Of a DNA stretch of 64,000 nucleotides, positions 1 through 64,000 are shown one piece after another. Location of the stretch: the sequence record PP449093.1. One strand, given 5' to 3'. Source of the stretch: Escherichia coli phage phiS. The notes beneath the pieces are model-generated. The model was not told the DNA's origin. It ran no database searches and was given only the letters and a program-made list of their open reading frames with translations. The first letter of the stretch is position 1. Each line of letters begins with the position of its first letter. The translations under genes were made by a program, and so were the position numbers.

Positions 1-426
1 ATAAAAACGACGATAAAACTATAAACGATGCATCTAACCTTGAGTGGGGAACTAACAGCGAAAACACGAAAGAAGGTTACGAAAACGGATGTTACAAGTT
101 CAAACGTCGATCATATAAGGTTACTGTTATCCATAAGGAAACCGGACAGGAACAGACATTTAAAAGCGTGAGAAGCCTTTCTGAAACATTGGGCTTACAT
201 CGTAAAAATGTATCTGCAATTCTTGATGGTCGGAAAACCAATACTTATGAATACGAGTTCCGCTATGAAATGCCTAACGACTAGCCGTGATGAATGTAGC
301 GGCGTAGGGTCAAGCGATCCGAAATGGTAGACTATCGAAAGATAGAAGATATAGTCTGATCTGCATGGCGACATGCAGCAGCCGAAAGGCGGGGGTAGAG
401 TAGCGACCTACCCTGAACAAATAATG
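1..426 (+). mobile_element. Group I intron, 3' portion, carrying a homing-endonuclease ORF and interrupting nrdD; 5' end lies outside the window
   Basis: After the ORF stop at 284 come GNRA-loop hairpins (ctatcGAAAgatag, ctgcatgGCGAcatgcag) and an S-element-like AAGATATAGTCT paired with upstream GACTAT (P7-like). The region ends in G just before the nrdD reading frame resumes. T4 nrdD is known to contain a group I intron. Confidence 0.55.
3..284 (+). CDS. Intron-encoded homing endonuclease, C-terminal fragment (start upstream of window)
   Basis: Open frame from the window edge to TAG at 282-284. The translation ...FKSVRSLSETLGLHRKNVSAILDGRKTNTYEYEF resembles the helix-turn-helix DNA-binding tail of GIY-YIG/HNH homing endonucleases. 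Confidence 0.45.
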   Translation, partial: KNDDKTINDASNLEWGTNSENTKEGYENGCYKFKRRSYKVTVIHKETGQEQTFKSVRSLSETLGLHRKNVSAILDGRKTNTYEYEFRYEMPND

Positions 427-1419
427 TGTAGAAGTTTCTTAGGTGTGTGGCATAATGAGAAAGGCGAGGAAGTATTAGACGGACGTAATAACTTAGGTGT
501 TGTGACTCTGAATCTTCCGCGTATTGCCCTTATTGCCGCTCGTCGTGCTGGTAAAGCGTCTGTAATGCGCAGAATTGAGCTATTCGAACAAGAGCTAGCT
601 AATCGTATGCCTATTTGCTTTGATGCTCTCATGAGTCGCGTAGACGCTTTAAAAGGCGCTAAAGCCAATGTTGCTCCGGTGCTGTATACAGAAGGTGCAT
701 TTTTCCGTATTCATCAAAACGATGAAATTTTGGAAGTGTTGAAAGATGGTCGCGCTAGTATCTCTCTTGGATATATTGGTTTACATGAGGTATTGAGCGT
801 CCTGTTTGGTGTTCATCCGTTTGATTCGGAAGATGCGCAGCGATACGGTAAACATATTCTTAAGATCTTGCGTCATTATACTGAAAAATGGAAGGATGAA
901 ACCGGACTTGGGTTTAGTCTTTACGGTACGCCAGCCGAGAGCCTTTGCTATCGATTTAATCGACTGGACCGAGAGCAATTTGGTATTGTTAAGGGTGCTA
1001 CCGATAAAGACTGGTACACCAACTCATTCCACCTTGACGTAGACCGGAAAGTCACACCATTTGAGAAAATCGACTTTGAGAAAGATTATCACTGGCTGGC
1101 GTCCGGTGGCATGATCTCTTATGTTGAGTTCCCAGACATGAAAAACAACCTGAAAGGGCTTGAAACTGTAGTAGACTATGCAATGGATAAATTGCACTAC
1201 TTCGGTGTTAATACTCCTTCTGATGTATGTCATGTATGCGGATCTACTAAGGAAATGAGAGCGACCGAGTCTGGCTTTGTTTGTCCTGATTGCGGCAATG
1301 ACAATCTGGAAAAGATGAATGTTATCCGTCGCGTTAGTGGATATCTTGGATCTGTTGATCTGCGTCCATTTAACCACGGGAAACACTCCGAGATGGTAAA
1401 CCGCGTTAAGCATATGTAA
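427..1419 (+). CDS. nrdD: Anaerobic ribonucleoside-triphosphate reductase NrdD, exon 2 (C-terminal part)
   Basis: Glycine-radical motif RVSGYLG near the C-terminus and a Zn-ribbon CHVCGSTKEM...CPDCG. Position is upstream of nrdG as in T4. The 5' boundary is an inferred splice site; the track ORF 373..1419 begins inside the intron. Confidence 0.85.
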   Translation, partial: CRSFLGVWHNEKGEEVLDGRNNLGVVTLNLPRIALIAARRAGKASVMRRIELFEQELANRMPICFDALMSRVDALKGAKANVAPVLYTEGAFFRIHQNDEILEVLKDGRASISLGYIGLHEVLSVLFGVHPFDSEDAQRYGKHILKILRHYTEKWKDETGLGFSLYGTPAESLCYRFNRLDREQFGIVKGATDKDWYTNSFHLDVDRKVTPFEKIDFEKDYHWLASGGMISYVEFPDMKNNLKGLETVVDYAMDKLHYFGVNTPSDVCHVCGSTKEMRATESGFVCPDCGNDNLEKMNVIRRVSGYLGSVDLRPFNHGKHSEMVNRVKHM

Positions 1420-1424
1420 TTTTC

Positions 1425-1451
1425 AGCCGATCCGAAAGGGTCGGCTTTTTC
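1425..1451 (+). terminator. Intrinsic terminator after nrdD
   Basis: Hairpin agccga-tccgaaaggg-tcggct followed by TTTTT. Confidence 0.6.
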
Positions 1452-1462
1452 GTTTTGGGGTG

Positions 1463-1490
1463 TTGACAACATGATTAGCTAATGTATAAT
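1463..1490 (+). promoter_or_regulatory. Sigma70-like early promoter (TTGACA, 16-nt spacer, TATAAT), followed by a conserved CATCGAAAACAA leader
   Basis: TTGACA at 1463-1468 and TATAAT at 1485-1490. The leader acatcgaaaacaacgagagga recurs at three other sites. Confidence 0.55.
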
Positions 1491-1519
1491 GCTCACATCG
1501 AAAACAACGAGAGGACAAC

Positions 1520-1705
1520 ATGATGATGTTTTGTGTACTGAACAAAGAAGTTAAACTTCGTAAACTGGAAATTGGCGATGGTGTTGTTGTTAAAATGCAC
1601 GCTAGCACATTGACTAGTTTTAATTTAAAGGAAAGTTTTTTATTAGAGGAACGGTGGTTAATATCTGCTGGAGTAAAGGCGAAGGAATCCGTAGCTTTTG
1701 CGTAA
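1520..1705 (+). CDS. Hypothetical protein (61 aa)
   Basis: ORF with RBS GAGAGG just downstream of the promoter. It overlaps the next ORF in another frame. Confidence 0.3.
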   Translation: MMMFCVLNKEVKLRKLEIGDGVVVKMHASTLTSFNLKESFLLEERWLISAGVKAKESVAFA

Positions 1706-2058
1706 TTGACGATGATAATAACCTGTATGTGATTCGCTATCATAATAATTCTGTATTGGTCTATACCGACAATTCACGAGAATTATATACTCTTGAATTT
1801 GTTAAGCGTACTGATTGCGACCGATTTGTTCGTGCTTATGAAGAAGATGGCTGTTTTGCGACTGAAACAGAAACAAATGAATATGTTCCTATGGAAGTAG
1901 GGGCAGAAATTAAACACAAGATCACGGATCGTATTTTTAAGGTTGTGGCGGTTGCTCATACTCAATTTGTAGCGCAAGCGCCGGATGAAGAATTTATTAT
2001 CTACAATATTGGTAATGCAAGTTCTCATTTTCATAATGTACTATATCGCGACCTTTGA
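1654..2058 (+). CDS. Hypothetical protein (134 aa)
   Basis: ORF from the track. Its start is unclear (non-ATG at 1654), so it may be joined to 1520..1705 by a frameshift. Confidence 0.4.
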   Translation: MVNICWSKGEGIRSFCVIDDDNNLYVIRYHNNSVLVYTDNSRELYTLEFVKRTDCDRFVRAYEEDGCFATETETNEYVPMEVGAEIKHKITDRIFKVVAVAHTQFVAQAPDEEFIIYNIGNASSHFHNVLYRDL

Positions 2059-2075
2059 TAATGTGTGAGGTGAAT

Positions 2076-2603
2076 ATGAAATCATTAAACCGTAAGCGTA
2101 AAGCACAACGACACAAAGAACGAGCTAAAAAGATTGCTATTGAACTGGTTGAGCGTGAGGATAGCTATTTGTCTACGGGTCGTTTGTATACATTCCATGC
2201 ATTGATTGATGGTAAGCCAGTGTTGCATAATCATGATTGTTTGGCACTCTTTCACGAAATCAAACCAATTCATCGTGAATGGGATGACAACAAAGCAAAA
2301 GGTCAATATTTCCTTACTTGTTCGTGTGGTCATGCTGGATGTGCTGGATATTGGGAACCTGTTACTATCCGTGAGAAAAATGATACCATTCAATGGGTCG
2401 CCCGTACCCGCGATGGTTATGATAAAGGTGCTGATGGTACTGGAGATAACGTAGTTTACTTTAATCGTGATTGGTATTATATGGCGCGATGTATGATCCT
2501 GTTTTATCTTGACTCGATGCCGTATGAATATTTCAGTTTCCAGAATGGGACCGAACTGACAGGGAAGGAATGGTCTGACTACATTCGAAAAAATTTAAAA
2601 TAA
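2076..2603 (+). CDS. Hypothetical Cys/His-rich protein (175 aa)
   Basis: ATG at 2076 preceded by GAGGTG. Contains CSCGHAGCAG and a basic N-terminus. Confidence 0.55.
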   Translation: MKSLNRKRKAQRHKERAKKIAIELVEREDSYLSTGRLYTFHALIDGKPVLHNHDCLALFHEIKPIHREWDDNKAKGQYFLTCSCGHAGCAGYWEPVTIREKNDTIQWVARTRDGYDKGADGTGDNVVYFNRDWYYMARCMILFYLDSMPYEYFSFQNGTELTGKEWSDYIRKNLK

Positions 2604-2607
2604 ATGC

Positions 2608-2636
2608 TTGACGGGGATCGCGAGATCCCCTATACT
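2608..2636 (+). promoter_or_regulatory. Early promoter with stem-loop in the spacer (TTGACG ... TATACT)
   Basis: TTGACG, then the 17-nt spacer ggggatcgcgagatcccc forming a hairpin, then TATACT. Confidence 0.5.
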
Positions 2637-2678
2637 ATATTCATCAAGACGAGATACAACTTTACAGGAGAATCAAAT

Positions 2679-2831
2679 ATGTGGACTTTACTGATTTGGG
2701 AAACTGAAAACGCACAAGTAGAAATCCGTGAATACGAATACCTAAGCCCAGCTTATCTATTAGCATCTCGCGGTGGTTACTATAAAGCGCAGATTGTAAA
2801 CGAGTTCGGGGTAATTGAATATGAGTTCTGA
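2679..2831 (+). CDS. Hypothetical small protein (50 aa)
   Basis: ATG at 2679 after RBS AGGAG. It overlaps the nrdG start. Confidence 0.35.
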   Translation: MWTLLIWETENAQVEIREYEYLSPAYLLASRGGYYKAQIVNEFGVIEYEF

Positions 2832-3324
2832 TACATACGGCAAACTACGCTATGCCGATATTAAAGATTGTGATATGGTTAACGGTGAGGGAGTGAGAGT
2901 CTCCCTTTACGTTACCGGATGTTCACACGCATGTGATGGTTGCTTTAATGCTAGCCTACTCAATCCTAAGAACGGGGAACCATTCACCGATGATACAATG
3001 GGATTGATTCTGGATCTGCTTAGACCTGATTTTATTCAGGGGCTAACATTCTTAGGTGGCGATCCACTGTATAAACGCAATTTAAAGGGTGTACAGCGGA
3101 TCATCGATGAAGTAAAATCATGGATGCCAAATAAAGATATTTGGCTATGGTCTGGTTATACCCTTGACCAATTGAATGATGAGCAAAGAAAAATTGTAGA
3201 ATCAGTTGACATGTTCATCGATGGGCGTTATATTAAAGATATGCCAACGAAGAAGCCGTGGCGGGGGTCTGACAATCAAGTACAATACAAGATTGTTAAT
3301 AGTATTCCAGTGAAAATTATTTGA
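2815..3324 (+). CDS. nrdG: Anaerobic ribonucleotide reductase activating protein NrdG (radical SAM)
   Basis: CxxxCxxC cluster GCSHACDGC, then KDIWLWSGY and IDGRYIKDMPTKKPWRGSDNQ, matching T4 NrdG as I recall it. Adjacent to nrdD. Confidence 0.85.
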   Translation: MNMSSDTYGKLRYADIKDCDMVNGEGVRVSLYVTGCSHACDGCFNASLLNPKNGEPFTDDTMGLILDLLRPDFIQGLTFLGGDPLYKRNLKGVQRIIDEVKSWMPNKDIWLWSGYTLDQLNDEQRKIVESVDMFIDGRYIKDMPTKKPWRGSDNQVQYKIVNSIPVKII

Positions 3325-3334
3325 GGTGATTATT

Positions 3335-3859
3335 ATGGAATGGGAAGTTGGTAAAACTTACAAGATTGAATGCGAAGCGTCGAAAGCCGAACTGACTAAA
3401 TTTTCGTCGTCTATTAACAGATGTATTGTTGACTTGTTGGCTGGTCGCCCGTTTAGGGTAGAAGACCTTGACGATGATGGTGATGTTAGAGAAATTACTA
3501 TTATTGGTAGTAATTTCGACTCTATGACGTTAAAAGAATCCCCTATTGGCTGTTCCGGTGTGTGGTTTTGGTCGGGTGAGCGTCGTTTCTTTACCGAAGT
3601 TACTATTGAACCTAAGATTCCAGATTCGGAAGAAAAAGAAGACCTAACTTTAGAACGCCTGGGTCTGCTTATGGAAGCCTACGACATTCAGTTGATCGAT
3701 AAGATGGGGTTACATAATAGCATTGCCAAAATTACTACCCTAGAAGGTATTAAGAGCGTACTGGATGGTATGCCTAGCCGGATCGGTGCTATCCGAGAAT
3801 ACAAACAAACGCGCGACCGTATGATCCAATTAGAATCACGTATCAAAAATGAGAGATGA
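3335..3859 (+). CDS. Paralog family member 1 (WExGKTY ... RRFFxEV domain), function unknown
   Basis: Starts MEWEVGKTYKIE and contains WFWSGERRFFTEV. RBS GAGGTGA. Shares its domain with the next three genes. Confidence 0.65.
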   Translation: MEWEVGKTYKIECEASKAELTKFSSSINRCIVDLLAGRPFRVEDLDDDGDVREITIIGSNFDSMTLKESPIGCSGVWFWSGERRFFTEVTIEPKIPDSEEKEDLTLERLGLLMEAYDIQLIDKMGLHNSIAKITTLEGIKSVLDGMPSRIGAIREYKQTRDRMIQLESRIKNER

Positions 3860-3863
3860 TATT

Positions 3864-4328
3864 ATGAAATGGGAAGCTGGTAAGACCTATGCGTGGAAAG
3901 ATGTAAAAGATGCAAACCAATTTTTTAAATGGTATGATGTTGATTATTTGAAATATCTGCGATTACCGTTTAAAGTTGCGTCGGTTGATGCGAAAAAAGG
4001 ATACGTGCGGTCTGTTTATCTTCATGATGGAACTTATATGAGTTCAACCGATGTAGGTCTATCTTGTTGGTTTCTGGATCATGACCGTAGCAGATTTGAA
4101 GAAATTATTATTCCAGAAGAATCTAAATTAATTGATCTTCTCAAGTTGGCGATGGATAATTATAAAATCCGCTTTGAATGCAAATCACATGCGGCTATCG
4201 GTGCTAACGCCTTGCGTCATATCTCCAGTTTTGAAGAGTTGAAAGATTTTCTTGACAAAATGCCGGAAAGGGTGCAAGCTATACAGGAAGCAGAGAAAGC
4301 ATTAAACGAACTTGATAAAATCGGTTAA
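3864..4328 (+). CDS. Paralog family member 2
   Basis: Starts MKWEAGKTYAWKD and contains CWFLDHDRSRFEEI. C-terminal helical tail FLDKMPERVQ. Confidence 0.65.
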   Translation: MKWEAGKTYAWKDVKDANQFFKWYDVDYLKYLRLPFKVASVDAKKGYVRSVYLHDGTYMSSTDVGLSCWFLDHDRSRFEEIIIPEESKLIDLLKLAMDNYKIRFECKSHAAIGANALRHISSFEELKDFLDKMPERVQAIQEAEKALNELDKIG

Positions 4329-4340
4329 GGGGAATATATT

Positions 4341-5165
4341 ATGAAATGGGAAATTGGTAAAACTTACACCTGGAAAGACGAAAACGCTAAAACTGAGTTT
4401 ATTACTAACGGAGAAGGTGTTCTTTCTCCACTTAACAGCGATATTAGTGCAGCTATTGGTGACACGCCATTTACCATCATCGAGATCGATGGCAACGGTT
4501 GGATTAATGCAATAGAGCTAGACGGTGTTTATCATACGGCGAAAACTGCTACAGGAAAAGACATTTGGACTGCAACATATTTCTTTAGTCCATTCGATAG
4601 AAAATTCTTTCGTGAAGTTGAAGAAGTTCCCCAGAAATGGGAAGTTGGTAAAACTTATACTTGGAAAGATGCGAATGCTATGACCGACTTCTGTCATTAT
4701 GCTGAAAACGTATCTAATCTTAATTATGTTATTGCACGAGCAATAAATTATAGACCTTTTACTGTTAAAAATGTTAGTCCATGTGGGCAAATTGATGTAA
4801 TTGAAATTGATGGTAAAGACCATACTCTAATGAGCGCAACCGAAGATAGAGACCATAAAGGAACTAGCTGGTTTATTGATTCTGATAGAAAATTCTTTCG
4901 TGAAGTAGAAGAATTGGAAGTTATAACCACTGATTCTAAAATCGTTGGACAGTTGAAACGTCTGTTTAGTAGTCGTTACGGCCTGACAATGGTTAAATTT
5001 GGCGAAGCAAATGAAGGTAAAACCTTTGAACGTTTCGATGACTTCATTACAGCACTTGACAAGATGGATGAAATCATGCAAGATCGCCAGAAGATTAAAG
5101 ACCTTCAAGAAGACATTAAACGTCGTGAAGTTGAATTTTTGATTGGTAAAGAGCGAGGTTGGTAA
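4341..5165 (+). CDS. Paralog family member 3, carrying two tandem copies of the domain
   Basis: MKWEIGKTYTWKD...FDRKFFREVEEV, then a second copy KWEVGKTYTWKD...SDRKFFREVEEL. Confidence 0.7.
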   Translation: MKWEIGKTYTWKDENAKTEFITNGEGVLSPLNSDISAAIGDTPFTIIEIDGNGWINAIELDGVYHTAKTATGKDIWTATYFFSPFDRKFFREVEEVPQKWEVGKTYTWKDANAMTDFCHYAENVSNLNYVIARAINYRPFTVKNVSPCGQIDVIEIDGKDHTLMSATEDRDHKGTSWFIDSDRKFFREVEELEVITTDSKIVGQLKRLFSSRYGLTMVKFGEANEGKTFERFDDFITALDKMDEIMQDRQKIKDLQEDIKRREVEFLIGKERGW

Positions 5166-5166
5166 T

Positions 5167-5664
5167 ATGTTTGTTGATGGTAATATGTTTGTTGTTGGTA
5201 TGACCTATCAGTGGAAAAACGAGCGAGCGCGGAAAGCCTTTGCAACCAGTGTTGCAAATGATGCAATAGCAGACTTTATCGGTGACCGTACATTTAAAGT
5301 TATCGCTTTTGAAAAAATTGCGTCAGATATCGAATATGTTTCTGCGATTGAAATTGATGGAAAAACATACACCTGTCGAGATGTTGATGATGTACGGGAA
5401 TACGCGCACAACTGGTTTTTGCAATCCGAAGAACGTTATTTTAAAGTGGTGTCGTCAGAACTGACTACTGATGCAATGTTGGAACAATTTTTCAACAACT
5501 ACGAAGTTTCTGTACGTCGCTATGGCGAAGAAGAAGTGTTTAAAATCGATGATTACAATCAGTTTAAACGAGTATTCGCCACTAAGTTACAGCGTGATTT
5601 TGAACGCGAGAATCGAATCAAGGAACTGGAAGAAGAACTAGAAAGATTAAAGGCTGAGAAATGA
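5167..5664 (+). CDS. Paralog family member 4 (divergent)
   Basis: MFVDGNMFVVGMTYQWKNE...NWFLQSEERYFKVV with a coiled-coil tail. The gene starts with an 18-nt near-tandem duplication. Confidence 0.6.
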   Translation: MFVDGNMFVVGMTYQWKNERARKAFATSVANDAIADFIGDRTFKVIAFEKIASDIEYVSAIEIDGKTYTCRDVDDVREYAHNWFLQSEERYFKVVSSELTTDAMLEQFFNNYEVSVRRYGEEEVFKIDDYNQFKRVFATKLQRDFERENRIKELEEELERLKAEK

Positions 5665-5930
5665 TCGAGATATACGGCATACCGAAAGAGGCTTATCATT
5701 GTTATGGTTGTATTAGTGCAATGAAGCTACTGGATGATCTGGGTATTCCGTATACACTTAAACCAGTATTCAAGCAGGTCGGGGTTGACATTATTCCCGA
5801 CCGTGATATGATTGAAGAACTGGCGGGGAGGCTGAACTCAAAGAGCCTCCGGTTTGTATACCCCCAGATATTCATTGACAACGAGCACATTGGAGGCTAT
5901 AAAGAACTGAGGGCGATTTATGATTATTGA
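5661..5930 (+). CDS. nrdC: Glutaredoxin/thioredoxin-like protein NrdC
   Basis: 89 aa with CYGC redox motif and glutaredoxin-like C-terminus ...IGGYKEL. T4-like position near the nrd genes. Confidence 0.75.
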   Translation: MIEIYGIPKEAYHCYGCISAMKLLDDLGIPYTLKPVFKQVGVDIIPDRDMIEELAGRLNSKSLRFVYPQIFIDNEHIGGYKELRAIYDY

Positions 5931-6078
5931 GAATTTAGTTTCGGTATTCATTATTGCTTTATTTGCTATAATGGCTTTACCGTTGAAGAAGTGTAAACAC
6001 TGTAACGGAACAGGATTGCGTGGTGATGGGTGTTGCGCTCATTGTCATGGATCTGGTAAAGTAAGTATCATTAAGTAA
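5920..6078 (+). CDS. Small membrane-anchored protein with DnaJ-type CxxCxGxG zinc-finger repeats (52 aa)
   Basis: My own translation, not in the track: hydrophobic N-terminus VSVFIIALFAIMALP, then CKHCNGTGLRGDGCCAHCHGSGK. Start overlaps the nrdC stop. Confidence 0.4.
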   Translation: MIIENLVSVFIIALFAIMALPLKKCKHCNGTGLRGDGCCAHCHGSGKVSIIK

Positions 6079-6099
6079 TTCTTGAGTGAGGAATATATT

Positions 6100-6387
6100 A
6101 TGTTAGTACACAATGCAATCGCACACATGGTTTATTCTCGATTTGGGCGCAGGGAAGAAATCAATATTACCGACGCAGATTTAGATCTGATGCAAGTCGA
6201 AGGCCAGACATATCTGAAAAATAACGGCGTGAATATCGGTAAAGCGCGTGTGCGTGAATTGTTGGTTGAATATATTCTCTCTGAATTTGGCATTAGTGCT
6301 TTCGGTGTGAAAGAGCTTGCACCTAAGCGCGAAATTTCTGATAAAATGATCAAGAAATGCCAGAAAGCACGACGTAAGGGTTTCTAA
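6100..6387 (+). CDS. Hypothetical protein (95 aa)
   Basis: ATG at 6100 after GAGGAA. Confidence 0.5.
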   Translation: MLVHNAIAHMVYSRFGRREEINITDADLDLMQVEGQTYLKNNGVNIGKARVRELLVEYILSEFGISAFGVKELAPKREISDKMIKKCQKARRKGF

Positions 6388-7856
6388 TGAAGATTGAAAC
6401 ATTAATCGCATTGCCAGCGGCGGGGAAAACTGATGCTATACTTTCCCACGTCCTAGAGACAAAAGAAAAAGCGGTTATTGCTTCGCCATCTCGTGTTTTA
6501 AGTGAACAATCTTACAATAAGTTTAAAAGAATGGGCGGTCGTGCTGTCTTGATCGATAGCACAAGACTAAGAAGCCTTAAGACAGTGCAAGCGTCGATAA
6601 TGCAATCAGTTAAAGACGGTGCTGATGTGATATTCATTACACATACAGCGTTATCTAATATGGAACGTTCAAAAATGTTTGGTGAATATGCTCTTTACAT
6701 TGATGAAGTTCCTCAACTGGTTGAATTTAATGAGTATCCGTTTAAGTCTAATCTTGAACTTATCACGAAGCATTGCGAACCAATCGCCGACGAATCGGAA
6801 TGCCTACAGAACTTAGTTCTAAAAGACTCTGAGAAGGCCGCTATCAAAGAAAAGATAGAAAGTGCAAAGGATGGTACTGATATGATCGATTCTTCTCTTA
6901 GAGGGCTTTATGAGGCGTTATTAGAGAAGAAAATCAACGTTATGGTAAAACATAACGAAGGACACCGGAAGAATGGGTCGAAAATTGTTTTCTTGAACGA
7001 TAACAAACACGGTACGTGGGGAGACTTTAAAAAGGTTACGATAGCATGTGCAAATCTCTTTGATACATATAGTGGGAAGTATCTACGATACTATGCAAAT
7101 TGCGATTTTGTTCCGAGTGCGCTAGAATCCAGACTATATTTCAAAGAGTATAAAAATACAGATAGAGTTAATATCATCCTTATGACGGACTCCGAACGAT
7201 GGTCGCGTCACCAGTCAGAAACAAACAATACCTTTGAACGTCTTGTTGATATGGTTAAAAATGAATGTGGTGATGACTTCATTTATACCGTTAATCGGGA
7301 CCGTGAAGCGTGTACAAATGGTATTGGTGAGCGGATACCTTACGGATCTTATGGTCTTAACTCTTACATTCATCATAAAAATGTTGCTGTGATGTTCAGC
7401 TTTAACCCTCAACGATGGGAGATTGATATTTTAAAAGGTCTTGCTAATAGTTGTGATCTCCCGACAAATGAGTTTTTGAAAGCGCGTCATGTGTCTGATT
7501 ATCTGGAACCAGCATTTCAATTATGTTTGCGTTGTAACCTGAGAGACAACGAGAGCAAGGAGAATGTTAATCTATATGTTCCTGATTGGGCGTTGGTGGA
7601 TTATCTAAAAACGTTTCTACCTAATGCCAATGTAATAACAGACCGAATGATTCCGCTAGAATGTGGTGAGCGTAAAGGGCGAAAATCATTTAAAAAGATG
7701 TTCGACTTTAACGAGCAAGAGAATGCAAGATTTAACGGATTTAAGTACCGCATGAAGAAAAAAGGAAAAACTCTTGATCCGTCTGACGGTGAATCAGTAG
7801 AGATGGTTAGAGTGTGGATAACTAAGCAAAGAAAGTATAATGGCAATGGGGAATAG
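6387..7856 (+). CDS. P-loop NTPase of unknown function (489 aa)
   Basis: Walker A-like LPAAGKT near the N-terminus and Walker B-like ALYIDEV. No assignable family. Confidence 0.65.
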   Translation: MKIETLIALPAAGKTDAILSHVLETKEKAVIASPSRVLSEQSYNKFKRMGGRAVLIDSTRLRSLKTVQASIMQSVKDGADVIFITHTALSNMERSKMFGEYALYIDEVPQLVEFNEYPFKSNLELITKHCEPIADESECLQNLVLKDSEKAAIKEKIESAKDGTDMIDSSLRGLYEALLEKKINVMVKHNEGHRKNGSKIVFLNDNKHGTWGDFKKVTIACANLFDTYSGKYLRYYANCDFVPSALESRLYFKEYKNTDRVNIILMTDSERWSRHQSETNNTFERLVDMVKNECGDDFIYTVNRDREACTNGIGERIPYGSYGLNSYIHHKNVAVMFSFNPQRWEIDILKGLANSCDLPTNEFLKARHVSDYLEPAFQLCLRCNLRDNESKENVNLYVPDWALVDYLKTFLPNANVITDRMIPLECGERKGRKSFKKMFDFNEQENARFNGFKYRMKKKGKTLDPSDGESVEMVRVWITKQRKYNGNGE

Positions 7857-7896
7857 CCCGAAAGGGTTATTTCCTAAATAATAGCGAGGGTGCGAA

Positions 7897-8430
7897 GTGT
7901 CTGATTATGTAAACAATAAAGAGCTTTACGAAGAAATTTGCCGTTGGAAACAACGAATTGCAGCCGAAGGTCGGCAAGTGCCAATGAGCGATCAAATTGG
8001 CCTAGCAATTATGCAAATCTCTAAAAATCTATCACGTCGTTTTAACTTTTCTGGTTATAGTCAAACATGGCGCGAAGAAATGATCGACGACGGAATCGAA
8101 GCGGCGGTCAAGGGTTTGATTAATTTTGACGAGACAAAGTATAAAAATCCTCATGCTTACATCACGCAAGCGTGCTTTAATGCTTTTGTACAGCGCATTA
8201 AAAAAGAGAGAACAGCGACAGCCGCAAAATACAAATATTTTGTGCATCATGTATATGACGAACGCGACGCTGATATGTGCCAGATTGCTGATGAGGCATT
8301 CATACAGGACATTTACGATAAAATCAACAACTACGAGGAATCGGTCAATAAACCGAAAGCGCCAAAGGTTGAAGATGTATTGACTGAGGAATTGCCTAGC
8401 CTGGACCAATTTTATGAGATTGAAAATTAA
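7897..8430 (+). CDS. 55: Late-transcription sigma factor gp55
   Basis: [29 protein letters not shown] and YVNNKEL match T4 gp55 as I recall it. GTG start after RBS GCGAGGG. Confidence 0.85.
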
Positions 8431-8647
8431 CATTTCCCGTTTGCTGGAAGAAGCAGAGTTTGAAACTGACCTCGTGCCGTATTTCGCCAAATTATTTTTG
8501 AGAGATTGCGGCGTTCCGGTGATTATCGATCCGTGCAATATCAAATCACCGGATCTTGAGGTCTTGACGGGTACAATCTCACATAGCTATAATGTATCAG
8601 AAGATGAATTTTCTTTAATAATTGATTATATCCCAGAGGTAAAATAA
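8414..8647 (+). CDS. Hypothetical protein (77 aa)
   Basis: ORF from the track, overlapping the end of gene 55. Confidence 0.45.
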
Positions 8648-8648
8648 C

Positions 8649-8936
8649 ATGACTTACGATGAACAGCATGACAAGATTGCAGTGAATGAAGTAGACAAAG
8701 TACAAGCAGAACTAGAGGCTAAAGCCGCTAAGAAAGCGGAAAAGATCTTGCGTAAGAACTCGCGAGAGATTGCACGCCTTAAGCGGTGGGCTGAACAAGC
8801 TATCATCGATGATAACCGTGATGCGTATATCTACGCTATCGGAAAGTTACGTGATATCTACAAACAGCCACACACGCCAGAACTGCTTTCTGCTATGTGG
8901 ATTAGTACACGGCAAACGGTATTAAGTATGCTGTAA
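8649..8936 (+). CDS. Hypothetical protein (95 aa)
   Basis: ORF from the track; charged, helical N-terminus. Confidence 0.5.
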   Translation: MTYDEQHDKIAVNEVDKVQAELEAKAAKKAEKILRKNSREIARLKRWAEQAIIDDNRDAYIYAIGKLRDIYKQPHTPELLSAMWISTRQTVLSML

Positions 8937-8945
8937 TGGCTTTAT

Positions 8946-8980
8946 AAGGGAGACTCCGAAAGGGGTTTCCCTTTTTATTT
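8946..8980 (+). terminator. Intrinsic terminator
   Basis: Hairpin aagggagactcc-GAAA-ggggtttccctt followed by TTTTTATTTTT. Confidence 0.55.
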
Positions 8981-9026
8981 TTCTATGATATAGTGAGAGC
9001 ATCGAAAACGAAGAGAGGAAGAGACT

Positions 9027-9581
9027 ATGACAAAATTTAAGTATTGGGATGAAGAACTACAGAGTGAAATAAGGGATCATTTTGCCCATGACGAGAACGG
9101 CATACTCTATCACAAAACTCATAGTATTCATAAGGGTAAATTTGCACCTGGCGATATTGTCAAAACTCATGTAGGGTCACAAAGAGGACATTTATCTATT
9201 TGGTTATATCTAGGAAATGGTGTAAAATATAAATTGTATGTGCATAGGGTTGTTTGGTTTCTTGAGCATGGGTATCAGGTTGCTATAATCGACCATATAG
9301 ACCAAAATGTATTAAACAATGCACCAAGAAATTTAAGAGAAGCCACTAACCAAGAAAATAAAAGAAATCAGGGAAAGATCAAGAATGTAGGCGGAAGATA
9401 TAAGGGCGCATATCGTGCAAGTTCAGCTATGAAGTCTAAACCGTGGATATGTAAAGTCAGAATAGATGGGAAAACAAAACATTTTGGATATTTCGCGACA
9501 GAAGAAGAAGCGGCAAGAAAATATGATGAGGTGGCTAAGACTCTGTATGGAGAGTTTGCCGTTTTAAATTTTCCAGAATAA
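9027..9581 (+). CDS. HNH homing endonuclease with C-terminal AP2 DNA-binding domain (copy A)
   Basis: HNH core HRVVWFLEHGY...IDHIDQN...NLREAT..EN, then AP2-like GKTKHFGYFATEEEAARKYDEVAKTLYGEFAVLNF. It sits where T4 has alpha-gt. Confidence 0.8.
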   Translation: MTKFKYWDEELQSEIRDHFAHDENGILYHKTHSIHKGKFAPGDIVKTHVGSQRGHLSIWLYLGNGVKYKLYVHRVVWFLEHGYQVAIIDHIDQNVLNNAPRNLREATNQENKRNQGKIKNVGGRYKGAYRASSAMKSKPWICKVRIDGKTKHFGYFATEEEAARKYDEVAKTLYGEFAVLNFPE

Positions 9582-9600
9582 CTTTTAAGAGGATAATATT

Positions 9601-10626
9601 ATGAAAATTTTGATGTTGGGTGATTTGCACACTGGTATTGGTAATGATGATCCGTGGGTACATGACTATATTCTTGATACCATTAAAAAAGCACTAGATT
9701 ATTCTAAAAAACACAATATTAAGGTATGGATTCAGACAGGGGATTGGTTTGATTGCCGTAAAGCTATTACTCATGCGACGATGAGTTTTAACCGTACTAA
9801 GGTCATCCCGTTACTGGAAGAAGCTGGAATCACCTGTTATGTGACCGTAGGGAACCACGATCTATTCAAACGTCATAAGATCCAGCCTAACGCGCCGCGT
9901 GAAGTGTTAAGCCAGTATGATTGCATTAAGGTTATCGATAAACCAGAAACAGTTACCTTTGATGGGGTATCATTCGACCTGTTCCCGTGGTTTTGTGATG
10001 ACAATAAATCCGAGGTTTTAGAGTTTATTCAAAATTCATTCAGCGAATATTGTGTAGGCCATTGGGAATTGTCCGGCTACTATTTCTATAAAGGGTTAAA
10101 ATCCGAAGGTTATAGCGCGGACTTCCTCAAGAAATACCGTGAAGTGTTTTCCGGTCACTTTCATACTATCAGTGATGGCGGTAACGTAACGTATATTGGC
10201 ACACCATACACACTAACGGCTGGCGACGAAAATGATCCGCGTGGTTTTTGGGTATTCGATACAGATACACACAAAAAGGAGTTTATCCAGAATGACAAAA
10301 CTTATCATGTGCGTATCACTTACCCGTCAGATGATAAAATCGATGTAGAACGCTTTAAAGGGCTTAGTGTGCGCCTAATTGCAACGGTCGCTGATAATGG
10401 GTTAACTAAGTTAGAAAGCGCGTTAGAGGCCGTTGTACACAAGCTAAAAGTGGTCCATAAGCTGGAGAGTAGCGCATCACAGGAAACAGGTGTTATTGAA
10501 GTTAAAAGCACTATTCAGATGGTCTATGAATATCTGGAAGAACAAAACCTAGAACCGGAAGAACTTGCGGCAGTTAAGCGTATCTCCGATGAGCTTTTAG
10601 CCGAAGTAAATAGCGCAAAAAGTTAG
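9601..10626 (+). CDS. 47: Recombination endonuclease subunit gp47 (Mre11-like)
   Basis: MKILMLGDLHTG... and GNHD phosphoesterase motifs; upstream of gene 46 as in T4. Confidence 0.9.
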   Translation: MKILMLGDLHTGIGNDDPWVHDYILDTIKKALDYSKKHNIKVWIQTGDWFDCRKAITHATMSFNRTKVIPLLEEAGITCYVTVGNHDLFKRHKIQPNAPREVLSQYDCIKVIDKPETVTFDGVSFDLFPWFCDDNKSEVLEFIQNSFSEYCVGHWELSGYYFYKGLKSEGYSADFLKKYREVFSGHFHTISDGGNVTYIGTPYTLTAGDENDPRGFWVFDTDTHKKEFIQNDKTYHVRITYPSDDKIDVERFKGLSVRLIATVADNGLTKLESALEAVVHKLKVVHKLESSASQETGVIEVKSTIQMVYEYLEEQNLEPEELAAVKRISDELLAEVNSAKS

Positions 10627-10655
10627 TTGACGCGGGGAGAAATCCCCGTTATACT
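10627..10655 (+). promoter_or_regulatory. Early promoter with stem-loop in the spacer (TTGACG ... TATACT)
   Basis: TTGACG, the hairpin cggggagaaatccccg in a 17-nt spacer, then TATACT. Confidence 0.5.
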
Positions 10656-10681
10656 CTCTAAAAAATTGATGGGAGGTTATT

Positions 10682-10933
10682 ATGATTACTGACACACTGA
10701 AAGAATTTAACGCAAGTTTAGAGAAGTTTACTAAGATCCGAGTTTTTGAGGTTGTTCGGAATGGTCAACATATGCTATCCTTCCGTTCTAATTACGGGAT
10801 GTGGACACATGATGAAATTCCTTTCGACCGAGACAATATCACTAGACTGGAACTAGCAACCATCGTATCCCGTAAGGTTGCTGATATTACCCAGAATGTT
10901 ATTGCTCGTGGGTCTATGGAGTCTGTACGATGA
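10682..10933 (+). CDS. Hypothetical protein (83 aa)
   Basis: RBS GGGAGG; the N-terminus LKEFNASLEKF resembles that of the next ORF. Confidence 0.5.
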   Translation: MITDTLKEFNASLEKFTKIRVFEVVRNGQHMLSFRSNYGMWTHDEIPFDRDNITRLELATIVSRKVADITQNVIARGSMESVR

Positions 10934-11247
10934 AAACACTTGCACAAAAAGTAATGGAATTTAATGCAGCGTTGCCTATGTTTGCTCGCCGTAAGGGGAT
11001 CTCCGTTGATGTATGGTATTCCAAAGAGCATGAAGAAGTTCGGATGATGCTCGAAAAGCGACTCACTGACACTACCGTTAAGTGTAAGTTTCGCTCTATT
11101 CCTCGCGATGAAATAGAATTTGATGAAAGCTATTACTTTACGCTGCGTCATGTGCTGAAACAAGCAATGGATGAACTTTTAGAAGACCTGAAACAATATG
11201 AGATTGAATGGGGAACATATTATGAATACGACTATGGTCGCGGCTGA
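10930..11247 (+). CDS. Hypothetical protein (105 aa), weak paralog of the previous ORF
   Basis: N-terminus VMEFNAALPMF. Confidence 0.5.
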   Translation: MKTLAQKVMEFNAALPMFARRKGISVDVWYSKEHEEVRMMLEKRLTDTTVKCKFRSIPRDEIEFDESYYFTLRHVLKQAMDELLEDLKQYEIEWGTYYEYDYGRG

Positions 11248-11794
11248 TCCAGATAAATTGGTAATGCAACATTTTATTACGCTGTTGCATAACTACACGA
11301 TAAAACAATCACATTACAAGAATCCGATTTATGGTTATCTGAAAGCGAATATTTCATCTACGTGGGGTCAGCCAGTGGTTAAGCTGTATTATGATGATGG
11401 TTATCATCGTTATCTTAAAGTGATACATCCACAAGAATTGATGATCAATATGGATATGGGCGTATTTGTAAAAGACAAAGTAGAAGCTATTATTAAGAGT
11501 GTGGTTGGTGAATATAATCCGATTGTATATGGTGCTTTCGTCCAGTGGAAACAATCCAGCAAATATTATTTTCCGAATACTCCATTGACTCTAACAGGTT
11601 GGATCTCTGTCATGCATAGCGGGGTATTCCTGGAAGCGTCAGAGACAATGTACAAGGGGTATATTCTCCCGCATAGACTGGTGAAATGTGATCACCGCTT
11701 GACTGTAGGTGAATTTCGCGATATTCTGGAACAGCAAGCGGAAGACCTGCAAGGTGAAATTGAAGAATTTTTAGAGGAACATAAACTAAAATGA
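11222..11794 (+). CDS. Hypothetical protein (191 aa)
   Basis: ORF from the track; start moved to the internal ATG at 11222. Confidence 0.5.
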   Translation: MNTTMVAADPDKLVMQHFITLLHNYTIKQSHYKNPIYGYLKANISSTWGQPVVKLYYDDGYHRYLKVIHPQELMINMDMGVFVKDKVEAIIKSVVGEYNPIVYGAFVQWKQSSKYYFPNTPLTLTGWISVMHSGVFLEASETMYKGYILPHRLVKCDHRLTVGEFRDILEQQAEDLQGEIEEFLEEHKLK

Positions 11795-12054
11795 TTCTAT
11801 CGATGACCTACCTTAGACACAGGGTTATAGAAGGTCTTCGCGAATATCTGGCATTGAATAAAGGGATTTATGTTGATCCCTTTATGACATATGATCCTGC
11901 GACACTGGATTATGTGATCATGTTGCCAGATCGCAGAGACACATTAGTTAAAGTGAAGGCGGCAAGTGTTTACAACATTGATGAAGATGTGTTAGCATTT
12001 AATATTATGGAATGTGTGATTGCGGAGTGGTTTAATGGCAAAGTTAAATTTTAA
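11791..12054 (+). CDS. Hypothetical protein (87 aa)
   Basis: ORF from the track; overlaps the gene 46 start. Confidence 0.45.
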   Translation: MILSMTYLRHRVIEGLREYLALNKGIYVDPFMTYDPATLDYVIMLPDRRDTLVKVKAASVYNIDEDVLAFNIMECVIAEWFNGKVKF

Positions 12055-13717
12055 AACCTTGCGCTATCAAAATATAATGAGCGTGGGTGCTGAACCTGTT
12101 GAGATTCAGCTAGACGGATTCAAAAAGACACTGATCACTGGTGTTAACGGTGCTGGTAAATCAACAATGATCGAGGCGCTTTGCTTTGTATTGTTTGGTA
12201 AACCGTTTCGTAGTATCAAGAAAGGCCAATTGATTAACAGCGTCAACAAAAAGAAACTGTTAGTCGAAGTCTGGTTTGAACTGGACGGGAAAGAGTTTTA
12301 TATCAAACGTGGTCAAAAGCCGGAAGTATTCGAAGTGCATCGCGACGGTCAAAAGATCGACGAGAGCGCAAGCACCAAAGACTTTCAGGAATATTTTGAA
12401 GGTATCATAGGAATGAACCTAGCCAGCTTTAAACAGATCGTTGTTTTAGGCACTGCTGGTTATGTTCCGTTTATGAGTCTTCCGGCAGCGGGTCGCCGTA
12501 AACTGGTCGAGGATTTGCTTGATATTGCTACGCTAGGCGAAATGGATAAACTGAATAAAGCGTATGTGCGCGAGATTACCCAGAATATCCAAATGCAGGA
12601 AATGAAAGCTAATCACGTTCAGCAACAAATCAACACTCATAAAAAGTACATAGAGGACGCGAGCAAGGCGAGTGCCGAGAATCTCCAGCGTTTACAGAAT
12701 ATGTATGATAAAGAGGTGGAATCGGCTAAAGCATTTAAAGCCGAAGAAACGCGCTTGACCGATGAGCTATTGGCTGTTGTTATGCCGGAAGATCCTAGCG
12801 CGGCATTGGCTAAAATTAATACGGCAATCGCACAGATTGGTGCGCAGATCCAGAACTTTGACCGTGTTATCCATATGCACGAGAAAGGCGGGATCTGTCC
12901 TACGTGCACACAACCGATCATTCAGGGTAATGATCAGGCTGTACGCGAACAAAAAGCACAAGCAGAACATAAACTGTCTCTTATTGACGAGAAACGCGTA
13001 GAATACGCAGAGAAAGCCAATTCTTTCCAGACAGCACAAACTAAGGTCTTGGAAATTAAACGCGCTATAGAGTCACAGAGAGCGAATTTAACGGCATCTG
13101 TAGGTCGTGCTAAACAGATCCAGAAAGCAATGCAGGAATTGCAAAAAGAAAGGGTTGACAATTCCGAAGAACTTGCTAAACTGGAACACGAACTGGTAGA
13201 GATTACTAATGAAAAATCAAAACTAGTTCTTGAAAAATATCACCGTGGATTTGTAACAGAAATGTTGAAGGATTCCGGTGTTAAGGCGTCTATCGTCAAG
13301 AAATATATTCCATATTTCAATGATCGGATTGCATATTATCTTGATATCATGGAAGCGGATTATATCTTTACGCTAGATGAAGAGTTTAACGAAACAATCA
13401 AATCACGGGGGCGTGAATCGTTTTCGTATACATCATTCAGTCAAGGCGAAAAAGCACGTATTGACCTTGCGATGCTCTTTACATGGCGTGATGTTGCTGG
13501 TAAAGTATCTGGTACTAATATTTCTTTGTTGGTACTCGACGAAATTTATGATGGGGCTACGGACGTTCAAGGCGTAAAAGCACTTGATTCCATCATTGAC
13601 AAGTTAGATGATAACGTGTATATTATCAGCCATCGTGACCATAACCCTGATGATTTTAGCCGTCATCTCAAGATGGTTAAACGTGGGCGATTCACTGAAA
13701 TGAATGTTAACATTTGA
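12035..13717 (+). CDS. 46: Recombination endonuclease subunit gp46 (Rad50/SbcC-like ATPase)
   Basis: Walker A GVNGAGKST, central coiled coil with CPTC zinc hook, C-terminal LLVLDEIYDG. N-terminus matches T4 gp46 as I recall it. Confidence 0.9.
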   Translation: MAKLNFKTLRYQNIMSVGAEPVEIQLDGFKKTLITGVNGAGKSTMIEALCFVLFGKPFRSIKKGQLINSVNKKKLLVEVWFELDGKEFYIKRGQKPEVFEVHRDGQKIDESASTKDFQEYFEGIIGMNLASFKQIVVLGTAGYVPFMSLPAAGRRKLVEDLLDIATLGEMDKLNKAYVREITQNIQMQEMKANHVQQQINTHKKYIEDASKASAENLQRLQNMYDKEVESAKAFKAEETRLTDELLAVVMPEDPSAALAKINTAIAQIGAQIQNFDRVIHMHEKGGICPTCTQPIIQGNDQAVREQKAQAEHKLSLIDEKRVEYAEKANSFQTAQTKVLEIKRAIESQRANLTASVGRAKQIQKAMQELQKERVDNSEELAKLEHELVEITNEKSKLVLEKYHRGFVTEMLKDSGVKASIVKKYIPYFNDRIAYYLDIMEADYIFTLDEEFNETIKSRGRESFSYTSFSQGEKARIDLAMLFTWRDVAGKVSGTNISLLVLDEIYDGATDVQGVKALDSIIDKLDDNVYIISHRDHNPDDFSRHLKMVKRGRFTEMNVNI

Positions 13718-13934
13718 CAGAGTAACGCAGCCGGAGTTAGAATTGTATACATTAATCAATCTATATTCCGGTGAAGAATATGTAGTTAGTATGGGGGATA
13801 TGAAAAACAGCATATACAGCGATGAAGACATAACAAAAATGTTGTCTTGTCGTCATCATGGGTTTATGCTGGTCCCCAAATTTGATAAACTTGATTACCC
13901 TGATGCTGGGGTTGCAACAAACTTTAGAACGTGA
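13704..13934 (+). CDS. Hypothetical protein (76 aa)
   Basis: ORF from the track. Confidence 0.45.
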   Translation: MLTFDRVTQPELELYTLINLYSGEEYVVSMGDMKNSIYSDEDITKMLSCRHHGFMLVPKFDKLDYPDAGVATNFRT

Positions 13935-13964
13935 TATACTGATTTTATTTTGGAGATTAATATT

Positions 13965-14342
13965 ATGACTACTTCCGCAAACCTGGCTAAAATTACTGTA
14001 GCAGACATTCAGAACAAGAAAACCAGTCTCGAATTTGACCGAGCAATGAACAAGATCCGTAAAGCGTGGGTACTACAAATGCCAGAAAGCGAGAAAGCTA
14101 AAATGAAGGTTATCCCGCAGCAAGCACGCTTTGAACTGTACGCGCATATTGATGATATGGTGCAAAAAGAATGGATCGCTGCAATGCGCAAGTATTACGA
14201 TGATTCAATTGCTAAAGGCGCTAAAACTATTCGAGGTAAAGATATTCTCGAAAAGGGTTATCAGATTGACACTGATGAACTGCTGATTGAAGCCGCTAGC
14301 GTAGTAGTAACTCGTCTGATCGCAATTGCTGATGGGAAGTGA
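13965..14342 (+). CDS. Hypothetical protein (125 aa)
   Basis: ATG at 13965 after GGAGA. Lies in the 45.2/rpbA region by synteny. Confidence 0.5.
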   Translation: MTTSANLAKITVADIQNKKTSLEFDRAMNKIRKAWVLQMPESEKAKMKVIPQQARFELYAHIDDMVQKEWIAAMRKYYDDSIAKGAKTIRGKDILEKGYQIDTDELLIEAASVVVTRLIAIADGK

Positions 14343-14346
14343 TAGA

Positions 14347-14724
14347 ATGAAACGTATGAGCTTAAAAGAACAATTAATGTTTATCGAACTTGACTATAAA
14401 CTATTTCCGATACCGTTTGATTATGTCAAACGAGGATGTGTGGTTAATTTTGATATTGGAACCGATAGCAACATTTGGCATTTTGTTGTTGATGAGTTTG
14501 TTGATAATGTGATTCGTCGTAAACTTGCGTTTGATGTTCGTGGTGATCTGATATATCTCGAAGGCAAGAAGACCGCAAAGAATCCTGTTACTGTCTATGC
14601 TCTGCAACAATACTTGACAGCATACATTGGATTTAAGTATACTCATGCTATTGATGAGCAAGCTGCGGAAAACTTCCAAAACAAAATGCTCAAGATTCGT
14701 AACGAACACGCAGTAAACCCATAA
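14347..14724 (+). CDS. Hypothetical protein (125 aa); possible rpbA counterpart by position only
   Basis: ORF immediately upstream of gene 45; no sequence-level identification. Confidence 0.4.
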   Translation: MKRMSLKEQLMFIELDYKLFPIPFDYVKRGCVVNFDIGTDSNIWHFVVDEFVDNVIRRKLAFDVRGDLIYLEGKKTAKNPVTVYALQQYLTAYIGFKYTHAIDEQAAENFQNKMLKIRNEHAVNP

Positions 14725-14754
14725 TTAATTGATTAACATGATAAAGGTGATTTG

Positions 14755-15441
14755 ATGAAACTGACTAAAGAAACCATTGCTACCCTGAAAAACTTTTCCG
14801 CTATTAACCCAGGTATCATCCTGAAAAAAGGAAACGTCCTAATCACCAAAAACATGACAAACGTTGTATATGGTGAAGCGACTCTGAATCAAGAACTGGA
14901 ACACGAAATCGGGATCTATGATCTTAACTCTTTCCTGGGCATTCTGAATCTGGTGGGCGATGAAGCAGATATTACGGTTGATAACCGAACCGGAAACATT
15001 CGTGTGTCTAATGATCGTCTGAAAATTAATTATCCTGGTGCTAGTGCTGCCGCTATCGTATCACCGAAAGGCCGAGTTACTCCACCTGCAAGCGATGTAG
15101 ATTACGAACTGAGCAACGACGATCTGAAACAGCTTATGAAAATGAGCAATCAGCTTAAAGTGGATCGCCTTGAATTTCTTCCGATTGATGGTCGTCTGAT
15201 GATCAAAGGTTGGGAAGAGATTGACAAAAATAATCCTAATGAGATGTTTTGTCTTGACATGGGCGAATATGCCGGAACCGCCGACTTCCATTTCTTTATT
15301 CGTAAAGATAACATGAAACTGGTTGCTACTGACTTCGGCGATTATAAATTGAGCTTCACTCGCCGCAAGGCTGTATGGTTGGCAAGTGAAACCGTGTCTT
15401 ACATGATCGCGTGTGACCTTGACTCCAGCTACACCGACTAA
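14755..15441 (+). CDS. 45: Sliding clamp gp45
   Basis: MKLTKETIATLKNFSAINPGI..., close to the T4 gp45 N-terminus, and about 228 aa. Confidence 0.9.
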   Translation: MKLTKETIATLKNFSAINPGIILKKGNVLITKNMTNVVYGEATLNQELEHEIGIYDLNSFLGILNLVGDEADITVDNRTGNIRVSNDRLKINYPGASAAAIVSPKGRVTPPASDVDYELSNDDLKQLMKMSNQLKVDRLEFLPIDGRLMIKGWEEIDKNNPNEMFCLDMGEYAGTADFHFFIRKDNMKLVATDFGDYKLSFTRRKAVWLASETVSYMIACDLDSSYTD

Positions 15442-15505
15442 TATAATGATTATGGGGAGTATAAAACTCCCCTTTTTAATGATGTAACTTGTGAGAGGTG
15501 ATTAT

Positions 15506-16480
15506 ATGCTGAGTGTTAATGAAAATGAGTTTCAGTGGGAACAGAAATACCGTCCTAAATCAATTTCTGAATGTATTCTGCCGGAAGCAGATAAAAAGAT
15601 CTTCGCGCAGATCGTGAAACAAGGCCGAATCCCTTCAATGATTCTGCATAGCCCATCGCCGGGTACTGGTAAAACAACCGTTGCTAAGGCGCTTTGTGAA
15701 GATGTGGGTGTTGATTATCTGTTTGTTAACGGCGCAGATTGTAAGATTGATTTTATCCGCGATGAGATTACACGCTTTGCGCAGAGTGTATCACTCGATG
15801 AAGAAAAACGAGAAAAAGGCAAAGTTGTTATTATCGATGAGTATGACCGAGCGGGGCTGGCTGATGCTCAAAGACACTTGCGTAGTTTCTCTGAGGCATA
15901 CTCAAACAATGTGACCTTCATTATCACAGCAAACGATCTAGAAGGTATTATCCCAGCGTTGAGATCTCGATTTGATCCAATCACGTTTGGATCTCCGACT
16001 AAAGATGATCAGCTTCGCATGATGAAAGAAATGATCGTCCGGTGTAAAGCAATTCTTGATAAAGAAGGTGTACCGGTAGAAGAAATGCGCGTATTGGCGG
16101 AACTGGTTAAGCAGAACTTCCCAGATTTCCGGCGCGTAATGAAACTTTTGGACCGTTACGCAAAACACGGTAAAATTGATGCTGGCGTATTGAGTATGGT
16201 TATCGAAAGTAGCAATACCGAAGTAACCGATGTAGTGGAAGCACTTAAAACTAAACAGTTTGCTAATGTGCGTAAACTTGCGCCACGATATACCAATACA
16301 TACGCTCAATTTGTCAAGAAACTTTATAATGAGTTGTATACTCAAGTTAAGCCAGCTTCTATTATTCGTCTCACTGAGATTATCGGTGAAAATAATCAGA
16401 TGTTTGCGCACGCGGCTGATAAAGAGATTCACATTGTCTTTTTGTTAATGCAATTAATGGTTGAATTGGAGTTCGTATAA
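15506..16480 (+). CDS. 44: Clamp loader large subunit gp44 (AAA+)
   Basis: EQKYRP...HSPSPGTGKTTVAKALC...VIIDEYDR...NFPDFR match T4 gp44 as I recall it. Confidence 0.9.
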   Translation: MLSVNENEFQWEQKYRPKSISECILPEADKKIFAQIVKQGRIPSMILHSPSPGTGKTTVAKALCEDVGVDYLFVNGADCKIDFIRDEITRFAQSVSLDEEKREKGKVVIIDEYDRAGLADAQRHLRSFSEAYSNNVTFIITANDLEGIIPALRSRFDPITFGSPTKDDQLRMMKEMIVRCKAILDKEGVPVEEMRVLAELVKQNFPDFRRVMKLLDRYAKHGKIDAGVLSMVIESSNTEVTDVVEALKTKQFANVRKLAPRYTNTYAQFVKKLYNELYTQVKPASIIRLTEIIGENNQMFAHAADKEIHIVFLLMQLMVELEFV

Positions 16481-17058
16481 TGTTAGGTCAATTTTTCGGT
16501 GAAGATGATACACAATTAAACGAGCATGAAATTGCATGGCGTTCTCGTGATTGGGAAAAGGTGTCTGAATTAGCGGATACATTCACCGAGAAAACCGACA
16601 ATGCATTATTTGCTCTGATGGATCATATCACCTTAGATAAACAGCGCGTTAATGTGGGAAACAATTCTGCATATAACCAGAGATGGATTAACACCGCTCT
16701 TTCCCAGCACGCAGATTGCCTATATAGCGCGTATGTGATGAATTTAATCGGTCATGGCCTCCCAGATCAAATGCATTTTGATTATCTCTTACAGAGTATT
16801 TCTAAGGGGAAACGATACGGTAAATGGGCTAAACTAACAGAAGAATTGGACCAAAAATTGGTTTTAACGGCAGTGGCGAAAGCATATTGTGTAAATATGG
16901 ATGACGCCCGGTTTTATCTCGATTTGGCTAATGAAAAGGGATATATGGACAAGTTATTGAAGCACATTAAACCGTATGCGACCGATGAACTTTTGGCGGG
17001 TGTTACTAAGAATAAGACAGAAAGGAAACGACTTAAAAAGATTATAGAAAGGTGGTAA
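16480..17058 (+). CDS. 62: Clamp loader small subunit gp62
   Basis: LNEHEIAWRSRDW and KRYGKWAKL resemble T4 gp62; position between 44 and regA. Confidence 0.8.
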   Translation: MLGQFFGEDDTQLNEHEIAWRSRDWEKVSELADTFTEKTDNALFALMDHITLDKQRVNVGNNSAYNQRWINTALSQHADCLYSAYVMNLIGHGLPDQMHFDYLLQSISKGKRYGKWAKLTEELDQKLVLTAVAKAYCVNMDDARFYLDLANEKGYMDKLLKHIKPYATDELLAGVTKNKTERKRLKKIIERW

Positions 17059-17059
17059 A

Positions 17060-17422
17060 ATGATTGAAATTAATTTGATTAGTCCTGAAAACTTCCTTAA
17101 AATTAAGGAGACTTTAACCCGCTGCGGCATTGCCAACAATCGAGACAAGACACTGTATCAGTCTTGTCATATTCTCCAGAAGAAAGGGCGCTATTACATC
17201 GTTCATTTCAAGGAGTTGTTGAAATTAGATGGTCGTAGTGTTAAAATGACGTGGGAAGATGAATTACGCCGCAATAACATTGCAAAACTTCTGGCGCAGT
17301 GGAATCTGTGTACCCTGATTGATAGTGATTTTGAAACTACCGAAGTTAATAATTTCCGTGTACTGTCTTTTAAACAGAAAGAAGAGTGGACGCTGATCGA
17401 GAAATATCAGATCGGACGCTAA
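17060..17422 (+). CDS. regA: Translational repressor RegA
   Basis: LYQSCHILQKKGRYYIVHFKE...NNFRVLSFKQKEEW is near-identical to T4 RegA as I recall it. Confidence 0.9.
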   Translation: MIEINLISPENFLKIKETLTRCGIANNRDKTLYQSCHILQKKGRYYIVHFKELLKLDGRSVKMTWEDELRRNNIAKLLAQWNLCTLIDSDFETTEVNNFRVLSFKQKEEWTLIEKYQIGR

Positions 17423-17443
17423 GATACTGATGGGATAGGGGTA

Positions 17444-17472
17444 TTGACAAACTAGGTCGATTCCCCTATAAT
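17444..17472 (+). promoter_or_regulatory. Sigma70-like promoter upstream of gene 43 (TTGACA, 17 nt, TATAAT)
   Basis: TTGACA and TATAAT in the regA-43 intergenic region. Confidence 0.5.
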
Positions 17473-17504
17473 GAGTGTCTTTCGTAAGTGAAGGAGTTTA
17501 TATT

Positions 17505-20183
17505 ATGTATTTTCTGTCATGTGAGCGAGTAGGTGATAAGATCTACGAGCGTTATATTGATGATGCTGGACAAGAGCAAGAGCGTTACGTTGAATATACG
17601 CCAACTTTATTTCATCATGCCGCGCCTGGTATGGTTACGAATTATAAAGATATCTATGGCAAGCCTTGCATTGCTAAAAAATTCCCATCTATGAACGAGG
17701 CCAACAAATGGCGTAAAAAGATGGGGGAGATGGGGCAAGAGGCACTAGGGATGGATGATTTTATCATCTCCTATCTGTCCGATACGTATAAAGGAGAGAT
17801 TCGATATGACCGAAATAAAATCCGTGTAGCATGGGTTGATATTGAGGTCACTGCACCTGAATTTCCTAAACCAGAAGAAGCGAAATATCCTATCGATGCA
17901 ATTACGCATTATGATTCCGTACATGATCGTTTCTTTGTATTTGATTTGAAAGGAAAGAACGGTGAAATCTGGGAAGCAAGCAAATCTATTCTTCGACCTG
18001 ATATTGTAGAGCGCGTTGTTTATAACGTCTATGATACAGAAGATGAATTGCTATTAGAATACATCCGATTCTTTGAGGAAAACCGACCAGTTGGCTTCAC
18101 TGGCTGGAACACAGAAACATTCGATATTCCATATATCATTAAGCGTATCAGTAATAAGTTTGGAAGTCGAACGGCAAACCGATTAAGCCCGTGCGGTAAG
18201 ATTAAATCCCGAATCTCACAGGATGATTTTGGCAACGAGCGTGAAGCATTTACGATCATGGGGATCGAAAGCCTTGATTATATTGACCTGTACAAGAAAT
18301 TTAGCTTTACGACTCAACCAACATATGCATTAGATTATGTTGCTGAATATGAGACAGGAATCGGTAAGGTTGATTATGATGGTCCATTAAAGAAATTGCG
18401 TGATGACAACCATCAACTTTACATCGATTATAACATCGGCGACGTTGACCGTGTGCTGGCGATTGATAAAAAGCGTGGTTTTATTGATCTGGTGTATAGC
18501 CTATGTTTCTATGCAAAGATTAAATTTAACCATGTTTATAATCCGATGAAAGTATGGGATGCTATTATCTTCGGATCTCTGAAAGCAGAGGGTAAAGTAG
18601 TACCGGAAAATAAGATACAGCCTAAGCAGACGTATCCAGGCGCATTTGTAAAAGAACCTGTGCCGAATGCTTACCGTTGGATGATGAGCTTCGATCTCAC
18701 GAGTTTGTATCCTTCAATAATTAGGCAGGTAAATATTTCACCCGAAACTATCGCTGGGTCTTTTGATGCTGCACCGATGCACGAGTATATCAATAAAACT
18801 GCACCACGTCCGAGTGATGAGTATTCTTGCTCGCCTAACGGATGGATGTATAGAAAAGATATTCATGGTATCGTACCGATTGAGATTAAAAAGGTATTCG
18901 ATCAGCGTAAGCAGTACAAAAACATGATGTTGGCATGTGATCGCAATGCTGAACTATGTAAAGCGATTCTACACGATGAAAATCATGTTTATGGGGGAAC
19001 CATTAGCTATAGCGTTGAAGTGCGTCACGACTTCGATGAAGCGTTTAAATCGATGCTTTCTGAATTAAGCAAAGATACCTTAGAGAAATTGCTGGAAGAA
19101 TGTAAAGACGAGTCGATCTTGTGCAATACAAACCAGCTTTCTCGAAAAGTTTTGATCAACTCCCTTTATGGTGCGTTGGGGAATCCTAAATTCCGTTTTT
19201 ATGATCTCCGTAACGCTAGTGCGATCACCTTGTTCGGTCAGCTTGCAATTCAGTGGATTGAGCGTAAGATTAACGAATACTTAAACGAGCTTTGCGGAAC
19301 AACCGATTTTGCATATGTTCGTTATTGTGATACTGACTCCGTTTATGTGCTGGTTAACAATGTTGTTGATAAGGTTGGCGGGGAAGATCGTTTCGACGAT
19401 ACCGAAAAACTTGTTGACTTCCTTGATAATTTCGGTAAACATCGGATGGAACCTATTATCGACAAGGGATATCGCGAGTTATGCGAGTACATGAATAACT
19501 ATGAGCACTTGATGTTTATGGACCGCGAGGCAATTGCTGGTCCTCCGTTGAAATCTGCGGGTATCGGTGGATTCTGGACTGGTAAAAAGCGTTATGCTCT
19601 TAATGTTTGGGATATGGAAGGAACGCGCTTTGCTGAACCTAAGCTAAAAATCATGGGCTTGGAAACGCAACGTAGCTCCACCCCGAAAGCATGTCAGAAA
19701 TCACTGAAAGAATGTATTCGCCGTATGTTGCAGGAAGGTGAAGAGTCATTGCAGGAATACTACGGTATTTTTGAGCAAGAATTTAGAAAACTTGACTATC
19801 TTGATGTTGCTGCGGTATCATCTGCAAACAACCTACAGAAATACAGCGATTCAAACGGGTATCCGATTAAGGGTTGTCCGTATGCGGTTAAGAGTGTATT
19901 GTGTTATAATCGTAATGCTCGAAAATTCGGACTAGATCCGATTCGTGAAGGCGAGAAGGTTATGATTGTACCGCTTAAAGATCGAAATCCGTTTGGAGAA
20001 ATCTGTTTTGGTTGGTTGTCCGGTACTCGTATTCCTCCAGAAATTGAATCAGAGGTGTTAAAGTGGTTAGACTGGCCTTTGTTGTTTAATAAGACTTTCG
20101 TCAAACCACTGGAGAACATTACAACGGCTGCAAAGCTGCAATATGAAAAAGTGGCATCTCTTACAGACCTGTTTGACATTTAA
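17505..20183 (+). CDS. 43: DNA polymerase gp43 (family B)
   Basis: ERYIDD...VEY.PT.F, exonuclease motifs and the YCDTDS polymerase motif. Start moved to ATG 17505 after RBS AAGGAG. Confidence 0.95.
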   Translation: MYFLSCERVGDKIYERYIDDAGQEQERYVEYTPTLFHHAAPGMVTNYKDIYGKPCIAKKFPSMNEANKWRKKMGEMGQEALGMDDFIISYLSDTYKGEIRYDRNKIRVAWVDIEVTAPEFPKPEEAKYPIDAITHYDSVHDRFFVFDLKGKNGEIWEASKSILRPDIVERVVYNVYDTEDELLLEYIRFFEENRPVGFTGWNTETFDIPYIIKRISNKFGSRTANRLSPCGKIKSRISQDDFGNEREAFTIMGIESLDYIDLYKKFSFTTQPTYALDYVAEYETGIGKVDYDGPLKKLRDDNHQLYIDYNIGDVDRVLAIDKKRGFIDLVYSLCFYAKIKFNHVYNPMKVWDAIIFGSLKAEGKVVPENKIQPKQTYPGAFVKEPVPNAYRWMMSFDLTSLYPSIIRQVNISPETIAGSFDAAPMHEYINKTAPRPSDEYSCSPNGWMYRKDIHGIVPIEIKKVFDQRKQYKNMMLACDRNAELCKAILHDENHVYGGTISYSVEVRHDFDEAFKSMLSELSKDTLEKLLEECKDESILCNTNQLSRKVLINSLYGALGNPKFRFYDLRNASAITLFGQLAIQWIERKINEYLNELCGTTDFAYVRYCDTDSVYVLVNNVVDKVGGEDRFDDTEKLVDFLDNFGKHRMEPIIDKGYRELCEYMNNYEHLMFMDREAIAGPPLKSAGIGGFWTGKKRYALNVWDMEGTRFAEPKLKIMGLETQRSSTPKACQKSLKECIRRMLQEGEESLQEYYGIFEQEFRKLDYLDVAAVSSANNLQKYSDSNGYPIKGCPYAVKSVLCYNRNARKFGLDPIREGEKVMIVPLKDRNPFGEICFGWLSGTRIPPEIESEVLKWLDWPLLFNKTFVKPLENITTAAKLQYEKVASLTDLFDI

Positions 20184-20244
20184 GATAAAGTGTGTATAAT
20201 GGCGGGTGTTGGGTGACGATACCCGCCAATGTGAGAAATATATT

Positions 20245-20433
20245 ATGAGAGACATTGAAAAGATTAAACGTGAACGTGAGGAAGGCATAGAGTATTTCAA
20301 GAAAGTTCACGGAAATCACAGCAACGAAGTATTTGTGACGATCAATGTTGATGCGATGAAAAAGTTAATTCAAGAGCACTACAAAGATCGAATAACAATG
20401 AAGCAATTAAAGTATTACGGATTAACTGAATAG
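20245..20433 (+). CDS. Hypothetical protein (62 aa)
   Basis: The only ORF between 43 and uvsX. It is not membrane-like, so it is not an Imm homolog. Confidence 0.4.
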   Translation: MRDIEKIKREREEGIEYFKKVHGNHSNEVFVTINVDAMKKLIQEHYKDRITMKQLKYYGLTE

Positions 20434-20444
20434 AGGTATTAATA

Positions 20445-21515
20445 ATGTCTGTACTGGAAAAACTGAAAAAGAACTCTACCCTGAAAACTACTGCGGTACT
20501 GTCTAAATCCAGCTTCTTTAACGAAAAAACAAATACTCGCACTAAGATCCCGATGCTGAATATTGCGTTTTCAGGTGATCTTAAAAAGGGCTTTCAATCT
20601 GGTCTGATTTTCTTTGCTGGTCCGTCTAAGCACTTTAAATCAAACATGGGATTAACTTGTGTTAGTGCATACATGAAACAGAATCCTGATGCGGCGTGTT
20701 TGTTCTTTGATTCTGAGTTCGGTATTACACCAGCTTATCTGGAATCTATGGGCGTAGATCCTGATCGCGTAGTGCATGTTCCAATCAAGAACATCGAAGA
20801 ACTTAAATTTGAAATCATGAACCAGCTTGAGCAAATTACCCGTGAAGATAAAGTGATCATCTTTATTGACTCAATTGGTAACTTAGCAAGTAAAAAAGAA
20901 GTTGAAGACGCGATTAATGAGAAATCCGCACAGGATATGACGCGAGCGAAAGCACTTAAAGGCTTGTTCCGTATGGTTACGCCGTATCTGACTATGAATG
21001 ATATCCCGTGCATCGCTATTAACCACACTTACGAAACGCAAGAAATGTTTAGTAAGACCGTTATGTCCGGCGGTACGGGCGCGATGTACAGCGCGAATGA
21101 AGTTTTTATTATCGGTCGTCGCCAGCAGAAAGAAGGTACAGAGTTGACTGGTTATGAGTTTATATTGAAGGCCGATAAGTCACGAACTGTTAAAGAAGGG
21201 TCGAAGTTCCCGATTGATGTAACGTTTAGCGGTGGTATTAACCCATATTCCGGTTTACTGGATCTCGCAATCGAGCTTGGGTGGGTCGTCAGCCCGTCGA
21301 AAGGTTGGTATTCTCGTTCCATTCTGAATACTGAAACAGGAGAAATGGAAACAGAAGAACGCAAGTTCCGTGCTAAAGAAACTAATAGTGTTGATTTTTG
21401 GAGACCGCTTCTGACTAATGATAAGTTTAACGAAGCGATTAACGAACACTATCAGCTGGGTCAAGTTATAAGCGATGAGGCAGTTGACAAAGAAGTCGAA
21501 GATATGTTAGCATAA
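20445..21515 (+). CDS. uvsX: Recombinase UvsX (RecA-like)
   Basis: KIPMLNIAFSGD...AGPSKHFKSN...CLFFDSEFGITPAY...INHTYETQEMFSKTVM match T4 UvsX as I recall it. Confidence 0.95.
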   Translation: MSVLEKLKKNSTLKTTAVLSKSSFFNEKTNTRTKIPMLNIAFSGDLKKGFQSGLIFFAGPSKHFKSNMGLTCVSAYMKQNPDAACLFFDSEFGITPAYLESMGVDPDRVVHVPIKNIEELKFEIMNQLEQITREDKVIIFIDSIGNLASKKEVEDAINEKSAQDMTRAKALKGLFRMVTPYLTMNDIPCIAINHTYETQEMFSKTVMSGGTGAMYSANEVFIIGRRQQKEGTELTGYEFILKADKSRTVKEGSKFPIDVTFSGGINPYSGLLDLAIELGWVVSPSKGWYSRSILNTETGEMETEERKFRAKETNSVDFWRPLLTNDKFNEAINEHYQLGQVISDEAVDKEVEDMLA

Positions 21516-21570
21516 CAATGGTAGTAAAGGGGCTACGTGCCCCTTTTTCATATCTAGAGAGGATTATATT

Positions 21571-21888
21571 ATGGATAAGAAACCAACAAGTTTAGAAGAA
21601 GCACACAGCTTGATTCAAGAAGCAATGAAGACAGTTATCCAGGAACTGATAATTGTTGATGAAGAGGGAGAACATCATATTGTCTATATTCATAATGTTG
21701 AATACGATCCAGACACTAAAGGTATTGTGGTCGACTACTCCACGCCGTCAGATCGTGATGTGGTATATCCACACGTCATTAAGGCGTTAACCGCGCAGAT
21801 CAAAGAAGCAGAAGAAAAGTTGAAAAAAGAAACTTTCTGGTATAAACTCAAGACCTTTGTTATGCGTGTAGTTGGGGGCTATGTATGA
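21571..21888 (+). CDS. Hypothetical protein in the gene-40 position
   Basis: 105-aa ORF between uvsX and 41, identified by synteny only. Confidence 0.4.
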   Translation: MDKKPTSLEEAHSLIQEAMKTVIQELIIVDEEGEHHIVYIHNVEYDPDTKGIVVDYSTPSDRDVVYPHVIKALTAQIKEAEEKLKKETFWYKLKTFVMRVVGGYV

Positions 21889-23297
21889 TTAAAACTATCT
21901 TTTCACAGTTGATTTACAATGGCGCATTCTTTACGAATGTATGGCCTCACCTTAAAGCGGACTACTTCACCGAAGACGAAGAAAAACTGATTTATAAGCT
22001 GATTAAAAAGCACGTAGACGAATATTCCAATATTCCTACGCCAACTGCATTACAGATTGCTTTAGACAAGGAGAGAGGCAATCAGAAAACATATGAAGGG
22101 GCTAAAACTCTTCTTGATTCGCTTGAGAATACACCGGAAGACCTTGATTGGTTAATGAAGGAAACCGAAAAATTTATTCGTGACCGTGCCATGTATAATG
22201 CAATGTCACGGGCGCTAGAGATTCAGGCGAACGCACAACTACCAAAAGAGAAACAGAATAAGAAATTGCCGAGTGAGGGAGCTATTCCTGAGATCATGCA
22301 GGAAGCACTATCCATTACGTTTGATTCTGATGTAGGTCATGACTGGTTTAATGACTTTGAAAAACGATTCCTGTTATATCAGACTAAGGCGAATAAGATC
22401 CCATTTAAGCTGCCGATGTTGAATAAAATCACGAAAGGAGGGGCGGAAAGAAAAACGCTAAATGTGTTGCTTGCTGGTGTAAACGTTGGCAAATCGCTTG
22501 GACTGTGTTCTCTTGCTGCGGATTATATGGAATGTGGTTATGATGTATTGTATATCTCAATGGAGATGGCAGAGCATGTAGTAGCAAAACGTATCGACGC
22601 AAACTTGCTTGACATTACATTAGATGAATTGGATAATGGTAATGTTTCTTTTGCGGAATATTCCGCACGCATGAAGCGTGTTAAGAATAAGAAGATCGGA
22701 GATCGTCCGGTTGGAAAATTGATGATCAAGCAGTATCCGACTGGTGGCGCGAACTCCAATCACTTTGAGGCGCTAATGAATGAATTGCGCCTCAAGAAAC
22801 AGTTTAAACCTGATGTTGTGATTGTTGACTATCTGGGGATTTGCGCATCGTCTCGCTTGCGTGTATACTCTGAGAATAGCTATACTCTAGTTAAAGCGAT
22901 TGCGGAAGAACTGCGAGGATTTTTTGTTAAGTGGGATGTTGTTGGTTGGACTGCGGCACAGACTACCCGCGCGGGTTGGGACGCTTCCGACCTTAACATG
23001 AGTGATACCGCTGAATCAGCAGGTCTTCCGGCTACTGCCGACTTTATGTTGGGTGTTATCGAAACCGAAGACCTGGCTAAAATGGGCGTCCAACTCATGA
23101 AGCAGATCAAGTCTCGTTACGGTGATAAGAACTATTATTCACGGTTTAACGTTGGTGTGAAGAAAGGCAATCAGCGTTGGTATGAAGTACCAAACCAGAT
23201 CGCAGATCAGGAGAATGCACAAGTTAAACCACAAAGCGCACAGCAAGCCGAGAAACGAGAAAAACTCGACGAGCTAGCAAATAACATGACTTTCTAA
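21885..23297 (+). CDS. 41: Replicative DNA helicase gp41 (DnaB-like)
   Basis: The N-terminus resembles T4 gp41; Walker A GVNVGKS; RecA-like C-terminal domain. Confidence 0.9.
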   Translation: MIKTIFSQLIYNGAFFTNVWPHLKADYFTEDEEKLIYKLIKKHVDEYSNIPTPTALQIALDKERGNQKTYEGAKTLLDSLENTPEDLDWLMKETEKFIRDRAMYNAMSRALEIQANAQLPKEKQNKKLPSEGAIPEIMQEALSITFDSDVGHDWFNDFEKRFLLYQTKANKIPFKLPMLNKITKGGAERKTLNVLLAGVNVGKSLGLCSLAADYMECGYDVLYISMEMAEHVVAKRIDANLLDITLDELDNGNVSFAEYSARMKRVKNKKIGDRPVGKLMIKQYPTGGANSNHFEALMNELRLKKQFKPDVVIVDYLGICASSRLRVYSENSYTLVKAIAEELRGFFVKWDVVGWTAAQTTRAGWDASDLNMSDTAESAGLPATADFMLGVIETEDLAKMGVQLMKQIKSRYGDKNYYSRFNVGVKKGNQRWYEVPNQIADQENAQVKPQSAQQAEKREKLDELANNMTF

Positions 23298-23347
23298 TAA
23301 AATGCGCCCTGCGGGGCGCTGGTGAATGATTTGATAGGAGATATAAC

Positions 23348-23983
23348 ATGATCGCTAATGCTTTACCGCCAAAATGGATCGTAAGTCGCTTTTATACTCT
23401 CAAGGAAGGTAACGCACCTGATGGTCGTCCGATCCGAGATCTGTTTCTGGAGATGACTACAGCCGAAGCACAGTTTTATAATGATCTGACAGACGATAAG
23501 CCATTTCTCGTAAATTCGGTGGACCTTGATGGGAATGTCACATCAATTATCACGCATGATGGAACACTGAAAAATATTACTTCTCTGCGTGATCACGGTT
23601 GGGAAATTGCTTGTGTATTTCCTGCGGATGTACGCGGATTCTTTGATGAGGTATCTGACATTAAAGTAAATGCACTGGAACCATATGACGAGATCCCACC
23701 ACTGAAAGAAGAAAAAGAGTTGACACCGGAAGATGTAGATAGTACACTACACCCCGACCAATTTAAGAAGATTAGCGGTTTATGGACTGTTACCTTGTAT
23801 CCAACCGCATTAGGTCTAGAATTGGGTATGTCAACTTATTCTGATATTGATAACTGGAATAAGAGTATTGATAAAGATGTTGAAAAACAGCGAAATAATG
23901 CTAAAATGCAACTTAAAGAGAAACGCAAAGATCTTGAACGACAACTGAAAGAAACAAAACATTTGCTTTCTACATTCGCTTGA
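23348..23983 (+). CDS. Hypothetical protein (211 aa)
   Basis: ORF from the track, preceded by a GC hairpin gcgccctgcggggcgc. Confidence 0.55.
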   Translation: MIANALPPKWIVSRFYTLKEGNAPDGRPIRDLFLEMTTAEAQFYNDLTDDKPFLVNSVDLDGNVTSIITHDGTLKNITSLRDHGWEIACVFPADVRGFFDEVSDIKVNALEPYDEIPPLKEEKELTPEDVDSTLHPDQFKKISGLWTVTLYPTALGLELGMSTYSDIDNWNKSIDKDVEKQRNNAKMQLKEKRKDLERQLKETKHLLSTFA

Positions 23984-24013
23984 TCTATAATGAAACTCTA
24001 AGGAGACTATATT

Positions 24014-24391
24014 ATGAAAAATATGATTACGCCGGAAGATGTAGCATTCAAAACCGCATTCAACGGAGATATTCTTATTTTTATCGACGGTAAACACGCC
24101 GGAATGATTGAACCGGAAGGTCGCTGGGGTGTTGCTGAACTATATAACGTGGCGGGTGTAGAAGGTCATAAAACAGCACTTGTTTTCTTGTCAGATAAAG
24201 ATCAAATGCGTCGAAAAATTGCTGCGCTCTATAATGAAGCAGTATATTTCTACGAACCGTTTCATCGTATTAAAACGATCTCCCGCGTGACTCGAAAAGA
24301 TGTTAATGCTTGTGTTATCAAGATTGTAGAGAATCAGGATAAACTGACGAAAGACCAGATTGTTGACTTACTGAAAGAGATTATTCTATGA
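24014..24391 (+). CDS. Hypothetical protein (125 aa)
   Basis: RBS AAGGAG. Confidence 0.55.
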   Translation: MKNMITPEDVAFKTAFNGDILIFIDGKHAGMIEPEGRWGVAELYNVAGVEGHKTALVFLSDKDQMRRKIAALYNEAVYFYEPFHRIKTISRVTRKDVNACVIKIVENQDKLTKDQIVDLLKEIIL

Positions 24392-24564
24392 TTGGATTTA
24401 AACAGTTTGTTGAAGAAAATAAACTCAAAGAAGATATGACCGCTGGCGATGCTGGCGGCAATCCTGAGAAGATCGCAGCAGGTGAAACGAGCGGATCTAT
24501 TACCAATCGTGGACCTAGTGTAGCGGGTAAAGAAAAACGCAAAAAGGAGAAAGACGGTGCTTAG
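24388..24564 (+). CDS. Hypothetical small protein (58 aa)
   Basis: My own translation; start overlaps the upstream stop (ATGA). Confidence 0.3.
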   Translation: MIGFKQFVEENKLKEDMTAGDAGGNPEKIAAGETSGSITNRGPSVAGKEKRKKEKDGA

Positions 24565-24715
24565 TATCATCATGTTTATCGTTGGCTTGCTGTCCGCTAT
24601 TATCGGTGTTGTTGTTTTCGGATTATCTGGACACAAAACAAAAACAGAAAAGTTATCCGAGATCACAATGTATGTTGGTGTAGTTCTCATTCTGTTGTCG
24701 GTGGCGCTTAAATGA
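24557..24715 (+). CDS. Small two-helix membrane protein (52 aa)
   Basis: GTG after AAGGAGA. Two hydrophobic segments, IIMFIVGLLSAIIGVVVFGL and MYVGVVLILLSVAL. Confidence 0.35.
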   Translation: MLSIIMFIVGLLSAIIGVVVFGLSGHKTKTEKLSEITMYVGVVLILLSVALK

Positions 24716-24915
24716 TTACGATGAAATGTCTTAAAAGCACATATGCACTTTTTGAAGCCGGAAAAGAATATGAATTTACAGAACTTGATTCGGTAGGCCG
24801 TTTTCGTGTATTCTCTTACACATCGCCAGATGGTAGTGTCTACAAATTTGGCTTAGATGAAAACGGAGAGAATGCAAATGAAAGTGTGGGAACTTTCATG
24901 AAATTTGAGCTATAA
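24712..24915 (+). CDS. Hypothetical protein (67 aa)
   Basis: ORF from the track. Confidence 0.45.
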   Translation: MITMKCLKSTYALFEAGKEYEFTELDSVGRFRVFSYTSPDGSVYKFGLDENGENANESVGTFMKFEL

Positions 24916-24924
24916 GAGGTTATT

Positions 24925-25953
24925 ATGATTTACTACGCAGATTATGAAATAGCGGAAAAAGCCATATATGGCGAACGAAATTTTAAACGGTTGCATACTA
25001 GCTCATTTACGCTGGTCTGTAGTTGTCCGATCTGCGGTGACTCAAAGAAAAATCATACTCAAGCGCGATTCCGTATCTATACCTATAAGGATAGTTTGCG
25101 AGCCGGATGTTTCAACTGTAACTACAATCAGCCGTTAGGTGAATTTCTTAAACAATATAAGCCGGACCTATTCAGGGAATGGCTTATGGAACGACGGAAG
25201 GAACAAGGAGATCACAAGAACACTACGTTCAAGCCACTGAAAAAGGTAGAAAAGCCGGAGATTAAGAAAGTGCAAACATTGCCTTTCTGCGAGAGGTTAG
25301 ATACTCTTCCGGCTAATCATCCTATAATAAAGTATGTCAGTGATCGTTGCATCCCTCACGATAAATGGGATCTTCTGTATTTCACGAGAGAATGGCAAAA
25401 GGTAGCAAATCACATTAAGGCTGATACTTTCAAGAATCCACAACCTGAACCGCGTTTAGTGATTCCTATCTTTAACCGCGAGAACAAGATAGAATCCATT
25501 CAGGGGCGAGCATTGAGAAAGGATTACGGAAAGACCAAATATATGACGATTAAAACTCACGAGTTAGCGAGTAAGGTCTATGGTCTTGAACGCGCCGATC
25601 CGAGTAAACCAGTGTATTTCTTAGAAGGTCCGATCGATTCATTGTTTATTGATAACGGGTGTGCAATTACTGGCGGTACGTTGGGATTAGATGAAATCCC
25701 TTTCCCAGACCAGCGAGTGTTTGTACTTGATGCGGAACCACGGTCTGCCGATACAATGCACCGACTGGAAAAGTTTATCAATGCAGGGGAAAAGATTGTA
25801 TTGTGGGACCGTTGCCCGTGGCATTCTAAAGACGTTAACGCCATGATTCAGGACGAGGGCGCTACACGCGACCAGATCATGGAATACATCAAAGAGAACA
25901 CCGTACAAGGTCTGATGGCTAAAATGCGGTTTATGAAATATTGTAAATTTTAA
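24925..25953 (+). CDS. 61: DNA primase gp61
   Basis: Zn-ribbon CSCPICGDSKKN...CFNCNYN and toprim-like C-terminus; ...EGATRDQIMEYIKENTVQGLMAKMR matches T4 gp61 as I recall it. Confidence 0.9.
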   Translation: MIYYADYEIAEKAIYGERNFKRLHTSSFTLVCSCPICGDSKKNHTQARFRIYTYKDSLRAGCFNCNYNQPLGEFLKQYKPDLFREWLMERRKEQGDHKNTTFKPLKKVEKPEIKKVQTLPFCERLDTLPANHPIIKYVSDRCIPHDKWDLLYFTREWQKVANHIKADTFKNPQPEPRLVIPIFNRENKIESIQGRALRKDYGKTKYMTIKTHELASKVYGLERADPSKPVYFLEGPIDSLFIDNGCAITGGTLGLDEIPFPDQRVFVLDAEPRSADTMHRLEKFINAGEKIVLWDRCPWHSKDVNAMIQDEGATRDQIMEYIKENTVQGLMAKMRFMKYCKF

Positions 25954-25970
25954 TTAATGAGGGTTGTATT

Positions 25971-26534
25971 GTGAGGGTAAGGAAAGCCAAAGAATGGAGA
26001 GATGAATTAAAGGATGAAATACGTCGAAGATATAGACACGAAAGGGGTATATTGATTCATAAAACAAACAGCAAAGCAAGCCGAACGACGAAAGAAGGCC
26101 AGTTTTATAAGGTTGGTGATATAGTAAAGGTATCTAAAGTCACAGCCGGACACCTAAAAGTCTCATTTTCTTTTGAAGGAAAACAATATTTTGAGCTTGT
26201 GCATAGAATAGTATTCTTCTTAGAGCATGGGTATTGCCCACCTGTCATTGACCATATTGACGGGAATCCAGAAAACAACGATCCTCCAAACTTAAGAGAG
26301 GCGACACAAAAACAGAATACCCAAAATATGAGAAGAAATAACCAAACTAAAACTAGCAATTTTAAAGGAGTGCATTATAATAGTCGTTCGGGTAAATGGG
26401 TCGCCCAGATAAGGGACAATGAAGGAAATAAAGTCTATATAGGACAATTTGACCTAGAAATAGACGCCGCAATAGTATATAATGACTATGCGTATAAGTA
26501 TCACGGTGAATTTGCAGTGTTTAATGTTATTTGA
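25971..26534 (+). CDS. HNH homing endonuclease with AP2 domain (copy B)
   Basis: VHRIVFFLEHGY...IDHIDGNPENN...NLREAT, then AP2-like KGVHYN...GKWVAQI...YIGQFDLEIDAAIVYNDYAYKYHGEFA. GTG start. Confidence 0.8.
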   Translation: MRVRKAKEWRDELKDEIRRRYRHERGILIHKTNSKASRTTKEGQFYKVGDIVKVSKVTAGHLKVSFSFEGKQYFELVHRIVFFLEHGYCPPVIDHIDGNPENNDPPNLREATQKQNTQNMRRNNQTKTSNFKGVHYNSRSGKWVAQIRDNEGNKVYIGQFDLEIDAAIVYNDYAYKYHGEFAVFNVI

Positions 26535-26544
26535 GAGGTTTATT

Positions 26545-27063
26545 ATGAGTGAATTTAATTCTTGTGCTGGTCTTGTTAATGATGAAACTATGTCTAAAGC
26601 TGGTATTGCGTATTCCGAGGCAATCACTAGCGGTAAAGATCCGCTGCAAGTAATGTTAGATATGCAAAAAGGATTGCAGGTCGCACTAGCTGATAAATTT
26701 GAGTGGGTAATGCATCCTGATAAGCTGGAAACTTGCGGGGAGATCCTTGACTGGATGAAGTTGTGGGATGACGCAATCGACGACGAGACACGAGAACTTT
26801 ATGTTGCCCTGGGTGGCATGTCAAATGGCAAAGATGCAAGCGCAATTACTAAAGTGTGGAAGAAGAACCACGGCGAAGCACGAGCGCGTAAATTTGCTGA
26901 TCTGTCAGATGACGATAAAACCGAAATTGCGATGGAATTGATCGATATCTGGCATTTTGTGCTGATTAAAATGCTGGGCTTAGGTTTAACCGCTAAGGAT
27001 ATCTTCAAGCTGTACTATCTGAAAAATGCTGAAAACTTCGCCCGTCAAGAACGCGGCTACTAA
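26545..27063 (+). CDS. 56: MazG-like nucleotide pyrophosphohydrolase, probable gp56 dCTPase homolog
   Basis: PLQVMLDMQ...HPDKLET...FKLYYLKNAENFARQERGY fits my recollection of T4 gp56. Position between 61 and dda. Confidence 0.6.
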   Translation: MSEFNSCAGLVNDETMSKAGIAYSEAITSGKDPLQVMLDMQKGLQVALADKFEWVMHPDKLETCGEILDWMKLWDDAIDDETRELYVALGGMSNGKDASAITKVWKKNHGEARARKFADLSDDDKTEIAMELIDIWHFVLIKMLGLGLTAKDIFKLYYLKNAENFARQERGY

Positions 27064-27070
27064 AAATTAG

Positions 27071-27099
27071 TTGACACTACTCTATAATGGTTTTATTAT
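27071..27099 (+). promoter_or_regulatory. Early promoter (TTGACA, 17 nt, TATTAT) followed by a leader hairpin that includes the RBS
   Basis: TTGACA ... TATTAT. Downstream hairpin gcctcc-cgtcgaaagatt-ggaggc plus a T-run sits 8 nt before ATG 27133. Confidence 0.4.
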
Positions 27100-27132
27100 G
27101 CCTCCCGTCGAAAGATTGGAGGCTTTTTTATT

Positions 27133-27636
27133 ATGCAATTTACACCAGAAGAACTTAACATCATTGATCAGGTGATGAACTCTAAAGAAAATATCGATAT
27201 GTCGATCCTTAATGGATTGATTGAAAAGACTGAGCGGTTAGTGCATCATGAAGCCTTGTATCGCGGTGTGAGCAAAAGAGAAGGTCGTAAGCTGGATACC
27301 TTAATTGTAGGCGATTCTTTCGTTGTAGAGCGTCCTATGAGCTTTACGCCACTGCAATCAACAGCAGAGGACTTTGCAACCGATGTTTATGCAACGGGAA
27401 AGATTATTGCAATAAAACCTACCAAGCCTTGCATGAATTATTACGAACATGCTATTGACCGAGTGGTGTCTAAAGAGTATGACAATCCGACTACTCGACT
27501 GTCTTTGTATGCTATGTTGGCAGATGAGCGCGAGTGCATATACAAGACAGGGACGACCATGATCCTTGATGAGATCGAGGAAGTTTACGCGTGTAATGGC
27601 GATCTGATAGAGATTTACAAATTTTCTTTAATTTAA
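27133..27636 (+). CDS. Hypothetical protein (167 aa); possible ModA/ModB-like ADP-ribosyltransferase
   Basis: Ordered YRG ... SFT/QST ... EIEEV motifs resemble the R-S-ExE ART triad. It occupies the T4 modA/modB neighbourhood. The function call is weak. Confidence 0.45.
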   Translation: MQFTPEELNIIDQVMNSKENIDMSILNGLIEKTERLVHHEALYRGVSKREGRKLDTLIVGDSFVVERPMSFTPLQSTAEDFATDVYATGKIIAIKPTKPCMNYYEHAIDRVVSKEYDNPTTRLSLYAMLADERECIYKTGTTMILDEIEEVYACNGDLIEIYKFSLI

Positions 27637-27697
27637 GTGTTGACAGCACAAACCAGATAGACAATAATACACACATACCAACTAAGGAGAATCAATT

Positions 27698-28453
27698 ATG
27701 AAACTGTTTGCTTTTAAATCTAACGAAGAATTGGCGCTGGTTGTTTTCCGGCTGAACTCTATCATGGCTGGTGCTTCACGTCGCAACAAAGACTTCTCTA
27801 TGAGCTTAGTCACTGTGCGTAACATTTACCGACAGACTCATTGCGCCTATTCCGGTGAGGCTTTCGGTGAAGGTGATGATGGACTCTCCTTAGAGCGCAT
27901 TGATTGCAATCTGGGATATGTTGATGGCAATGTAATTCCGGTTAAACTGAAATACAATTCTTTCCGTGGCAATCACACTATCGAATCTCTTAAAGAGATC
28001 CAGGAACTAGGAACTAACGGTAAACTTTCTGATGATGAAATTGCCCTACGTGCGAAGTACATCGAGTGGATCGAACTTAACGAGAATCGCATCAAAAATC
28101 AGGAAATGGCAATCGAAGAAAAGAAATTAGCAATCGAGCGCCACAAAAAGCACAACGAACCGGAGAAAGCAGAGGCAGCCGAGCGAGCGATTAAAAATAC
28201 TCTCTTCCGTATGGAAGAACGTTATCAGAAAATTGCCGATCTCAAGCAAGCCCTTAGCGAAATCAACAAGAAAGAAGAAAAACTTAAGGCTATTGCAAAC
28301 AATACCGAAATCGTGCTAAAATATACCAGCGTTTTGATTGAATCTCTTTCTAAGTATGAGAACTTAACGCCAGCACAAAAAGAACGCGTGAAATACGGGA
28401 TTCCGATTGATGCGTCGTGGATTGAATTGATGAAAGCGAAGGTAGGTTTATAA
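27698..28453 (+). CDS. HNH-motif protein with C-terminal coiled coil (251 aa)
   Basis: CAYSGEAF...LSLERID...GYVDGNVIPV...NSFRGN (HNH-like); the C-terminal half is K/E-rich and helical. Confidence 0.55.
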   Translation: MKLFAFKSNEELALVVFRLNSIMAGASRRNKDFSMSLVTVRNIYRQTHCAYSGEAFGEGDDGLSLERIDCNLGYVDGNVIPVKLKYNSFRGNHTIESLKEIQELGTNGKLSDDEIALRAKYIEWIELNENRIKNQEMAIEEKKLAIERHKKHNEPEKAEAAERAIKNTLFRMEERYQKIADLKQALSEINKKEEKLKAIANNTEIVLKYTSVLIESLSKYENLTPAQKERVKYGIPIDASWIELMKAKVGL

Positions 28454-28767
28454 TGCATGTATTTGCTGTATGTTATCGTGATAAAGACGGATTCTTTCAA
28501 TACTCAGTGGACGCGAAAGGTCGAGTCCTAACTTGCGAAACACATGATGCTGCGTTAGCGTCAATGTGTGATCAGATAGATTATTGTGAGAGTCTATTGG
28601 CAGGTGAACCGAAATACAAGGTTGTACCTAAACGAAAATTTGGCATAATCCGGTCTTCTGAAATTGTTCGGGATGGTATCGAATATAAAATTCCTGAATA
28701 TGAAAAAGAACGGGTACGGCGAGAACTCAATACTATCTGTGTTCGCAAGGTGAGGATTTTAGGATAA
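28453..28767 (+). CDS. Hypothetical protein (104 aa)
   Basis: ORF from the track; start overlaps the upstream stop. Confidence 0.5.
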   Translation: MHVFAVCYRDKDGFFQYSVDAKGRVLTCETHDAALASMCDQIDYCESLLAGEPKYKVVPKRKFGIIRSSEIVRDGIEYKIPEYEKERVRRELNTICVRKVRILG

Positions 28768-30158
28768 TGAGCAGAGTATTAACTTTCGATATGTTAACAG
28801 ACGGGCAAAAACATGCTTTTGATGTTCTAATGAAACGCATTGAACAAAAGAAGCATACAACTGTCCGGGGTGCGGCGGGTACTGGTAAAACCGCAATGAT
28901 GAAATTCATTGTTCAGGAAATGGTCCGCCGTGGTGTAACTGGTGTGGTTTTGGCAACGCCTACCCACCAGGCTAAAAAAGTTTTGAGTAAAGCGGTAGGT
29001 CGTCAAGCATTTACTTTACATGCTTTATTGCGTCTTAATCCGACCAACTATGAAGATACTCAAGTATTTGAACAAAAAGATACTCCTAAGCTAGATGATG
29101 TTCAGATCATCATTGTTGATGAAGCGAGTATGGTCGATAAGAAGTTATTTGATATTCTCATGAAGAGTATCAACGGTCGAATTGTTGTTATTGCAGTTGG
29201 CGATCCTCACCAGTTACGACCAGTTGATCCGAGCGGTGCAACGTCAATTTCTCCTTTCTTCACGGATGAAAATTTTCAAAACGTGGAGTTGACAGAAATT
29301 AAACGATCTAATGCACCGATCATTGATGTGGCGACCGCTGTCCGTAACGGTAAATGGGTATTCGAAAAGCAGTGCGGTAACGAGGGTGTATTCCATAGCT
29401 CAACTCTGCCGGAGTTTATGAAGCATTATTTCGAAACCGTTAAAACGCCGGAAGACCTTCTAGAAAACCGTATTCTGGCTTACACTAACAAGAGCGTCGA
29501 AAAACTCAATGAAATTGTGCGTAAGCGCGTTTATAACACCGATGAACCCGTGATTGTAGATGAAATTCTTGTTACTCAGGAACCGTTGATCGAATATCTG
29601 CGAGATGAACGCGGGAAGAAAATTCCCAATGTTATTTTTAACAATGGTGAGATGATCCGGGTTAAAGAGGTTATACCGCGTGAATTTACATTACGTTGCA
29701 CGGGGGTAGATCCGCAACCAGTTTTAGGCTATACTCTGAAAGTGGAAAGCGTCGATGATGACGAAGACAAAGAAATCCTAAATCAGAAAGTCGGTTTAGA
29801 TGCAGTCGGAATCACTACAGATAAACCGGATTTGGTAGAAATCAACATTCTGACAGAACAACGTCAGAAGAACATTTTCTCTATCTATCTGAATACGGTC
29901 GCCGGACAATATCGCGAAATGAAGAAAGAGAATCCAAAATTTAAACCAGATTGGGATTCCTTCTGGACGATGAAGCGTATGTTCTTGAATGTAAAAGCAT
30001 TACCAGCTTGCACCATTCATAAGTCACAAGGGATCAGCGTAGACCGCGTGTTCCTGTATACTCCTTGTATGTGTACAGACAATGTTGACTTTGAATTGGC
30101 AATGCAGTTATTATATGTGGGTGTTACCCGTGCGAGGTATCGAGTAGACTATATTTGA
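28767..30158 (+). CDS. dda: DNA helicase Dda (SF1)
   Basis: GAAGTGKT, VDEASMV, TEIKRSNAPIIDVATAVRNGKW and LYVGVTRARY match T4 Dda as I recall it. Confidence 0.9.
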   Translation: MSRVLTFDMLTDGQKHAFDVLMKRIEQKKHTTVRGAAGTGKTAMMKFIVQEMVRRGVTGVVLATPTHQAKKVLSKAVGRQAFTLHALLRLNPTNYEDTQVFEQKDTPKLDDVQIIIVDEASMVDKKLFDILMKSINGRIVVIAVGDPHQLRPVDPSGATSISPFFTDENFQNVELTEIKRSNAPIIDVATAVRNGKWVFEKQCGNEGVFHSSTLPEFMKHYFETVKTPEDLLENRILAYTNKSVEKLNEIVRKRVYNTDEPVIVDEILVTQEPLIEYLRDERGKKIPNVIFNNGEMIRVKEVIPREFTLRCTGVDPQPVLGYTLKVESVDDDEDKEILNQKVGLDAVGITTDKPDLVEINILTEQRQKNIFSIYLNTVAGQYREMKKENPKFKPDWDSFWTMKRMFLNVKALPACTIHKSQGISVDRVFLYTPCMCTDNVDFELAMQLLYVGVTRARYRVDYI

Positions 30159-30168
30159 GGAAATTATT

Positions 30169-30336
30169 ATGATTATGCGAAGTATCCCAGAATTTAATGA
30201 TGTGACGGTAAGCCGTCACAATGGAACTGTTACCATGTGCTTTAGATGGGGTCTATACGGCTGGAACGTGTCCGGCGATAGTGAAGCTGCATGTATCAAT
30301 AAAATGATCGAGCATTTCACTAAGCGAGGTTTTTGA
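30169..30336 (+). CDS. Hypothetical small protein (55 aa)
   Basis: My own translation; ATG after GAGGAA. Confidence 0.35.
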   Translation: MIMRSIPEFNDVTVSRHNGTVTMCFRWGLYGWNVSGDSEAACINKMIEHFTKRGF

Positions 30337-30337
30337 T

Positions 30338-30580
30338 ATGGTTGTTATTAATGATATGGCTAATGTAATACATCTACAATCAATTGTCGCGTGGAACCGT
30401 CAAAAGATTCATTGTGACTATGCACAACATGTAATGAATTTTAACAACAAAGTACGCGCATACATGGCAACGGACCGACTGTTAACCGATAATTACGGTA
30501 ACGGGATTATTGATTGTAGCGGTTTCATTCTGGATAAAAACGATCTGGATTTGTTCCGGCATATCGCGGAGGATATTTAA
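30338..30580 (+). CDS. Hypothetical protein (80 aa)
   Basis: ORF from the track. Confidence 0.5.
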   Translation: MVVINDMANVIHLQSIVAWNRQKIHCDYAQHVMNFNNKVRAYMATDRLLTDNYGNGIIDCSGFILDKNDLDLFRHIAEDI

Positions 30581-30581
30581 A

Positions 30582-31250
30582 ATGCTTCCAGTGGATTTAA
30601 TGATTGACTTTGAAAGTTTAGGTTATCCGCCTGATGGGGCGGTGATCAATATGGCGGCAATCGGATTTAAAGAAGATCCGCACAATCCACCTACATTTAA
30701 AGAACTGGTTGACAATTCCTTTCTGGTAAAATTTGATATTCCTTCCCAGAAAGGTGTAAGGGTGTTTGATCATGGTGTGGTTGAATGGTGGAAGAATACC
30801 GCCTCAGAAGGCATGAGAAAGCAATTAATCACAAATGGTACGGAAGTATCAACTAAAGAAGGTTTAGCGCGTTTTAACGCATTCTGTGAAGCCGTAGGAG
30901 TAGATCCGGTTAAATCCGTAATGTGGTCACGCGGTAATGCGTTTGATATTCCGTTACTAGTTGATATGATCCGCCGTGCACACAATACACGAGATACGTT
31001 CAGCCTTGAACCTGTGCGATTCTGGAATATCCGAGATGTTCGCACCGCCATTGAGCGTACATTGATGCATCGCGGGATGTGTGAGTGTCCGTTACCAATG
31101 GGTACGCTAGATGGTTTTATCGCACATGATGCGATTCATGATTGCGCTCGCGATATTCTTATGCTAATCTATGCACAACGTTATGCTATGGGTCTGGAAG
31201 ACCTACCAGAAAATCCAGATCCAAATTCAGTTAAGAAACAAAGGGGATAA
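30582..31250 (+). CDS. dexA: Exonuclease A DexA (DnaQ-like 3'-5' exonuclease)
   Basis: DFE..G, WWKN, FWNIRDVRT and CPLPMGTLDGFIAHDAIHDCARDILM match T4 DexA as I recall it. Start moved to ATG 30582. Confidence 0.85.
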   Translation: MLPVDLMIDFESLGYPPDGAVINMAAIGFKEDPHNPPTFKELVDNSFLVKFDIPSQKGVRVFDHGVVEWWKNTASEGMRKQLITNGTEVSTKEGLARFNAFCEAVGVDPVKSVMWSRGNAFDIPLLVDMIRRAHNTRDTFSLEPVRFWNIRDVRTAIERTLMHRGMCECPLPMGTLDGFIAHDAIHDCARDILMLIYAQRYAMGLEDLPENPDPNSVKKQRG

Positions 31251-31251
31251 T

Positions 31252-31425
31252 ATGCCATTATACGATTATTCTTGTGAAGAACACGGTCAATTTCAGAAAA
31301 TCCGCAAAATTTCCGAGCGTGAAAAGGCAGAATGCCCTGAATGCGGTAAAGAATGCAAACAGGGATTGACTGCCCCGCGCGGGATTAATGGCGGGTACTA
31401 TGATAAAAATGTGCGCGTGTCATGA
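31252..31425 (+). CDS. Zinc-ribbon protein (57 aa)
   Basis: CEEHG ... CPECGKEC, two CxxC pairs (FmdB-like). Confidence 0.5.
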   Translation: MPLYDYSCEEHGQFQKIRKISEREKAECPECGKECKQGLTAPRGINGGYYDKNVRVS

Positions 31426-31531
31426 GTCATATACTTGACAATCACTCAATTTTTAATATGATTGTTGCAGCCGTCTTTGTGGCGGTTGCAGTAAGTTATG
31501 GTTATGTTATGAGCAAAATTAAGGTTTAGCT

Positions 31532-32071
31532 ATGGGCGATTTGGAATTATATGAATATCTCCACGAAAGATACTACTACGAAAACGGTAGGCTATTTTTC
31601 AAAAAGGATTTAAAGAATCAGATTAAAGCTGGCGATGAAGCCGGAAACCAATTGACAAAATATGCCGAGGATGGCAGTATCATGTGGAGTCGATGGGTCA
31701 TGAAGGTCAACCGAAAACATTTTTATCGGGCGACCGTTATATGGGTGATGTTTAACAAACAATTACCGCCTAAAGGTTTTGAGGTCGACCATATTGACAG
31801 AAACTCATTAAATGATAAAATAGAAAACCTTCGATTGGTGACTCGAACCAACAACGTAAGAAACCGAGGGAAGATGAGAAAGAATCCTTCGTCAAAATAT
31901 ATTGGCGTTTGTTGGAACAAGTCACATAAGAAATGGGTTGCTAGGATAGGTGGTTATAAGCGCGTATACTTAGGATCATTTAAAGACGAAAAAGAGGCTG
32001 CATTGGCCTATGATAAAGCCGTTAAAGAACTTCATGGAGAATTTGCGGTTTTAAATTTCCCAAATGACTGA
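31532..32071 (+). CDS. HNH homing endonuclease with AP2 domain (copy C)
   Basis: VDHIDRNSLNDKIENLRLVTRTNN, then AP2-like YIGVCWNKSHKKWVARIGG...YLGSFKDEKEAALAYDKAVKELHGEFAVLNF. Confidence 0.8.
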   Translation: MGDLELYEYLHERYYYENGRLFFKKDLKNQIKAGDEAGNQLTKYAEDGSIMWSRWVMKVNRKHFYRATVIWVMFNKQLPPKGFEVDHIDRNSLNDKIENLRLVTRTNNVRNRGKMRKNPSSKYIGVCWNKSHKKWVARIGGYKRVYLGSFKDEKEAALAYDKAVKELHGEFAVLNFPND

Positions 32072-32088
32072 TAAATGAGGAAAATATT

Positions 32089-33912
32089 ATGACAGATTTT
32101 TTGATCCTTTCAGATAGGGAACATGTGATTCGCAGACCTCATATGTACGTGGGGAGCACAACGTATGAGGCTCAAAAACGCTTTTTGTTTGGTAAATGGC
32201 AGTCTGTATCATACGTTCCCGGACTAGTTAAAATCATTGATGAGATCATCGACAACTCTGTAGACGAGGCGATTCGCACTAATTTTGAATTTGCCAATGT
32301 GATTAGCGTCGATATCCAAAACAATATTGTTACGGTAACAGACAACGGTCGCGGTATTCCTCAACATATGGTTACTACACCAGAGGGCACGCAGATTCCG
32401 CAACCTGTAGCCGCATGGACACGAACAAAAGCAGGGTCTAACTTTGATGATACCAATCGATTAACGCAAGGGATGAACGGTGTTGGGTCGTCGTTGTCAA
32501 ATTTCTTTAGCGATTGGTTTACTGGTGTGACCTGTGACGGTGAAACAGAAATGACCGTTCAATGCACAAACGGTGCTGAAAATATCACATGGTCATCAAA
32601 ACCATCAAAATTGAAGGGAACGAAGGTTACATTTTGTCCAGACTTCGACCACTTCGAAGGTTATATGATGGACAACTCTGTTTTAGATATTGTTCATGAT
32701 CGTCTGCAATCATTGAGCGTAATCTTTCCTAAGATCACGTTTAAGTTTAATGGTAAACGTATTGTTAGTAAGTTCAAGGATTATGCTAAACTATACAATG
32801 ATGATCCGTTTGTCATTGAAGATAAAAACTTCTCACTTGCCCTAGTTCCTGCGGTCGAGGGAGAAGGTTTTAAATCAGTATCCTTTGCTAATGGTCTGTT
32901 TACCAAAAACGGGGGAACACACGTAGACTACGTGACAGATGATCTTTGTGAAGAGATTGTAAAACGAATCAAGAAAGAATATAAGGTTGATGTTACTAAA
33001 GCTGCGGTTAAGTCTGGATTGACCTGTATTCTTATTGTTCGTGAATTGCCAAACCTCCGTTTTGATTCACAGACAAAAGAACGATTGACTAATCCAACTG
33101 GTGATATCAAGCGTCATATTGATCTTGATTTTAAAAAGCTGGCTAAAGTCATTGCGAAGAAAGAAAACATTATCATGCCTATTATTGCTGTAGTCCTGGC
33201 ACGCAAAGAGGCAGCAGATAAAGCGGCAGCGACTAAGGCAGCAAAGGCAGCAAAACGGGCTAAGGTAGCAAAACACGTTAAAGCTAACCTTATTGGAACT
33301 GACGCAGAAACTACCCTGTTTTTGACGGAAGGTGATTCCGCGATCAACTATCTGATCTCTGTACGTGATCAAGATTTACATGGAGGTTTCCCGTTGCGAG
33401 GCAAAACTCTTACAACGTGGGAACAACCGGAGGCAAAGATCGTTAAGAACGCCGAAATTTTTAACATCATGGCGATCACTGGCTTGCAATTTGGTGTTGA
33501 TGCATTGGAAGTTATGCAATACAAAAATATTGCGATTATGACCGACGCTGATACTGACGGGATCGGGTCTATTAAACCTAGTCTGATCTCTTTCTTTGCA
33601 CGTTGGCCTGAATTGTTCGAAGATGGACGAATCCGGTTTATCAAAACACCTATTATCATTGCTGAACCAAAGAAAGGTGATGATGTTCGATGGTATTATG
33701 ACCTAGAAGAGTTCGAGAACGACCGAGATAATATCAAAGGTTACAACATTCGATATATCAAAGGTTTAGCATCGCTCACAGAATCAGACTATCATCGCGT
33801 GATCAACGATCCTGTCATGGAGATCATCACGTTACCGGAAAACTATAAAGAGCTATTCGATTTGCTCTATAGTGAAGATGCAGATCAGCGCAAAATTTGG
33901 ATGCAATCATAA
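32089..33912 (+). CDS. 39: DNA topoisomerase II large subunit (GyrB-like), 39 and 60 fused in one ORF
   Basis: GHKL ATPase motifs (IDNSVDE, DNGRGIP, GMNGVGSS) and a C-terminal toprim region (TEGDSA, IMTDADTDG) in one 607-aa frame. Confidence 0.9.
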   Translation: MTDFLILSDREHVIRRPHMYVGSTTYEAQKRFLFGKWQSVSYVPGLVKIIDEIIDNSVDEAIRTNFEFANVISVDIQNNIVTVTDNGRGIPQHMVTTPEGTQIPQPVAAWTRTKAGSNFDDTNRLTQGMNGVGSSLSNFFSDWFTGVTCDGETEMTVQCTNGAENITWSSKPSKLKGTKVTFCPDFDHFEGYMMDNSVLDIVHDRLQSLSVIFPKITFKFNGKRIVSKFKDYAKLYNDDPFVIEDKNFSLALVPAVEGEGFKSVSFANGLFTKNGGTHVDYVTDDLCEEIVKRIKKEYKVDVTKAAVKSGLTCILIVRELPNLRFDSQTKERLTNPTGDIKRHIDLDFKKLAKVIAKKENIIMPIIAVVLARKEAADKAAATKAAKAAKRAKVAKHVKANLIGTDAETTLFLTEGDSAINYLISVRDQDLHGGFPLRGKTLTTWEQPEAKIVKNAEIFNIMAITGLQFGVDALEVMQYKNIAIMTDADTDGIGSIKPSLISFFARWPELFEDGRIRFIKTPIIIAEPKKGDDVRWYYDLEEFENDRDNIKGYNIRYIKGLASLTESDYHRVINDPVMEIITLPENYKELFDLLYSEDADQRKIWMQS

Positions 33913-33915
33913 CAC

Positions 33916-33963
33916 TTGACATACAAGGGAGATTCTCTATAATGGGAGTCTCCCTTTTCTTTT
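33916..33963 (+). promoter_or_regulatory. Promoter-stem-loop cassette: TTGACA, TATAAT inside a hairpin loop, then a T-run (terminator-like)
   Basis: cttgacatacaa-gggagattc-tctataatgg-gagtctccc-ttttctttt; the 9-bp stem encloses the -10. Confidence 0.5.
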
Positions 33964-33977
33964 ATGAGGATTTAATA

Positions 33978-34277
33978 ATGAGCAAAAAGAATAACATGAT
34001 GATGAGTATGGCAAAGTTCATGGAAGCAGACCTGATCAAAAATACAGTACAGCATGAACGCCAGCGCGAAGCCGCAGTGATTGCAGAACAAGGTTTTCAG
34101 GTTATCCGCAATCCACCTAAAGACACGGTTAAATCGAAATACAGAGACGATCTGAAAGACCATGAAGTACGGGAACTGGTTAATGATCTGCGTGACATTG
34201 CCATCAAATATCATGGTTATCAGTGCTTACGAGAACTGATCGCAGAGCGAGTAATGGACGCACTGAAAAAAGATTAA
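33978..34277 (+). CDS. Hypothetical protein (99 aa)
   Basis: ATG after GAGGA. Confidence 0.5.
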   Translation: MSKKNNMMMSMAKFMEADLIKNTVQHERQREAAVIAEQGFQVIRNPPKDTVKSKYRDDLKDHEVRELVNDLRDIAIKYHGYQCLRELIAERVMDALKKD

Positions 34278-34284
34278 AAATCTG

Positions 34285-34313
34285 TTGACACTGGATCGGG
34301 GATATATCATAAT
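34285..34313 (+). promoter_or_regulatory. Early promoter with hairpin spanning the -10 (TTGACA ... CATAAT)
   Basis: ttgaca-ctggatc-ggggatatatcataatgtcccc. Confidence 0.45.
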
Positions 34314-34343
34314 GTCCCCATCAAAAACAAAAGGTTGACTTAT

Positions 34344-34538
34344 ATGAAACCGTTTAAGAATGAAGAAACTCAAAAATTTTGTGAAAAAATTGCAGAAATC
34401 TACTTGACAGGGGATAAGGAAAAAGCTAATATTATGTTCAAAGAGTCGGTTTCCATGATGAAAGTAGCACGCTGGGAACTGATCGCAATGCAAGACCAAA
34501 TTCGTTATCTAGTAACAAAGGAGAATCAAAATGCGTAA
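34344..34538 (+). CDS. Hypothetical protein (64 aa)
   Basis: ORF from the track; its 3' end overlaps the start of the interrupted ORF. Confidence 0.4.
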   Translation: MKPFKNEETQKFCEKIAEIYLTGDKEKANIMFKESVSMMKVARWELIAMQDQIRYLVTKENQNA

Positions 34539-34725
34539 CCATTACATCTAACTGGCAAGCCGTAAAGTTTCAGACCTGAAAGGCGTAATTGCTTACTATG
34601 AAGAAGTCCTGAAAAACAAAATTGCTGATTGGGAACGTAAAGAATACAGCAAGTGCTTAGAGAAAAGCCGCGCTGAACTGGTTGACGCAGAAGCCCATCT
34701 GCAATGGGTGATTGAAAATGTATAA
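34531..34725 (+). pseudogene. ORF with strong RBS interrupted by an in-frame TAA at codon 7 (pseudogene or recoding candidate)
   Basis: AAGGAGA, then ATG CGT AAC CAT TAC ATC TAA, then 57 open codons (LASRKVSDLKGVIAYYEEV...QWVIENV) ending just before the next gene's RBS. Confidence 0.3.
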
Positions 34726-34735
34726 GGAGTAGAAA

Positions 34736-34993
34736 ATGAATAGAAGTTTTGATTTTATGTTCGCCAAGTATCATCGAGACAAGAAATCGATGGACCTGTT
34801 TATGAAATGTCTGAGGTATGAATATGCGCACCTTCGTAAACACAAAATTGACCCGCAAGTTTCCTACGAAAACATCAAGAAATATGCGAAAGAAGTGATT
34901 GACAACGATTGCACCGTGACATATAATGCGTTTATTGATTTATGGGCGTGGGATGTAATCTACGCAGAGATGGACAAAGAAGATTTTAATTAA
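34736..34993 (+). CDS. Hypothetical protein (85 aa)
   Basis: RBS AAGGAG. Confidence 0.5.
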   Translation: MNRSFDFMFAKYHRDKKSMDLFMKCLRYEYAHLRKHKIDPQVSYENIKKYAKEVIDNDCTVTYNAFIDLWAWDVIYAEMDKEDFN

Positions 34994-35007
34994 GTGAGGA
35001 TTATATT

Positions 35008-37116
35008 ATGAAAATGCATATTGATAATGAAGAAGTATTTGGTAGTGACCTGAGCGGTGCGGTTGATTTTTCACTGAAAGCAAGTAGCAAGGCTTTTATG
35101 GTGCTTTCTAAGAATACCTATCAATATTGTGAGCGTGCTTGCGTCCGTGAATATTCATGTAATGCTACCGACACTCACAAAGAAGCCGGAACCTTAGACC
35201 GTCCGTTTGATATTCATTTACCGACTGCAATCGAACCGTATTTTTCTGTGCGTGATTATGGTACTGGTATTCCGTCTAAGAAAGAATTAGAACAACTGTT
35301 TACGGTTTACTTTGAATCAACAAAAGACCAGACTAATGACTATATCGGATCTTTTGGTTTAGGTGCGAAGTCTGCGTATAGCTATACCGACACCTTTACA
35401 ATCGTAAACTATTACAATGGTCGCGCTTATGGCTTTACAGCATTTGTGCAAAACTCTATGCCGAAAATGGTGCAGATTTTCGACGAACCGACCTATGAAG
35501 ACAATGGTCTGAAAATCACTATTCCGGTGAAAGAAAAAGACATTCAGACATGGCATCGAGAAGCGCAATTTGTACTGCGTCATTTTGGGGAACACAAACC
35601 TAATATCAATGCAATCGAAATTAATTATTTCCCTAGCTTTGATAATTATTATGTGTGTAATGGGCGTGATAACGATTCCTATGTAGTATATGCAATCATG
35701 GGTAAGATTCAGTATCCGATCCCGTATGAATATGTTCGCGGAACATGGTTAGAAGCTGTAAACCGCCAGCACCAGACCATTTACATTAATTTTGAGTTGG
35801 GTGATCTGGACCTGATGCCATCGCGTGAAGAAGTTCACTTGTCAATTGAGACTAAAGCGAACATCGAAAAACGTATTGCAGAAATCAATGAAATGATGTT
35901 GGAAAAGGTCAAAGAGAAGATCGCCAACATTAAAACAGAGCGTAAACTTGCGCAATTTATGAGCGAGTATTCATCGACTCAACGCAATATTATTAGCAAG
36001 ATGGGTAAGATCGGACAATGGGATGATCCGGTAGCAATCTATAATAAGTTTGTGAATGCGGGTAAAGATTCGCCTAATGACGTAGAAGGTCAGGTGTATA
36101 CTCTGTATCGTACTCGTCACACAATCAGTAAATTGCGCCCTGCTTTCGTTAGAAGTCAATACAACATTACGCATTTTGTATGGATGCATAAAGAAGATAT
36201 TCTGTGTGTAATTGATGATACCGATAAACCGAAACTGCGTGCACTGACTCTTAACGGCATGGTCCAGGAATACGGAATCAATAAAAAGGTACTTGTGTTC
36301 CGTCAGCGCAACGAAAAACATATGGAGACTTTCGAGTACATCAAACAGTATTATGATGATTCTGAAATGACCGTGATTAAAGTGTCTGAGGCCGATGATC
36401 TGCGTGCTAAAGCAGTTAAACCGGAGAAGACCGAGCGTACACAACATGAAGCGACTCCTAAGCTGCCTAACGTGTATATCATGGAAAAGATTGGTGACAG
36501 TTGGCATAAAACCAGCCATCACATGAAAGCGGCAGAGATTCGCGAGTTATCAGGCTTGCACATGTTCCGCGTAGGTGATGCATTCGAAAGCCGTAGTCGT
36601 AAATCGATCCATAGTGAAAATACATTACACACGGCGCTTGACTACTTCGGGGTAACAAAGTATATTATTACCCGTAACGAGACACAAAAATATCTCGTTG
36701 ACGAACAATTGGAATGTGCGCTAGAATTTGTTCGCGGTAAGCTGGCTGGTCTGGCTAAGAAGGTTAAGACCAATCATCTGGGGTATGGCGAATATCTGGG
36801 TGTGATCACTATGTTGTTTCATGACGATGAACTAGAACGCTGTGTTCCAGAATTTATTGACAGACTGTACGGTCGTCATTATAATAAAGAGGTTTCCAAG
36901 TTACTCCTTCGCACCCGTTGGATTATGGACGAAGAAACTAAAAAGATTTGTGATGAAAAATTCACGGCAGCAAACGAACGAATTAAAGCAGTTTGTGCGA
37001 AGTTTAAAGAGAATAGCCCGTTACTGTATGATATTGTAGATAACTGGTATCGTATTCTGCATAACGACAAACGCGCACAAGACTTTATGAAACTGGTTAA
37101 GAATGTTAAATTTTAA
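35008..37116 (+). CDS. rIIA: rIIA protein (GHKL-ATPase-like)
   Basis: 702 aa with DYGTGIP and GSFGLGAKS motifs; sits between 39 and rIIB as in T4. Confidence 0.85.
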   Translation: MKMHIDNEEVFGSDLSGAVDFSLKASSKAFMVLSKNTYQYCERACVREYSCNATDTHKEAGTLDRPFDIHLPTAIEPYFSVRDYGTGIPSKKELEQLFTVYFESTKDQTNDYIGSFGLGAKSAYSYTDTFTIVNYYNGRAYGFTAFVQNSMPKMVQIFDEPTYEDNGLKITIPVKEKDIQTWHREAQFVLRHFGEHKPNINAIEINYFPSFDNYYVCNGRDNDSYVVYAIMGKIQYPIPYEYVRGTWLEAVNRQHQTIYINFELGDLDLMPSREEVHLSIETKANIEKRIAEINEMMLEKVKEKIANIKTERKLAQFMSEYSSTQRNIISKMGKIGQWDDPVAIYNKFVNAGKDSPNDVEGQVYTLYRTRHTISKLRPAFVRSQYNITHFVWMHKEDILCVIDDTDKPKLRALTLNGMVQEYGINKKVLVFRQRNEKHMETFEYIKQYYDDSEMTVIKVSEADDLRAKAVKPEKTERTQHEATPKLPNVYIMEKIGDSWHKTSHHMKAAEIRELSGLHMFRVGDAFESRSRKSIHSENTLHTALDYFGVTKYIITRNETQKYLVDEQLECALEFVRGKLAGLAKKVKTNHLGYGEYLGVITMLFHDDELERCVPEFIDRLYGRHYNKEVSKLLLRTRWIMDEETKKICDEKFTAANERIKAVCAKFKENSPLLYDIVDNWYRILHNDKRAQDFMKLVKNVKF

Positions 37117-37127
37117 GAGGTGATATT

Positions 37128-37259
37128 ATGACTAAACTGACCGCTATCCAGAAAGAAACCATCCGTAAACAATACGCTCGCGGCTTGACTAAAGGCGAAC
37201 TGGCACGAATCTATAATGTATCAGACCGCACAATCCGCAAGGTTGTAGAAGCAAAATAA
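37128..37259 (+). CDS. Small helix-turn-helix protein (43 aa)
   Basis: My own translation; RBS GAGGTGA. GLTKGELARIYNVSDRTIRKVV is a classic HTH. Confidence 0.4.
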   Translation: MTKLTAIQKETIRKQYARGLTKGELARIYNVSDRTIRKVVEAK

Positions 37260-37321
37260 TTCTGGTATAATGATGTGAATCGGGCGGCGATAGTCGCCCA
37301 ACTAATAGAGGAATGAATACT

Positions 37322-38314
37322 ATGACTAAAGCAAAAATCACCGTCTCTGACCGTAACGTTCAATGCCTGGATTCTGCGAAACAAATCAAACTGGCTAAAC
37401 AGTGGGGCGAAGGTAAGTTTACTACCCGCGAAGCACTTGCGGCAGCATTTGGTGTATCTCGTCGTACTGCTTCCCGTGTATTACTGATTCAGAAAGACGC
37501 AGTAGCGGAAGGTCGCAAGGCACTAGAAAAACGTAAAGCACGCCGTAAAACAAGTAAAGGAAAAGGCGGTGAACGCGCAAAAAAGCCCGTGACTACTACC
37601 TCAAAAATCGTAGCCATAGCCTCAACTAAGTTTATTACTATTACATGCGGTGACATTGTTTATATTGCTGATCCATCACATGTTAACTTTAAGGAAGCAC
37701 TGGAAGCAGTTAAGCAGAATGATTTTATTAAAGCAATTACGCTGATTGACATTAAGAAAGCGGTTGAAGTATATTATCACGGCGCTTTCCGTATCGAAAA
37801 TGGTATTGTGTATTATCATAATATTGTTCTTGATAATAATCTGACTCGTCGAGTTGTTGAGTCTATTAAAGAGAATAAGCCATATACGCACTATCTGAAC
37901 TTCTTTGAGAAGTGCAAGAAAAACCCTAGCCGTAAGGCGGTAGATCGTCTGTTTGACTTCTTAGAACACAACGACATTGAGATCGGGGAAGATGGTTGTT
38001 TCTATGCATGGAAACGTGTTGATGTTGATTATAAAGATTTCTTTACGCATACGTTTGATAATAGCCCAGGGCGCACGGTTAAAATGAAGCGTAAAGACGT
38101 TGGCCCAGATGATGATCGCACTTGCTCTAATGGCCTCCACGTTGCAGCGAAACACTATATTCCACACTATGGCGGTGGACGAGGCCGAATCATTAAATGT
38201 AAAGTTGATCCGCGTCACGTTGTAAGTATCCCGAAAGATTATGCGAATGCCAAAATGCGCTGTCATCGTTACTATGTGGTTGAAGATGTAACCGAAGGTT
38301 TTAGCCATTACTAA
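37322..38314 (+). CDS. rIIB: rIIB protein
   Basis: SRKAVDRLFDFLEHNDIEIGEDGCFYAWK...TCSNGLHVAAKHYIPHYG...DPRHVVSIPKDYANAKMRCHRYYVVEDVTE matches the T4 rIIB C-terminal region as I recall it. Confidence 0.85.
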   Translation: MTKAKITVSDRNVQCLDSAKQIKLAKQWGEGKFTTREALAAAFGVSRRTASRVLLIQKDAVAEGRKALEKRKARRKTSKGKGGERAKKPVTTTSKIVAIASTKFITITCGDIVYIADPSHVNFKEALEAVKQNDFIKAITLIDIKKAVEVYYHGAFRIENGIVYYHNIVLDNNLTRRVVESIKENKPYTHYLNFFEKCKKNPSRKAVDRLFDFLEHNDIEIGEDGCFYAWKRVDVDYKDFFTHTFDNSPGRTVKMKRKDVGPDDDRTCSNGLHVAAKHYIPHYGGGRGRIIKCKVDPRHVVSIPKDYANAKMRCHRYYVVEDVTEGFSHY

Positions 38315-38328
38315 CAGAGGAATTAATT

Positions 38329-38655
38329 ATGGTTGATATGAAAGTTACTTGCGAAAGTGCACATGTTGAAGTTGAAAGTAGCCAATATTCATTGCGTCCG
38401 TCCGGTCGCGTTACTGTGACTATGGATGATGTTGATTTGGTTAATAATGTTAGTGTTGAAGATATCGTTAATGAGTATGATCATAGCGAACTGCTAGACG
38501 CAATTCCTGAACATGTTGTGATCCAGCACGTAGTAAGCAATAATGATCCATCGACTTTCATTAAAGAATATGGCGCTGATGAAATGCTCGATGAAATTGG
38601 CGAAAAGATTGTTATTGCATGGCTTGAAAACAACGGCTATACTGTAGAACAATAA
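38329..38655 (+). CDS. Hypothetical highly acidic protein (108 aa)
   Basis: About 25 percent Asp/Glu and no Cys clusters; candidate DNA-mimic-type protein. Confidence 0.5.
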   Translation: MVDMKVTCESAHVEVESSQYSLRPSGRVTVTMDDVDLVNNVSVEDIVNEYDHSELLDAIPEHVVIQHVVSNNDPSTFIKEYGADEMLDEIGEKIVIAWLENNGYTVEQ

Positions 38656-38700
38656 TCAACATAGGCCGCTTTGCGCGGCCTTTCTTAGAGGGAATACATT

Positions 38701-38994
38701 ATGACGGTCACGGTTATTACCAAATACGACGACGAAAATGTGATTTACGGTGACGTGGTTGTTGTTCACGGTCGTAGCATGAAAGTTACTGGTAATTGTA
38801 AAGATGGTGCTATTATTTGCGGTGAATTGGTGAGAACAGTCAATCCTATCACCGACGAACAAAAGCGAGTTATTATCAGAAAACTTAAAGACAGTGGATA
38901 TTGTAACGTCGTGGTGATTCAAGAAAAAATTGAAGTAGGCCAGTTATACACAAACCAGAAAACAATTCCAGTATCAATGATAAAAGGCGGTTAA
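38701..38994 (+). CDS. Hypothetical protein (97 aa)
   Basis: ORF from the track; its 3' end lies inside a 30-bp tandem duplication. Confidence 0.5.
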   Translation: MTVTVITKYDDENVIYGDVVVVHGRSMKVTGNCKDGAIICGELVRTVNPITDEQKRVIIRKLKDSGYCNVVVIQEKIEVGQLYTNQKTIPVSMIKGG

Positions 38995-39025
38995 TTTCCA
39001 GTATCAATGATAAAAGGCGGTTAAT
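38966..39025. repeat. Perfect 30-bp tandem direct duplication (two copies)
   Basis: ttccagtatcaatgataaaaggcggttaat occurs twice back to back, spanning the stop codon of the 38701 ORF. Confidence 0.85.
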
Positions 39026-39026
39026 A

Positions 39027-39389
39027 ATGCTAGGTCATTCTAAAATAGAAGATTGCTCATTCAGAGCAATGAAAGATGATTTTTCAGTCCTGTACGCGTC
39101 TATCCGAGAGTTGTTTGTAGATTTTAAGCAATTCAGAGAATACAAAGGCGTTAAGATGCGGGAGTGGGTATTCTGGCCTTTCTATATCATTACTCTGTTT
39201 TCTATGGTATTTTGTTTTGTCGGGATCACGATCGCTAGCTTTGTTACTTGCGCTTTCCTGATTATCCGGTGTATCATGTTTGCTTTGATTGCTGCCCCGT
39301 TTATTGTTTCAATCCTTCCGTTAAAATGGCTATTGGATTGGGCTGATAAATCTGATAAAGTAAAGAATGTGATTTGTAAGCGTGTATGA
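39027..39389 (+). CDS. Integral membrane protein (120 aa); possible ac counterpart by position
   Basis: Two or three hydrophobic helices (FYIITLFSMVFCFVGITIASFVTCAFLII, ALIAAPFIVSILPL); directly upstream of gene 52. Confidence 0.5.
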   Translation: MLGHSKIEDCSFRAMKDDFSVLYASIRELFVDFKQFREYKGVKMREWVFWPFYIITLFSMVFCFVGITIASFVTCAFLIIRCIMFALIAAPFIVSILPLKWLLDWADKSDKVKNVICKRV

Positions 39390-39396
39390 GGTGAAG

Positions 39397-40743
39397 ATGA
39401 ATAAATCAGTTACTTACCGTAGCCTTGAAAGCATTGTACATAATGAAGCTAAGGAATATGCGATCTATTCTGCCGAGGAACGCGGGATTCCTCAATTAGT
39501 TGATGGTCTTAAACCAGTGCAACGCTTTGTTATGGAATGTGCTTTGCAAAAGAGTAAAGGCGACCGTAAGAAATTCCGTAAGATGGCAGATATTGGATCT
39601 GGTGTTGCTGAGTTGGGTTATCACCACGGGGAAACTAATGCCGTAGAAGCCGGATCACTCATGGCGAATACATGGAGCAATAATACTCCACTGCTTGATG
39701 GTCAAGGTAACTTCGGATCGCGTTTAGTCCAGAAAGCAGGTGCGGCACGTTATATCTTTGCTCGTGTGCATGAAAACTTCTTTAAAATCTATAAAGATAT
39801 GAATTGCGCACCTAAGCACGAAGATCTGGAACACATCCCGCCAGCGTTCTACTTGCCAGTTGTTCCAATGGTATTGGCTAACGGTATTAGTGGTATTGCT
39901 ACAGGGTATAAAACTGACATTTTACCGCATTCACTGGAAAGCCTTATTGAATGCACAGAGCTAGCACTTGCCGGAAAACTGGATAAAGAACCTAGTGTTC
40001 AATTCCCGAAATTCACGGGTAAAGTTATCCCACGAGATGATCGCGATGGTGTGATTCTTGAGGGTACATATGAACTAAACGGCAAGACTAAACTGACAAT
40101 ATCAGAAGTTCCTTATAAGTTCGACCGTGAAGAATATGTAGCGGTACTGGATGCACTGGAAGAAAAAGATCTGATTGTCTCATATAATGACCGTTGCTCT
40201 AAGGACGGATTCAGATTTGAAGTAACACTGAAACGCGATTATTTCAAAAGCGAAGATGAATCCGCTCGACATGAGCAGATCATGAAGGATTTTAAACTAA
40301 CGCAGTTAGTAGCACAGAATATCGTAGTGGTTAATGAACGTGGTTTAGTCGAAGTATTCGAGAAAGCGAGCGATCTGATCCGTCGATTCGTCGAAATCCG
40401 CTTAGGCTATATAGACAAACGCATTGAATTGATGCAAGCGGAAACGCTAGAAGCATACAATTATGCAATGGCTAAAGCCGAATTTATCGACCGCGTAATT
40501 AAGGGCGAAATCGAGCTACAGGGCAAGAAAAAGGCCGAGGTAATGCAATCCATCAATGGACATGAAAAACTGCGTCCATACGCCGATAAGCTAGTTTCTA
40601 TGCCATTGTATAGCGTTACTCAAGAAGAGTATGAACGACTGGTCAAAGATGCCGATAAACATCATAGTGAATATGAGTATTGGACAAAGACGACCGCAAT
40701 GAAGGAATATAAGAAAGATCTTAAAGAACTTAAGAAGGGTTGA
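39397..40743 (+). CDS. 52: DNA topoisomerase II medium subunit gp52 (GyrA-like)
   Basis: DGLKPVQRF, GYHHGE, LLDGQGNFGSR and RYIFARV match T4 gp52 as I recall it. Confidence 0.9.
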   Translation: MNKSVTYRSLESIVHNEAKEYAIYSAEERGIPQLVDGLKPVQRFVMECALQKSKGDRKKFRKMADIGSGVAELGYHHGETNAVEAGSLMANTWSNNTPLLDGQGNFGSRLVQKAGAARYIFARVHENFFKIYKDMNCAPKHEDLEHIPPAFYLPVVPMVLANGISGIATGYKTDILPHSLESLIECTELALAGKLDKEPSVQFPKFTGKVIPRDDRDGVILEGTYELNGKTKLTISEVPYKFDREEYVAVLDALEEKDLIVSYNDRCSKDGFRFEVTLKRDYFKSEDESARHEQIMKDFKLTQLVAQNIVVVNERGLVEVFEKASDLIRRFVEIRLGYIDKRIELMQAETLEAYNYAMAKAEFIDRVIKGEIELQGKKKAEVMQSINGHEKLRPYADKLVSMPLYSVTQEEYERLVKDADKHHSEYEYWTKTTAMKEYKKDLKELKKG

Positions 40744-40949
40744 TTATGAAAGAATATCCAGAAGGCGGTTATATTGCATTTGTGTACAACAATAAAAAGA
40801 TTGTGCCAATGGTCGTTGAGACTATGGAAGAAGCCAACCGGATCACTATTGAATCTCTGAATAAGTTAGCAGAGATAACAAACACACCAGAACACAGAGC
40901 AACGATAGACTATTTGATGAAAGAATTTTTGGAGGGAAAGTATGACTGA
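40740..40949 (+). CDS. Hypothetical protein (69 aa)
   Basis: ORF from the track. Confidence 0.5.
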   Translation: MIMKEYPEGGYIAFVYNNKKIVPMVVETMEEANRITIESLNKLAEITNTPEHRATIDYLMKEFLEGKYD

Positions 40950-41337
40950 ACGACGCATTACTTCAAGTAATTTAGGCAATCATCATGCATGGATGGTTGA
41001 TCCAGACAAAAATCCTTATAAACTGTACGACACAACAATTCAACCGTGGGATACTGGCGTATGGAAAACATCACCGACAACAGCACCTATTATGACCGAT
41101 CCGAAACCGATTAGCCCGATGGCGGAACCAGTACAGATTAAGCCGTTACCATACCAGATAACGACGAATAGCATCGCCAACAAGCAAGAAAATGATATTG
41201 ATATGATCTACGAGATGATCAAACTTTGGCGTGATGTTTATCTTGGTGTTCTTTGCAACACAGATAAAAGTGCACATGCGGCAGCGGTACTTGCATCTCA
41301 TGCGGTAGACGAAGCCAAAAAGAAATTTAGTAAGTAA
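40942..41337 (+). CDS. Hypothetical protein (131 aa)
   Basis: ORF from the track. Confidence 0.5.
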   Translation: MTERRITSSNLGNHHAWMVDPDKNPYKLYDTTIQPWDTGVWKTSPTTAPIMTDPKPISPMAEPVQIKPLPYQITTNSIANKQENDIDMIYEMIKLWRDVYLGVLCNTDKSAHAAAVLASHAVDEAKKKFSK

Positions 41338-41346
41338 CTGATTATT

Positions 41347-41378
41347 AAGCCGATCCTTGTGGTCGGCTTTTTTATTTT
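41347..41378 (+). terminator. Intrinsic terminator
   Basis: aagccgatcc-ttgt-ggtcggctt followed by TTTTATTTT. Confidence 0.65.
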
Positions 41379-41387
41379 AAAAAGTTG

Positions 41388-41416
41388 TTGACTTACAGAA
41401 TCCAACATCGCATAAT
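41388..41416 (+). promoter_or_regulatory. Early promoter (TTGACT, 17 nt, CATAAT) with conserved CCCATACCAAACAAAAGGAGAATCA leader
   Basis: Leader shared with promoters at about 27639, 41921 and 42234. Confidence 0.5.
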
Positions 41417-41447
41417 ACACCCATACCAAACAAAAGGAGAATCAAAG

Positions 41448-41720
41448 ATGTGCAACGAAAACAGCAAAGTGTTGGCAATTGCAGATAAAGTAGGTTACTG
41501 GAAATGCTGGGATGATATGGAGAAATTAGGCGGTCGCTATCTCGATAACTTAGAGTTGCATTATTGCCAAGCGCGTAATGCAGAAGTTGCGGGAGTAGCA
41601 ATCGAAGATATTCCGTCTAAAGTCTTCGGATTCTCTAAAGATGATACTCTAGAGTATGTTTTTAAGGCTGTAATGGATCAAGCATGGGAAGACGCAGAGA
41701 CACGCGCTCTTGATTGGTGA
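41448..41720 (+). CDS. Hypothetical protein (90 aa)
   Basis: ATG after AAGGAGAA. Confidence 0.5.
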   Translation: MCNENSKVLAIADKVGYWKCWDDMEKLGGRYLDNLELHYCQARNAEVAGVAIEDIPSKVFGFSKDDTLEYVFKAVMDQAWEDAETRALDW

Positions 41721-41724
41721 TAAT

Positions 41725-41943
41725 ATGAACTGGTATAAAATTTGGAAAAATCAGGTGGAGGCTTATCTAGGGTATAAGCCCACCGACGAAGAATTACTCG
41801 ATGCAATGTACGAAGACGGACTAAATCCGAAAGTAGCCGCGCAAGAATACGCGGAATGGATGAAGGTCGAAAAGAACCTAGAGGCAACGAAAAATTTTCA
41901 CGAAAATAATAAAAAAGCAGTTGACGCCAAAGGTCATCGGTAG
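41725..41943 (+). CDS. Hypothetical protein (72 aa)
   Basis: ORF from the track with adjusted start. Confidence 0.45.
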   Translation: MNWYKIWKNQVEAYLGYKPTDEELLDAMYEDGLNPKVAAQEYAEWMKVEKNLEATKNFHENNKKAVDAKGHR

Positions 41944-41949
41944 TATTAT
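41921..41949 (+). promoter_or_regulatory. Early promoter (TTGACG, 17 nt, TATTAT) with CCCATACCGAAACGAA leader
   Basis: Lies inside the 3' end of the upstream ORF. Confidence 0.4.
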
Positions 41950-41983
41950 ACCCCCATACCGAAACGAAGTGGAGGAAATAAAA

Positions 41984-42226
41984 ATGGTTAAAGTTAATGT
42001 TATCGAAGTTGCACTGTACGACGCTGGAATCTTCCTGAATGAAAAAGAAGCTGCCGTCCTCGACGAACTGAAAACTGTTTTTGTTCCTGTAGTAGAAGAC
42101 GTAGAAGCAATCAAAATCGCTTCTCGTAAACTGTCCCGTGAAGCATTTGACATGATTGATCCGGTTTTCAAAGTTATGCACGAATGCGCGGTTATGATGA
42201 CCGAAGAAGAAGCGAAAAATTTCTAA
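41984..42226 (+). CDS. Hypothetical acidic protein (80 aa)
   Basis: ATG after GTGGAGGAA. Confidence 0.5.
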   Translation: MVKVNVIEVALYDAGIFLNEKEAAVLDELKTVFVPVVEDVEAIKIASRKLSREAFDMIDPVFKVMHECAVMMTEEEAKNF

Positions 42227-42233
42227 AAACCAG

Positions 42234-42262
42234 TTGACGTAAAGAAACGGGAGTAGTAAGAT
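42234..42262 (+). promoter_or_regulatory. Early promoter (TTGACG ... TAAGAT) containing hairpin gggagtagtaagatactccc
   Basis: The same 20-nt palindromic element recurs in the promoter at 42512. Confidence 0.4.
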
Positions 42263-42291
42263 ACTCCCATACCAAACGAAAGGAGAATCAC

Positions 42292-42504
42292 ATGAAATCT
42301 ATCGAGCAAGTAGTAACAGAGTTTATGAGCTACGAAGGAAACCGCATCTTTGGACGTTCTCAAGTTCGCGAGATCGTGGAAGAGGTCTCTGGAGAGTTTG
42401 CGGAATCTGGTCACGTTACCACGCAAGAACGTAAAGAAGAAGCAGTAAACCAGATCATGGCTATGCAGAAAATGCGTATTAATGCACGAGCGGGTAAAAA
42501 TTAA
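42292..42504 (+). CDS. Hypothetical protein (70 aa)
   Basis: ATG after AAGGAGAA. Confidence 0.5.
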   Translation: MKSIEQVVTEFMSYEGNRIFGRSQVREIVEEVSGEFAESGHVTTQERKEEAVNQIMAMQKMRINARAGKN

Positions 42505-42511
42505 AAAGTAG

Positions 42512-42540
42512 TTGACACCGGATTAAGGGAGTAGTAAGAT
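42512..42540 (+). promoter_or_regulatory. Early promoter (TTGACA ... TAAGAT) containing hairpin gggagtagtaagatactccc
   Basis: Duplicate of the element at 42249. Confidence 0.4.
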
Positions 42541-42573
42541 ACTCCCATCAAGAAAAACATTGAGGAATATATT

Positions 42574-43332
42574 ATGAAAAACATTATCGCTGCTATCGTT
42601 CTTTCTGCTACTGCTTTCGGTGCTAACGCTGCGTCCTTTGATTGCGCTAAAGCGACTACCAAATCAGAGAAGTTTATTTGTGCTAACGAGTCTATCTCCG
42701 CGCTGGATTCGAAACTTCATGAAGTATATGTTAAGGCTGTTAAGATTGATCCGTCTCTTAAACAAGAGCAACGCAACTGGAATAAAACTGTTCGTGATAC
42801 AATGATCAATATCGGGCAGATTCAGCCACTGGAGGCTGTATACAACGCTCAAATCCAAAACTTGATGAATGCATTACCTAAAGAAGAAACCGCGTCAGAA
42901 AGCGATTCAGAGACTTCTGTGAAGGTTGACGAAGAACAACCGAAACAGGAAGAAAAAGTGGTGGAAGAACCGAAGGTCGAAACTTTTACCTATCAATGCA
43001 CCGTTCGTTATGAGTGGAGTATGAAAGATGGAATTTCCACAAAAATTAAAGAAGCGCCACTGTATGCCAAATATGGAAATCAACCAGGAGATCTTAAAGT
43101 AACCATTAAAAATGGGAAGATGGTTGATTTTGTATACATTGATGAATACAACGTACACAAAGCAAACGTACAAGAAACCGTTATGACTAAAGGCGGGTTT
43201 TATAAGAATGTTGGCAAGAAAGATCTATATGAATACTCCGTTTTCGAACCAAACGACGGAACTATTCGATTTGAAAAACGTCATCCTACATTCGGTGGCG
43301 CAATTGATGTAGATCAATACGTTTGCAAGTAA
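42574..43332 (+). CDS. Secreted protein with DUF1311/LprI-like (lysozyme-inhibitor-type) N-terminal domain (252 aa)
   Basis: Signal peptide MKNIIAAIVLSATAFGANA, then SFDCAKATTKSEKFICANESISALDSKLHEVY, the DUF1311 signature as I recall it. Acidic linker and a C-terminal domain follow. Confidence 0.65.
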   Translation: MKNIIAAIVLSATAFGANAASFDCAKATTKSEKFICANESISALDSKLHEVYVKAVKIDPSLKQEQRNWNKTVRDTMINIGQIQPLEAVYNAQIQNLMNALPKEETASESDSETSVKVDEEQPKQEEKVVEEPKVETFTYQCTVRYEWSMKDGISTKIKEAPLYAKYGNQPGDLKVTIKNGKMVDFVYIDEYNVHKANVQETVMTKGGFYKNVGKKDLYEYSVFEPNDGTIRFEKRHPTFGGAIDVDQYVCK

Positions 43333-43343
43333 GAGGTTAAATT

Positions 43344-43631
43344 ATGCAATTCAATAACATGAAGATTACAAAAGATTGGTGGAAGGCGATGCAAGATACT
43401 CCAGAAACCAAATTAAGCGAGACAACAACCACGATACAAGTTGATTACGAAGATCCGAAAGACATATACAGGGAAATTTTAATCAGAGAGCTTATAAAAG
43501 CTGGTAATTATCAAACACCGGACGGTCTTATTGACATGATGGTTAAAGGTCTGTATAGTGGTAAAAATCCAGATGTTTTACCGTGGTACGAGGGATATTT
43601 TAAAACATATCGTGACCACAACCGAAAATAA
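43344..43631 (+). CDS. Hypothetical protein (95 aa)
   Basis: ORF from the track. Confidence 0.5.
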   Translation: MQFNNMKITKDWWKAMQDTPETKLSETTTTIQVDYEDPKDIYREILIRELIKAGNYQTPDGLIDMMVKGLYSGKNPDVLPWYEGYFKTYRDHNRK

Positions 43632-43654
43632 GTTGTTGACGTGAGGATTATATT

Positions 43655-43846
43655 ATGGTAATTTTTAATCGCGATGGTATCATAGTTCGGCAACATCCAT
43701 TCCTTGAATACTATCAGGTTGAACAATGGGGATATGGGGATTGCTCGCGATCATACGGTCAAAGCTGGGGATACCGTACAGTTTTTGAATCAACTAATAT
43801 TGACAAAGTACGACAGAAAGTTTTAGAACTTCTTAACGATAAGTGA
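43655..43846 (+). CDS. Hypothetical protein (63 aa)
   Basis: Preceded by TTGACG and a GAGGA RBS. Confidence 0.45.
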   Translation: MVIFNRDGIIVRQHPFLEYYQVEQWGYGDCSRSYGQSWGYRTVFESTNIDKVRQKVLELLNDK

Positions 43847-43856
43847 GGATTACATC

Positions 43857-44225
43857 ATGGAAATTCAAAACAATTACGAAAAATGTGTTATTATCAATGA
43901 TTTGCAACGTCAATTGCATCATTACGAAACCGATTATAAAACATCAACAAAAACCGGAAAGTTGAAAGTGTGGGAAGTCTGGTATAACCGAAACTATCTG
44001 GGAAGCATCCACAAACTTGATCGCAGTGATGTTTATACAATGCATGTGGGCGCTTGTGGTGAATCGGATGTAGCATTTAATTTCATGGAAGCACTTGCAT
44101 TCTATGTAGAATATCTGGTAGACTATATCGAGTTGGAAGAGGAAGTGGTAGAATTGCTTCCTCCACCGGAAGAAGCGCCGGAAGCAACGATCCTGAAAGC
44201 ATTAAAGAAAATCTTTGTTAAGTGA
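43857..44225 (+). CDS. Hypothetical protein (122 aa)
   Basis: ORF from the track; acidic C-terminus. Confidence 0.5.
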   Translation: MEIQNNYEKCVIINDLQRQLHHYETDYKTSTKTGKLKVWEVWYNRNYLGSIHKLDRSDVYTMHVGACGESDVAFNFMEALAFYVEYLVDYIELEEEVVELLPPPEEAPEATILKALKKIFVK

Positions 44226-44233
44226 GGTGAACT

Positions 44234-44566
44234 ATGAAAAATGTACTGATTGTGTGGGAACTGATTCCAGAAACTACTGAATTATACATGGTACAGGTTG
44301 ACAATAAAGAATTTGAAATTCTGAAACGCGTCAACTGCAAATATATTAACATTGATGACATGACCCCAGAAATGGACTATGTAAACTATGCTCTCATGCA
44401 GCCTAGTTGGATTATGGATGAAACTAAAGCAGACGCCGAATCACTGGGTGTACCGGAAGAAGTATTAGCGAAATGGCATCAATTCAAAGTTGAAATAAAA
44501 GAGGGTGAACCGTTTATTCCTAGCGGTATGATCGATGCGGTGATTGTAACAGGTTTTCATCTGTAA
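44234..44566 (+). CDS. Hypothetical protein (110 aa)
   Basis: ORF from the track. Confidence 0.5.
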   Translation: MKNVLIVWELIPETTELYMVQVDNKEFEILKRVNCKYINIDDMTPEMDYVNYALMQPSWIMDETKADAESLGVPEEVLAKWHQFKVEIKEGEPFIPSGMIDAVIVTGFHL

Positions 44567-44578
44567 GGACATTATACA

Positions 44579-44911
44579 ATGTTTAATTATGACAAATATG
44601 AATCATGGAAAGCAACCGAATTGAAAGAGGCAGCGCGGTTAATCACACCGCGTCTTTATCCGGTGTTGTTTAGCGCCGATAAAGTAACAAGGGAAGTAAA
44701 CGAGGCGCTATCGGTTTTAGGCTATCTGATCGATAAAGTAGAGAAAACATCGGTATTCACAAATAGCGTAGAATATACCAGATATCGAGTGTTTTTAGAT
44801 TCCTTGCTCGTTGTCATTAAGGCACTAAATGATCATAACTACACCATGAACATGACGAAAATAATCGACGAAGCAAGAATTATGACAGAGAATATTTTCG
44901 GTAAATTTTGA
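44579..44911 (+). CDS. Hypothetical protein (110 aa), paralog of 45026..45349
   Basis: C-terminus IDEARIMTENIFGKF is paralogous to VKDARKLAENVYGKF. Confidence 0.5.
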   Translation: MFNYDKYESWKATELKEAARLITPRLYPVLFSADKVTREVNEALSVLGYLIDKVEKTSVFTNSVEYTRYRVFLDSLLVVIKALNDHNYTMNMTKIIDEARIMTENIFGKF

Positions 44912-45025
44912 TTATGAAAGATGATGAATCATTGAAAATTGCACTGGTTATGCTATTACAAGGTATAGAATTAGCAAACCACGAAAAAATGTTGAAACAA
45001 CAGCGTGAAATTATGAGAGGTGATT

Positions 45026-45349
45026 ATGATCGAGTTTGAAATTGACAACTTTCACGAAAAAGCAGAAGACCTAACCAAAATTTTGATTAGTCGAGGTGCA
45101 TATAATACGAAAGATATTATAAAAGAAGTTAATGTAGCGATGGACGCGATCCGAAAGGAATTTAAACACATTTCAGCGATTGGAGAAAATGGTCATCTTG
45201 AAGATGTTGAGCTGGTAGCACTGCGACGCTATTACTTCTTTGTTGATTGTATCATTGATCTAGCTAAAAATTATAGTCATTACATGAAAGATATTGTAAA
45301 AGATGCACGTAAGCTGGCAGAGAATGTTTACGGGAAGTTTCCAGAATGA
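45026..45349 (+). CDS. Hypothetical protein (107 aa), paralog of 44579..44911
   Basis: As above; RBS GAGAGGTGA. Confidence 0.5.
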   Translation: MIEFEIDNFHEKAEDLTKILISRGAYNTKDIIKEVNVAMDAIRKEFKHISAIGENGHLEDVELVALRRYYFFVDCIIDLAKNYSHYMKDIVKDARKLAENVYGKFPE

Positions 45350-45594
45350 AATTAGAGCAAGCGATTGTATACTTTGAGATGGGCTATGATATTGCTCGTG
45401 TAGAGTGGGAAGATGGTGATTTTGTCCGATTGATTGATCTTCCAGAAACAGCTATTGCACTGGTCAAAGTAGAAAACGGCATACAACGAAATTACGCGTT
45501 CTCTGACGAAGACAAACAAGCAGATGACTGGTACGCTACATGTTTTCATCATACAGCGTCAAAATGTGATTCAGGGGCTTCTATGCGCCAATAA
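45346..45594 (+). CDS. Hypothetical protein (82 aa)
   Basis: ORF from the track. Confidence 0.5.
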   Translation: MKLEQAIVYFEMGYDIARVEWEDGDFVRLIDLPETAIALVKVENGIQRNYAFSDEDKQADDWYATCFHHTASKCDSGASMRQ

Positions 45595-45596
45595 AA

Positions 45597-45630
45597 AGAA
45601 GGGGAGGCCGAAAGGCTTCCCCTTTAAGTT
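45597..45630. terminator. Bidirectional terminator between convergent early (+) and late (-) transcription units
   Basis: aagggga-ggccgaaaggc-ttcccctt hairpin with flanking A/T runs. Confidence 0.55.
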
Positions 45631-46285
45631 ATCTAATCCTTCCGAGGATTCTGGCAGATTGATTGCAAAGAGTATCTAAATTCTCAATGTCAATATCCGG
45701 TTTATTCTTCCATGCAATGGAGATACTACCAGAATAGACATTATCGAGATTGAATATAGGACAAGAATACATAACCCCTATATCGATACTCTCTAATTTC
45801 TTTTCTCTTGATGGAATATACTGGAAATCTTTATCGGTAAAATAGGATTTACCTAAAAGATGTCTACGATATTCTTCACTCGTTTTATTGATAGGGAATC
45901 CGCCTAAATTTTTTTCATCGATTGTATGCGGTAGCTTTCCTTCATATGCCACCAAATCAACAAAATAGTTTAGGTTTTTCGGACGAAAACTAAAAACAGC
46001 AGAAAAATCGGCATCAGCCGACACATGAACTATCTGTAACTGCTCCTGTGCTGCATTATCAAAATTGCGGTCTTTCTCTACCTGGAGAACGTGAGCATAA
46101 GTCTCATAACGAGTCTCTTTATAAAGCGCAAATAACTCGTTTTTACTATAAACGACAAATGCTAATATAGACAACACGACGGCAGCAAAAACACGAAGTA
46201 CGAGCAACTCCGTGCTTTTAGTTGTGAAAATAGCGCGCAGGACATTTGAGATAGCAAAGTCTTTCCCTTTTTCAGAAACTTGCAT
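45629..46285 (-). CDS. t: Holin T
   Basis: 218 aa; LQIVHVSADADFSAVFSFRPKNLNYFVDLVAYEGKLP and CNQSARILGR match T4 holin T as I recall it. Confidence 0.9.
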   Translation of the reverse strand: MQVSEKGKDFAISNVLRAIFTTKSTELLVLRVFAAVVLSILAFVVYSKNELFALYKETRYETYAHVLQVEKDRNFDNAAQEQLQIVHVSADADFSAVFSFRPKNLNYFVDLVAYEGKLPHTIDEKNLGGFPINKTSEEYRRHLLGKSYFTDKDFQYIPSREKKLESIDIGVMYSCPIFNLDNVYSGSISIAWKNKPDIDIENLDTLCNQSARILGRIR

Positions 46286-46318
46286 ATAATGCCCTAAGAT
46301 AACTATGACAGTGTACTC

Positions 46319-46558
46319 TTATTTAGGTAGTTGACTATCACTAGGTTTATCTTGCTCGTTGCTATCTTCTGACTGATCTTTATTAAACTCCTTATAAAGT
46401 TCTTCCACAAAACGATCATCAATTGGCGTATTGGTATAAGCCGCAAGACGACGAGCGCAATAGAAGAAAATTTTAGTGAGCATTTTTTCACTAATTAACT
46501 TTGACAATAATTTCATTCCGAAATTAGACAAAGCACCAATGACGATATTATAGACCAT
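46319..46558 (-). CDS. Hypothetical protein (79 aa) inserted between gene 38 and t
   Basis: Strong RBS AAGGAGAA; hydrophobic N-terminal stretch IVIGALSNFGMKLL and acidic C-terminus. Confidence 0.5.
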   Translation of the reverse strand: MVYNIVIGALSNFGMKLLSKLISEKMLTKIFFYCARRLAAYTNTPIDDRFVEELYKEFNKDQSEDSNEQDKPSDSQLPK

Positions 46559-46622
46559 AGCCGTTTCTCCTTAGTAGTTTCCCTTCCGTGGGAGTTTTCC
46601 TTAATTCTTTTTATAATTAAGT

Positions 46623-47405
46623 CTAAACAGCCGGTCCGTAAATGGCTCCGCGATTTTGCCACGTTGGGGCAGACCCTATAACAGCATAACCGGCATCGCC
46701 GCCATTGTATTCATATCCTTGACCACGAATATTACATCTACCTCCTGCGGCGCCTACCTCACCACCGCTTCCGCCATTATAGACATCGTTCATGGACCCC
46801 GAACCAGGCGCATAAAGAGTACCAGCAGTTGCGCCTGATTGCATGTTGGCAGATCCACCAGCAGCACCAAACGGACGACCGCCGCCACCACCAAAAGTTA
46901 ATTTCATTGGTTTCGTAGGAGAATAATACCCACCACCTCCACCGCCACCGCCGCCAGCGATAGCACCGCCATTATTAATTCTTAGCCTCCCACCAATATC
47001 ATTTTGAATACAATGACCCCCAGCTGATCCAGGACTATTGCTACCGCCATTCCCTCCACGACCATACATCGTTACGCCATGTATATTCAACTGAACATAT
47101 TCATTCGGTGTATCTCCATACATAAAGAATAAAGGAACATCTTTAGAATATGATACTAAATCTCCAGTGATATTAAACACTATAGGTGTACTACCTGCCT
47201 CAAAGCATCTATCACGGAACCACTGACCATTGAAGTTATGGTCTGCTCCAAGTGTATGAATAATTTCTCGCGAGCGACCTGCAAATTGACTCATCCAGCA
47301 AGGAACACCCAATCTTAATTGACCAGCCGCTTGACTCATCCATCGTTGTCCTGTTTCATTTACGGATGAACTACCAATCCAACCAGGAACACCAACTACT
47401 GCCAT
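46623..47405 (-). CDS. 38: Receptor-recognising adhesin gp38 (T2-type, glycine-rich motifs)
   Basis: Poly-Gly segments [12 protein letters not shown] and [15 protein letters not shown] typical of T2-like gp38; follows gene 37. Confidence 0.8.
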
Positions 47406-47441
47406 AATTTATACTCCAAAGGGGGCATTGCCCCCTTGTTG

Positions 47442-50342
47442 TTAGAATTTAAAATATTTACTAATTTTGCGAGCAATTTTAGTGAAGAAAGGAGTTTTCA
47501 ATTCTTTAATTTCTTCACTCATTTCCTGAATAGCCTTAATTAAAAGAGCATTCACAGCAGAGTTAGAAATTGTCAGAACATCGTCTGGATTATCAAGATT
47601 GCCAACCTTTGAAGATTTTACAGCTTCCGGTAATATTTCTTGTAAATCCTGTGCGATAATGCCGATCTCGTGACCGATAATTTCACGGTCTTTAAGAGAT
47701 TTAACTTTATCGTAAGTTTTCACTTTCAGTTTGCCAATTAAACTTAACGCATTTCCTGTATAATCTTCTATATTGTCTTTAAGGCGACGATCTGAACGAA
47801 TATACACATCGTTAAAGCTACCGTTTCCGGTTGCGTTAAATTCACCGCTTGCGTGGAATTGGAACTCCCCAGCTTGAACATGAAGAACAGCGGCTGCGGT
47901 ATTATTACCATCACCGGGACAATGAACGTCCATAGCAGCGATATATTGACGCCCCCAATCAACCGCTTTCCAAACAGCATGAGCACTGTCAATACTTTTC
48001 TGGCAGTCAACCAACAAACCAGCAGGGCGGTCTCTCCATGAAACATATGCACCACCATCAACTTCACCACGGATAAGTCCTTGATCTGCGGCATAAGGAA
48101 CACGCCCTTCCAGTTGAATCATTGCGCCCTTAAAGTGATGACTAAATGGTCCACCGTGGTTATTGCGAATATGTAAAATACCCTCATCGGTCGCCCAAAT
48201 AACAGCCTTTTCTGTTTCGCTAGCATCTCTAAACCAGATATGGCGTGCACCAGTTGAGTTTTTGATGGTTATTCCATTAGGTCCACGCACGGTCAAAGCA
48301 CCGGATACATCAAATAAAACGGTGTCATCTGTTCTACGTTCCGTATAGAAGTGATAACCTTTGGAATCACCGATTTCCATTACTGCCGCGCGTCCAACTT
48401 CTGAATTTCCCCAATTGTTGATAGAGAATCGTTCAGAGCTATTATTCATCTGATTTAGGTATAATGTACCGTCAGTGAAGGTTTCGCCAAAGAATCTGGT
48501 TTTAACGCCGTTAGTACCCCCCACGCGTTCAAATTCAGCCAAGAAACCTTTGGAATCTCGCATACTCAAAACGTTATTGCGTCCTGTATTACTGTTACCC
48601 CAATGGATTAATTCAATATAGTCCATTGACTGACGAGACCCTGATCTAAACACCATATTATCTTCGATGCGGGTGCTACCATCAATTCCCAGATGTAAAC
48701 AGCGTGCGGTAGCTGTGCCACCTAGATCTAATCCACCTTCGGCGAAATCATAGCTGAATGGTCTACGAGTATTCCAATTTCCAAAAGAATCTTTTAAATC
48801 GGTAGTCAGTATATGGAAACTAGTACCATCATTTCTAAAAATTAAGCCATAATTGCCACCTTTAACAGCCAAACGAGCATTTTCAGATAATGCAACTTCG
48901 CTATTCATTACAATTTTCTGGCCTTTACCGCCAGTAATATGCAATTCACCGTTTTCGATCAAGTTTATTGAGTTTTGACCGTTATCGTTCCACCAAATAA
49001 AATCTTTGGTCGTCAAATCACCAAAACCAAACCAGCCATTACGAACATCTTGACCAGTGCGATAATCCATAAAATTAAAATGGCTTGCTTCGTTTGGTCC
49101 TCGACGAATATCAATACCAGCATTAGAACCGGAACCTAAGCCACCATCGATGGTCAATCTACGAATATGCAAACCGGTTACAGCCGAAAGCAATAATTGT
49201 TGGGTTACATCGGTATATCCAGTAGCAAGACGATAATTTTGGTCATCAACACTTTCGTGCCAGATAGTGGCAGGACCAGAGCTTCTAAACCGACGTAACA
49301 TCTTTTTAGCATTTGTCGGTTGTTCGTTCATATGCTCAATGTCATATTGTCCTTGATGGTTGCCAGCAAAATTTAATGTTCCACGGTTACTGAAACTGTT
49401 AAAAGAGCGTATTGTATATGCATCATAGATATGATCAGCTACAGGTTTTTCGCCTACATATTCAGGTCGATCAAGTACAGTTAAATTAACATCGCTGGAC
49501 GCTTGATATTCAGCCATTACCATATTAGTAAATTCGAAGTAACATGCATAGATATCATAAGTGTCATCACCTGTATTAATGGCACAAAATTGATTTTCGT
49601 AACCGGAAACATGATGATACGCAACAAAGTTAATTCCTTTAGGCGAACCGTTGCTAGTCCTTATAACAAGTTCAATAATATTACATTGTCCAGTTCGTCC
49701 TACGTTCCACCCATTTCCACCAATCAATCTAATTTTCAAGCCACGTCCGTCATTTTGCGGAATAAAGGCGGTAGCAATTTTAAACCATCCACTTTCTACA
49801 CCAAAGTTGATGGTCTTCTGGAACATCCGATCTACTTCTTGCTTGCTGTATACATTCAATTCCGACGGACTAGGCTTATCTCCTTCGTGATACATGCGAT
49901 ATGAATATGCTAATACACCATCGGCATTATAACCATAGGTTTTTACAGTAGGGACAATGCTAGAACCATAAGTAAAATCAAACCCACGAGCATGATTGAT
50001 ACCGCTAGGATGGGGAATATGCAAAGCAAGTGCTAGATGACCATCCATATCATTAGTGCGAAATGCCCCGAATTTGTCAAGATTTCGTGCGGTCGGATCA
50101 TCGAAATAGTTTGCGGTATTACTCCACACAAGGTCACCCACAACCACGCGACCGTTTACATTAAAGCCTTTGTCATAAACAGGAGGGCAGCTTAAATTAA
50201 CAATTTGCCCATCATCATTTTTTGTAAGCAGATATTGGTCTGCTAAGTTAATTGCCAACTCTCCCGGATTCATCGTACCAGCATCCGGTTTACGTCCGGC
50301 TGCGCTAGTGCGTTTAAACTGGATTCTGTTTAAATCTGCCAT
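47442..50342 (-). CDS. 37: Long tail fibre distal subunit gp37
   Basis: MADLNRIQFKRTSAAGRKP...GELAINL resembles the T4 gp37 N-terminus. The C-terminal ~120 aa look like an intramolecular chaperone domain. Confidence 0.9.
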   Translation of the reverse strand: MADLNRIQFKRTSAAGRKPDAGTMNPGELAINLADQYLLTKNDDGQIVNLSCPPVYDKGFNVNGRVVVGDLVWSNTANYFDDPTARNLDKFGAFRTNDMDGHLALALHIPHPSGINHARGFDFTYGSSIVPTVKTYGYNADGVLAYSYRMYHEGDKPSPSELNVYSKQEVDRMFQKTINFGVESGWFKIATAFIPQNDGRGLKIRLIGGNGWNVGRTGQCNIIELVIRTSNGSPKGINFVAYHHVSGYENQFCAINTGDDTYDIYACYFEFTNMVMAEYQASSDVNLTVLDRPEYVGEKPVADHIYDAYTIRSFNSFSNRGTLNFAGNHQGQYDIEHMNEQPTNAKKMLRRFRSSGPATIWHESVDDQNYRLATGYTDVTQQLLLSAVTGLHIRRLTIDGGLGSGSNAGIDIRRGPNEASHFNFMDYRTGQDVRNGWFGFGDLTTKDFIWWNDNGQNSINLIENGELHITGGKGQKIVMNSEVALSENARLAVKGGNYGLIFRNDGTSFHILTTDLKDSFGNWNTRRPFSYDFAEGGLDLGGTATARCLHLGIDGSTRIEDNMVFRSGSRQSMDYIELIHWGNSNTGRNNVLSMRDSKGFLAEFERVGGTNGVKTRFFGETFTDGTLYLNQMNNSSERFSINNWGNSEVGRAAVMEIGDSKGYHFYTERRTDDTVLFDVSGALTVRGPNGITIKNSTGARHIWFRDASETEKAVIWATDEGILHIRNNHGGPFSHHFKGAMIQLEGRVPYAADQGLIRGEVDGGAYVSWRDRPAGLLVDCQKSIDSAHAVWKAVDWGRQYIAAMDVHCPGDGNNTAAAVLHVQAGEFQFHASGEFNATGNGSFNDVYIRSDRRLKDNIEDYTGNALSLIGKLKVKTYDKVKSLKDREIIGHEIGIIAQDLQEILPEAVKSSKVGNLDNPDDVLTISNSAVNALLIKAIQEMSEEIKELKTPFFTKIARKISKYFKF

Positions 50343-50410
50343 TTTATAAAATCCTTAAACGGTTATTAGAATAATATTATTTAGAAAAGCGGGGATTCTC
50401 CCCGCTAGAA

Positions 50411-51901
50411 TTAGAAAGTACCAAAATCAATTACCGCATTGAGCGGAACAGCGCCAACCTCATCAGGAGTTGGTTTATGTCCTTCGTGGTATAATTCAAA
50501 GGTATCGGTGTCCTGAGTATTGCCACGAGATTTAACGAAAATAATTTTAGAATCATGTGTGATTCCTAGTTTCTCGTGCGCTTTAATATCGCTAACACGA
50601 TGAATCATTGCTGTACCATTTAAGCTATTAAGTCCAGCGTAGCAATTATCACCATTATAGTTAGCTTCGGCTGTATGAACGCCGTTTGCAGCAGGAACCG
50701 TCAACGCACCTGTCATGGTATCGCCAGTCACATTAACATAGCGAGCATCAGCCAATTTACGGTGATCTACATAGTTCCATGCGGTCCACGAGTTACCGGA
50801 ACAAGAACGCCAGCAAACAGGATGATTAATTGATTCAGGGTAATAGACCTGAACAACTCGAACAGTACCAACCGCATCTTCCGGTCGATATACCATCAAA
50901 ACACCGTTATAATAGCTATCAGATGGTTTATTTTGTCCGGCTTCGGCATTCTCCACCCTGAACATACCGCGATTAATAAGGGTATTCCAATCAACATTTC
51001 CAATGATAGTTGGACTAGCTACCATTGCTTTTTTCTCAAAGTAGCTCAATCTAACCAGATCATTAGGTCCAGATGGATCGGTTGTCACAAGCATTTTGGG
51101 CGCTTGCAAATTACCTTCCATAATGTCACCAGCACGCTTAACTTGCGCGTCATTGGTGACATTACCCAATCCTACGTCGGCTTTAGTAGGCTTGTTGTTG
51201 GTATGATAAAAATTACCTTCACTACCGTTAACAAAAATTTTAGGCTCGTTCTTGCTACGAAATACTAAAGTATCAAGAACGTTTCCATAATAAATGTTTT
51301 CAGCATCGAAAGTAATAAAATCCCGATCCCTCGCAACCAGCTTAGAATCAACCGACAATTTAAAATTAACCGTGTTTAAATTATAAGTTCCGGTGATTGT
51401 ATCGCCTTGTCTGGAAACCAAATCCAAATCATTGTTTGTTGGCTTATTAACAGGACTATAGACGCGTTGACCAGTGTCTTTAATGGTTGTCCCTTCGATG
51501 GTCCCTTTAGTTTTAAAATCACCTGTGGTAGTGTCAATATAAGCCATGATAACATCATCACGAGCATTAACAAAACCAATAGATTTCCACGAATGCAGAC
51601 CCCAACTTACGCCATCAAAGTTAGCCGCATCACTATTTCCTTTAAAGATCCCGTTCTTTTTGGTTTCTCCACCGGATGCGCTACCTACGCTTAAACCTTC
51701 CTCAAAATGGACCTGCTTTTGAAATGTGCCACCGTCTTTAGCACTAACAGCATCAAAATCGGCAGCCGAAGGTTTATCAAAAGCGGTATAGATTTTATGA
51801 CCTTTGTAGAAAAGCTGATCCCCCGCTGGCTGGATCGTCAAGTTTCCTTGCGTCCAAATGGGAGATCCGCCTACAGTAGATCCATGTTTCAAATCTGCCA
51901 T
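50411..51901 (-). CDS. 36: Long tail fibre subunit gp36 (enlarged, 496 aa)
   Basis: MADLKHGSTVGGSPIWTQGN resembles the T4 gp36 N-terminus; position between 35 and 37. Confidence 0.8.
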   Translation of the reverse strand: MADLKHGSTVGGSPIWTQGNLTIQPAGDQLFYKGHKIYTAFDKPSAADFDAVSAKDGGTFQKQVHFEEGLSVGSASGGETKKNGIFKGNSDAANFDGVSWGLHSWKSIGFVNARDDVIMAYIDTTTGDFKTKGTIEGTTIKDTGQRVYSPVNKPTNNDLDLVSRQGDTITGTYNLNTVNFKLSVDSKLVARDRDFITFDAENIYYGNVLDTLVFRSKNEPKIFVNGSEGNFYHTNNKPTKADVGLGNVTNDAQVKRAGDIMEGNLQAPKMLVTTDPSGPNDLVRLSYFEKKAMVASPTIIGNVDWNTLINRGMFRVENAEAGQNKPSDSYYNGVLMVYRPEDAVGTVRVVQVYYPESINHPVCWRSCSGNSWTAWNYVDHRKLADARYVNVTGDTMTGALTVPAANGVHTAEANYNGDNCYAGLNSLNGTAMIHRVSDIKAHEKLGITHDSKIIFVKSRGNTQDTDTFELYHEGHKPTPDEVGAVPLNAVIDFGTF

Positions 51902-51934
51902 AAAGTAACCTCAAAAATTAGTTATAGTTCCGAG

Positions 51935-51942
51935 TATTTATA
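51935..51942 (-). promoter_or_regulatory. T4-type late promoter TATAAATA upstream of gene 36
   Basis: Minus-strand TATAAATA about 35 nt upstream of the gene 36 start. Confidence 0.5.
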
Positions 51943-52057
51943 GAATGTTAACAAAATATCGCTTCGCGACGTGCCGTAGGCACTGACTATTTTTTAACCG
52001 AAACAAATTTTCTATTATTCTAAAGATCTTTCTTCGTTTTGGTTATGTTTTAACCAA

Positions 52058-52093
52058 CTGTATAAAAATAAAGCCGACCACGAGGATCGGCTT
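52058..52093 (-). terminator. Intrinsic terminator after gene 35
   Basis: Minus strand reads aagccgatcc-tcgt-ggtcggctt followed by a T-rich run. Same hairpin family as at 41347. Confidence 0.5.
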
Positions 52094-52103
52094 GTTAAAA
52101 ATG

Positions 52104-53243
52104 TTAATCAACATCGAACTCTTTAAAGTTGTTGGATGTGATGTGTTTATTATCTCTAGGCAGTTTAAGAAGACTCATTACAGGGTTAGTAAAATCACCG
52201 TTATCCTGAATGTGAGTTGTTCTAACACCATTAACACCAAATGAAGTAGGACCAGTAGTTTTGACTACTCCACTGATCGGCGTTATTAGTATGTTTCTAA
52301 TTTTAACAATACCTTCATTTGAGTTGGTTGGATATCTGATACAACCAGTGGCAACACTATCAACTCCTTCAGGTACGGTATAGACGGCTTCAAACTTTTC
52401 CCATTGATCTTTCTGGCTGGCATTATAACGAACGCCAGTTTGATATTGTCCATCAGTGAAGTAGTTGTGATAGAAACGCGCTGTTACGTTGGCTGCGGCT
52501 GCGGCACTATCACGGAACAATTCAAAGGATATTGATAGTTTGTCACCTGCCTTTATGTTAAAATATTCAAGTGGTGCGCTGATCTCATCATGAGGCCATT
52601 GTATTAGCTCGAAATGTTCGGCATCTTCGCTAACATATTCAACCGGATTATCTAAAAATCGTTGTGGTGTTCCTGTTATTGCAAGATCGTCTATAGTATC
52701 ATAAACTTTCTCGATCTGTATAGACGAATCTTGACCTTCCCCGTTCGTTGCTTGCATCCCTTCGCACACAATTTTGCCCATTTTAGTAGAATAAATTGCT
52801 GCATAGGATACACGAGGCATTTGCTGTAACAAAATGTGATTCGGGAATGATACAGATCCCAGCTTAGAAAATATATCATCACTTATCGGATCTGCAAACA
52901 ATTCTCCATGCGTTGCCATCGCAATGATATAGTCACCTTTCAGCAAATAAAGATAATCACGCATTGCCAATACAGCACCACGACCATAGAATACCTTTTC
53001 TTCGTGCAATTGTCCAGTTGGAGTAAGAACTTTAAAGTTTAGGCCAGTCTCATAGCCAGCGCCAACGATCTCCACTCCATTAAATCTAATTCTTGCTGGT
53101 TTGGTAGAATCCGCATTAGATCCGCGCACTTCCAGCTTATACATCACAGAGTTGTTTTCTGAAATGCTTGTAAATGTCGCGGAGTCTTCGTCGAAATGCG
53201 CAAACTTAATTCCAGTATTGCGTAATTCTATCTCTTGTGTCAT
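52104..53243 (-). CDS. 35: Long tail fibre hinge connector gp35
   Basis: 379 aa, immediately downstream of gene 34; FGVNGVR and RFYHNYF resemble my recollection of T4 gp35. Confidence 0.75.
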   Translation of the reverse strand: MTQEIELRNTGIKFAHFDEDSATFTSISENNSVMYKLEVRGSNADSTKPARIRFNGVEIVGAGYETGLNFKVLTPTGQLHEEKVFYGRGAVLAMRDYLYLLKGDYIIAMATHGELFADPISDDIFSKLGSVSFPNHILLQQMPRVSYAAIYSTKMGKIVCEGMQATNGEGQDSSIQIEKVYDTIDDLAITGTPQRFLDNPVEYVSEDAEHFELIQWPHDEISAPLEYFNIKAGDKLSISFELFRDSAAAAANVTARFYHNYFTDGQYQTGVRYNASQKDQWEKFEAVYTVPEGVDSVATGCIRYPTNSNEGIVKIRNILITPISGVVKTTGPTSFGVNGVRTTHIQDNGDFTNPVMSLLKLPRDNKHITSNNFKEFDVD

Positions 53244-53276
53244 AATAACCCCATAGGGGGCTTTCGCCCCCTTTAA

Positions 53277-56200
53277 TTAGTCTTCCCAGATAAAATCTAC
53301 GGTACGAGTCAGATTATTGGCAATAATTTTAACATTACCAACCTTGATCCAGTCACGAACCGTCATAGAGTTCATTAAACCACCTTCGGCAACCACTGCC
53401 CCGATTTCCTGAGCGGTAGGCTTGTTCTGTTTGGTGTAAATTTCGCCCCATGCGGTCCATTGACCATCTGTACCGGAACGGATATAATGCTTATGAGTAC
53501 CATCAGGCGACCAGATTTGGGTAAGGCCGTTTTCATCAGTACCCCATTGCATCAATGTACCATTTTTCTTTTCTGGGTAGGTTTCTTTGATGTTCTGGGT
53601 AGTAACTCGCATATTCCAGAAACCGATGTTACCGATTGCAGGAGCGGTTGCCGCGCTAGCTTCATGCTTAACAGAAACAATAGGCGCATTATCCATAGTC
53701 AGCTTACCGACCATTGTATCGCCAGCATTCTTAACAAACTGACGGTTAAGAACTTCGTCGGCGTTTCCTGCGTGTACGATCTGATATTTCTGTCCGGCGA
53801 TCTCTGTAGTTAACGTTTGATAACCTGCCTTGATGTTAACACTTCCACCGTGACCGATATTCAACATACCGTCTGGAGAGCGAGTCATTGCCGGATTGGA
53901 GTGGTCTACAATATATAAACCGCCTTGCTTCGCATACAGGTTACGACCTGCTATGAAGTCTCTATATGCTAACGCATCGCCGTCACGTTCCATAGCAAAG
54001 GCATAATGTTCAACAGATCCAGAATCGTCAATCTTACAGAAAGCGATAGCATCACTATTAACTGCTTGCGCCGTTCCAGTGCCACCAACGATAATAGACC
54101 ATGAGTTTTCCATACCTTCTGACAAGGTTGTGCCATGCAGAGTAATTCCGGTGTGACCGTCAACTCCACGCTCACCCAATACCAGATGACCATTACTCGG
54201 ATCGTCAGTCGAGTTCTTAGTCACAAACAGAGTTTCAAAGGAACCGGATTTTAAGCACTCTAAATCGCCCTTCACGTTAACGTTTTTATTAAACGTGTAA
54301 TTGCTCTCAATGGTCTGGTCAATGTCTCTACGCGCCCATTTAGCGGCCTCTACGTTACCCAATTTCAAACTATTCTGAGCGGTTGCCATTTTAGGTAAGA
54401 AATTAGCAAGTGCGTAGTTTAATCCTTTCGGAGTTACCGCAATCCCATCATGCTGATATTCATCAAGCTCTTGAGTAGAACCTTGCAGATTATCACCAAC
54501 AAAACAGTTTTCCTGAGTAGCAACTTTCAAGAATCCACGACGCGCTTCGGTTGCTTTCCATGTATCCTCTGTATGGACAACATATTTGAAATTCTTCGGA
54601 GAAATTGCTACATTGTCCAGTGCACCAGCGACGGTTTCGGCTTGAGTACCAACTCTGATAATACCTTCTTTACCTTCGGTGGCCTTTTTGCCTTGCAGCT
54701 TTTTAGGAGTAATGATCGTGGCGTCATCTTCTCCCACATCGGTAAGCTGACTAGTAGCAACTTTCGCGACACCTTTTGTATCTTCGGTTGCATCAAGACC
54801 GCTGATCGTGATACCTTGCCATAAATCACCCGTAAGGTTAAGCCCCTGATTCGGATCTACTCTCAAACGCTGTGCTTTCTCAAAGAAGGTTTTAATCTTC
54901 AATGGAGTAGAAATGCGAGCATCGTCACGACCTGCGTCAAATTCCGGCTGAGTTGCAATTTCTGCTAAACCATGTAAAGTTTCAGTTGCGCGGCGAGTAT
55001 GCAGCTTTTTAGGCGTGATGATATGGTTATCACTCTGGCCTAAGTTAGTTTCTTCCTGCGTAGCAATTTCAGCGATACCAGTACGCGATTCGGTAGCAGT
55101 ACGCTTGGTTAACGTGCGAGTAGTGATCAGCATTGCATCTTGCGGGGTTGCTTCTGTAGCCCCTTGCACTTCCGCGTCAGTTGCCAGATAACCAACACCA
55201 CGGGAAGTTTCGGTCGCCTTAACTTCGTTGATGTTTTGTGGTGTAACGATTTTAGCATGGTCATTGATGTTATAGACCCCTGTACCAGCTTCGCCACGTC
55301 GAGCGGCAGCACTACCACCCATCTGAACAATTTCAGCGATACCAGCAAGGTCTTCCGACGCGCGACGTTCCTCTAATTTCTTAGGGGTGATTGCGCGTGT
55401 ATCGTCTAAACCTACGTTGGTTTCTTCCTGAGTTGCAATCTCCAACACGCCTCGATGTTCTTCGGAAGCAACACACGCATTTAGTTTTTTAGGAGTTACG
55501 ATCACATCATCAAGAAAATTTGCCCCTGTATGTTGGTGCGTTTCTTCTTGAGTAGCGATTCTAGCAATACCTCGACGCGTTTCGTTTGCAGTCTTATTGG
55601 CAAGCATTTTTGGCGTTACTGCAACTTCGTCGCTAGGATTATCTTCATGGTTTTTGTTGGTTTCGTCCTGTGTTGCAAGCGCAATAACACCAACACGCTC
55701 TTTACGAGTCGGATCTACTCGTTCTACGATCGGGTGAGCATGTGCTACCAACCAGTGTTTCTTACCATCATCACCTTCTGAATAAGAGAACTCCAGATAA
55801 GGTACATAATCATTTGCAGCGTTGAAAGACAATTCAGACACTTCCTTCCATGTATCGGTCCCATTGAACGGGTACTCGCTACGCTTAGGAAACTGAACCA
55901 TGTTTTTCTGCATAAGGATTTTTGTATCCTCTTCTGCGGTAACGATTCGGCAATTCTGGTTTCCGTGCATATACTGCATAGAAATTTGGATACGATCACC
56001 ATGCTCGACGCTGGTCGGTAAAGTCAAGGTAACATCACGATCACCAAATACTGCAACATAGCTATTGGGGGACAAGCGAGTATCACTAATGATAGGATTC
56101 AAGCGAACAGACTGATCACCATCCCACAAACGCCATAAGTTTTCCGGTTTGTCAAATATGAATACACCATGACCGCTACGCTTACCAACAATTTCTTTTA

Positions 56201-57017
56201 CCCCGAAAGTACCGATCGATTGTTCTTGCGCACCTTCATGCACTTTTACCGTAACATGGTTGGTTGCAGTCAATCCGTCAAGATCGGTAGTCTGGATCAT
56301 ATCACCGTTATTAGCAAACTTAGGAAGCATCAAAACAATGTTACCCAAAGAACTACGGCGGAATACCTGATCACCGTTTTGCATCTGGATCGGGTCGATA
56401 GATGGTTGTGCATATACCCCGCGTGGCTCCGTTCCCGTCTGGTAAACGTGCCAGCGATTGCGAACAAAAATGAAGTAGTTCATTGCATAAGGGGTAGTAC
56501 AGTACCATTTGCGGTTGTTTACCACACCATTATGATAGAACTCATGACCAACCGAAAGGAACGATAACTCATTAACACCGCACTTGCCACCGATATCTTT
56601 TACTGTTATAGTGTCGCCCTCTACCGGATTTGTAGGCATTGAGAATGTCAAGTTTGCAAACTGACAGTCCGCTGCGATATAATCACCGGACTTTAAAGGA
56701 GTATCGCCGGAAGTTGCTGCAACATAATCCCAACGTGGGTCCGTGCGCAGTGCTTGCCATTTAGTCGGGTCAAAATCACCTGCTGGTTTTGTGATATCTT
56801 CTTTTGCATAATACGGACGGTTTTGATAGATTGTAGTGCCGTATTGATCATAACCGCGAGTTGCGTCATACTGAGTAATACCATTATGGTAATTGAAAAA
56901 TTCAACGTTGACCGCATCGGTGTTGACATTCTTATCAGCCAATGCTACATTGACGACCTTTTCATTACCAGCGTCAAAGCCAAATGTGGCCTTGAAATGT
57001 TGAGAAAAATCTGCCAT
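53277..57017 (-). CDS. 34: Long tail fibre proximal subunit gp34
   Basis: 1246 aa; N-terminus resembles T4 gp34; repeated ...GIAEIATQEETN... motifs. Confidence 0.9.
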   Translation of the reverse strand: MADFSQHFKATFGFDAGNEKVVNVALADKNVNTDAVNVEFFNYHNGITQYDATRGYDQYGTTIYQNRPYYAKEDITKPAGDFDPTKWQALRTDPRWDYVAATSGDTPLKSGDYIAADCQFANLTFSMPTNPVEGDTITVKDIGGKCGVNELSFLSVGHEFYHNGVVNNRKWYCTTPYAMNYFIFVRNRWHVYQTGTEPRGVYAQPSIDPIQMQNGDQVFRRSSLGNIVLMLPKFANNGDMIQTTDLDGLTATNHVTVKVHEGAQEQSIGTFGVKEIVGKRSGHGVFIFDKPENLWRLWDGDQSVRLNPIISDTRLSPNSYVAVFGDRDVTLTLPTSVEHGDRIQISMQYMHGNQNCRIVTAEEDTKILMQKNMVQFPKRSEYPFNGTDTWKEVSELSFNAANDYVPYLEFSYSEGDDGKKHWLVAHAHPIVERVDPTRKERVGVIALATQDETNKNHEDNPSDEVAVTPKMLANKTANETRRGIARIATQEETHQHTGANFLDDVIVTPKKLNACVASEEHRGVLEIATQEETNVGLDDTRAITPKKLEERRASEDLAGIAEIVQMGGSAAARRGEAGTGVYNINDHAKIVTPQNINEVKATETSRGVGYLATDAEVQGATEATPQDAMLITTRTLTKRTATESRTGIAEIATQEETNLGQSDNHIITPKKLHTRRATETLHGLAEIATQPEFDAGRDDARISTPLKIKTFFEKAQRLRVDPNQGLNLTGDLWQGITISGLDATEDTKGVAKVATSQLTDVGEDDATIITPKKLQGKKATEGKEGIIRVGTQAETVAGALDNVAISPKNFKYVVHTEDTWKATEARRGFLKVATQENCFVGDNLQGSTQELDEYQHDGIAVTPKGLNYALANFLPKMATAQNSLKLGNVEAAKWARRDIDQTIESNYTFNKNVNVKGDLECLKSGSFETLFVTKNSTDDPSNGHLVLGERGVDGHTGITLHGTTLSEGMENSWSIIVGGTGTAQAVNSDAIAFCKIDDSGSVEHYAFAMERDGDALAYRDFIAGRNLYAKQGGLYIVDHSNPAMTRSPDGMLNIGHGGSVNIKAGYQTLTTEIAGQKYQIVHAGNADEVLNRQFVKNAGDTMVGKLTMDNAPIVSVKHEASAATAPAIGNIGFWNMRVTTQNIKETYPEKKNGTLMQWGTDENGLTQIWSPDGTHKHYIRSGTDGQWTAWGEIYTKQNKPTAQEIGAVVAEGGLMNSMTVRDWIKVGNVKIIANNLTRTVDFIWED

Positions 57018-57045
57018 TATTGGGTCTCCTTTTATAGTATGTTCA

Positions 57046-57053
57046 TATTTATA
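57046..57053 (-). promoter_or_regulatory. T4-type late promoter TATAAATA upstream of gene 34
   Basis: Minus-strand TATAAATA about 30 nt upstream of the gene 34 ATG. Confidence 0.5.
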
Positions 57054-57091
57054 AAATAAGGCTTGATAGAAACAAAAGAGGATGATATATT

Positions 57092-57277
57092 ATGGTTAAA
57101 TTTGATTTGTCAGATGGTGCAAAATGGGTAGTTGACAGAATCCCTGATAAGGATTACAATTATTTCCGTGCCGAATTAAACAATGCAATTCTGCGAGTTA
57201 TGGAGAAATACGGGTATGATCGTGAAGTATCTAACTCGTTTGGCGAATATGTTGTTGTGAGAGTGGAGAGAACTTAA
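57092..57277 (+). CDS. Hypothetical protein (61 aa)
   Basis: RBS AAGAGGA; divergent from gene 34. Confidence 0.4.
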   Translation: MVKFDLSDGAKWVVDRIPDKDYNYFRAELNNAILRVMEKYGYDREVSNSFGEYVVVRVERT

Positions 57278-57279
57278 TT

Positions 57280-58227
57280 ATGACGTATAACCCGTTTACA
57301 AAAACTACCGCTACACTTAATGATTTCTTCGATGATCCAGAAGATAAACTACCGGAAGGTGTGCATTTGATTGATATGTCACAGCTTATGATTGCTACTA
57401 TCTCTCATACATTTAAACCGGAAGATCCTATTAATGAAGGCATGATCCGTCATCTTATTCTTGACACCATGCGTTATAATATGACAAAATTCAAAGAGCA
57501 ATACCCAATAACGGTACTTGCATTCGATTCAAGCAAAGGTTACTGGCGACGTGATATCGCCCCTTACTATAAACGCAACCGTAAGGAAAAACGAGACGCA
57601 GATCCGCGTGATTGGGAGATGATCTTTGCTGCGATCAATAAGATCACCGAAGAGTTTAAAGAGAACATGCCTTATCACGTTATTAAGGTTGACAAAGTTG
57701 AGGCAGATGATATAATCGCTGTGTTAACTAAAAAGTTTTCTGTAGAAGGTCGTCAGGTGCTAATCAACTCCGGCGATGGTGACTACACACAGTTACACAA
57801 ATACAAAAATGTGAAACAGTGGGCGCCAGTACAGAAAGCATGGAAGAAATGCAAATATGGTAGCCCTTACAAAGACCTTATGGTAAAATGTGTTAAGGGT
57901 GACGCAAAAGACGGTGTGGCTTCTGTCAAGTGTCGTAGTGATTTCATTATCTCTCGACTGGAAGGGGAACGAGCTAAACCAATTGCAACCAAATGGTTAG
58001 AGCAAATTTTCGATGCCGAAGATCCAAAGTCTTTGATGACAGAGGAAGAAGCACGACGTTTTGACGAAAACCGCGAACTTATTGATTTCGATTACATCCC
58101 AGACAATATTCAGAATCAGATTCTGGAGTCATGGGAAAAATCTAAACCAGCACCACGCGGTAAAATTTATAACTATTTTGTAACAAATGCGTTAGTTAAA
58201 ATGTTGCAGAAAATTGGTGAGTTCTAA
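57280..58227 (+). CDS. rnh: RNase H (5'-3' exonuclease / flap endonuclease)
   Basis: GYWRRD, YYKRNR, EADDIIAVL, ERAKPIATK and FDYIPDNI match T4 RNase H as I recall it. Confidence 0.9.
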   Translation: MTYNPFTKTTATLNDFFDDPEDKLPEGVHLIDMSQLMIATISHTFKPEDPINEGMIRHLILDTMRYNMTKFKEQYPITVLAFDSSKGYWRRDIAPYYKRNRKEKRDADPRDWEMIFAAINKITEEFKENMPYHVIKVDKVEADDIIAVLTKKFSVEGRQVLINSGDGDYTQLHKYKNVKQWAPVQKAWKKCKYGSPYKDLMVKCVKGDAKDGVASVKCRSDFIISRLEGERAKPIATKWLEQIFDAEDPKSLMTEEEARRFDENRELIDFDYIPDNIQNQILESWEKSKPAPRGKIYNYFVTNALVKMLQKIGEF

Positions 58228-58237
58228 GGGTTGACAT

Positions 58238-58834
58238 ATGAAAGAACTTGAATTAAAATACTATGCACACTCACAAATTGGCGTCGAAACCATCTGTGAT
58301 TTGTGGGTAGCAATGTATGACGGGTACAATCTCGTAGACCGAGATAACATTCTAAAACACGAATTTTATTATGATACCGAAGATCATGCACTGCGTCGAA
58401 AAGGAATTTATGCTCGACTTGACGTTAATAGATCATTGATCATGGTCAAAATAGGTGATGGTGAATCTGGACCATTCAACCGAGAAGAAATTACTTTTTC
58501 AACAATGGATGATTTCTATCATTATGTTGATAGTCTGGGTGTTAACTCCGACCTTATCGTTCCTTTACTGCAAGTAAAGACATATCGCAAGTCATTGACA
58601 CTTGACCTTGAGGGTGCTATAGTGGAAATGTGCAAAGACACTTTCTATTATTGCATAGTCGGCGAAAGAATGGGAGAGGCTCACTATGAACTTGAGTTCG
58701 AGTTAAAATCAGGTGATGAAAAAGCACTTGGCATTATCCGAGAAATGATGCTAGAATATGTGGGTGACGATTTAAGTCCTAGCGAAATCTCAAAAGCTGA
58801 ACGTGGTTTTCAATTAATGACGAAAGAGGGTTAA
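58238..58834 (+). CDS. CYTH-like (triphosphate tunnel metalloenzyme / class IV adenylyl cyclase-like) protein, 198 aa
   Basis: N-terminal ExExK (MKELELKY), paired Arg (ALRRKG), C-terminal acidic strand HYELEFELK; about 200 aa. An insertion relative to the T4 rnh-dsbA junction as I recall it. Confidence 0.5.
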   Translation: MKELELKYYAHSQIGVETICDLWVAMYDGYNLVDRDNILKHEFYYDTEDHALRRKGIYARLDVNRSLIMVKIGDGESGPFNREEITFSTMDDFYHYVDSLGVNSDLIVPLLQVKTYRKSLTLDLEGAIVEMCKDTFYYCIVGERMGEAHYELEFELKSGDEKALGIIREMMLEYVGDDLSPSEISKAERGFQLMTKEG

Positions 58835-58839
58835 ATATT

Positions 58840-59115
58840 ATGACTGAACAGAAAAAAGAAAAAGTAGTATTCGATGAAAATGTACACGGAAATACCCTGG
58901 CACAACTGATTAAAGAAGCCAGCGATCAGAAAACCATTCAAGAAGCATATGGCGATAAGATCAAAGAGATCAAACAGCGTGCTAAAGAAGAATTAGGCGT
59001 AGATGGTAAAATGTGGGGCATTCTGTTTAAACTGTATCACCAGCAACAGCGCGAAACCTTCGAAGCAGAACGCGATGAAGCAGTAGAACTCTATGATCGG
59101 GTGTTCAATGCTTAA
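58840..59115 (+). CDS. dsbA: Small protein in the dsbA position (91 aa)
   Basis: Right size and position between rnh and 33; sequence assignment is tentative. Confidence 0.45.
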   Translation: MTEQKKEKVVFDENVHGNTLAQLIKEASDQKTIQEAYGDKIKEIKQRAKEELGVDGKMWGILFKLYHQQQRETFEAERDEAVELYDRVFNA

Positions 59116-59362
59116 TGAACATGCGGTAAAAGCCGCGAACAAAACAGCAAACGGTCTTGCAATCGAAAAACTGGTTGTTGAAGAGGGATTGACTTATCTT
59201 GAAGCGACCACTCAGTTTGTAGAGGAAAACTCTATAGAATATGGTCACTATCAGAAGTATATTCCGGTGTCCATTATTGACAAGATCACACAAGAATGTA
59301 TAGTAAATAGAACACTCAGGAAGGGAGTGATCGACGAACCGACCAACACTCTCGATATTTAA
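59108..59362 (+). CDS. 33: Late transcription co-activator gp33
   Basis: EKLVVEEGLTYLEATTQFVEENSIEYG...KYIPVSIIDKI...NTLDI matches T4 gp33 as I recall it. The start could instead be 59093. Confidence 0.75.
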   Translation: MLNEHAVKAANKTANGLAIEKLVVEEGLTYLEATTQFVEENSIEYGHYQKYIPVSIIDKITQECIVNRTLRKGVIDEPTNTLDI

Positions 59363-59371
59363 GGGGTATGT

Positions 59372-60052
59372 ATGATCAGAAACCGTCTTCCTCCAGATCC
59401 AGATATGCGAATTAATGCTAAATCTGTGTATATGTTATATTGCATGATGAAAGCTCATATGAACGGGCGTTATGATTGCGTAAAATATAATTGGAGGATG
59501 CGGTTATCTGATGCCGCATTCAATAAACGCAGAGATAAGTATTATTTCGCGAAATTAGCGGAAAAATACAATCTAAGAGAATTATACTTTCTATTCCTAA
59601 GCAATCTGGTAGCCAATACCGATGCATGGGTAGGTGAAATCACTGATGTTGACGCATACGGCTTTTATATGGAATACATAGGAAAGATAACCGATGCAGC
59701 AACACGATTTGACGATGACATTAAAAGTCTGGTATACTTCTCCGAGAAACGCGGGGTTACTCTTAAAGAGCTAATTACATACAATCCCGCAACCGAAACT
59801 AGCGGTATCTTTAAACTACTGCAAAATCGGATTATATCGTTTGAGTCGTTTATGTTGTTAGATAGCTTTCTAAATATAATCGACGAACACGACAAGGTAG
59901 CCAAAGACTTGATTTGGCAAACTTATAGTGTTAAAATGAAGGCGTACAAGAAACTACTTGTTATTGACGCCGCAAAAGCAAGAGCATTATTTGTTAAAGT
60001 AGTTAAAGAGTGTAAAGAAATATCTCAATTAAAAGCCGAAACAAATAGTTGA
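59372..60052 (+). CDS. 59: Helicase loader gp59
   Basis: KSVYMLYCMMKAHMNGRYDCVKYNW, FLSNLVANTDAW and ISFESFMLLDSFLNIIDEHD match T4 gp59 as I recall it. Confidence 0.9.
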   Translation: MIRNRLPPDPDMRINAKSVYMLYCMMKAHMNGRYDCVKYNWRMRLSDAAFNKRRDKYYFAKLAEKYNLRELYFLFLSNLVANTDAWVGEITDVDAYGFYMEYIGKITDAATRFDDDIKSLVYFSEKRGVTLKELITYNPATETSGIFKLLQNRIISFESFMLLDSFLNIIDEHDKVAKDLIWQTYSVKMKAYKKLLVIDAAKARALFVKVVKECKEISQLKAETNS

Positions 60053-60076
60053 CAAGTAAACTTAAATCTGTATAAT
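60049..60076 (+). promoter_or_regulatory. Promoter upstream of gene 32 (TTGACA, 16 nt, TATAAT)
   Basis: Overlaps the gene 59 stop; an AT-rich unstructured leader follows. Confidence 0.45.
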
Positions 60077-60118
60077 AGTCTAGCAAATTAATAGTTAATG
60101 TATAAAAGAGGTATAATT

Positions 60119-61066
60119 ATGAACATTTTTCGTCGTCAAGATTCTTCCAAACTGCAAGCTCAACTGGCAGCACTGAAAGGTAGCAACGGCTTCTCCAAAG
60201 AAGATCCGAAAGAGTGGAAGATTAAGACTGATGCAGCAGGTAACGGTGAAGCCCTGATTCGCTTCCTGCCGTCTAAGACAGAAGACGGTCTGCCGATTGT
60301 GAAACTGGTAAACCATTCCTTCAAAGTTAATGGCAAATGGTATTGGGAAAACTGCTCCAGCACCCACGGTGATTTTGATTCTTGCCCTGTGTGCAAATAT
60401 ATTAACGAAAAAGATCTGTACAATACCGATAAAACAGAATGGCAACTGATTAAGCGTAAAGCCTCTTACTACGCAAATATTCTGGTACTGAAAGATCCTC
60501 AAGCACCAGAAAATGAAGGTAATGTATTCAAATTCCGCTTCGGTCAGAAAATTTATGATAAGATCGTTGCAATGGTGAACGTGAATACCGACATGGGCGA
60601 AGTTCCGGTAGATGTAACTTGTGTGTTCTCCGGTGCTAACTTCCTCCTGAAAGCTAAGAAGGTTGATAAACACCAGAACTATGATGATTCTCGTTTCATG
60701 CAGCAATCACAGCTTCCGAAAATTGAAGACGAAGCATATCAGAAATATCTGATGGAAAACATGGTTGACCTGAGTGAGATTGTAGCGCCTAGCCAGTTTA
60801 AACCGTTCGATGAACTGGAAACCAAATTTAAGAAAACTATGGGCGTTTCTATGGTAGCTGGTGCTGCGGCTTCCAGTGCTGCGGCAGCGATTAACAGCCA
60901 GCTTGACGATTTTGACGCACAGATGAATGCATTCGATTCTGGTATAACCGCAGCTAGCACGGCGTTAGATTCTTCCGCTGATGACCTGATGGCATCTCTG
61001 GACCTGGGTGGCGGTACTTCCTCCGCTTCTGATCTGGATGATCTTGACGCTCTGTTAGGGATGTAA
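60119..61066 (+). CDS. 32: Single-stranded DNA-binding protein gp32
   Basis: IRFLPSK, KWYWENCSSTHGDFDSCPVCKYI, NILVLKDPQAPENEGNVFKFRFG and acidic C-terminus DLDDLDALL match T4 gp32 as I recall it. Confidence 0.95.
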   Translation: MNIFRRQDSSKLQAQLAALKGSNGFSKEDPKEWKIKTDAAGNGEALIRFLPSKTEDGLPIVKLVNHSFKVNGKWYWENCSSTHGDFDSCPVCKYINEKDLYNTDKTEWQLIKRKASYYANILVLKDPQAPENEGNVFKFRFGQKIYDKIVAMVNVNTDMGEVPVDVTCVFSGANFLLKAKKVDKHQNYDDSRFMQQSQLPKIEDEAYQKYLMENMVDLSEIVAPSQFKPFDELETKFKKTMGVSMVAGAAASSAAAAINSQLDDFDAQMNAFDSGITAASTALDSSADDLMASLDLGGGTSSASDLDDLDALLGM

Positions 61067-61076
61067 TGAATTTTAA

Positions 61077-61104
61077 AGCCTTCCTTCGGGGAGGCTTTTT
61101 TATT
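61077..61104 (+). terminator. Intrinsic terminator after gene 32
   Basis: agccttcc-TTCG-gggaggct hairpin (UUCG loop) followed by TTTTTATT. Confidence 0.65.
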
Positions 61105-61128
61105 GCCTAAAATTTTATGAAAAAGGTG

Positions 61129-61156
61129 TTGACATGCTGATGTTAGGATGTATAAT
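61129..61156 (+). promoter_or_regulatory. Early promoter (TTGACA, 16 nt, TATAAT) with CATCGAAACAAAGGAGGA leader
   Basis: Near-identical cassette to the one at 62420. Confidence 0.5.
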
Positions 61157-61186
61157 ACAAACATCGAAACAAAGGAGGATAAAAAT

Positions 61187-62431
61187 ATGAAAACTTACTT
61201 TGCAAAAGATGTTTGTTATATTATCAAAAATAAATCCGTCTCAAAAACACCAGAACATTACGAGAATCTCTCAATAAGTTATGCATTGTCTCATGGTTTC
61301 GTTTATTTGGGGTTTATTGGAGAATATTCTGGATGCCAAACCCTGTCAAATTTTGAATGTAAAAGACATGGAACGTTTGCGGTCAGAGTAAAAAATCTAA
61401 ATCATGCTAAACATGGTTGCCCAAACTGTGCCCTTGAGAATAGGGCAGAAAAAAGAAAATTGAGTATAGAAAAGATTTATAACGACATAAATCGAATCTG
61501 TGATGAGAACGGAACCATAGAATTAACAGAAATTAAAGGTGGGTATAAAACAACAAAAACACGAAATTTATTTTTTAAATGTAAATTGTGTAATGGCATG
61601 TTTAATACATCACATGATCATTTAAAACGAGGTCAAGCATGTCCAAAATGTCGGTATAAAAAAATTTCTGTGTGTAATACTAGAAACCAACTTGATATTG
61701 AACTTGACATAAAAATAGAATGTAAAAAAAGAAAAACCGTTGAATTTGTAGAATTTGAAAATGGATATTGCAGATACAAGTCAAAAAATTTAATAATGAG
61801 ATGTTTGCGTGGACACGGAAATTACACAACAACAGCAAACGACTTTTTTAAGGGATGTGGTTGTCCTACATGCGGAGGAACGAAAAGACTAACAGAAAAA
61901 CAAGCATCTGAACAAATGATAAAAGAGTGTGAAATTAGAGGTTATGATTTTTTGGGATTTTTTAATGGGTATAAAAAGTCGGCAGAACCTAATGCAAAAT
62001 TAAAATGTAAACGCAGCGGGGTAAGTTTTTATACATCACACAACAATTTTATGAAAGGACAAAACTGTAAGTGTTGCTCTGAATTTGGATATAGAACAAC
62101 GAAATCTGGTGTTTTCTATGTACAGAAACTGTTAGAAAATAATATTTTTTGTGGTGTTAAATTTGGTGTAACCAATAGAACAACAAAAGAACGAATTGGA
62201 GGTCAATCTCGCCTTTCCAAATTCGACCACGAGATCTTTTATGAACTTACTTTACAAGACGGTCAAAAGATCTTAGACTTAGAGAACAAGATCAAGGAAG
62301 CGATGAAAGGTAAAACTTCCTATATCTCAAAAGAAGATATGCCGGATGGCTACACAGAGACAGTAGCACCGTCCGAATTGAGCACTATCATGTATATCGT
62401 AAAATCTTTTGAAAAAGAGTTGACAAAGTAA
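61187..62431 (+). CDS. Zinc-finger-repeat protein with C-terminal GIY-YIG / T5orf172-like motif; putative free-standing homing endonuclease
   Basis: Repeated CxxC modules (GCPNCA, CKLCNG, ACPKC, GCPTCGG) and C-terminal GVFYVQKLLENNIFCGVKFGVTNRTTKER. Inserted between 32 and frd. Confidence 0.55.
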   Translation: MKTYFAKDVCYIIKNKSVSKTPEHYENLSISYALSHGFVYLGFIGEYSGCQTLSNFECKRHGTFAVRVKNLNHAKHGCPNCALENRAEKRKLSIEKIYNDINRICDENGTIELTEIKGGYKTTKTRNLFFKCKLCNGMFNTSHDHLKRGQACPKCRYKKISVCNTRNQLDIELDIKIECKKRKTVEFVEFENGYCRYKSKNLIMRCLRGHGNYTTTANDFFKGCGCPTCGGTKRLTEKQASEQMIKECEIRGYDFLGFFNGYKKSAEPNAKLKCKRSGVSFYTSHNNFMKGQNCKCCSEFGYRTTKSGVFYVQKLLENNIFCGVKFGVTNRTTKERIGGQSRLSKFDHEIFYELTLQDGQKILDLENKIKEAMKGKTSYISKEDMPDGYTETVAPSELSTIMYIVKSFEKELTK

Positions 62432-62447
62432 CATAGTATTGTATAAT
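62420..62447 (+). promoter_or_regulatory. Early promoter (TTGACA, 16 nt, TATAAT) with CATCGAAACAAAGTGAGGA leader
   Basis: Lies within the 3' end of the preceding gene; paralogous to 61129. Confidence 0.5.
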
Positions 62448-62478
62448 ACGAACATCGAAACAAAGTGAGGATTACATT

Positions 62479-62808
62479 ATGTGGACTGTAGAACAAGAAG
62501 TTAACGGATCAATCGAAATTCTGTCTTGTGGTACTATTGAGGAATGTCTTAATACAGCCAACCGCAATTGTATTACAATTTATGAGTCTCGTCGCGGTGA
62601 TGGTAGTTTAATTCAAAGTGATTATCGTTACACTGCCGATAAAATTATCTTTCGTTTCTGGGAAAATGGTGTTAACGTTGGTGTCAGCCTACTGAAAAAG
62701 TATCGTGACTATTCAGAACGCTATTATGTTTGCCCTGATGATGGCACAGTGTTTAAAACAGAGATTAACGAAGAAAACGTTAACGAAAACTACCTTAAAA
62801 TGGTCTGA
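62479..62808 (+). CDS. Hypothetical protein (109 aa)
   Basis: ORF from the track. Confidence 0.5.
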   Translation: MWTVEQEVNGSIEILSCGTIEECLNTANRNCITIYESRRGDGSLIQSDYRYTADKIIFRFWENGVNVGVSLLKKYRDYSERYYVCPDDGTVFKTEINEENVNENYLKMV

Positions 62809-62821
62809 TAGGAGATATATT

Positions 62822-63403
62822 ATGATTCAATGTGTATTTGCGATTGGTGACACTAAAATGTCGGATGAAAATTGGGCGTTTGGTTTTAAAGGCGGCTTAC
62901 CGTGGGGTCGTCCAATCAAAAAGGATATGGAAAACTTTAAAATGCGCACTATGGGAGATGTTGATCTTGCGGCGGTGGTAATGGGACGTAATACCTTTGA
63001 AAGTCTCCCTAAAGCACTGGAAGGTCGTGTGAATGTGGTTGTTAGCACCGATACCAGTAAGCCAGCACCGAAAGCAAAAAACGGCGACCAACCAGATGTG
63101 TATACCGCGATTACTAATGATGGTGGATTGAAGGAATTATTAGAAGTCATAGAGAAATTGCAAGGTTTGGTAAGCGTTATTGGTGGACCTTCCCTGATTG
63201 AAAAAGCAGTTGACTTTGCGGACCGTATTGTGTTAACGTATGTTCAACGTTCAGGGATCAACGATCCATTTGAATATGATGTTGGTATATCTAAGGAAAT
63301 GATTCAGGAATTGTATTTTGACTTTGTAACCAAAGAAGAACATAATTACTTCCTTGATAATTACCTGATCAGCGAACAAATTTTAGAACGTAAGAAGGCG
63401 TAA
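62822..63403 (+). CDS. frd: Dihydrofolate reductase
   Basis: AFGFKGGLPWGRPIKKDMENFKMRT, VVMGRNTFESLP and VIGGPSL are DHFR hallmarks. Start moved to ATG 62822. Confidence 0.85.
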   Translation: MIQCVFAIGDTKMSDENWAFGFKGGLPWGRPIKKDMENFKMRTMGDVDLAAVVMGRNTFESLPKALEGRVNVVVSTDTSKPAPKAKNGDQPDVYTAITNDGGLKELLEVIEKLQGLVSVIGGPSLIEKAVDFADRIVLTYVQRSGINDPFEYDVGISKEMIQELYFDFVTKEEHNYFLDNYLISEQILERKKA

Positions 63404-63404
63404 C

Positions 63405-63497
63405 ATGAAAATTCTGACAGATTATGAGTGCAAACATTGTGGTGAATCTTTGATGTTTGCTGGTAGTCGGTGCTTACATTGCGGACGGGAGCAATAA
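63405..63497 (+). CDS. Small zinc-ribbon peptide (30 aa)
   Basis: My own translation: MKILTDYECKHCGESLMFAGSRCLHCGREQ. Confidence 0.3.
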   Translation: MKILTDYECKHCGESLMFAGSRCLHCGREQ

Positions 63498-63766
63498 TGA
63501 AAGTCGGTATTATTCAATTATGGACGGCTACCAGTGAAAACTACGCAGTAGCCGTAGATTATTACGGGTTACAATATCTCTATGATGAAGCTAAAGCGTC
63601 ATGGCTTCCAGTACAGGAAAATAGCGACATTTCAAGACCTGTTACTGTATTCGATCCTGGAGTTGTCTTTATCGATATTGACGAGACAGTAGCAAAACTG
63701 CGTAAGAAAGCAATCAACAAGAAAAAGGTGATGTGGGATGAAAGAATATTTGAAACTGTTGCGTGA
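63497..63766 (+). CDS. Hypothetical protein (89 aa)
   Basis: ATGA overlap with the upstream stop; start moved from the track's 63470. Confidence 0.45.
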   Translation: MKVGIIQLWTATSENYAVAVDYYGLQYLYDEAKASWLPVQENSDISRPVTVFDPGVVFIDIDETVAKLRKKAINKKKVMWDERIFETVA

Positions 63767-64000
63767 TGTTCTTGATAATGGCTGGCCTCGTGAAGACCGA
63801 ACTGGGGTAGGTACGCTCTCTAAATTCGGCGCAGAGATGCGAATTGATTTAAGCAAGGGTTTCCCATTACTGACCACTAAAAAGATGGCTACAGCCTCTG
63901 TAATTGGCGAATTGCTATGGTTTATGGAGGGATCACTTGACCGCCGTCGCTTACAGGAAATTACACGCGGCAAGTTTGACGAAGAAGCCTTCGACATTTG
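63738..64000 (+). CDS. td: Thymidylate synthase, N-terminal fragment (continues beyond window)
   Basis: MKEYLKLLRDVLDNGWPREDRTGVGTLSKFGAEMRIDLSKGFPLLTTKKM is a ThyA N-terminus; follows frd as in T4. Confidence 0.85.
   Translation, partial: MKEYLKLLRDVLDNGWPREDRTGVGTLSKFGAEMRIDLSKGFPLLTTKKMATASVIGELLWFMEGSLDRRRLQEITRGKFDEEAFDI

Follow-up and report, generated by a model that had tools for sequence, protein, structure and literature searches.

The closest described systems are the PeSLs of phages RB49 and phi1, which are cassettes of a strong early promoter and a ribosome site that number about 52 per genome and have a sigma70 consensus and an AT-rich upstream tract (Arbiol et al. 2010, PMC2839356; Comeau et al. 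2014, PMC4122927). They turn on small accessory genes and act as recombination handles by which such genes are swapped. Their stem-loops are G-rich/C-rich and occur at five positions, among them ones that overlap the -10 or lie upstream of the -35, while an SD and ATG form the 3' end, and the cassettes are sited in hyperplastic regions (PMC2839356; PMC4122927). For other RB49 and phi1 PeSLs, promoter and terminator activity have been measured and mini-circle formation has been demonstrated, and the PeSL authors reported no evidence of such plasticity outside T4-like phages (PMC2839356; PMC4122927). Morons (Hendrix et al. 2000) and integron cassettes also consist of single accessory genes with expression signals of their own, either carried or received. 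However, morons are not thought to move via regulatory sequences, whereas at the locus described here the repeated promoter itself would be the homology used, and integrons, unlike these promoter-homology cassettes, require an integrase and attC sites.

We analyzed a window of 64,000 nucleotides from Escherichia coli phage phiS (PP449093.1), a Krischvirus (RB49-like T4-type coliphage) with 95-97% identity to other Krischvirus genomes. The repeated elements in the window are copies of the published PeSL family. We are confident that the clustered elements at 41388, 41921 and 42234, together with a fourth at 42512, are PeSL cassettes, that is, sigma70-type early promoters for the host RNA polymerase that would also have a role in recombination. 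They share with the RB49 and phi1 PeSLs the genus, the locus, the AT-rich tract, a near-consensus sigma70-type promoter, an ORFan's SD and ATG, a position in a hyperplastic region and a link to ORF indels, as well as, at 41388, 42234 and 42512, the placement of the stem-loop, and we see no essential difference between them. The stem-loop lies around the -10 at 42234 and 42512 and upstream at 41388, is degenerate at 41921, and is absent at 27640, in front of srd. Lacking a stem-loop, the 27640 element counts as a plain early promoter and not as a full PeSL. The finding is thus already known in kind: the preliminary description, made from raw sequence, re-discovered the PeSLs and as stated adds nothing on RB49-like phages, although it does indicate that regulatory cassettes can be spotted from sequence. 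The sole potentially new point is a leader that is shared across phage families.

All five promoters have a TTGAC(T/G/G/A) -35, in the cassettes as part of GTTGAC, a 17-bp spacer, and a -10 that matches TATAAT at 4-5 of 6 positions. The 25 nt upstream of the -35 are 64-84% A+T, and the upstream genes' stop codons fall inside this tract. The probable transcription start is the A of CAT, located 7 nt past the -10, and is followed by a leader of 11-15 nt that is A/C-rich and G/U-poor. The SD is spaced 6-8 nt from the ATG, and the ORFs that follow, downstream of gene 52, have no known function; the exception is 27640, which precedes srd. Both the C at -3 to -1 of RB49 early promoters and their agreement with 5'-end mapping are published, and by analogy with the RB49 work we infer that the phiS elements are active promoters with the start sites given below. 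Desplats and colleagues reportedly mapped RB49 5' ends in 2002.

The P41388 cassette (41375..41450, + strand) has its -35 (TTGACT) at 41388-41393, its -10 (CATAAT) at 41411-41416 and CCC at 41420-41422, followed by a putative start at A 41423, an A/C-rich leader, the SD GGAG at 41436-41439 and the ATG at 41448. Upstream of its -35, a terminator scan and RNA folding located a terminator-like stem-loop and T-run (AAGCCGATCCTTGTGGTCGGCTT TTTTATTTT) at 41347..41369 on the + strand. This is a 9-pair hairpin followed by TTTTTTATTTT, the combination of G+C-rich hairpin and U-run expected of an intrinsic terminator, and GEC-3S and Makalu_001 carry a terminator annotation at the orthologous site. This places P41388 in the PeSL subclass whose stem-loop lies in the AT-rich region.

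The P41921 cassette (41896..41986, + strand) consists of an AT-rich tract, a -35 (TTGACG) at 41921-41926, a -10 (TATTAT) at 41944-41949, a putative start at A 41956, the leader ATACCGAAACGAAGT, the SD GGAGG at 41971-41975 and the ATG at 41984. Its hairpin arms are degenerate (GGTAGTA / TACCCCC) and give no stable fold (z = -0.08), and in the phiS window the hairpin is further broken by a T-to-C change. In the P42234 cassette (42209..42294, + strand), the AT-rich tract is followed by the -35 (TTGACG) at 42234-42239, the -10 (TAAGAT) at 42257-42262, a putative start at A 42269, the leader ATACCAAACGAAA, the SD GGAG at 42282-42285 and the ATG at 42292. A 7-bp stem between GGGAGTA (42249-42255) and TACTCCC (42262-42268) surrounds the -10 and appears in the centroid structure (-11.9 kcal/mol). 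A terminator role for this hairpin is doubtful, because on the + strand it is followed by ATACCAAAC and not by the U-run of an intrinsic terminator.

The fourth local cassette, P42512 (42487..42576, + strand), was not listed in the preliminary description. It has a -35 (TTGACA) at 42512-42517, a combined hairpin/-10 block at 42527-42548 (hairpin z = -3.05), a putative start at A 42547, the leader ATCAAGAAAAACATT, the SD GAGG and the ATG at 42574, and its 22-nt hairpin/-10 block is identical to the one at 42249. The srd early promoter (27615..27700, + strand) has a -35 (TTGACA) at 27640-27645, a -10 (AATAAT) at 27663-27668, a putative start at A 27675, the leader ATACCAACTAA, the SD GGAG at 27686-27689 and the ATG at 27698, and RNA folding found no stem-loop there (z = +0.26). 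GEC-3S has a promoter annotated at this site, upstream of srd, in the conserved block 56-modB-srd-dda, and the orthologues of P41388, P41921 and P42234 are annotated as promoters in the same record. An Rfam search of 40500-43500 gave only two chance-level matches (E about 0.8-0.9), both to eukaryotic lncRNA models.

The promoters lie where they had been placed, at 41388, 41921, 42234 and, for the fourth, 27640, with -35 and -10 hexamers found at each. The parts had been read differently in two respects. The "CCCAT" taken as leader is instead the discriminator (CCC), which in 42234 and 42512 is also the 3' arm of the hairpin enclosing the -10, plus the start site, and the stem-loop and terminator component had been overlooked. 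The four-fold repeat itself is real, but it is looser than had been claimed. The 25-nt consensus CCCATACCRAACRAAAGGAGAATCA matches only at 41420-41444 and 42266-42290, both exactly, even when up to 3 mismatches are allowed (0 expected, 100 shuffles), and these two copies are those of 41388 and 42234. The 41921 copy is CCCATACCGAAACGAAGTGGAGGAAAT, which shares its start with the others through CCCATACCGAAACGAAG but then has the SD GGAGG and no AATCA, and it does not end in AAGGAGAATCA, as had been stated for all. The 27640 copy, ACACATACCAACTAAGGAGAATCA, which had been called more divergent, has no CCC and a leader 3 nt shorter.

The elements could be aligned beyond what a shared ribosome-binding site would give, clearly so for the three clustered copies. 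For their pre-SD segments the observed alignment score was reached by 0 to 2 of 5000 composition-preserving shuffles. For 27640 the pre-SD part shows only weak similarity (the score is reached by 173 to 559 of 5000 shuffles), but when the SD and spacer are counted this copy is clearly similar to 41388 and 42234 (0/2000 shuffles). A repeat search found three families in total: a 70-nt ungapped repeat (41375-41444 vs 42221-42290, 74% identical), an AT-rich/-35 part in 3 copies, and a -10/CCCAT part in 3 copies that takes in 42512. In relatives, the orthologue of 41388 is ACACACATACCAA, with 13 nt identical to 27640, and in RB49 a 26-nt twin of the 27640 leader lies in front of gene 38. A 67-nt element has 4-8 copies in each of the 58 Krischvirus records, and at E <= 0.01 it is missing from all other records, and an exact 21-mer of the finding matched one contig only in IMG/VR, a Krischvirus-like one. 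The idea of a discrete second promoter family did not hold up: the elements form one cluster in a mosaic network of cassettes that mixes upstream halves, hairpins, leaders and two recurrent SD-spacer types.

Small ORFs on the + strand follow the local cassettes. Behind P41388 is g5 (41448..41720, 90 aa), a homologue of RB49 ORF264c that belongs to phrog_7287 (unknown function), behind P41921 is g9 (41984..42226), an 80-aa ORFan with no PHROG match, behind P42234 is g10 (42292..42504, 70 aa; phrog_14966, function unknown), and behind P42512 is a 252-aa ORF (42574-43332). It had been proposed that each small gene carries its own promoter copy, which is the case for g5, g9 and g10 but not for the 72-aa ORF g7 (41725..41943, + strand), which has none.

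Among 11 relatives, ORF cassettes vary in presence at these elements. Four indels linked to cassettes fall within 1.3 kb, and in two of these the junction overlap lies inside an element. One is a 238-bp cassette of g6 and its promoter, present in SSG23 and Makalu_001, with a 36-nt junction overlap (41415-41450) that corresponds to the leader motif, and the other is a 197-bp cassette of g13 and its promoter, with a 27-nt overlap (42497-42523) in the AT-rich/-35 part. The reference genomes of RB49 (AY343333) and phi1 lack P41921 and g9, and 31 of the 58 Krischvirus genomes contain g9. The gene g12 corresponds to phi1 ORFan263.1, which is located at this locus and was counted among the differential loci by Arbiol et al. 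2010 (PMC2839356). The notion of a portable promoter-RBS module in front of small genes is supported by these whole ORF-plus-promoter units, which some close relatives have and others lack, with junctions that fall within the repeat. It also fits the published PeSL concept and the T1-like phages discussed below, where the same hairpin and leader precede unrelated ORFs.

These indels probably arose by recombination. Each cassette would supply its ORF unit with an early transcription start and a translation start. Since 20-70 bp of the cassette are repeated, short homology is available for recombination, and the phage recombination system may use it to delete, insert or swap ORF-plus-promoter units, with crossovers in the leader or in the AT-rich/-35 part. 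The PeSL papers aligned the elements on promoter and SD and proposed a crossover in the AT-rich region, whereas one junction here is inside the leader, so crossovers are not confined to the AT-rich part of the original model. The text of those papers does not discuss conservation of the leader, inside or outside the T4-like phages.

A reading that complements the PeSL interpretation, and to which we give about an even chance, is that the leader is a selected functional element tied to the transcription start and exchanged among phage families, acting as an initial transcribed sequence or as a 5'-end feature of early RNAs, and not a mere by-product of duplication and recombination. The exact 16-mer CATCGAAACGAGATAC, a Krischvirus leader, has 38 matches in IMG/VR. 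A -10-like hexamer precedes 34 of them at a distance of exactly 5 nt (background 2.4%), whereas the spacing to the ATG ranges between 12 and 34 nt. Its carriers are Krischvirus, the T1-like Tunavirus phages JMPW1 and Sfin-1, Aeromonas phage PX29 and Vibrio phage KVP40, with an upstream promoter half peculiar to each lineage. Loci from KVP40 and Aeromonas were retrieved via the motif itself, however, so copy counts there are biased upward. The related variant of the finding itself, which includes the hairpin arm, TACTCCCAYACCAAACGAA, is found in five T1-like contigs of ~50 kb, in a 37-kb contig with the same cassette anatomy, and in Sfin-1. Stretches of up to 18-27 identical nt are shared across families, arbitrary hairpin arms included. 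With up to 1 mismatch, ATCGAAAC occurs close after the -10 at about 15x background in the window and in Sfin-1, and 0 of 26 times in T4.

Exact k-mers were not discriminating, with 33 shared matches of >=14 nt between the window or RB49 and Sfin-1 vs 20-32 in shuffles, and we used position-aware tests in place of such counts. Loose regular expressions for the leader gave only modest enrichment. The leader is variable (ATACCAAAC, ATCGAAAC, ATCAAAAAC), and because of this any requirement for it would be loose. Based on these sequence comparisons, we tentatively propose, at a little less than even odds, that a start-site-anchored element (AUACCAAACGA... / AUCGAAACGAGAUAC) is common to RB49-like myoviruses, T1-like siphoviruses and T4-like phages of Aeromonas and Vibrio, and that the T1-like phages have their own PeSL-type system.

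The T1-like Drexlerviridae (Sfin-1, JMPW1) have a G-rich/C-rich hairpin around the -10, a CAT start, a leader of the CATCGAAACGA type, and the SD and ATG of a small early ORF, and one of their cassettes shares GGGAGT(A)...TACTCCCAYACCAAACGAA with P42234. As in Krischvirus, indel breakpoints in T1-like genomes fall at cassettes, several of them inside the leader. In contrast, the T1-like cassettes do not have TTGACA at 17 bp but a conserved box, ATAGCAC(TTTTT/GAATT)GYTAAA, 22 nt upstream of the -10, their SD-spacer types are different, and they belong to another virus family. Between Sfin-1 and the Krischvirus sequences that were compared with it, g6 was the only other shared protein. The T7 early promoters A1 (CCATCGAGAGG) and A3 (CACATGAAACGACAG) open with the same words: they start at the A of CCATCGA... 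(A1) and CACATGAAACGA... (A3), as in CCCATCGAAACGA and CCCATACCAAACGA. However, they have no hairpin around the -10, no nearby SD and long leaders, and the likeness extends over about 7-11 nt. T4 early promoters are similar in being strong promoters for the host polymerase with an A-rich upstream tract and many small early ORFs, but they have GTTTAC at the -35, and in the 29 kb sampled no promoter had a CATCGAAAC/CATACCAAAC leader.

Literature searches on the motif strings and on T1-like promoter cassettes returned nothing relevant, and within a search scope that excluded subscription journals and alignments in figures we found no paper on a cross-family leader. If the shared element is real, promoter-leader cassettes would be exchanged between unrelated virulent phage families with shared hosts, serving as common linkers for gene shuffling, and the leader's role, in transcription initiation or at the 5' end of the RNA, would be conserved. 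The sharing of leader and hairpin at a fixed distance from the -10 would then be evidence for regulatory cassettes moving between such phages and would offer a simple sequence tag by which early start sites could be recognized in several phage families, and the leader would be a candidate short part for improving early expression.

The conserved 3' end of the motif, GGAGAAUCAAA, could instead be a target of the phage RegB endoribonuclease acting with ribosomal protein S1, whose cleavage within the SD would stop these early mRNAs after a few minutes. The RegB/S1 site is the 11-mer GGAGRAYARAA, cut inside the GGAG of early-gene SDs (Durand et al. 2006, PMC1702504), and the phiS elements likewise have GGAG in an early-gene SD followed by an A-rich 7-mer. 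GGAGAATCAAA at 41436-41446 matches 10/11 positions and the sites at 42282 and 27686 match 9/11, the window's 8 near-matches all fall on the coding strand, 5 of them being SDs, and RB49 encodes a RegB for which in vivo cleavage of its own SD is described. However, the mismatch at position 8 is a C where A is strongly preferred, the T1-like phages share the leader but not this SD-spacer, and GGAG followed by an A-rich spacer makes a good ribosome-binding site in any case. Since the pattern is not enriched in the window (8 matches vs 10 expected from shuffles), we keep RegB targeting as a weak and rather unlikely rival only.

Arbiol et al. (PMC2839356) likened PeSL cassettes to integrons and raised the possibility that the hairpin is a dedicated site for a site-specific recombinase, like attC, independent of general homologous recombination. 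The hairpin architecture is kept despite the differing arm sequences between cassettes, but we consider this role improbable: no integrase or recombinase is known in these genomes (Arbiol et al., PMC2839356), the junctions lie in the leader or the AT-rich/-35 part, with overlaps of 17-36 nt that are typical of short-homology recombination and with no fixed crossover point in the hairpin of the kind seen at integron attC, and 41388 and 27640 have no hairpin around the -10. Even less credible is that the repeats are relics of tandem duplication of a gene with its promoter, giving a paralogous family. Three copies inside 900 bp before consecutive small ORFs would suggest such a history, but the downstream ORFs have no detectable similarity to one another, form separate, unlinked blastp clusters and belong to different PHROG families, and we rejected their paralogy.

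Independent convergence on generic signals (-35, -10, SD), or chance, is the least probable explanation, since although all copies are near-consensus promoters with SDs and would align to some extent for that reason by themselves, the identity reaches non-consensus positions (in the 74% identical 70-nt repeat, the identical 22-mers and the pre-SD leaders that beat 5000 shuffles), a 25-mer is found twice where none is expected, and the arbitrary arms GGGAGTA/TACTCCC are common to the T1-like phages too while other cassettes have different arms. Elsewhere in the cluster, one local indel did not involve a cassette: g7 in phiS is a fusion of g7 and g8 that arose by a deletion between 17-nt repeats (41868-41884), which lie inside the ORFs.

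The region 40500-43500 matched 58 phage records by megablast, all of them Krischvirus (including RB49, phi1, JSE and GEC-3S), at 90-99% identity. The promoter cluster, whose members we name by -35 position (P41388, P41921, P42234 and P42512), lies directly downstream of gene 52 (topoisomerase II medium subunit) among small hypothetical ORFs, and the ORFs behind the cassettes have no mutual relationship and are of unknown function. The element at 27640 sits apart, in the conserved gene block 56-modB-srd-dda, with modB on one side of it and srd on the other. The anatomy of these elements is that of the promoter-early stem-loop (PeSL) cassettes of RB49 and phi1, which occur in about 52 copies per genome, mostly in hyperplastic regions ahead of ORFans, and combine a sigma70 consensus and an upstream AT-rich tract with a G-run/C-run stem-loop, for which five positions are possible, and end on the 3' side with an SD and ATG (PMC2839356, PMC4122927). 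Promoter and terminator activity was demonstrated for a few copies, and PeSLs were proposed to be recombination linkers able to yield mini-circles (PMC2839356, PMC4122927); the family has since been extended to other T4-like phages. The elements are of a known kind, and the orthologous sites in the GEC-3S record already carry promoter annotations and one terminator annotation.

The CCC of the shared motif is the discriminator. At P42234 and P42512 the -10 is enclosed by a 7-bp hairpin, GGGAGTA/TACTCCC, whose 3' arm holds the CCC; at P41388 the stem-loop is a terminator-like hairpin upstream (41347-41369), at P41921 the hairpin is decayed, and folding the 27640 element gave none. The A of an invariant CAT lies 7 nt after the -10 in every cassette, and RB49 early promoters are reported to favour C at positions -3 to -1 and to be consistent with 5'-end mapping, so we infer transcription starts at 41423, 41956, 42269, 42547 and 27675. 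The leaders between this A and the SD consist mostly of A and C and contain 0-3 G and 1-2 T. Over the whole window, TTGAC-N16-18-TAnnnT sites are strongly strand-asymmetric, 52 on the plus strand versus 4 on the minus (e.g. 34899, 36857, 57689), and coding sequence contains perfect 12/12 consensus promoters at 34899 (in the ORF upstream of rIIA) and 36857.

The preliminary description reported four promoters, one of them more divergent, each followed by a leader-RBS motif with a 25-nt consensus, and took them for a portable module ahead of small genes. All four promoters are where it placed them and the interpretation is right in substance, but the observation as a whole is confirmed only in part: the consensus holds at 41420 and 42266, its only matches even with 3 mismatches allowed (0 expected), and the remaining two deviate, with CCCATACCGAAACGAAG in common but then TGGAGGAAAT at 41921, and with ACACATACCAACTAAGGAGAATCA at 27640. 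A repeat search sorted the repeats into three families. In the first, 41375-41444 and 42221-42290 are 74% identical over 70 nt; the second is the AT-rich/-35 part in three copies, and the third is the -10/CCCAT part, also in three copies, including the previously overlooked P42512 element. Similarity confined to the RBS is not what the alignments gave, and here the outcome favours the preliminary description: the pre-SD leaders align, and for the three clustered copies few or none of 5000 shuffles scored as well. For the 27640 leader, similarity in the shuffle test is significant only with the SD and spacer counted in; the 41388 orthologue in relatives has 13 pre-SD nucleotides in common with it. 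The 67-nt P42234 element is found in 4-8 copies per Krischvirus genome, with none elsewhere at E <= 0.01.

In RB49 (AY343333, ~45290-45322) the leader ahead of gene 38, CACACATACCAACTAAGGAGAATCAA, matches the srd leader (27670-27695) without a difference over 26 nt, and because of this identity one leader serves both an early regulator gene (srd) and a tail-fibre adhesin/assembly gene. An RBS, ACAAAGGAGAATCAAAATG, occurs without a promoter at 34510-34552, followed by an ORF cut to 6 codons by a TAA at 34550 where RB49 ORF003c has GAA; the gene appears to be knocked out in phiS.

The idea of a discrete second promoter-leader family was not borne out. An inventory of every promoter+SD unit of the window and of RB49 1-50 kb gave a network of freely mixed parts: upstream halves, hairpin types (GGGAGTA, GGGGATC...GATCCCC, GGGGA...TCCCC), leaders (CATACCAAAC, CATCGAAAC, CATCAAAAAC, CATCAAGACGAGATAC) and two recurring SD-spacers, GGAGAATCAAA-ATG and GAGGATTATATT-ATG. 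As a minor possibility, GGAGAATCAAA may be a RegB/S1 target, given that it fits GGAGRAYARAA (PMC1702504) at 10/11 positions and that RB49 has a published active RegB, but the window shows no enrichment of this pattern.

Portability of the cassettes is seen in a map of the window against eleven relatives, which has five indels within 1.3 kb. In SSG23 and Makalu_001, P41388 and g5 (41448-41720) are separated by an additional ORF, g6, and its promoter, and the flanking alignments overlap on 41415-41450, the leader motif. In these phages g5 keeps its leader, but the promoter core ahead of it is another one, with a hairpin of the GGGAGTAG type, so the crossover probably fell inside the 21-nt block CCCATACCAAACAAAAGGAGA. 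A 197-bp unit of g13 and its promoter, present in RB49, Skers, SSG23 and Makalu_001, has a junction with a 27-nt overlap (42497-42523) on the AT-rich tract and -35. The reference genomes of RB49 (AY343333) and phi1 lack P41921 and the ORF behind it, g9, which occurs in 31 of the 58 Krischvirus records and nowhere else. Two records named RB49 differ here, OZ035808 having g8, g9 and a P41921-type promoter and AY343333 lacking them. The g12 insertion, at 42494/42496, is phi1 ORFan263.1, one of the differential loci of Arbiol et al. (PMC2839356). The g7-g8 fusion ORF (41725-41943) of phiS and vB_EcoM_011D4 comes from a deletion of ~160 bp between 17-nt direct repeats within two adjacent small ORFs; the repeat (41868-41884) is inside the ORFs and is not a cassette.

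Homologues of the 68-aa g6 (SSG23 1450-1656; Sfin-1 Sf11_25 401-607, positions within the segments compared) are found at 60% identity in the T1-like Sfin-1 (Tunavirus) and at about 40-41% in Klebsiella Drexlerviridae (Webervirus-like), and g6 is the sole protein common to the Sfin-1 and Krischvirus sequences compared. Upstream of the Sfin-1 homologue is GGGGTTgcgaTATAGTAACCCCATCGATAACGAACGAGG, which reads as a hairpin around the -10 and then a PeSL-like leader. Sfin-1 has at least 17 such cassettes ahead of small early ORFs; they lack a -35 at the usual 17-bp spacing and have instead a conserved box, ATAGCAC(TTTTT/GAATT)GYTAAA, 22 nt upstream of the -10 (e.g. 16316, 17289, 17706, 17941, 20072, 22234), possibly an UP-like element or the binding site of a factor. 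One Sfin-1 cassette, GGGAGTAaggTATATTACTCCCACACCAAACGAAACGAAGG, matches GGGAGTAgTAAGATACTCCCATACCAAACGAAAGGAG at window 42249 at 19/20 positions across the leader and the 3' hairpin arm (E = 7e-4 against the 50-kb genome), and another has 18/18 nt (CATCGAAACGAGATAC AC) in common with an RB49 leader (E = 4e-5). Breakpoints among T1-like genomes coincide with their cassettes, and homology of five of these genomes stops at Sfin-1 17350, inside a leader.

The 16-mer CATCGAAACGAGATAC has 38 exact matches in IMG/VR, and in 34 of them a -10-like hexamer lies exactly 5 nt upstream (background 2.4%), with the ATG at a variable distance of 12 to 34 nt. Since it is the -10, and not the SD, that fixes the position of the element, we lean towards a function at initiation or at the 5' end of the RNA. 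The 16-mer is carried by, among others, Krischvirus, Escherichia phage JMPW1 (T1-like), Aeromonas phage PX29 and Vibrio phage KVP40, the last three loci confirmed at 100% identity, and the -35 half differs by lineage. Five ~50-kb T1-like IMG/VR contigs and a 37-kb contig of the same cassette anatomy contain the 19-mer TACTCCCAYACCAAACGAA, always ahead of the same unrelated 74-aa ORF. The T7 A1 and A3 transcripts start with CCATCGAGAG and CACATGAAACGACAG, respectively, and the 29 kb of T4 examined has no such leader. Because arbitrary hairpin arms are shared, we consider exchange between phage families more likely than convergence. A literature search limited to the text of openly accessible papers found no description of cross-family leader or cassette sharing; this sharing raises the importance somewhat, while the finding as first given adds little.

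In the cassettes of KVP40 and its relatives, the conserved leader is paired not with a GGAG-type SD but with AGAGAGAACATTATG, a ribosome-site block that is both unusual and highly conserved. Two IMG/VR contigs (18.8 kb, ~5257; 33.6 kb, ~10027) have a -10, then CATCGAAACGAGATAC and, ~12 nt on, a boxA-like GCTCTTTAA(C/T)AA, an arrangement that resembles an rrn-type antitermination leader.

Follow-up and report, generated by a model that had tools for sequence, protein, structure and literature searches.

Two identical hairpins over the -10 sequences of adjacent early promoters belong to the published PeSL family in a Krischvirus genome

Two adjacent promoters of Escherichia coli phage phiS (record PP449093.1) contain the same hairpin-forming 20-mer. 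The DNA that we analysed, referred to here as the window, was 64,000 nucleotides long. An earlier note on this DNA had stated that identical 20-mers overlapped the -10 sequence TAAGAT in both promoters, and we confirmed this statement: the sequence GGGAGTAGTAAGATACTCCC was present exactly twice in the 64-kb window (42249-42268 and 42527-42546, both on the + strand), in each case in a consensus-type promoter. The note was also right about the two promoters, but its end coordinate of 42543 fell 3 nt short of the actual end at 42546, and the spacing that it gave as about 275 bp was 278 nt from copy to copy. No further site with three or fewer mismatches was found in the 64-kb window, and 100 shuffled sequences yielded no match to the 20-mer. 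The perfect repeat around both hairpins was 22 nt long (GGGAGTAGTAAGATACTCCCAT; repeat family D7).

The 20-mer was predicted to fold into a 7-bp stem with a 6-nt loop (GGGAGTA-GTAAGA-TACTCCC), and its folding energy was -10.4 kcal/mol for the RNA (z = -3.7) and -4.6 kcal/mol for the DNA. In both copies, the hairpin was located 9 nt downstream of the -35 box, and the -10 hexamer TAAGAT took up loop positions 2 to 6 and ran one base into the 3' arm. Hairpins in this register, which we refer to as the -10-loop subtype, covered about -20 to -1. The early promoter consensus of phage RB49 has C residues at -3 to -1, in agreement with mapped 5' ends (Nolan et al. 2006, PMC1524935). Three orthologous sites in the GEC-3S record (HE978309) were annotated as promoter, -35, and -10 features. 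The array containing the two hairpins was positioned between the gp52 topoisomerase gene and a holin/tail-fibre module, and the flanking ORFs had no known function. The 70-aa ORFan between the two hairpins was the homologue of ORF264 of RB49 and phi1 (PHROG 14966, function not known), and the 252-aa product of the ORF that followed copy 2 matched the Pfam family LprI (PF07007, E = 3e-5).

The notion in the earlier note that the identity of the two copies was a local peculiarity did not survive comparison with related genomes. The phage was a member of the RB49-like genus Krischvirus; the region 41000-44000 was 90-99% identical to Krischvirus records (58 matches listed) and up to 98.7% identical to phage 011D4. 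The 20-mer was found in 4-9 places per genome among the 58 Krischvirus matches listed, and one IMG/VR contig carried six copies. Exact copies of the 20-mer numbered two in the 64-kb window and five in 011D4. The 011D4 genome had six copies of the stems, all on the early strand and all 9 nt downstream of a -35 box, as well as three copies of a covarying variant (GGGGGTA/TACCCCC), one of which had a 2-nt insertion. The 20-mers of the window are identical because a promoter module that is dispersed as paralogues, with about 4-9 copies in each Krischvirus genome, has been conserved, and not because the two sites have a special relationship. Representative genomes from 185,579 species of bacteria and archaea contained no exact match to the 20-mer, and the repeat was therefore not derived from the host in the manner of REP elements. 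An Rfam scan of 41000-44000 returned two chance-level matches (E of about 0.8-0.9, far below the gathering score), neither of which was located at the hairpins. We also considered concerted evolution of the two copies and rejected it, because identical loops were found in 4 of 11 phages (by a hand count in which the window and 011D4 were not independent) relative to about 2.3 expected, and this difference was not significant.

The two hairpins are members of an already published family. Promoter-early stem-loops (PeSLs) were described in RB49 and phi1 by Arbiol, Comeau, Kutateladze, Adamia, and Krisch (2010, Genome Biol Evol 2:140, PMC2839356) as elements composed of an AT-rich region, a σ70 promoter, and a hairpin of the form G(n)-loop-C(n). 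In most cases, this hairpin is located in the promoter spacer or overlaps the -10. PeSLs drive the early genes of RB49-like T4-type coliphages and are sites of gene-cassette shuffling (PMC2839356). There are about 51-52 PeSLs in each RB49 or phi1 genome, with stems formed by a G run and a C run (PMC2839356; PMC4122927), and five placements of the stem-loop with respect to the promoter are distinguished, with -10 overlap among the two most common (PMC2839356, Fig. 2). Both sites in the window had the parts of such an element: a near-consensus σ70 promoter, an AT-rich stretch containing the upstream stop codon, a stem-loop with the G run 5' and the C run 3' that overlapped the -10, and a Shine-Dalgarno (SD) sequence and start codon on the 3' side, in a hyperplastic region (Table 1). 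In addition, many repeats were found on the early strand, as examined in 011D4, where 43 promoter-SD-ORF sites were on the early strand compared to 1 on the other strand and 30 of the 43 had a perfect hairpin of at least 6 bp. ORFan indels with junctions inside the element were found between close relatives. The PeSLs of RB49 and phi1 shared with those in the window the phage genus, the architecture, the hyperplastic location, the -10-overlap subclass, and element-bounded indels. The orthologous sites of RB49, 5' of ORF264 and ORF262, had the same hairpin as the window; the two loops differed from each other in reference RB49 (GTATTA and GTAAGA), whereas they were identical in the window.

Table 1. 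Positions of the promoters, hairpins, and neighbouring features in the window
Feature	Position	Strand	Sequence, parts, or source
Spacer-type PeSL	2608-2636	+	GGGGATC-gcga-GATCCCC at 2613-2630, fills the spacer
Spacer-type PeSL	10627-10655	+	CGGGGA-gaaa-TCCCCG at 10633-10648
PeSL	33916-33964	+	AAGGGAGA-16 nt-TCTCCCTT at 33925-33956, spans the -10; followed by TTCTTTT, a terminator-like tail
PeSL	34285-34319	+	TTGACA at 34285; -10 CATAAT (34308-34313) in the loop of GGGGA-12 nt-TCCCC (34298-34319)
Canonical terminator	41347-41369	+	AAGCCGATC..GGTCGGCTTTTTT; PeSL directly after
PeSL after that terminator	41375-41444	+	74% identical to copy 1 over 70 nt; family D1
Degenerate paralogous PeSL	41903-41983	+	TTGACG 41921-41926, TATTAT 41944-41949; families D2/D3
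AT-rich upstream region, PeSL copy 1	42215-42233	+	gaaaaatttcTAAaaaccag; sequence, repeat families D2/D3 (AAAAACCAGTTGAC)
Stop codon TAA of upstream 80-aa ORF (41984-42226)	42224-42226	+	inside AT-rich region of copy 1; ORF list
Copy 1 promoter	42234-42262	+	TTGACG-17-TAAGAT
Copy 1 -35 hexamer	42234-42239	+	TTGACG; promoter scan
Copy 1 stem-loop	42249-42268	+	arms GGGAGTA (42249-42255) and TACTCCC (42262-42268); loop GTAAGA (42256-42261)
Copy 1 -10 hexamer	42257-42262	+	TAAGAT
Copy 1 predicted transcription start	42269	+	A directly after CCC; inferred position
SD and 70-aa ORFan between the hairpins	42282-42504	+	GGAG 42282-42285; ATG 42292 to stop 42504
AT-rich upstream region, PeSL copy 2	42494-42511	+	gtaaaaatTAAaaagtag; contains ORF264 stop codon 42502-42504
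Copy 2 promoter	42512-42540	+	TTGACA-17-TAAGAT
Copy 2 -35 hexamer	42512-42517	+	TTGACA; promoter scan, GEC-3S annotation
Copy 2 stem-loop	42527-42546	+	same 20-mer as copy 1
Copy 2 -10 hexamer	42535-42540	+	TAAGAT
Copy 2 predicted transcription start	42547	+	A
SD and 252-aa ORF	42562-43332	+	GAGG 42562-42565; ATG 42574, ORF 42574-43332; homologue of RB49 ORF262

Because PeSLs were published in 2010 and 2014, the finding is an ordinary one for this phage group, and its significance is small: it identifies again the cassettes behind modular gene shuffling in T4-type phages. What the analysis added, modestly, was that the PeSL indel pattern held across 58 newer Krischvirus genomes at one locus, with junctions in the AT-rich region and the leader, and that the -10-loop subtype was a tight paralogous family with one compensatory variant.

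The indel pattern was visible in pairwise alignments around the two hairpins. A 225-nt cassette, consisting of a spacer-hairpin PeSL and the 156-nt ORF263, was missing from the window and present in RB49, ELT4, Makalu_002, Brandy, SSG23, and FL20. The breakpoint fell in a TTAAAAA common to the aligned sequences, immediately upstream of the copy 2 -35 box and within the AT-rich region. A second cassette of 273-276 nt, an ORF plus a PeSL, was absent from the window at 41420 and present in Makalu_002, Brandy, and SSG23; in this case, the junction was in the conserved leader of the PeSL. The distance from hairpin to hairpin fell into three size classes in 29 records, and the phi1-specific ORFan263.1 (named in PMC2839356) was located between the two hairpins. 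Thus, whole promoter-ORF cassettes distinguish the relatives from the window, and the cassette junctions are inside PeSLs, as expected under the published shuffling model. The suggestion in the earlier note that the palindrome could be a recombination site was supported to the extent that it matched the published PeSL model and that cassette junctions were found inside these PeSLs. However, the deletion of ORF264 that recombination between the two 22-mers would produce was seen in none of the 58 Krischvirus matches listed for a synthetic junction query. All full-length matches to this query were in two pieces with at least 275 nt extra between them, and the span in the record was 618-932 nt compared to 343 nt for the query.

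We consider the best explanation overall, with a probability of about 0.8, to be that both sites are PeSLs, intergenic cassettes, some 60-80 bp long in general and 78 and 80 nt long at these sites, that combine a promoter, an insulator, and a shuffling patch. The cassette would be read in the order upstream stop codon in the AT-rich stretch, -35, 17-nt spacer, -10, hairpin, leader, SD, and next start codon. The host σ70 RNA polymerase would start early transcription at the A just 3' of the hairpin, and the cassette's own mRNA would therefore lack the hairpin. Read-through transcripts from upstream would carry it about 22 nt past the upstream stop codon, where it may attenuate or terminate read-through, or at least form a protective 3' hairpin, and so insulate the cassettes from one another. 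The backing for this step was a lacZ assay of one spacer-type PeSL hairpin only (PMC2839356), and the step is weaker for the -10-loop subtype because this subtype had no U tract. Finally, phage homologous recombination would use short patches of identity (the AT-rich region plus the -35, the 22-nt hairpin plus the -10, and the leader), and whole promoter-ORF cassettes would be gained, lost, or swapped at these patches. This last step was backed by the comparative evidence at this locus and by mini-circles at other PeSLs, which were sequenced and had crossovers inside the PeSLs (Arbiol et al., PMC2839356). A cleavage site for RegB (GGAG) was considered separately; this GGAG was in the stem, and the promoter's own transcript would lack it.

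The published assays were carried out on spacer-type PeSLs (211/210, 206/205, and 193/192), whereas the window pair was of the -10-loop subtype. As a promoter, PeSL206/205 was measured at about 13,000 Miller units, and the stem-loop of PeSL211/210 gave termination comparable to that of rrnB T1 in a lacZ assay (PMC2839356). Both were spacer-type elements of the GGGGATC family, and the 211/210 stem was more GC-rich than that of the window pair. Like the PeSL hairpin, an intrinsic (Rho-independent) terminator is a G/C-clamped stem-loop in the 3' untranslated region of the upstream gene, but it needs a U-rich tract directly after the stem, and the window pair had the hairpin without the tract. The sense tails (ATACCAAACG and ATCAAGAAAA) were A/C-rich with one T in 10 nt, the first 10 nt past the stem on the + strand contained 0-3 T in all nine copies, and a terminator scan listed none on the + strand at either hairpin. 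Because there was no U tract on the + strand, intrinsic termination was not predicted by the canonical rule. The terminator role proposed in the earlier note agreed with the published model for the PeSL class (PMC2839356), and the label "terminator," as applied to the -10-loop subtype by analogy, is best read as an extrapolation.

An alternative that we considered possible but unlikely was that the hairpin is an RNA 3'-end or processing element, which caps read-through or processed upstream mRNAs, blocks 3' exonucleases, and sets half-life. The position of a stable RNA stem (-10.4 kcal/mol) about 22 nt past the upstream stop codon is consistent with this idea, and the lack of a U tract after the stem is more in line with a stabiliser than with an intrinsic terminator. 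The change of a G-C pair to G-U in the phi1 copy would likewise be tolerated in RNA. However, the lacZ drop reported by Arbiol et al. was strong with a spacer-type stem-loop that also had no clear U tract, and this looked more like termination.

The PeSL reading was also examined in light of stem conservation. Pairwise identity among eight paralogues in 011D4 averaged 94% for the arms, 92% for the loop, and 96% for the -35 box, compared to 45% for the spacer and 31-52% for the leader. The sole arm variant within 011D4 was compensatory (GGGAGTA/TACTCCC and GGGGGTA/TACCCCC, an A-T to G-C change). Relatives provided 30 distinct variants, of which 24 retained the stem; within the subtype, 98.5% of positions counted were paired, and a change on both sides was seen at a single pair, in two of the 29 distinct sequences. 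Because covariation within the subtype was thin, the argument depended on the comparison across subtypes. A few orthologues had a pair-breaking change (TACTACC), and together with the thin covariation this meant that arm conservation could also reflect sequence-specific recognition or promoter constraints. Since the -10-loop subtype had no U tract, arms conserved as tightly as the -35, and an A-rich 5' flank, it may not be a sense terminator; that it is instead a distinct device (a supercoil-dependent DNA hairpin that tunes these promoters by exposing or hiding the -10, a specific target of a protein or recombinase, or an antisense terminator) seemed to us quite unlikely.

The same conservation figures bear on the idea that the palindrome, or the extruded hairpin, is the DNA target of a phage recombination or nuclease protein that mobilises cassettes site-specifically. 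This idea was raised by Arbiol et al. for the GGGG...CCCC motif (PMC2839356), and it would account for arms that were conserved like the -35 hexamer while the flanks drifted and for one mapped mini-circle crossover that fell in a hairpin loop. However, the junctions at this locus were outside the hairpin, in the AT-rich region and the leader, PeSL subtypes differed in stem sequence, no dedicated recombinase was identified in these genomes (PMC2839356), and the DNA hairpin was worth only -4.6 kcal/mol. We regarded such a target as very unlikely.

The earlier note had also proposed a repressor operator, in which case a dimeric repressor or activator would bind the duplex inverted repeat over the -10 and switch the early promoters. 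This proposal was not supported, although an inverted repeat over the -10 is in the classic operator position and the arm sequence was nearly invariant among 6-9 paralogues per genome. Promoters in the same genome carried unrelated stems (GGGGATC, GGGGAG, CGGGGA, AAACGGGG, and others) whose loops ranged from 3 to 17 nt and which were located anywhere from 5' of the -35 box to 3' of the -10 box, so no single dimer could read all of them. One half-site at a fixed spacing was not shared across the early promoters, although within the subtype the arms were nearly invariant. In addition, the arm variant changed both halves together, and on the coding strand the G run invariably preceded the C run, an asymmetry that a symmetric duplex site does not need. 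An operator role was extremely unlikely in our judgment.

Equally unlikely was a role on the - strand, with the hairpin as an intrinsic terminator of antisense (late, convergent) transcripts that run into the early ORFan array. The - strand tails were T-rich in all copies (GTTTCTTTAC, GTTTCATCAT, and ATTTCTTATT; 4-7 T in 10 nt), the scan marked copy 1 as terminator-like on that strand, and late promoters at 51942 and 57053 pointed towards the array. This idea was weakened because the convergent junction already had a strong, bidirectional-looking terminator (45600-45626). In addition, copy 2 had a weak tail (TTAATCCGGT), spacer-type PeSLs had no such strand asymmetry, and the T-rich tail may be nothing more than the A-rich spacer of the promoter on the opposite strand. 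That the hairpin has no function of its own, being a chance inverted repeat in an ancestral promoter that was copied around and kept identical by descent or gene conversion, fits the shared register and flanking motifs of all copies, as expected of paralogues, and the mosaic of -10 variants across paralogues and phages, which suggests conversion, but it was likewise extremely unlikely given the several unrelated hairpin families independently enriched at early promoters (p of about 2e-5), the compensatory arm variant, and arms that stayed at 94% identity beside a spacer and leader that had diverged to 31-52%.

The PeSL reading places the two sites beside several known systems. The PeSLs of T4/PST and KVP40/nt-1 (Comeau, Arbiol, and Krisch 2014, PMC4122927) had the same composite logic, hyperplastic enrichment, and cassette differences, but their promoters (TTTACW..TAYWAT and TTGYVH..TAWWAT) and stems (AGNA-loop-TCNT and A3-4G3-loop-C3T3-4) were different (PMC4122927), and they are analogues, not sequence relatives. 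Morons of lambdoid phages (Hendrix et al. 2000) and integron cassettes are likewise small, self-contained gene units that are gained and lost. A moron, however, has its promoter and terminator on either side of the gene, and these signals are not considered to bring about mobility, whereas the promoter and hairpin of a PeSL are fused; integrons use an integrase and attC sites, whereas in a PeSL the repeat itself is the recombination homology, with no integrase known. The early promoters of phage N4 resemble PeSLs in having a short G/C-stem hairpin at the promoter, with recognition elements exposed in the loop. N4 promoters are read by the virion RNA polymerase with host SSB. In contrast, RB49-type early promoters are near-consensus σ70 duplex promoters, and the position of the hairpin varies among PeSLs.

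Other promoters in the window carried hairpins as well. The earlier note had listed the promoters at 2608, 10627, 33916, and 34285 as also carrying hairpins, and a stem was found at each of them (Table 1). The stem family of the 2608 hairpin was shared with the PeSLs assayed by Arbiol et al., and a T tract was present at other PeSLs of the window (33916, 15419, and 27071). A perfect hairpin of at least 6 bp was found at 9 of 21 promoter-SD-ORF sites on the + strand, compared to 13% of random 89-nt windows (p = 7e-4), and 6 of the 21 sites had a stem of 7 bp or more that included four or more GC pairs, compared to 2.8% of random windows (p = 2e-5). In the case of the hairpin-less promoters at 1463, 41388, and 61129 (the three examined), a canonical terminator with a hairpin and T tract was located just 5' of the -35. 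This arrangement suggests that the embedded hairpins are a compact form of the same terminator-promoter logic as the upstream terminators of the hairpin-less promoters. The PeSL at 41375-41444 had TTGACT at 41388 and CATAAT at 41411-41416, and in the degenerate PeSL at 41903-41983 the right half (gtagTATTATaccccCATACCGAAACGAA) matched copy 1 and the 5' arm had been lost.

The two adjacent promoters contained exactly the same 20-mer, GGGAGTAGTAAGATACTCCC, at 42249-42268 and 42527-42546 on the + strand, as the earlier note had claimed, and the full exact repeat was 22 nt (GGGAGTAGTAAGATACTCCCAT). The earlier end of the pair, 42543, was 3 bases short and the true spacing was 278 nt. No third site for GGGAGTAGTAAGATACTCCC was found in the 64-kb window at up to three mismatches, and 100 dinucleotide-preserving shuffles produced no matches. 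The paired-hairpin observation was correct and non-random. The 20-mer folded into a 7-bp stem with a 6-nt loop (RNA, -10.4 kcal/mol, z = -3.7; DNA, -4.6 kcal/mol). Both promoters were of the consensus type, with 9 nt between the -35 hexamer and the start of the hairpin, and in both copies the -10 hexamer consisted of loop positions 2 to 6 plus the first base of the 3' arm.

These hairpins belong to an already published class, the promoter-early stem-loops (PeSLs), and were found in the phage group in which the class was defined. Nucleotides 41000-44000 were 90-99% identical to the 58 phage records listed, all Krischvirus (RB49-like T4-type coliphages), and the top match was vB_EcoM_011D4 (011D4; 98.7%). 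RB49 and phi1 carry about 51-52 PeSLs per genome, with parts that include an AT-rich stretch with the upstream stop codon and sigma70-like -35 and -10 boxes (Arbiol et al. 2010, PMC2839356). The concept was widened to T4/PST and KVP40/nt-1, and RB49 stems were summarised as 'GN-loop-CN' (Comeau et al. 2014, PMC4122927). The GenBank record of GEC-3S has promoter, -35 and -10 features annotated at the three orthologous sites of the locus.

Copies of the 20-mer made up a family spread through the genome rather than a pair confined to this locus. A 31-nt probe matched 4-9 places per genome among the best 58 Krischvirus records listed. The complete 011D4 genome had six GGGAGTA...TACTCCC stems, each of which lay on the early strand in the -35 plus 9 nt register; five were the exact 20-mer and one had the loop GTAAAA. 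Six copies were likewise present in an IMG/VR contig (150 kb, n = 1). The window held only two members because the remaining ones fell outside it. The 20-mer was absent from bacterial and archaeal genomes representing 185,579 species.

The locus itself was an array of small + strand ORFs (an early ORFan array) that ended at a convergent junction with holin/tail-fibre late genes. In RB49/phi1 numbering, ORF264 lay between the two hairpins and ORF262 past the second. The ORF262 homologue (42574-43332, 252 aa) had a signal-peptide-like N terminus and a match to Pfam LprI (lysozyme inhibitor; PF07007, E = 3e-5) at residues 24-76. The T4 late-promoter consensus, TATAAATA, had just two matches in the window, and about 5.7 were expected by chance.

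Coordinates of genes, promoters and embedded hairpins in the window
Feature	Position	Strand	Remarks
gp52 topoisomerase subunit	39382-40743		upstream of ORF array
Promoter of copy 1	42234-42262	+	TTGACG-17-TAAGAT
Promoter of copy 2	42512-42540	+	TTGACA-17-TAAGAT
Holin gene	45629-46285	-	
TATAAATA match	51935-51942	-	upstream of late genes
TATAAATA match	57046-57053	-	upstream of late genes
Promoter 2608 hairpin	2613-2630		spacer filled
Promoter 10627 hairpin	10633-10648		within spacer
Promoter 33916 hairpin	33925-33956		across -10 box, then T tract
Promoter 34285 hairpin	34298-34319		-10 box inside loop

When the window was compared with ten relatives, the indels at the ORF264 locus were bounded by PeSLs. 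RB49, ELT4, Makalu_002, Brandy, SSG23 and FL20 carried a 225-nt cassette (a spacer-type PeSL, with the hairpin between -35 and -10, plus the 156-nt ORF263) between ORF264 and copy 2, and the window, 011D4, MIZ4 and GEC-3S did not. Skers and phi1 had this unit too, behind an additional ORF263.1. The junction lay in a common TTAAAAA directly 5' of the copy 2 -35 box (window ~42495-42511). A 273-276-nt cassette (a 207-nt ORF plus a third PeSL with the same hairpin as copies 1 and 2) was present in Makalu_002, Brandy and SSG23 and missing from the window; its junction fell in the conserved leader CCCATACCAAACAAAAGGAGA (window ~41420). FL20 lacked the 243-nt ORF and had a hybrid PeSL. Downstream of ORF264 lay a 300-nt ORF in kaaroe and a 261-nt ORF in Skers and phi1 (ORFan263.1 of phi1, named phi1-specific in PMC2839356).

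The hairpin-to-hairpin distance in 29 records with both flanks was 278, about 503 or about 540-590 nt, and the deletion expected from recombination between the identical 22-mers was not in any of the 58 records searched. PeSLs also border the indels between RB49 and phi1, and sequenced mini-circles had their crossovers within PeSLs (PMC2839356). Arbiol et al. themselves speculated that the hairpin may be the target of a specific recombinase (PMC2839356), but the junctions at this locus fell outside the hairpin, and we regard this reading as improbable.

The 300-nt ORF that replaced ORF263 in kaaroe had an annotated repeat_region (2337-2409 of the kaaroe locus sequence), which aligned as a near-tandem duplication (..CATATGGTACTTA..). 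The window had a 173-nt deletion at 41868-41900 (junction ~41881) relative to kaaroe, ELT4, Skers, MIZ4, Brandy, SSG23 and Makalu_002. This deletion, whose junction was outside any PeSL, joined a 171-nt ORF to the final codons of the next 201-225-nt ORF, yielding the window's 77-aa ORF (41710-41943); a 219-nt ORF of equivalent size is annotated there in 011D4.

Hairpins played no part in the definition of candidate sites, which required TTGAC-N16-18-TAnnnT and then an SD, an ATG and an ORF no shorter than 30 codons. The window had 21 such sites on the early (+) strand and none on the other; 011D4 had 43 and one, respectively, and 30 of the 43 had a perfect hairpin with 6 bp or more. Hairpins of this kind occurred at 9/21 window sites versus 13% of random 89-nt windows (p = 7e-4), and stems with 7 bp or more, four or more of them GC, at 6/21 versus 2.8% (p = 2e-5). 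G/C-clamped hairpins were indeed found at the four further promoters listed previously (2608, 10627, 33916 and 34285). The spacer-type family comprised GGGGATC-N3-4-GATCCCC, GGGGAG-N5-6-CTCCCC and CGGGGA-gaaa-TCCCCG; the -10-loop type, with the -10 hexamer in the loop, comprised GGGAGTA-N6-TACTCCC and GGGGGTA-N6-TACCCCC; and in the downstream type a T tract accompanied a hairpin located past the -10 box. On the coding strand, the G run formed the 5' arm in nearly all cases. Promoters 1463, 41388 and 61129 had no embedded hairpin and carried a canonical hairpin and T-tract terminator just 5' of the -35 box. At 43627-43657, an AT-rich stretch and TTGACG were joined straight to an SD and ATG (aataagttgTTGACGtgaggattatattATG), so close that a -10 box could not fit after the -35 box; the arrangement may represent what is left of a truncated PeSL.

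Among eight -10-loop paralogues of 011D4, mean pairwise identity was 96% in the -35 hexamer, 94% in the arms, 92% in the loop, 45% in the spacer, 42% in the AT-rich region and 31-52% in the leader, and the sole arm difference was a compensatory A-T to G-C exchange. This variant and the fact that several independent hairpin families were enriched made it very unlikely that the hairpin had merely hitch-hiked with a copied promoter. A duplex operator, the repressor-binding option of the earlier note, was disfavoured to a similar degree by the diverse stems, loop lengths and positions among promoters and by the strand asymmetry of the hairpin.

In 29 distinct sequences taken from relatives, 98.5% of cells paired, and a two-sided change affected one pair in 2/29 sequences. 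Pair-breaking TACTACC occurred in two orthologues (copy 1 of the OZ035808 RB49 assembly and GEC-3S), a TGGAGTA arm in one sequence (another paralogue, in reference RB49), and TACTCTC, a G-C to G-U change, in phi1 copy 2. Orthologue variation was mostly in the loop, that is, the -10 hexamer (TAAGAT, TAACAT, TAATAT, TAAAAT or TATTAT), and covariation evidence within the -10-loop subtype was therefore thin. The stronger argument for a structure was the unrelated self-complementary sequences at equivalent places in other PeSLs.

Family membership, enrichment and constraint on the arms were established in the present analysis; work on other PeSLs provided promoter activity (about 13,000 Miller units for PeSL206/205), mini-circles and termination by one spacer-type stem-loop, that of PeSL211/210, at a level comparable to rrnB T1 (PMC2839356). 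Transcription would start at the A right after CCC, at 42269 and 42547, which is consistent with the C at -3 to -1 in the RB49 early consensus, itself said to agree with mapped 5' ends (Nolan et al. 2006, PMC1524935). With a start right 3' of the hairpin, the cassette's own mRNA would lack it. The hairpin would form only in upstream read-through RNA, about 22 nt past the upstream stop codon, where it could attenuate or terminate transcription or protect the 3' end. The PeSL211/210 stem-loop assayed by Arbiol et al. (AGGGGATCACGTATCCCCT, native 3' sequence ATACTACAC; PMC2839356) had a different and more GC-rich stem than the window pair, and the 10 nt 3' of the stem on the + strand contained 0-3 T in 9/9 copies of the -10-loop subtype. 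Because few T followed the stem and the assayed stem was different, the terminator label for copies 1 and 2, which are of this U-tract-less subtype, is an extrapolation.

T-rich tails on the - strand would suit an antisense terminator. The 9-nt spacer 5' of -10-loop hairpins was A-rich, often ..GAAAC (011D4; window 42240-42248 and 42518-42526), so that 4-7 of the 10 nt 3' of the - strand hairpin were T; this asymmetry between strands was seen in -10-loop PeSLs and not in spacer-type PeSLs. However, where the early ORFan array and the holin gene converge there was already a strong hairpin at 45600-45626 (AAGGGGAGGCC-gaaa-GGCTTCCCCTT, with an A tract 5' and T-rich sequence 3') that looks like a candidate bidirectional terminator, and an antisense role is hard to credit.

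For the read-through RNA, one other pairing was noted. The 5' arm of the window hairpin (GGGAG; 42249-42268) was SD-like and the 3' arm (ACTCC) anti-SD-like. In the 011D4 paralogue near 82503, on the early strand, the 3' arm can instead form an 8-bp pairing with the SD that follows it (GATACTCC...GGAGTATC), a complementarity that hints at an alternative pairing in read-through RNA.

Follow-up and report, generated by a model that had tools for sequence, protein, structure and literature searches.

An early gene in a T4-type coliphage encodes a two-module protein that is very probably exported to the periplasm, and we propose, at a probability of about 0.35, that this protein is a binder that would neutralize proteins attacking the cell envelope from outside, chiefly the cell-wall-penetrating machinery of superinfecting phages. 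The gene lies in a window of 64,000 nucleotides from Escherichia coli phage phiS (sequence record PP449093.1); the window is the whole stretch of DNA that was analyzed. Its product joins a near-invariant LprI (DUF1311) domain to a hypervariable C-terminal domain by way of an acidic linker; relatives of the gene are found throughout a phage genus in which the exclusion proteins Sp and Imm of T4 are not detected, and the gene has been captured by E. coli prophages. The proposed binding and inhibition, the targets and the exclusion phenotype are argued by analogy with proteins of related composition.

The source phage is an RB49-like member of the genus Krischvirus: between positions 41500 and 44500 the window is 99.6% identical to phage vB_EcoM_011D4 and 96–98% identical to relatives of RB49. 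The gene is located in a variable region bounded by gene 52 (topoisomerase) and the holin gene t, where its neighbors are small phage ORFans. A sequence-only reading of this DNA had described a 252-aa open reading frame at 42574–43332, and we reproduced its coordinates, strand and length, from the ATG start to the stop codon (Table 1). Homologs of RB49ORF260c are present in essentially every Krischvirus record (∼60 tblastn matches, as against 59 records bearing gp5), where they are labeled ‘hypothetical protein’; the protein matches phrog_14799, a family of unknown function, along its entire length. In UniProt the RB49 protein carries the name ‘Lysozyme inhibitor LprI-like N-terminal domain-containing protein’, and PGAP enters the E. 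coli copies as ‘lysozyme inhibitor LprI family protein’: the LprI domain assignment itself is already known from these two annotations.

Table 1. Features of the gene and its immediate surroundings (positions are those of the window).
Feature	Position	Strand	Remarks
Early promoter within PeSL element	42512..42546	+	−35 TTGACA 42512–42517; −10 TAAGAT 42535–42540
Ribosome-binding site GAGG	42562..42565	+	8 nt before ATG
Coding sequence	42574..43332	+	252 aa; ortholog of RB49ORF260c; phrog_14799
Sec signal peptide, residues 1–19	42574..42630	+	predicted cleavage ANA↓AS; inspection, hydrophobicity scan, homolog junctions
LprI/DUF1311 helical domain (predicted), residues 20–100	42631..42873	+	Pfam residues 24–76; invariant Cys24, Cys36
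Acidic E/K/P/Q-rich linker, residues 101–134	42874..42975	+	predicted disordered, pLDDT <50
C-terminal eight-stranded β-barrel (predicted), residues 135–252	42976..43329	+	Cys142 in first strand, Cys251 in last strand, both invariant
Downstream gene, RB49ORF259c homolog, 95 aa, no signal peptide	43344..43631	+	conserved 5′ end, about 43344–43400, is the right flank of the cassette

By inspection, the N-terminus has the form of a canonical SPase I signal: MK is followed by the hydrophobic stretch NIIAAIVLSATAFG and then by ANA↓AS, with no lipobox. An AXA-type site stands directly before ASFDC in all three distant homologs read (AQA↓ASFDC in Klebsiella phage F48, VNA↓ASFDC in Aeromonas phage AS-sw and AFA↓ASFDC in lambdoid phage ev099), and the shared site provides comparative support for cleavage at this point. 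A crude hydrophobicity scan of the window marked the gene as the only clear Sec-type ORF. The cleavable signal peptide claimed by the sequence-only reading is thus borne out, both by inspection and by the conservation of the cleavage junction.

Upstream of the gene, a sigma-70-like promoter (TTGACA-17-TAAGAT, 42512–42540) overlaps a perfect hairpin, GGGAGTAGTAAGATACTCCC (GGGAGTA-GTAAGA-TACTCCC, 42527–42546), of which a second, identical copy is found at 42249–42268. The arrangement is that of the PeSL (promoter-early stem-loop) cassette published for RB49 and phi1 (PMC2839356). The PeSL stretch is kept in JSE and Phi1 and is absent 5′ of the prophage copies described below. The gene had been placed in an ‘early gene cluster’, with which the embedded promoter and the location in the variable region are consistent; since the promoter sits in a published PeSL element, it is reasonable to describe the gene as probably an early gene in a variable cluster.

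With a score of 24.8 bits (E = 3e-5), the N-terminal domain passes the gathering cutoff of 22 for Pfam PF07007 (LprI, formerly DUF1311), in a marginal and partial alignment that pairs residues 24–76 with profile positions 1–71 of 106. The DUF1311 signature previously picked out from the letters therefore holds on a profile HMM search. The cutoff is also passed by eight of the nine relatives or alleles scanned (23.1–30 bits), with P0005 just short of it at 20.6; an NCBIfam scan of the protein gave nothing meaningful. AlphaFold2 places helices at residues 30–37, 41–58, 60–80 and 83–100, the fourth of which falls beyond the Pfam-matched part. An all-helical fold is thereby predicted, with a pLDDT of only about 45–79: confidence in this part of the model is low because the alignment contains almost no diversity there. 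Among PDB sequences the profile of the N-terminal domain found only 6ar7, at E = 0.75.

What such a domain does is best judged from its bacterial relatives. Mycobacterium tuberculosis LprI consists of DUF1311 plus MliC, its inhibition of lysozyme is attributed to MliC, and lysozyme inhibition is undemonstrated for the PF07007 domain in any protein (PMC7933661). The sequence-only reading had moved from the name of the domain to a lysozyme inhibitor; this step is unsound, as the activity belongs to MliC and not to DUF1311. ScwA, a periplasmic PF07007 protein, showed no part in resistance to lysozyme and modulates the lytic transglycosylase MltD (PMC7933661). In EHEC the DUF1311-only periplasmic protein Etsi4 rescues, on co-expression, the toxicity of the cell-wall-targeting T6SS effector Etse4 (PMC12981562), while effector–immunity pairs with LprI-domain genes have been predicted in Salmonella and Pantoea, where these genes adjoin genes for transglycosylase- or lysozyme-like effectors (PMC8867033, PMC9796082, PMC12135965). 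The recurring theme of DUF1311 is the periplasmic binding of lysozyme- or transglycosylase-type enzymes.

The second module, which the sequence-only reading had overlooked together with its hypervariability, is of a different nature. In an AlphaFold2 model built on an alignment of 20 family members, residues 135–251 are arranged as eight β-strands with a pLDDT of around 87–92, and the C-terminal 118 aa are confidently predicted to form an eight-stranded barrel closed by the two invariant cysteines. A barrel that follows DUF1311 recalls the DUF1311 plus MliC composition of LprI, although the predicted likeness is suggestive rather than specific. In structure comparisons the barrel resembled, among other small barrels, PhiA, PliC and ACP, which inhibit peptidoglycan hydrolases or lysozyme, and its likeness to MliC/PliC was no better than that to generic barrels. 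Foldseek against the PDB returned nothing below E = 0.01; BFVD added a few more uncharacterized small phage barrels.

Searches at the level of sequence gave a similar picture. Even at E values up to 10 the barrel did not match Pfam MliC (PF09864), and the full protein did not match any PDB sequence; the profile of the barrel produced two sub-threshold matches among PDB sequences, with no MliC, PliC or PhiA chain. When the profile of the barrel was run exhaustively against 1.84 billion representatives, its own family and two giant repetitive proteins were all that was recovered. MliC and PliC inhibitors insert conserved loop motifs into the active site of lysozyme. No conserved loop motif was found across the barrel types, in which C142, G153 and C251 alone are invariant. 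On these searches the barrel is an orphan by sequence, and we do not class it as MliC.

The two modules differ sharply in conservation. In an alignment of 21 copies (phage, metagenomic and E. coli) the mean pairwise identity is 96% over residues 1–103 and 34% over the barrel, where some pairs are near 10%; at least six barrel types can be distinguished. An hhalign comparison of the JSE-type with the RB49-type barrel gave a probability of 2.8%, with no detectable homology past the first 21 residues. A second AlphaFold2 model, of the JSE-type barrel, again has eight strands and the same cysteine frame (pLDDT 63–81), and homology between the two types would rest only on this similar predicted topology and the shared cysteines. 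The N-terminal module is under purifying selection (dN/dS 0.02–0.34), and its few amino-acid changes are found mostly in the signal peptide and the linker. A pattern of this kind, constant plus variable, is typical of antagonistic interfaces.

The limits of the variable part are apparent from the DNA. Window and JSE are 92–100% identical up to about 42950 and 22–47% identical over 42951–43318; identity is 85% over the first ∼60 nt of the next gene, falls again, and is 98% from 43617. Because conserved DNA flanks the divergent stretch, the barrel (DNA from about 42951 to 43318) is a cassette. The first two thirds of the linker are conserved, and alignments place the left recombination boundary of the cassette at the end of the linker. 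A two-gene cassette that includes the downstream ORF was considered and rejected: that ORF is mosaic too, but it is similar in JSE and Phi1 despite their different barrels. Given this similarity, and the fact that its product has no signal peptide, the downstream ORF is a recombination flank and not a partner.

The same contrast between modules bears on the possibility that the protein modulates cell-wall enzymes of the host in the manner of ScwA, its DUF1311 domain binding a lytic transglycosylase or hydrolase, for example MltD, and thereby stabilizing the sacculus or tuning lysis. ScwA sets the level of MltD, and cells that overproduce it lyse (PMC7933661); an invariant N-terminal module would fit a conserved partner in the host. 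Nevertheless, the hypervariable barrel is left unexplained by such a role, because the periplasmic housekeeping proteins of E. coli are conserved, and ScwA carries its LprI domain at the C-terminus, in a different architecture (PMC7933661). We therefore consider a ScwA-like function rather unlikely.

To our knowledge, Sp and Imm of T4 are the only factors through which T4-like phages are understood to exclude superinfecting phages, and entire genera, Krischvirus among them, seem to have neither. That Imm is missing from its T4 position had already been remarked upon; we find that neither Imm nor Sp is detected in the RB49-type genome. Neither T4 Sp nor T4 Imm nor F48 Sp gave a credible tblastn match in the window or in the remaining 100 kb of RB49: the best hit (E = 0.049) lies inside the gene for gp41, whereas F48 Sp was recovered by T4 Sp at 3e-11 as a positive control. 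The curated annotation of RB49 includes rI, t, gp5 (tail lysozyme) and a putative endolysin, and neither sp nor imm. For Sp and Imm alike, the argument from a ‘vacant niche’ thus stands at the sensitivity of tblastn, which remote analogs could escape. The protein described here is not a recognizable Spackle by sequence: blastp aligned eight of its residues with T4 Sp (E = 0.64).

If the protein acts on envelope-attacking proteins, the question arises as to which. The tail lysozyme gp5 is 98.8–100% identical across all 59 Krischvirus records, including JSE, Phi1 and GEC-3S, which have different barrels. We reject the idea that the barrel co-evolves with the gp5 of its own phage, since gp5 is invariant across the genus while the barrels differ: the barrel is not tracking gp5. 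For any contact with gp5 or another conserved muramidase, the candidate part of the protein is the invariant N-terminal module.

Comparison of the window phage with RB49 speaks to a further explanation, namely that the barrel reaches the outer-membrane receptor of its own phage from within the periplasm, binds it and blocks re-adsorption, as does Llp of T5. A periplasmic, phage-encoded protein with a variable domain is what such receptor masking would call for. However, the barrels of the two phages are ∼99% identical, as against 46% for gp37 and 57% for the gp38-type adhesins; the same barrel types are found in an unrelated siphovirus-like prophage; and the protein is not a lipoprotein. As barrel type is independent of both gp37 and gp38, we reject receptor masking, which has become highly improbable.

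The sequence-only reading had also entertained a lysis-inhibition factor. An antiholin or similar factor acting on holin T could be periplasmic, and the gene is about 2.3 kb from t; yet the two genes are on opposite strands, rI is annotated in RB49, and the window phage differs little from RB49 in holin t (97.7% conserved). Furthermore, the gene is kept in an unrelated prophage with different lysis genes, including one for an M15 peptidase. A part in lysis inhibition is extremely unlikely.

The capture of the gene by prophages is informative in its own right. A chromosomal copy is present in 26 of 5,426 complete E. coli genomes. These copies are 94–96% identical to the window at the DNA level, but the match is confined to a stretch that begins at the start codon (or 6 nt before it) and ends within the linker. 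At each of the four loci examined, a prophage splits hicB and has this gene as its last one; the E. coli neighbors of the gene are prophage genes and hicAB. In strain H2 the prophage is about 35 kb in length, with structural genes of siphovirus type, a serine recombinase and a lysin of the M15 peptidase type.

Upstream of the prophage copies the sequence is unrelated to the phage PeSL. It contains a promoter-like site of its own, TTGAAA-16-TAAAGT, and downstream there is a strong terminator-like 10-bp hairpin with a T-run (both recognized as consensus matches). [quoted passage not shown]

The direction of transfer can be read from a short remnant. At the two loci read at sequence level, those of H2 and DEC5A, the stop codon is followed by ATGAAATTCAATAGCATGAAGATTACAAAAGACTGGTGGGATGCGATGAAAGCTAACCACCAGAACGATATTAATTAA or a close variant, which is a 25-codon stub of the downstream Krischvirus gene in its JSE/Phi1-type form. 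Transfer therefore ran from Krischvirus to prophage. At least three barrel types occur at the prophage locus. Synonymous divergence between phage and prophage copies is 0.09–0.23, and among phages 0.12–0.18; as the former is not above the among-phage level, the exchange between phage and prophage seems to have been recent or repeated. Because a temperate phage keeps the gene as a stand-alone unit at its end, the protein must work without other T4-like proteins. The captured gene presumably benefits the lysogen, and its capture in this form fits an autonomous protective role.

Protection need not be directed against phages. The protein could be an orphan immunity protein against bacterial toxins that act in the periplasm, such as T6SS peptidoglycan hydrolases and bacteriocins, and would then shield the cell from neighboring bacteria, for the length of the latent period in an infected cell and for good in a lysogen. 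Immunity to T6SS effectors is the only demonstrated role of DUF1311 (PMC12981562; predicted in PMC8867033, PMC9796082 and PMC12135965). The position of the prophage copy as a moron suits a trait of lysogenic conversion, the hypervariability matches the evolution of polymorphic toxin–immunity systems, and the variable barrel would correspond to polymorphic effectors. Against this, no effector gene adjoins the gene in either phage or prophage; the known DUF1311 immunity proteins are single-domain, and the short relatives found here have 113–149 aa; and it is hard to see what a virulent phage would gain when its latent period is short, although the gene is genus-wide. We judge orphan immunity to be unlikely.

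It is also conceivable that the protein is an anti-defense factor that neutralizes a strain-variable component of host defense located in the envelope. In favor are the PeSL promoter, which points to an early gene, and the setting in a variable accessory region; the variable domain, too, suggests a variable target on the side of the host. The prophage copy, however, is laid out as a moron expressed for the benefit of the lysogen, and no candidate periplasmic defense partner came to light: PADLOC matched neither the protein nor its neighbors, nor the prophage neighbors, to any known defense or exclusion model, and a Pfam scan of the prophage neighbor genes gave no defense-system match. Such a function appears quite improbable.

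Taken together, the above observations are consistent with a protein that guards the envelope of the infected or lysogenic cell. We envisage an early, Sec-exported, soluble periplasmic protein whose two modules, each presumably stabilized by a disulfide, are held on a flexible acidic tether, and which would act as a stoichiometric binder of proteins that attack this envelope. The likeliest targets would be the cell-wall-penetrating apparatus of superinfecting phages, for example tail-associated peptidoglycan hydrolases, and the outcome would be exclusion of superinfecting phages, together with resistance to lysis from without, in a genus where Sp and Imm are not detected. By analogy with the DUF1311 immunity proteins, the near-invariant module may contact a conserved partner, an enzyme of lysozyme or transglycosylase fold; the hypervariable barrel may be the arms-race surface that recognizes a variable partner in competitors. 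The exclusion function first suggested from the sequence is thus retained in part: export and early expression, the absence of Sp and Imm, the precedents among DUF1311 immunity proteins and the stand-alone capture speak for it, and the argument from the name of the domain and the role in lysis inhibition fall away. Counting against the proposal are the invariance of gp5 beside a variable barrel, the negative outcome for ScwA in lysozyme resistance and the blank PADLOC search. That the protein is an analog of Spackle is plausible but unproven.

A more ambitious form of the proposal, which we put forward as doubtful, is that virulent T4-like phages and temperate prophages share a modular, cassette-swapping system of periplasmic exclusion. 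A constant DUF1311 inhibitor or anchor would be combined with a recognition barrel exchanged by recombination between conserved flanks, and each barrel type would exclude different competitor phages or toxins that act in the periplasm. If true, such a system would add a new class to the known forms of polymorphic immunity at the envelope, and in Krischvirus it would take over the function of both Sp and Imm.

In the literature we found no paper on phage LprI proteins, and the account of PeSL (PMC2839356) makes no mention of this gene. The architecture of DUF1311 plus an orphan barrel with a swappable hypervariable cassette, the universality of the gene in Krischvirus, where Sp and Imm are not detected, and the passage of the gene from a virulent phage to prophages of E. 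coli all appear to be undescribed. The gene is a concrete and easily cloned candidate for envelope defense, both by Krischvirus and by lysogens that carry the captured copy: it is genus-wide, exported and probably early, bears the signature of an arms race and has been domesticated by E. coli prophages. It could provide the first clear function for a phage DUF1311 protein and help to settle the role of DUF1311, and the natural barrel variants on a constant scaffold are a ready-made panel for swaps of specificity. Phage therapy makes use of Krischviruses, among them phi1 and JSE, and copies carried by prophages might influence how susceptible clinical E. coli are.

Among known systems, the order of parts is closest to that in M. 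tuberculosis LprI (Rv1541c), which is likewise exported and has an N-terminal PF07007 domain followed by a small eight-stranded β-barrel (PMC7933661), as is predicted for the phage protein. LprI, however, is a lipoprotein with an MliC domain; the phage protein is not a lipoprotein, its barrel is hypervariable and does not match MliC, and it has a long acidic linker. ScwA of Salmonella is, like the phage protein, a free periplasmic PF07007 protein with conserved cysteines that form disulfides; in contrast, it is all-helical, 275 aa in length and chromosomal, with the LprI domain at its C-terminus (PMC7933661).

The DUF1311-only immunity proteins of T6SS (Etsi4 of EHEC and, by prediction, SED_RS06230 of S. 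Dublin and the orphan immunity genes of Pantoea) also combine a signal peptide with PF07007, and are periplasmic antagonists of incoming proteins that degrade the cell wall. They differ in being single-domain proteins of about 110–150 aa encoded beside their effector; the phage protein has the additional barrel, is phage-borne, and has no effector gene next to it in phage or prophage. Spackle of T4 (Sp, gp61.3) is, like our protein, an early, Sec-exported, disulfide-containing periplasmic protein of a phage. Mature Sp is a flat helical bundle of 75 aa, highly conserved among its homologs, that binds the gp5 lysozyme (PMC7677548). The phage protein, with which it has no sequence similarity, is 233 aa after cleavage and consists of a helical domain (as predicted), a linker and a hypervariable barrel. 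Finally, the E. coli homolog resembles prophage morons and exclusion genes of the Cor and Llp type in being a unit at the end of a prophage that encodes an exported envelope protein. Cor- and Llp-type proteins are unrelated to it in sequence and fold, and both its origin from a virulent T4-like phage and its cassette-type variable domain are unusual.

Three other phage proteins, F48 gp108, AS-sw gp009 and ev099 gp35, have in common with the window protein only the signal peptide and the ASFDC-bearing LprI module. The C-terminal domain of ∼120 aa differs in each of the three and has a separate cysteine pair each time. An LprI module joined to a variable C-domain is therefore a theme found more widely among phages. 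F48 additionally encodes a canonical spackle. The profile of the C-terminal barrel matched two giant repetitive proteins, P0021 (5191 aa, E = 4e-7) and P0022 (1479 aa, E = 2e-6), with the score scattered over 24 and six short stretches respectively; these matches may be a compositional effect or may reflect a distant repeated beta-domain.

Coordinates of features in the window and in the compared loci (L numbers)
Feature	Location	Strand
Hairpin GGGAGTAGTAAGATACTCCC, two exact copies	window 42249-42268 and 42527-42546	
RB49ORF259c homolog, 95 aa, next gene after the target ORF	window 43344..43631	+
Tail-fibre module	window 46623..47405 and 47442..50342	-
Klebsiella phage F48 gp108	L004 4001-4753	
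Aeromonas phage AS-sw gp009	L010 2474-3193	
Lambdoid phage ev099 gp35	L011 3001-3699	
RB49 ORF102c	L013 17720-18109 (RB49 54719-55108)	
Prophage, ∼35 kb	L015 8566 to L007 10330 (NZ_CP028733.1 2523565-2559160)	

In RB49 the product of ORF102c, annotated 'putative endolysin', is only 129 aa long. Whether or not it is a T4 e-type lysozyme bears on which muramidases a periplasmic inhibitor could encounter.

The E. coli prophage splits the antitoxin gene hicB, leaving hicA intact beside the truncated remnant. Its genes include a set of siphovirus-like structural genes and those for a serine recombinase and a lysin of the M15 D-Ala-D-Ala carboxypeptidase type. Several unannotated cargo ORFs close to the LprI-barrel gene gave no Pfam or PADLOC match. 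The E. coli prophage copies are followed by a stub that corresponds to the first 25 codons of the RB49ORF259c homolog. This downstream gene is also mosaic (47–51% identity to the JSE and Phi1 versions), its conserved parts being the first 16 aa and a LIxELIxAGNYQTPxGLIDMMV core; it showed neither a Pfam match nor a signal peptide.

A separate observation concerns the tail-fibre module, which diverges sharply from that of RB49. Identity between the gp37 proteins is only 46%, and the Gly-rich gp38-like adhesin (260 aa) is 57% identical to RB49 gp38. Its gene immediately adjoins gp37 in the window, whereas in RB49 the slot beside gp37 holds the small dc5 gene and gp38 lies at another genome site. 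The unlike module implies that the receptor specificity of the window phage differs from that of RB49.

At both copies the hairpin overlaps the -10 of a TTGAC(A/G)-17-TAAGAT promoter, and the genes behind the two units are a 70-aa ORF (42292..42504) and the target ORF. Both units are PeSL (promoter-early stem-loop) cassettes of the kind described in phages RB49 and phi1 (PMC2839356).
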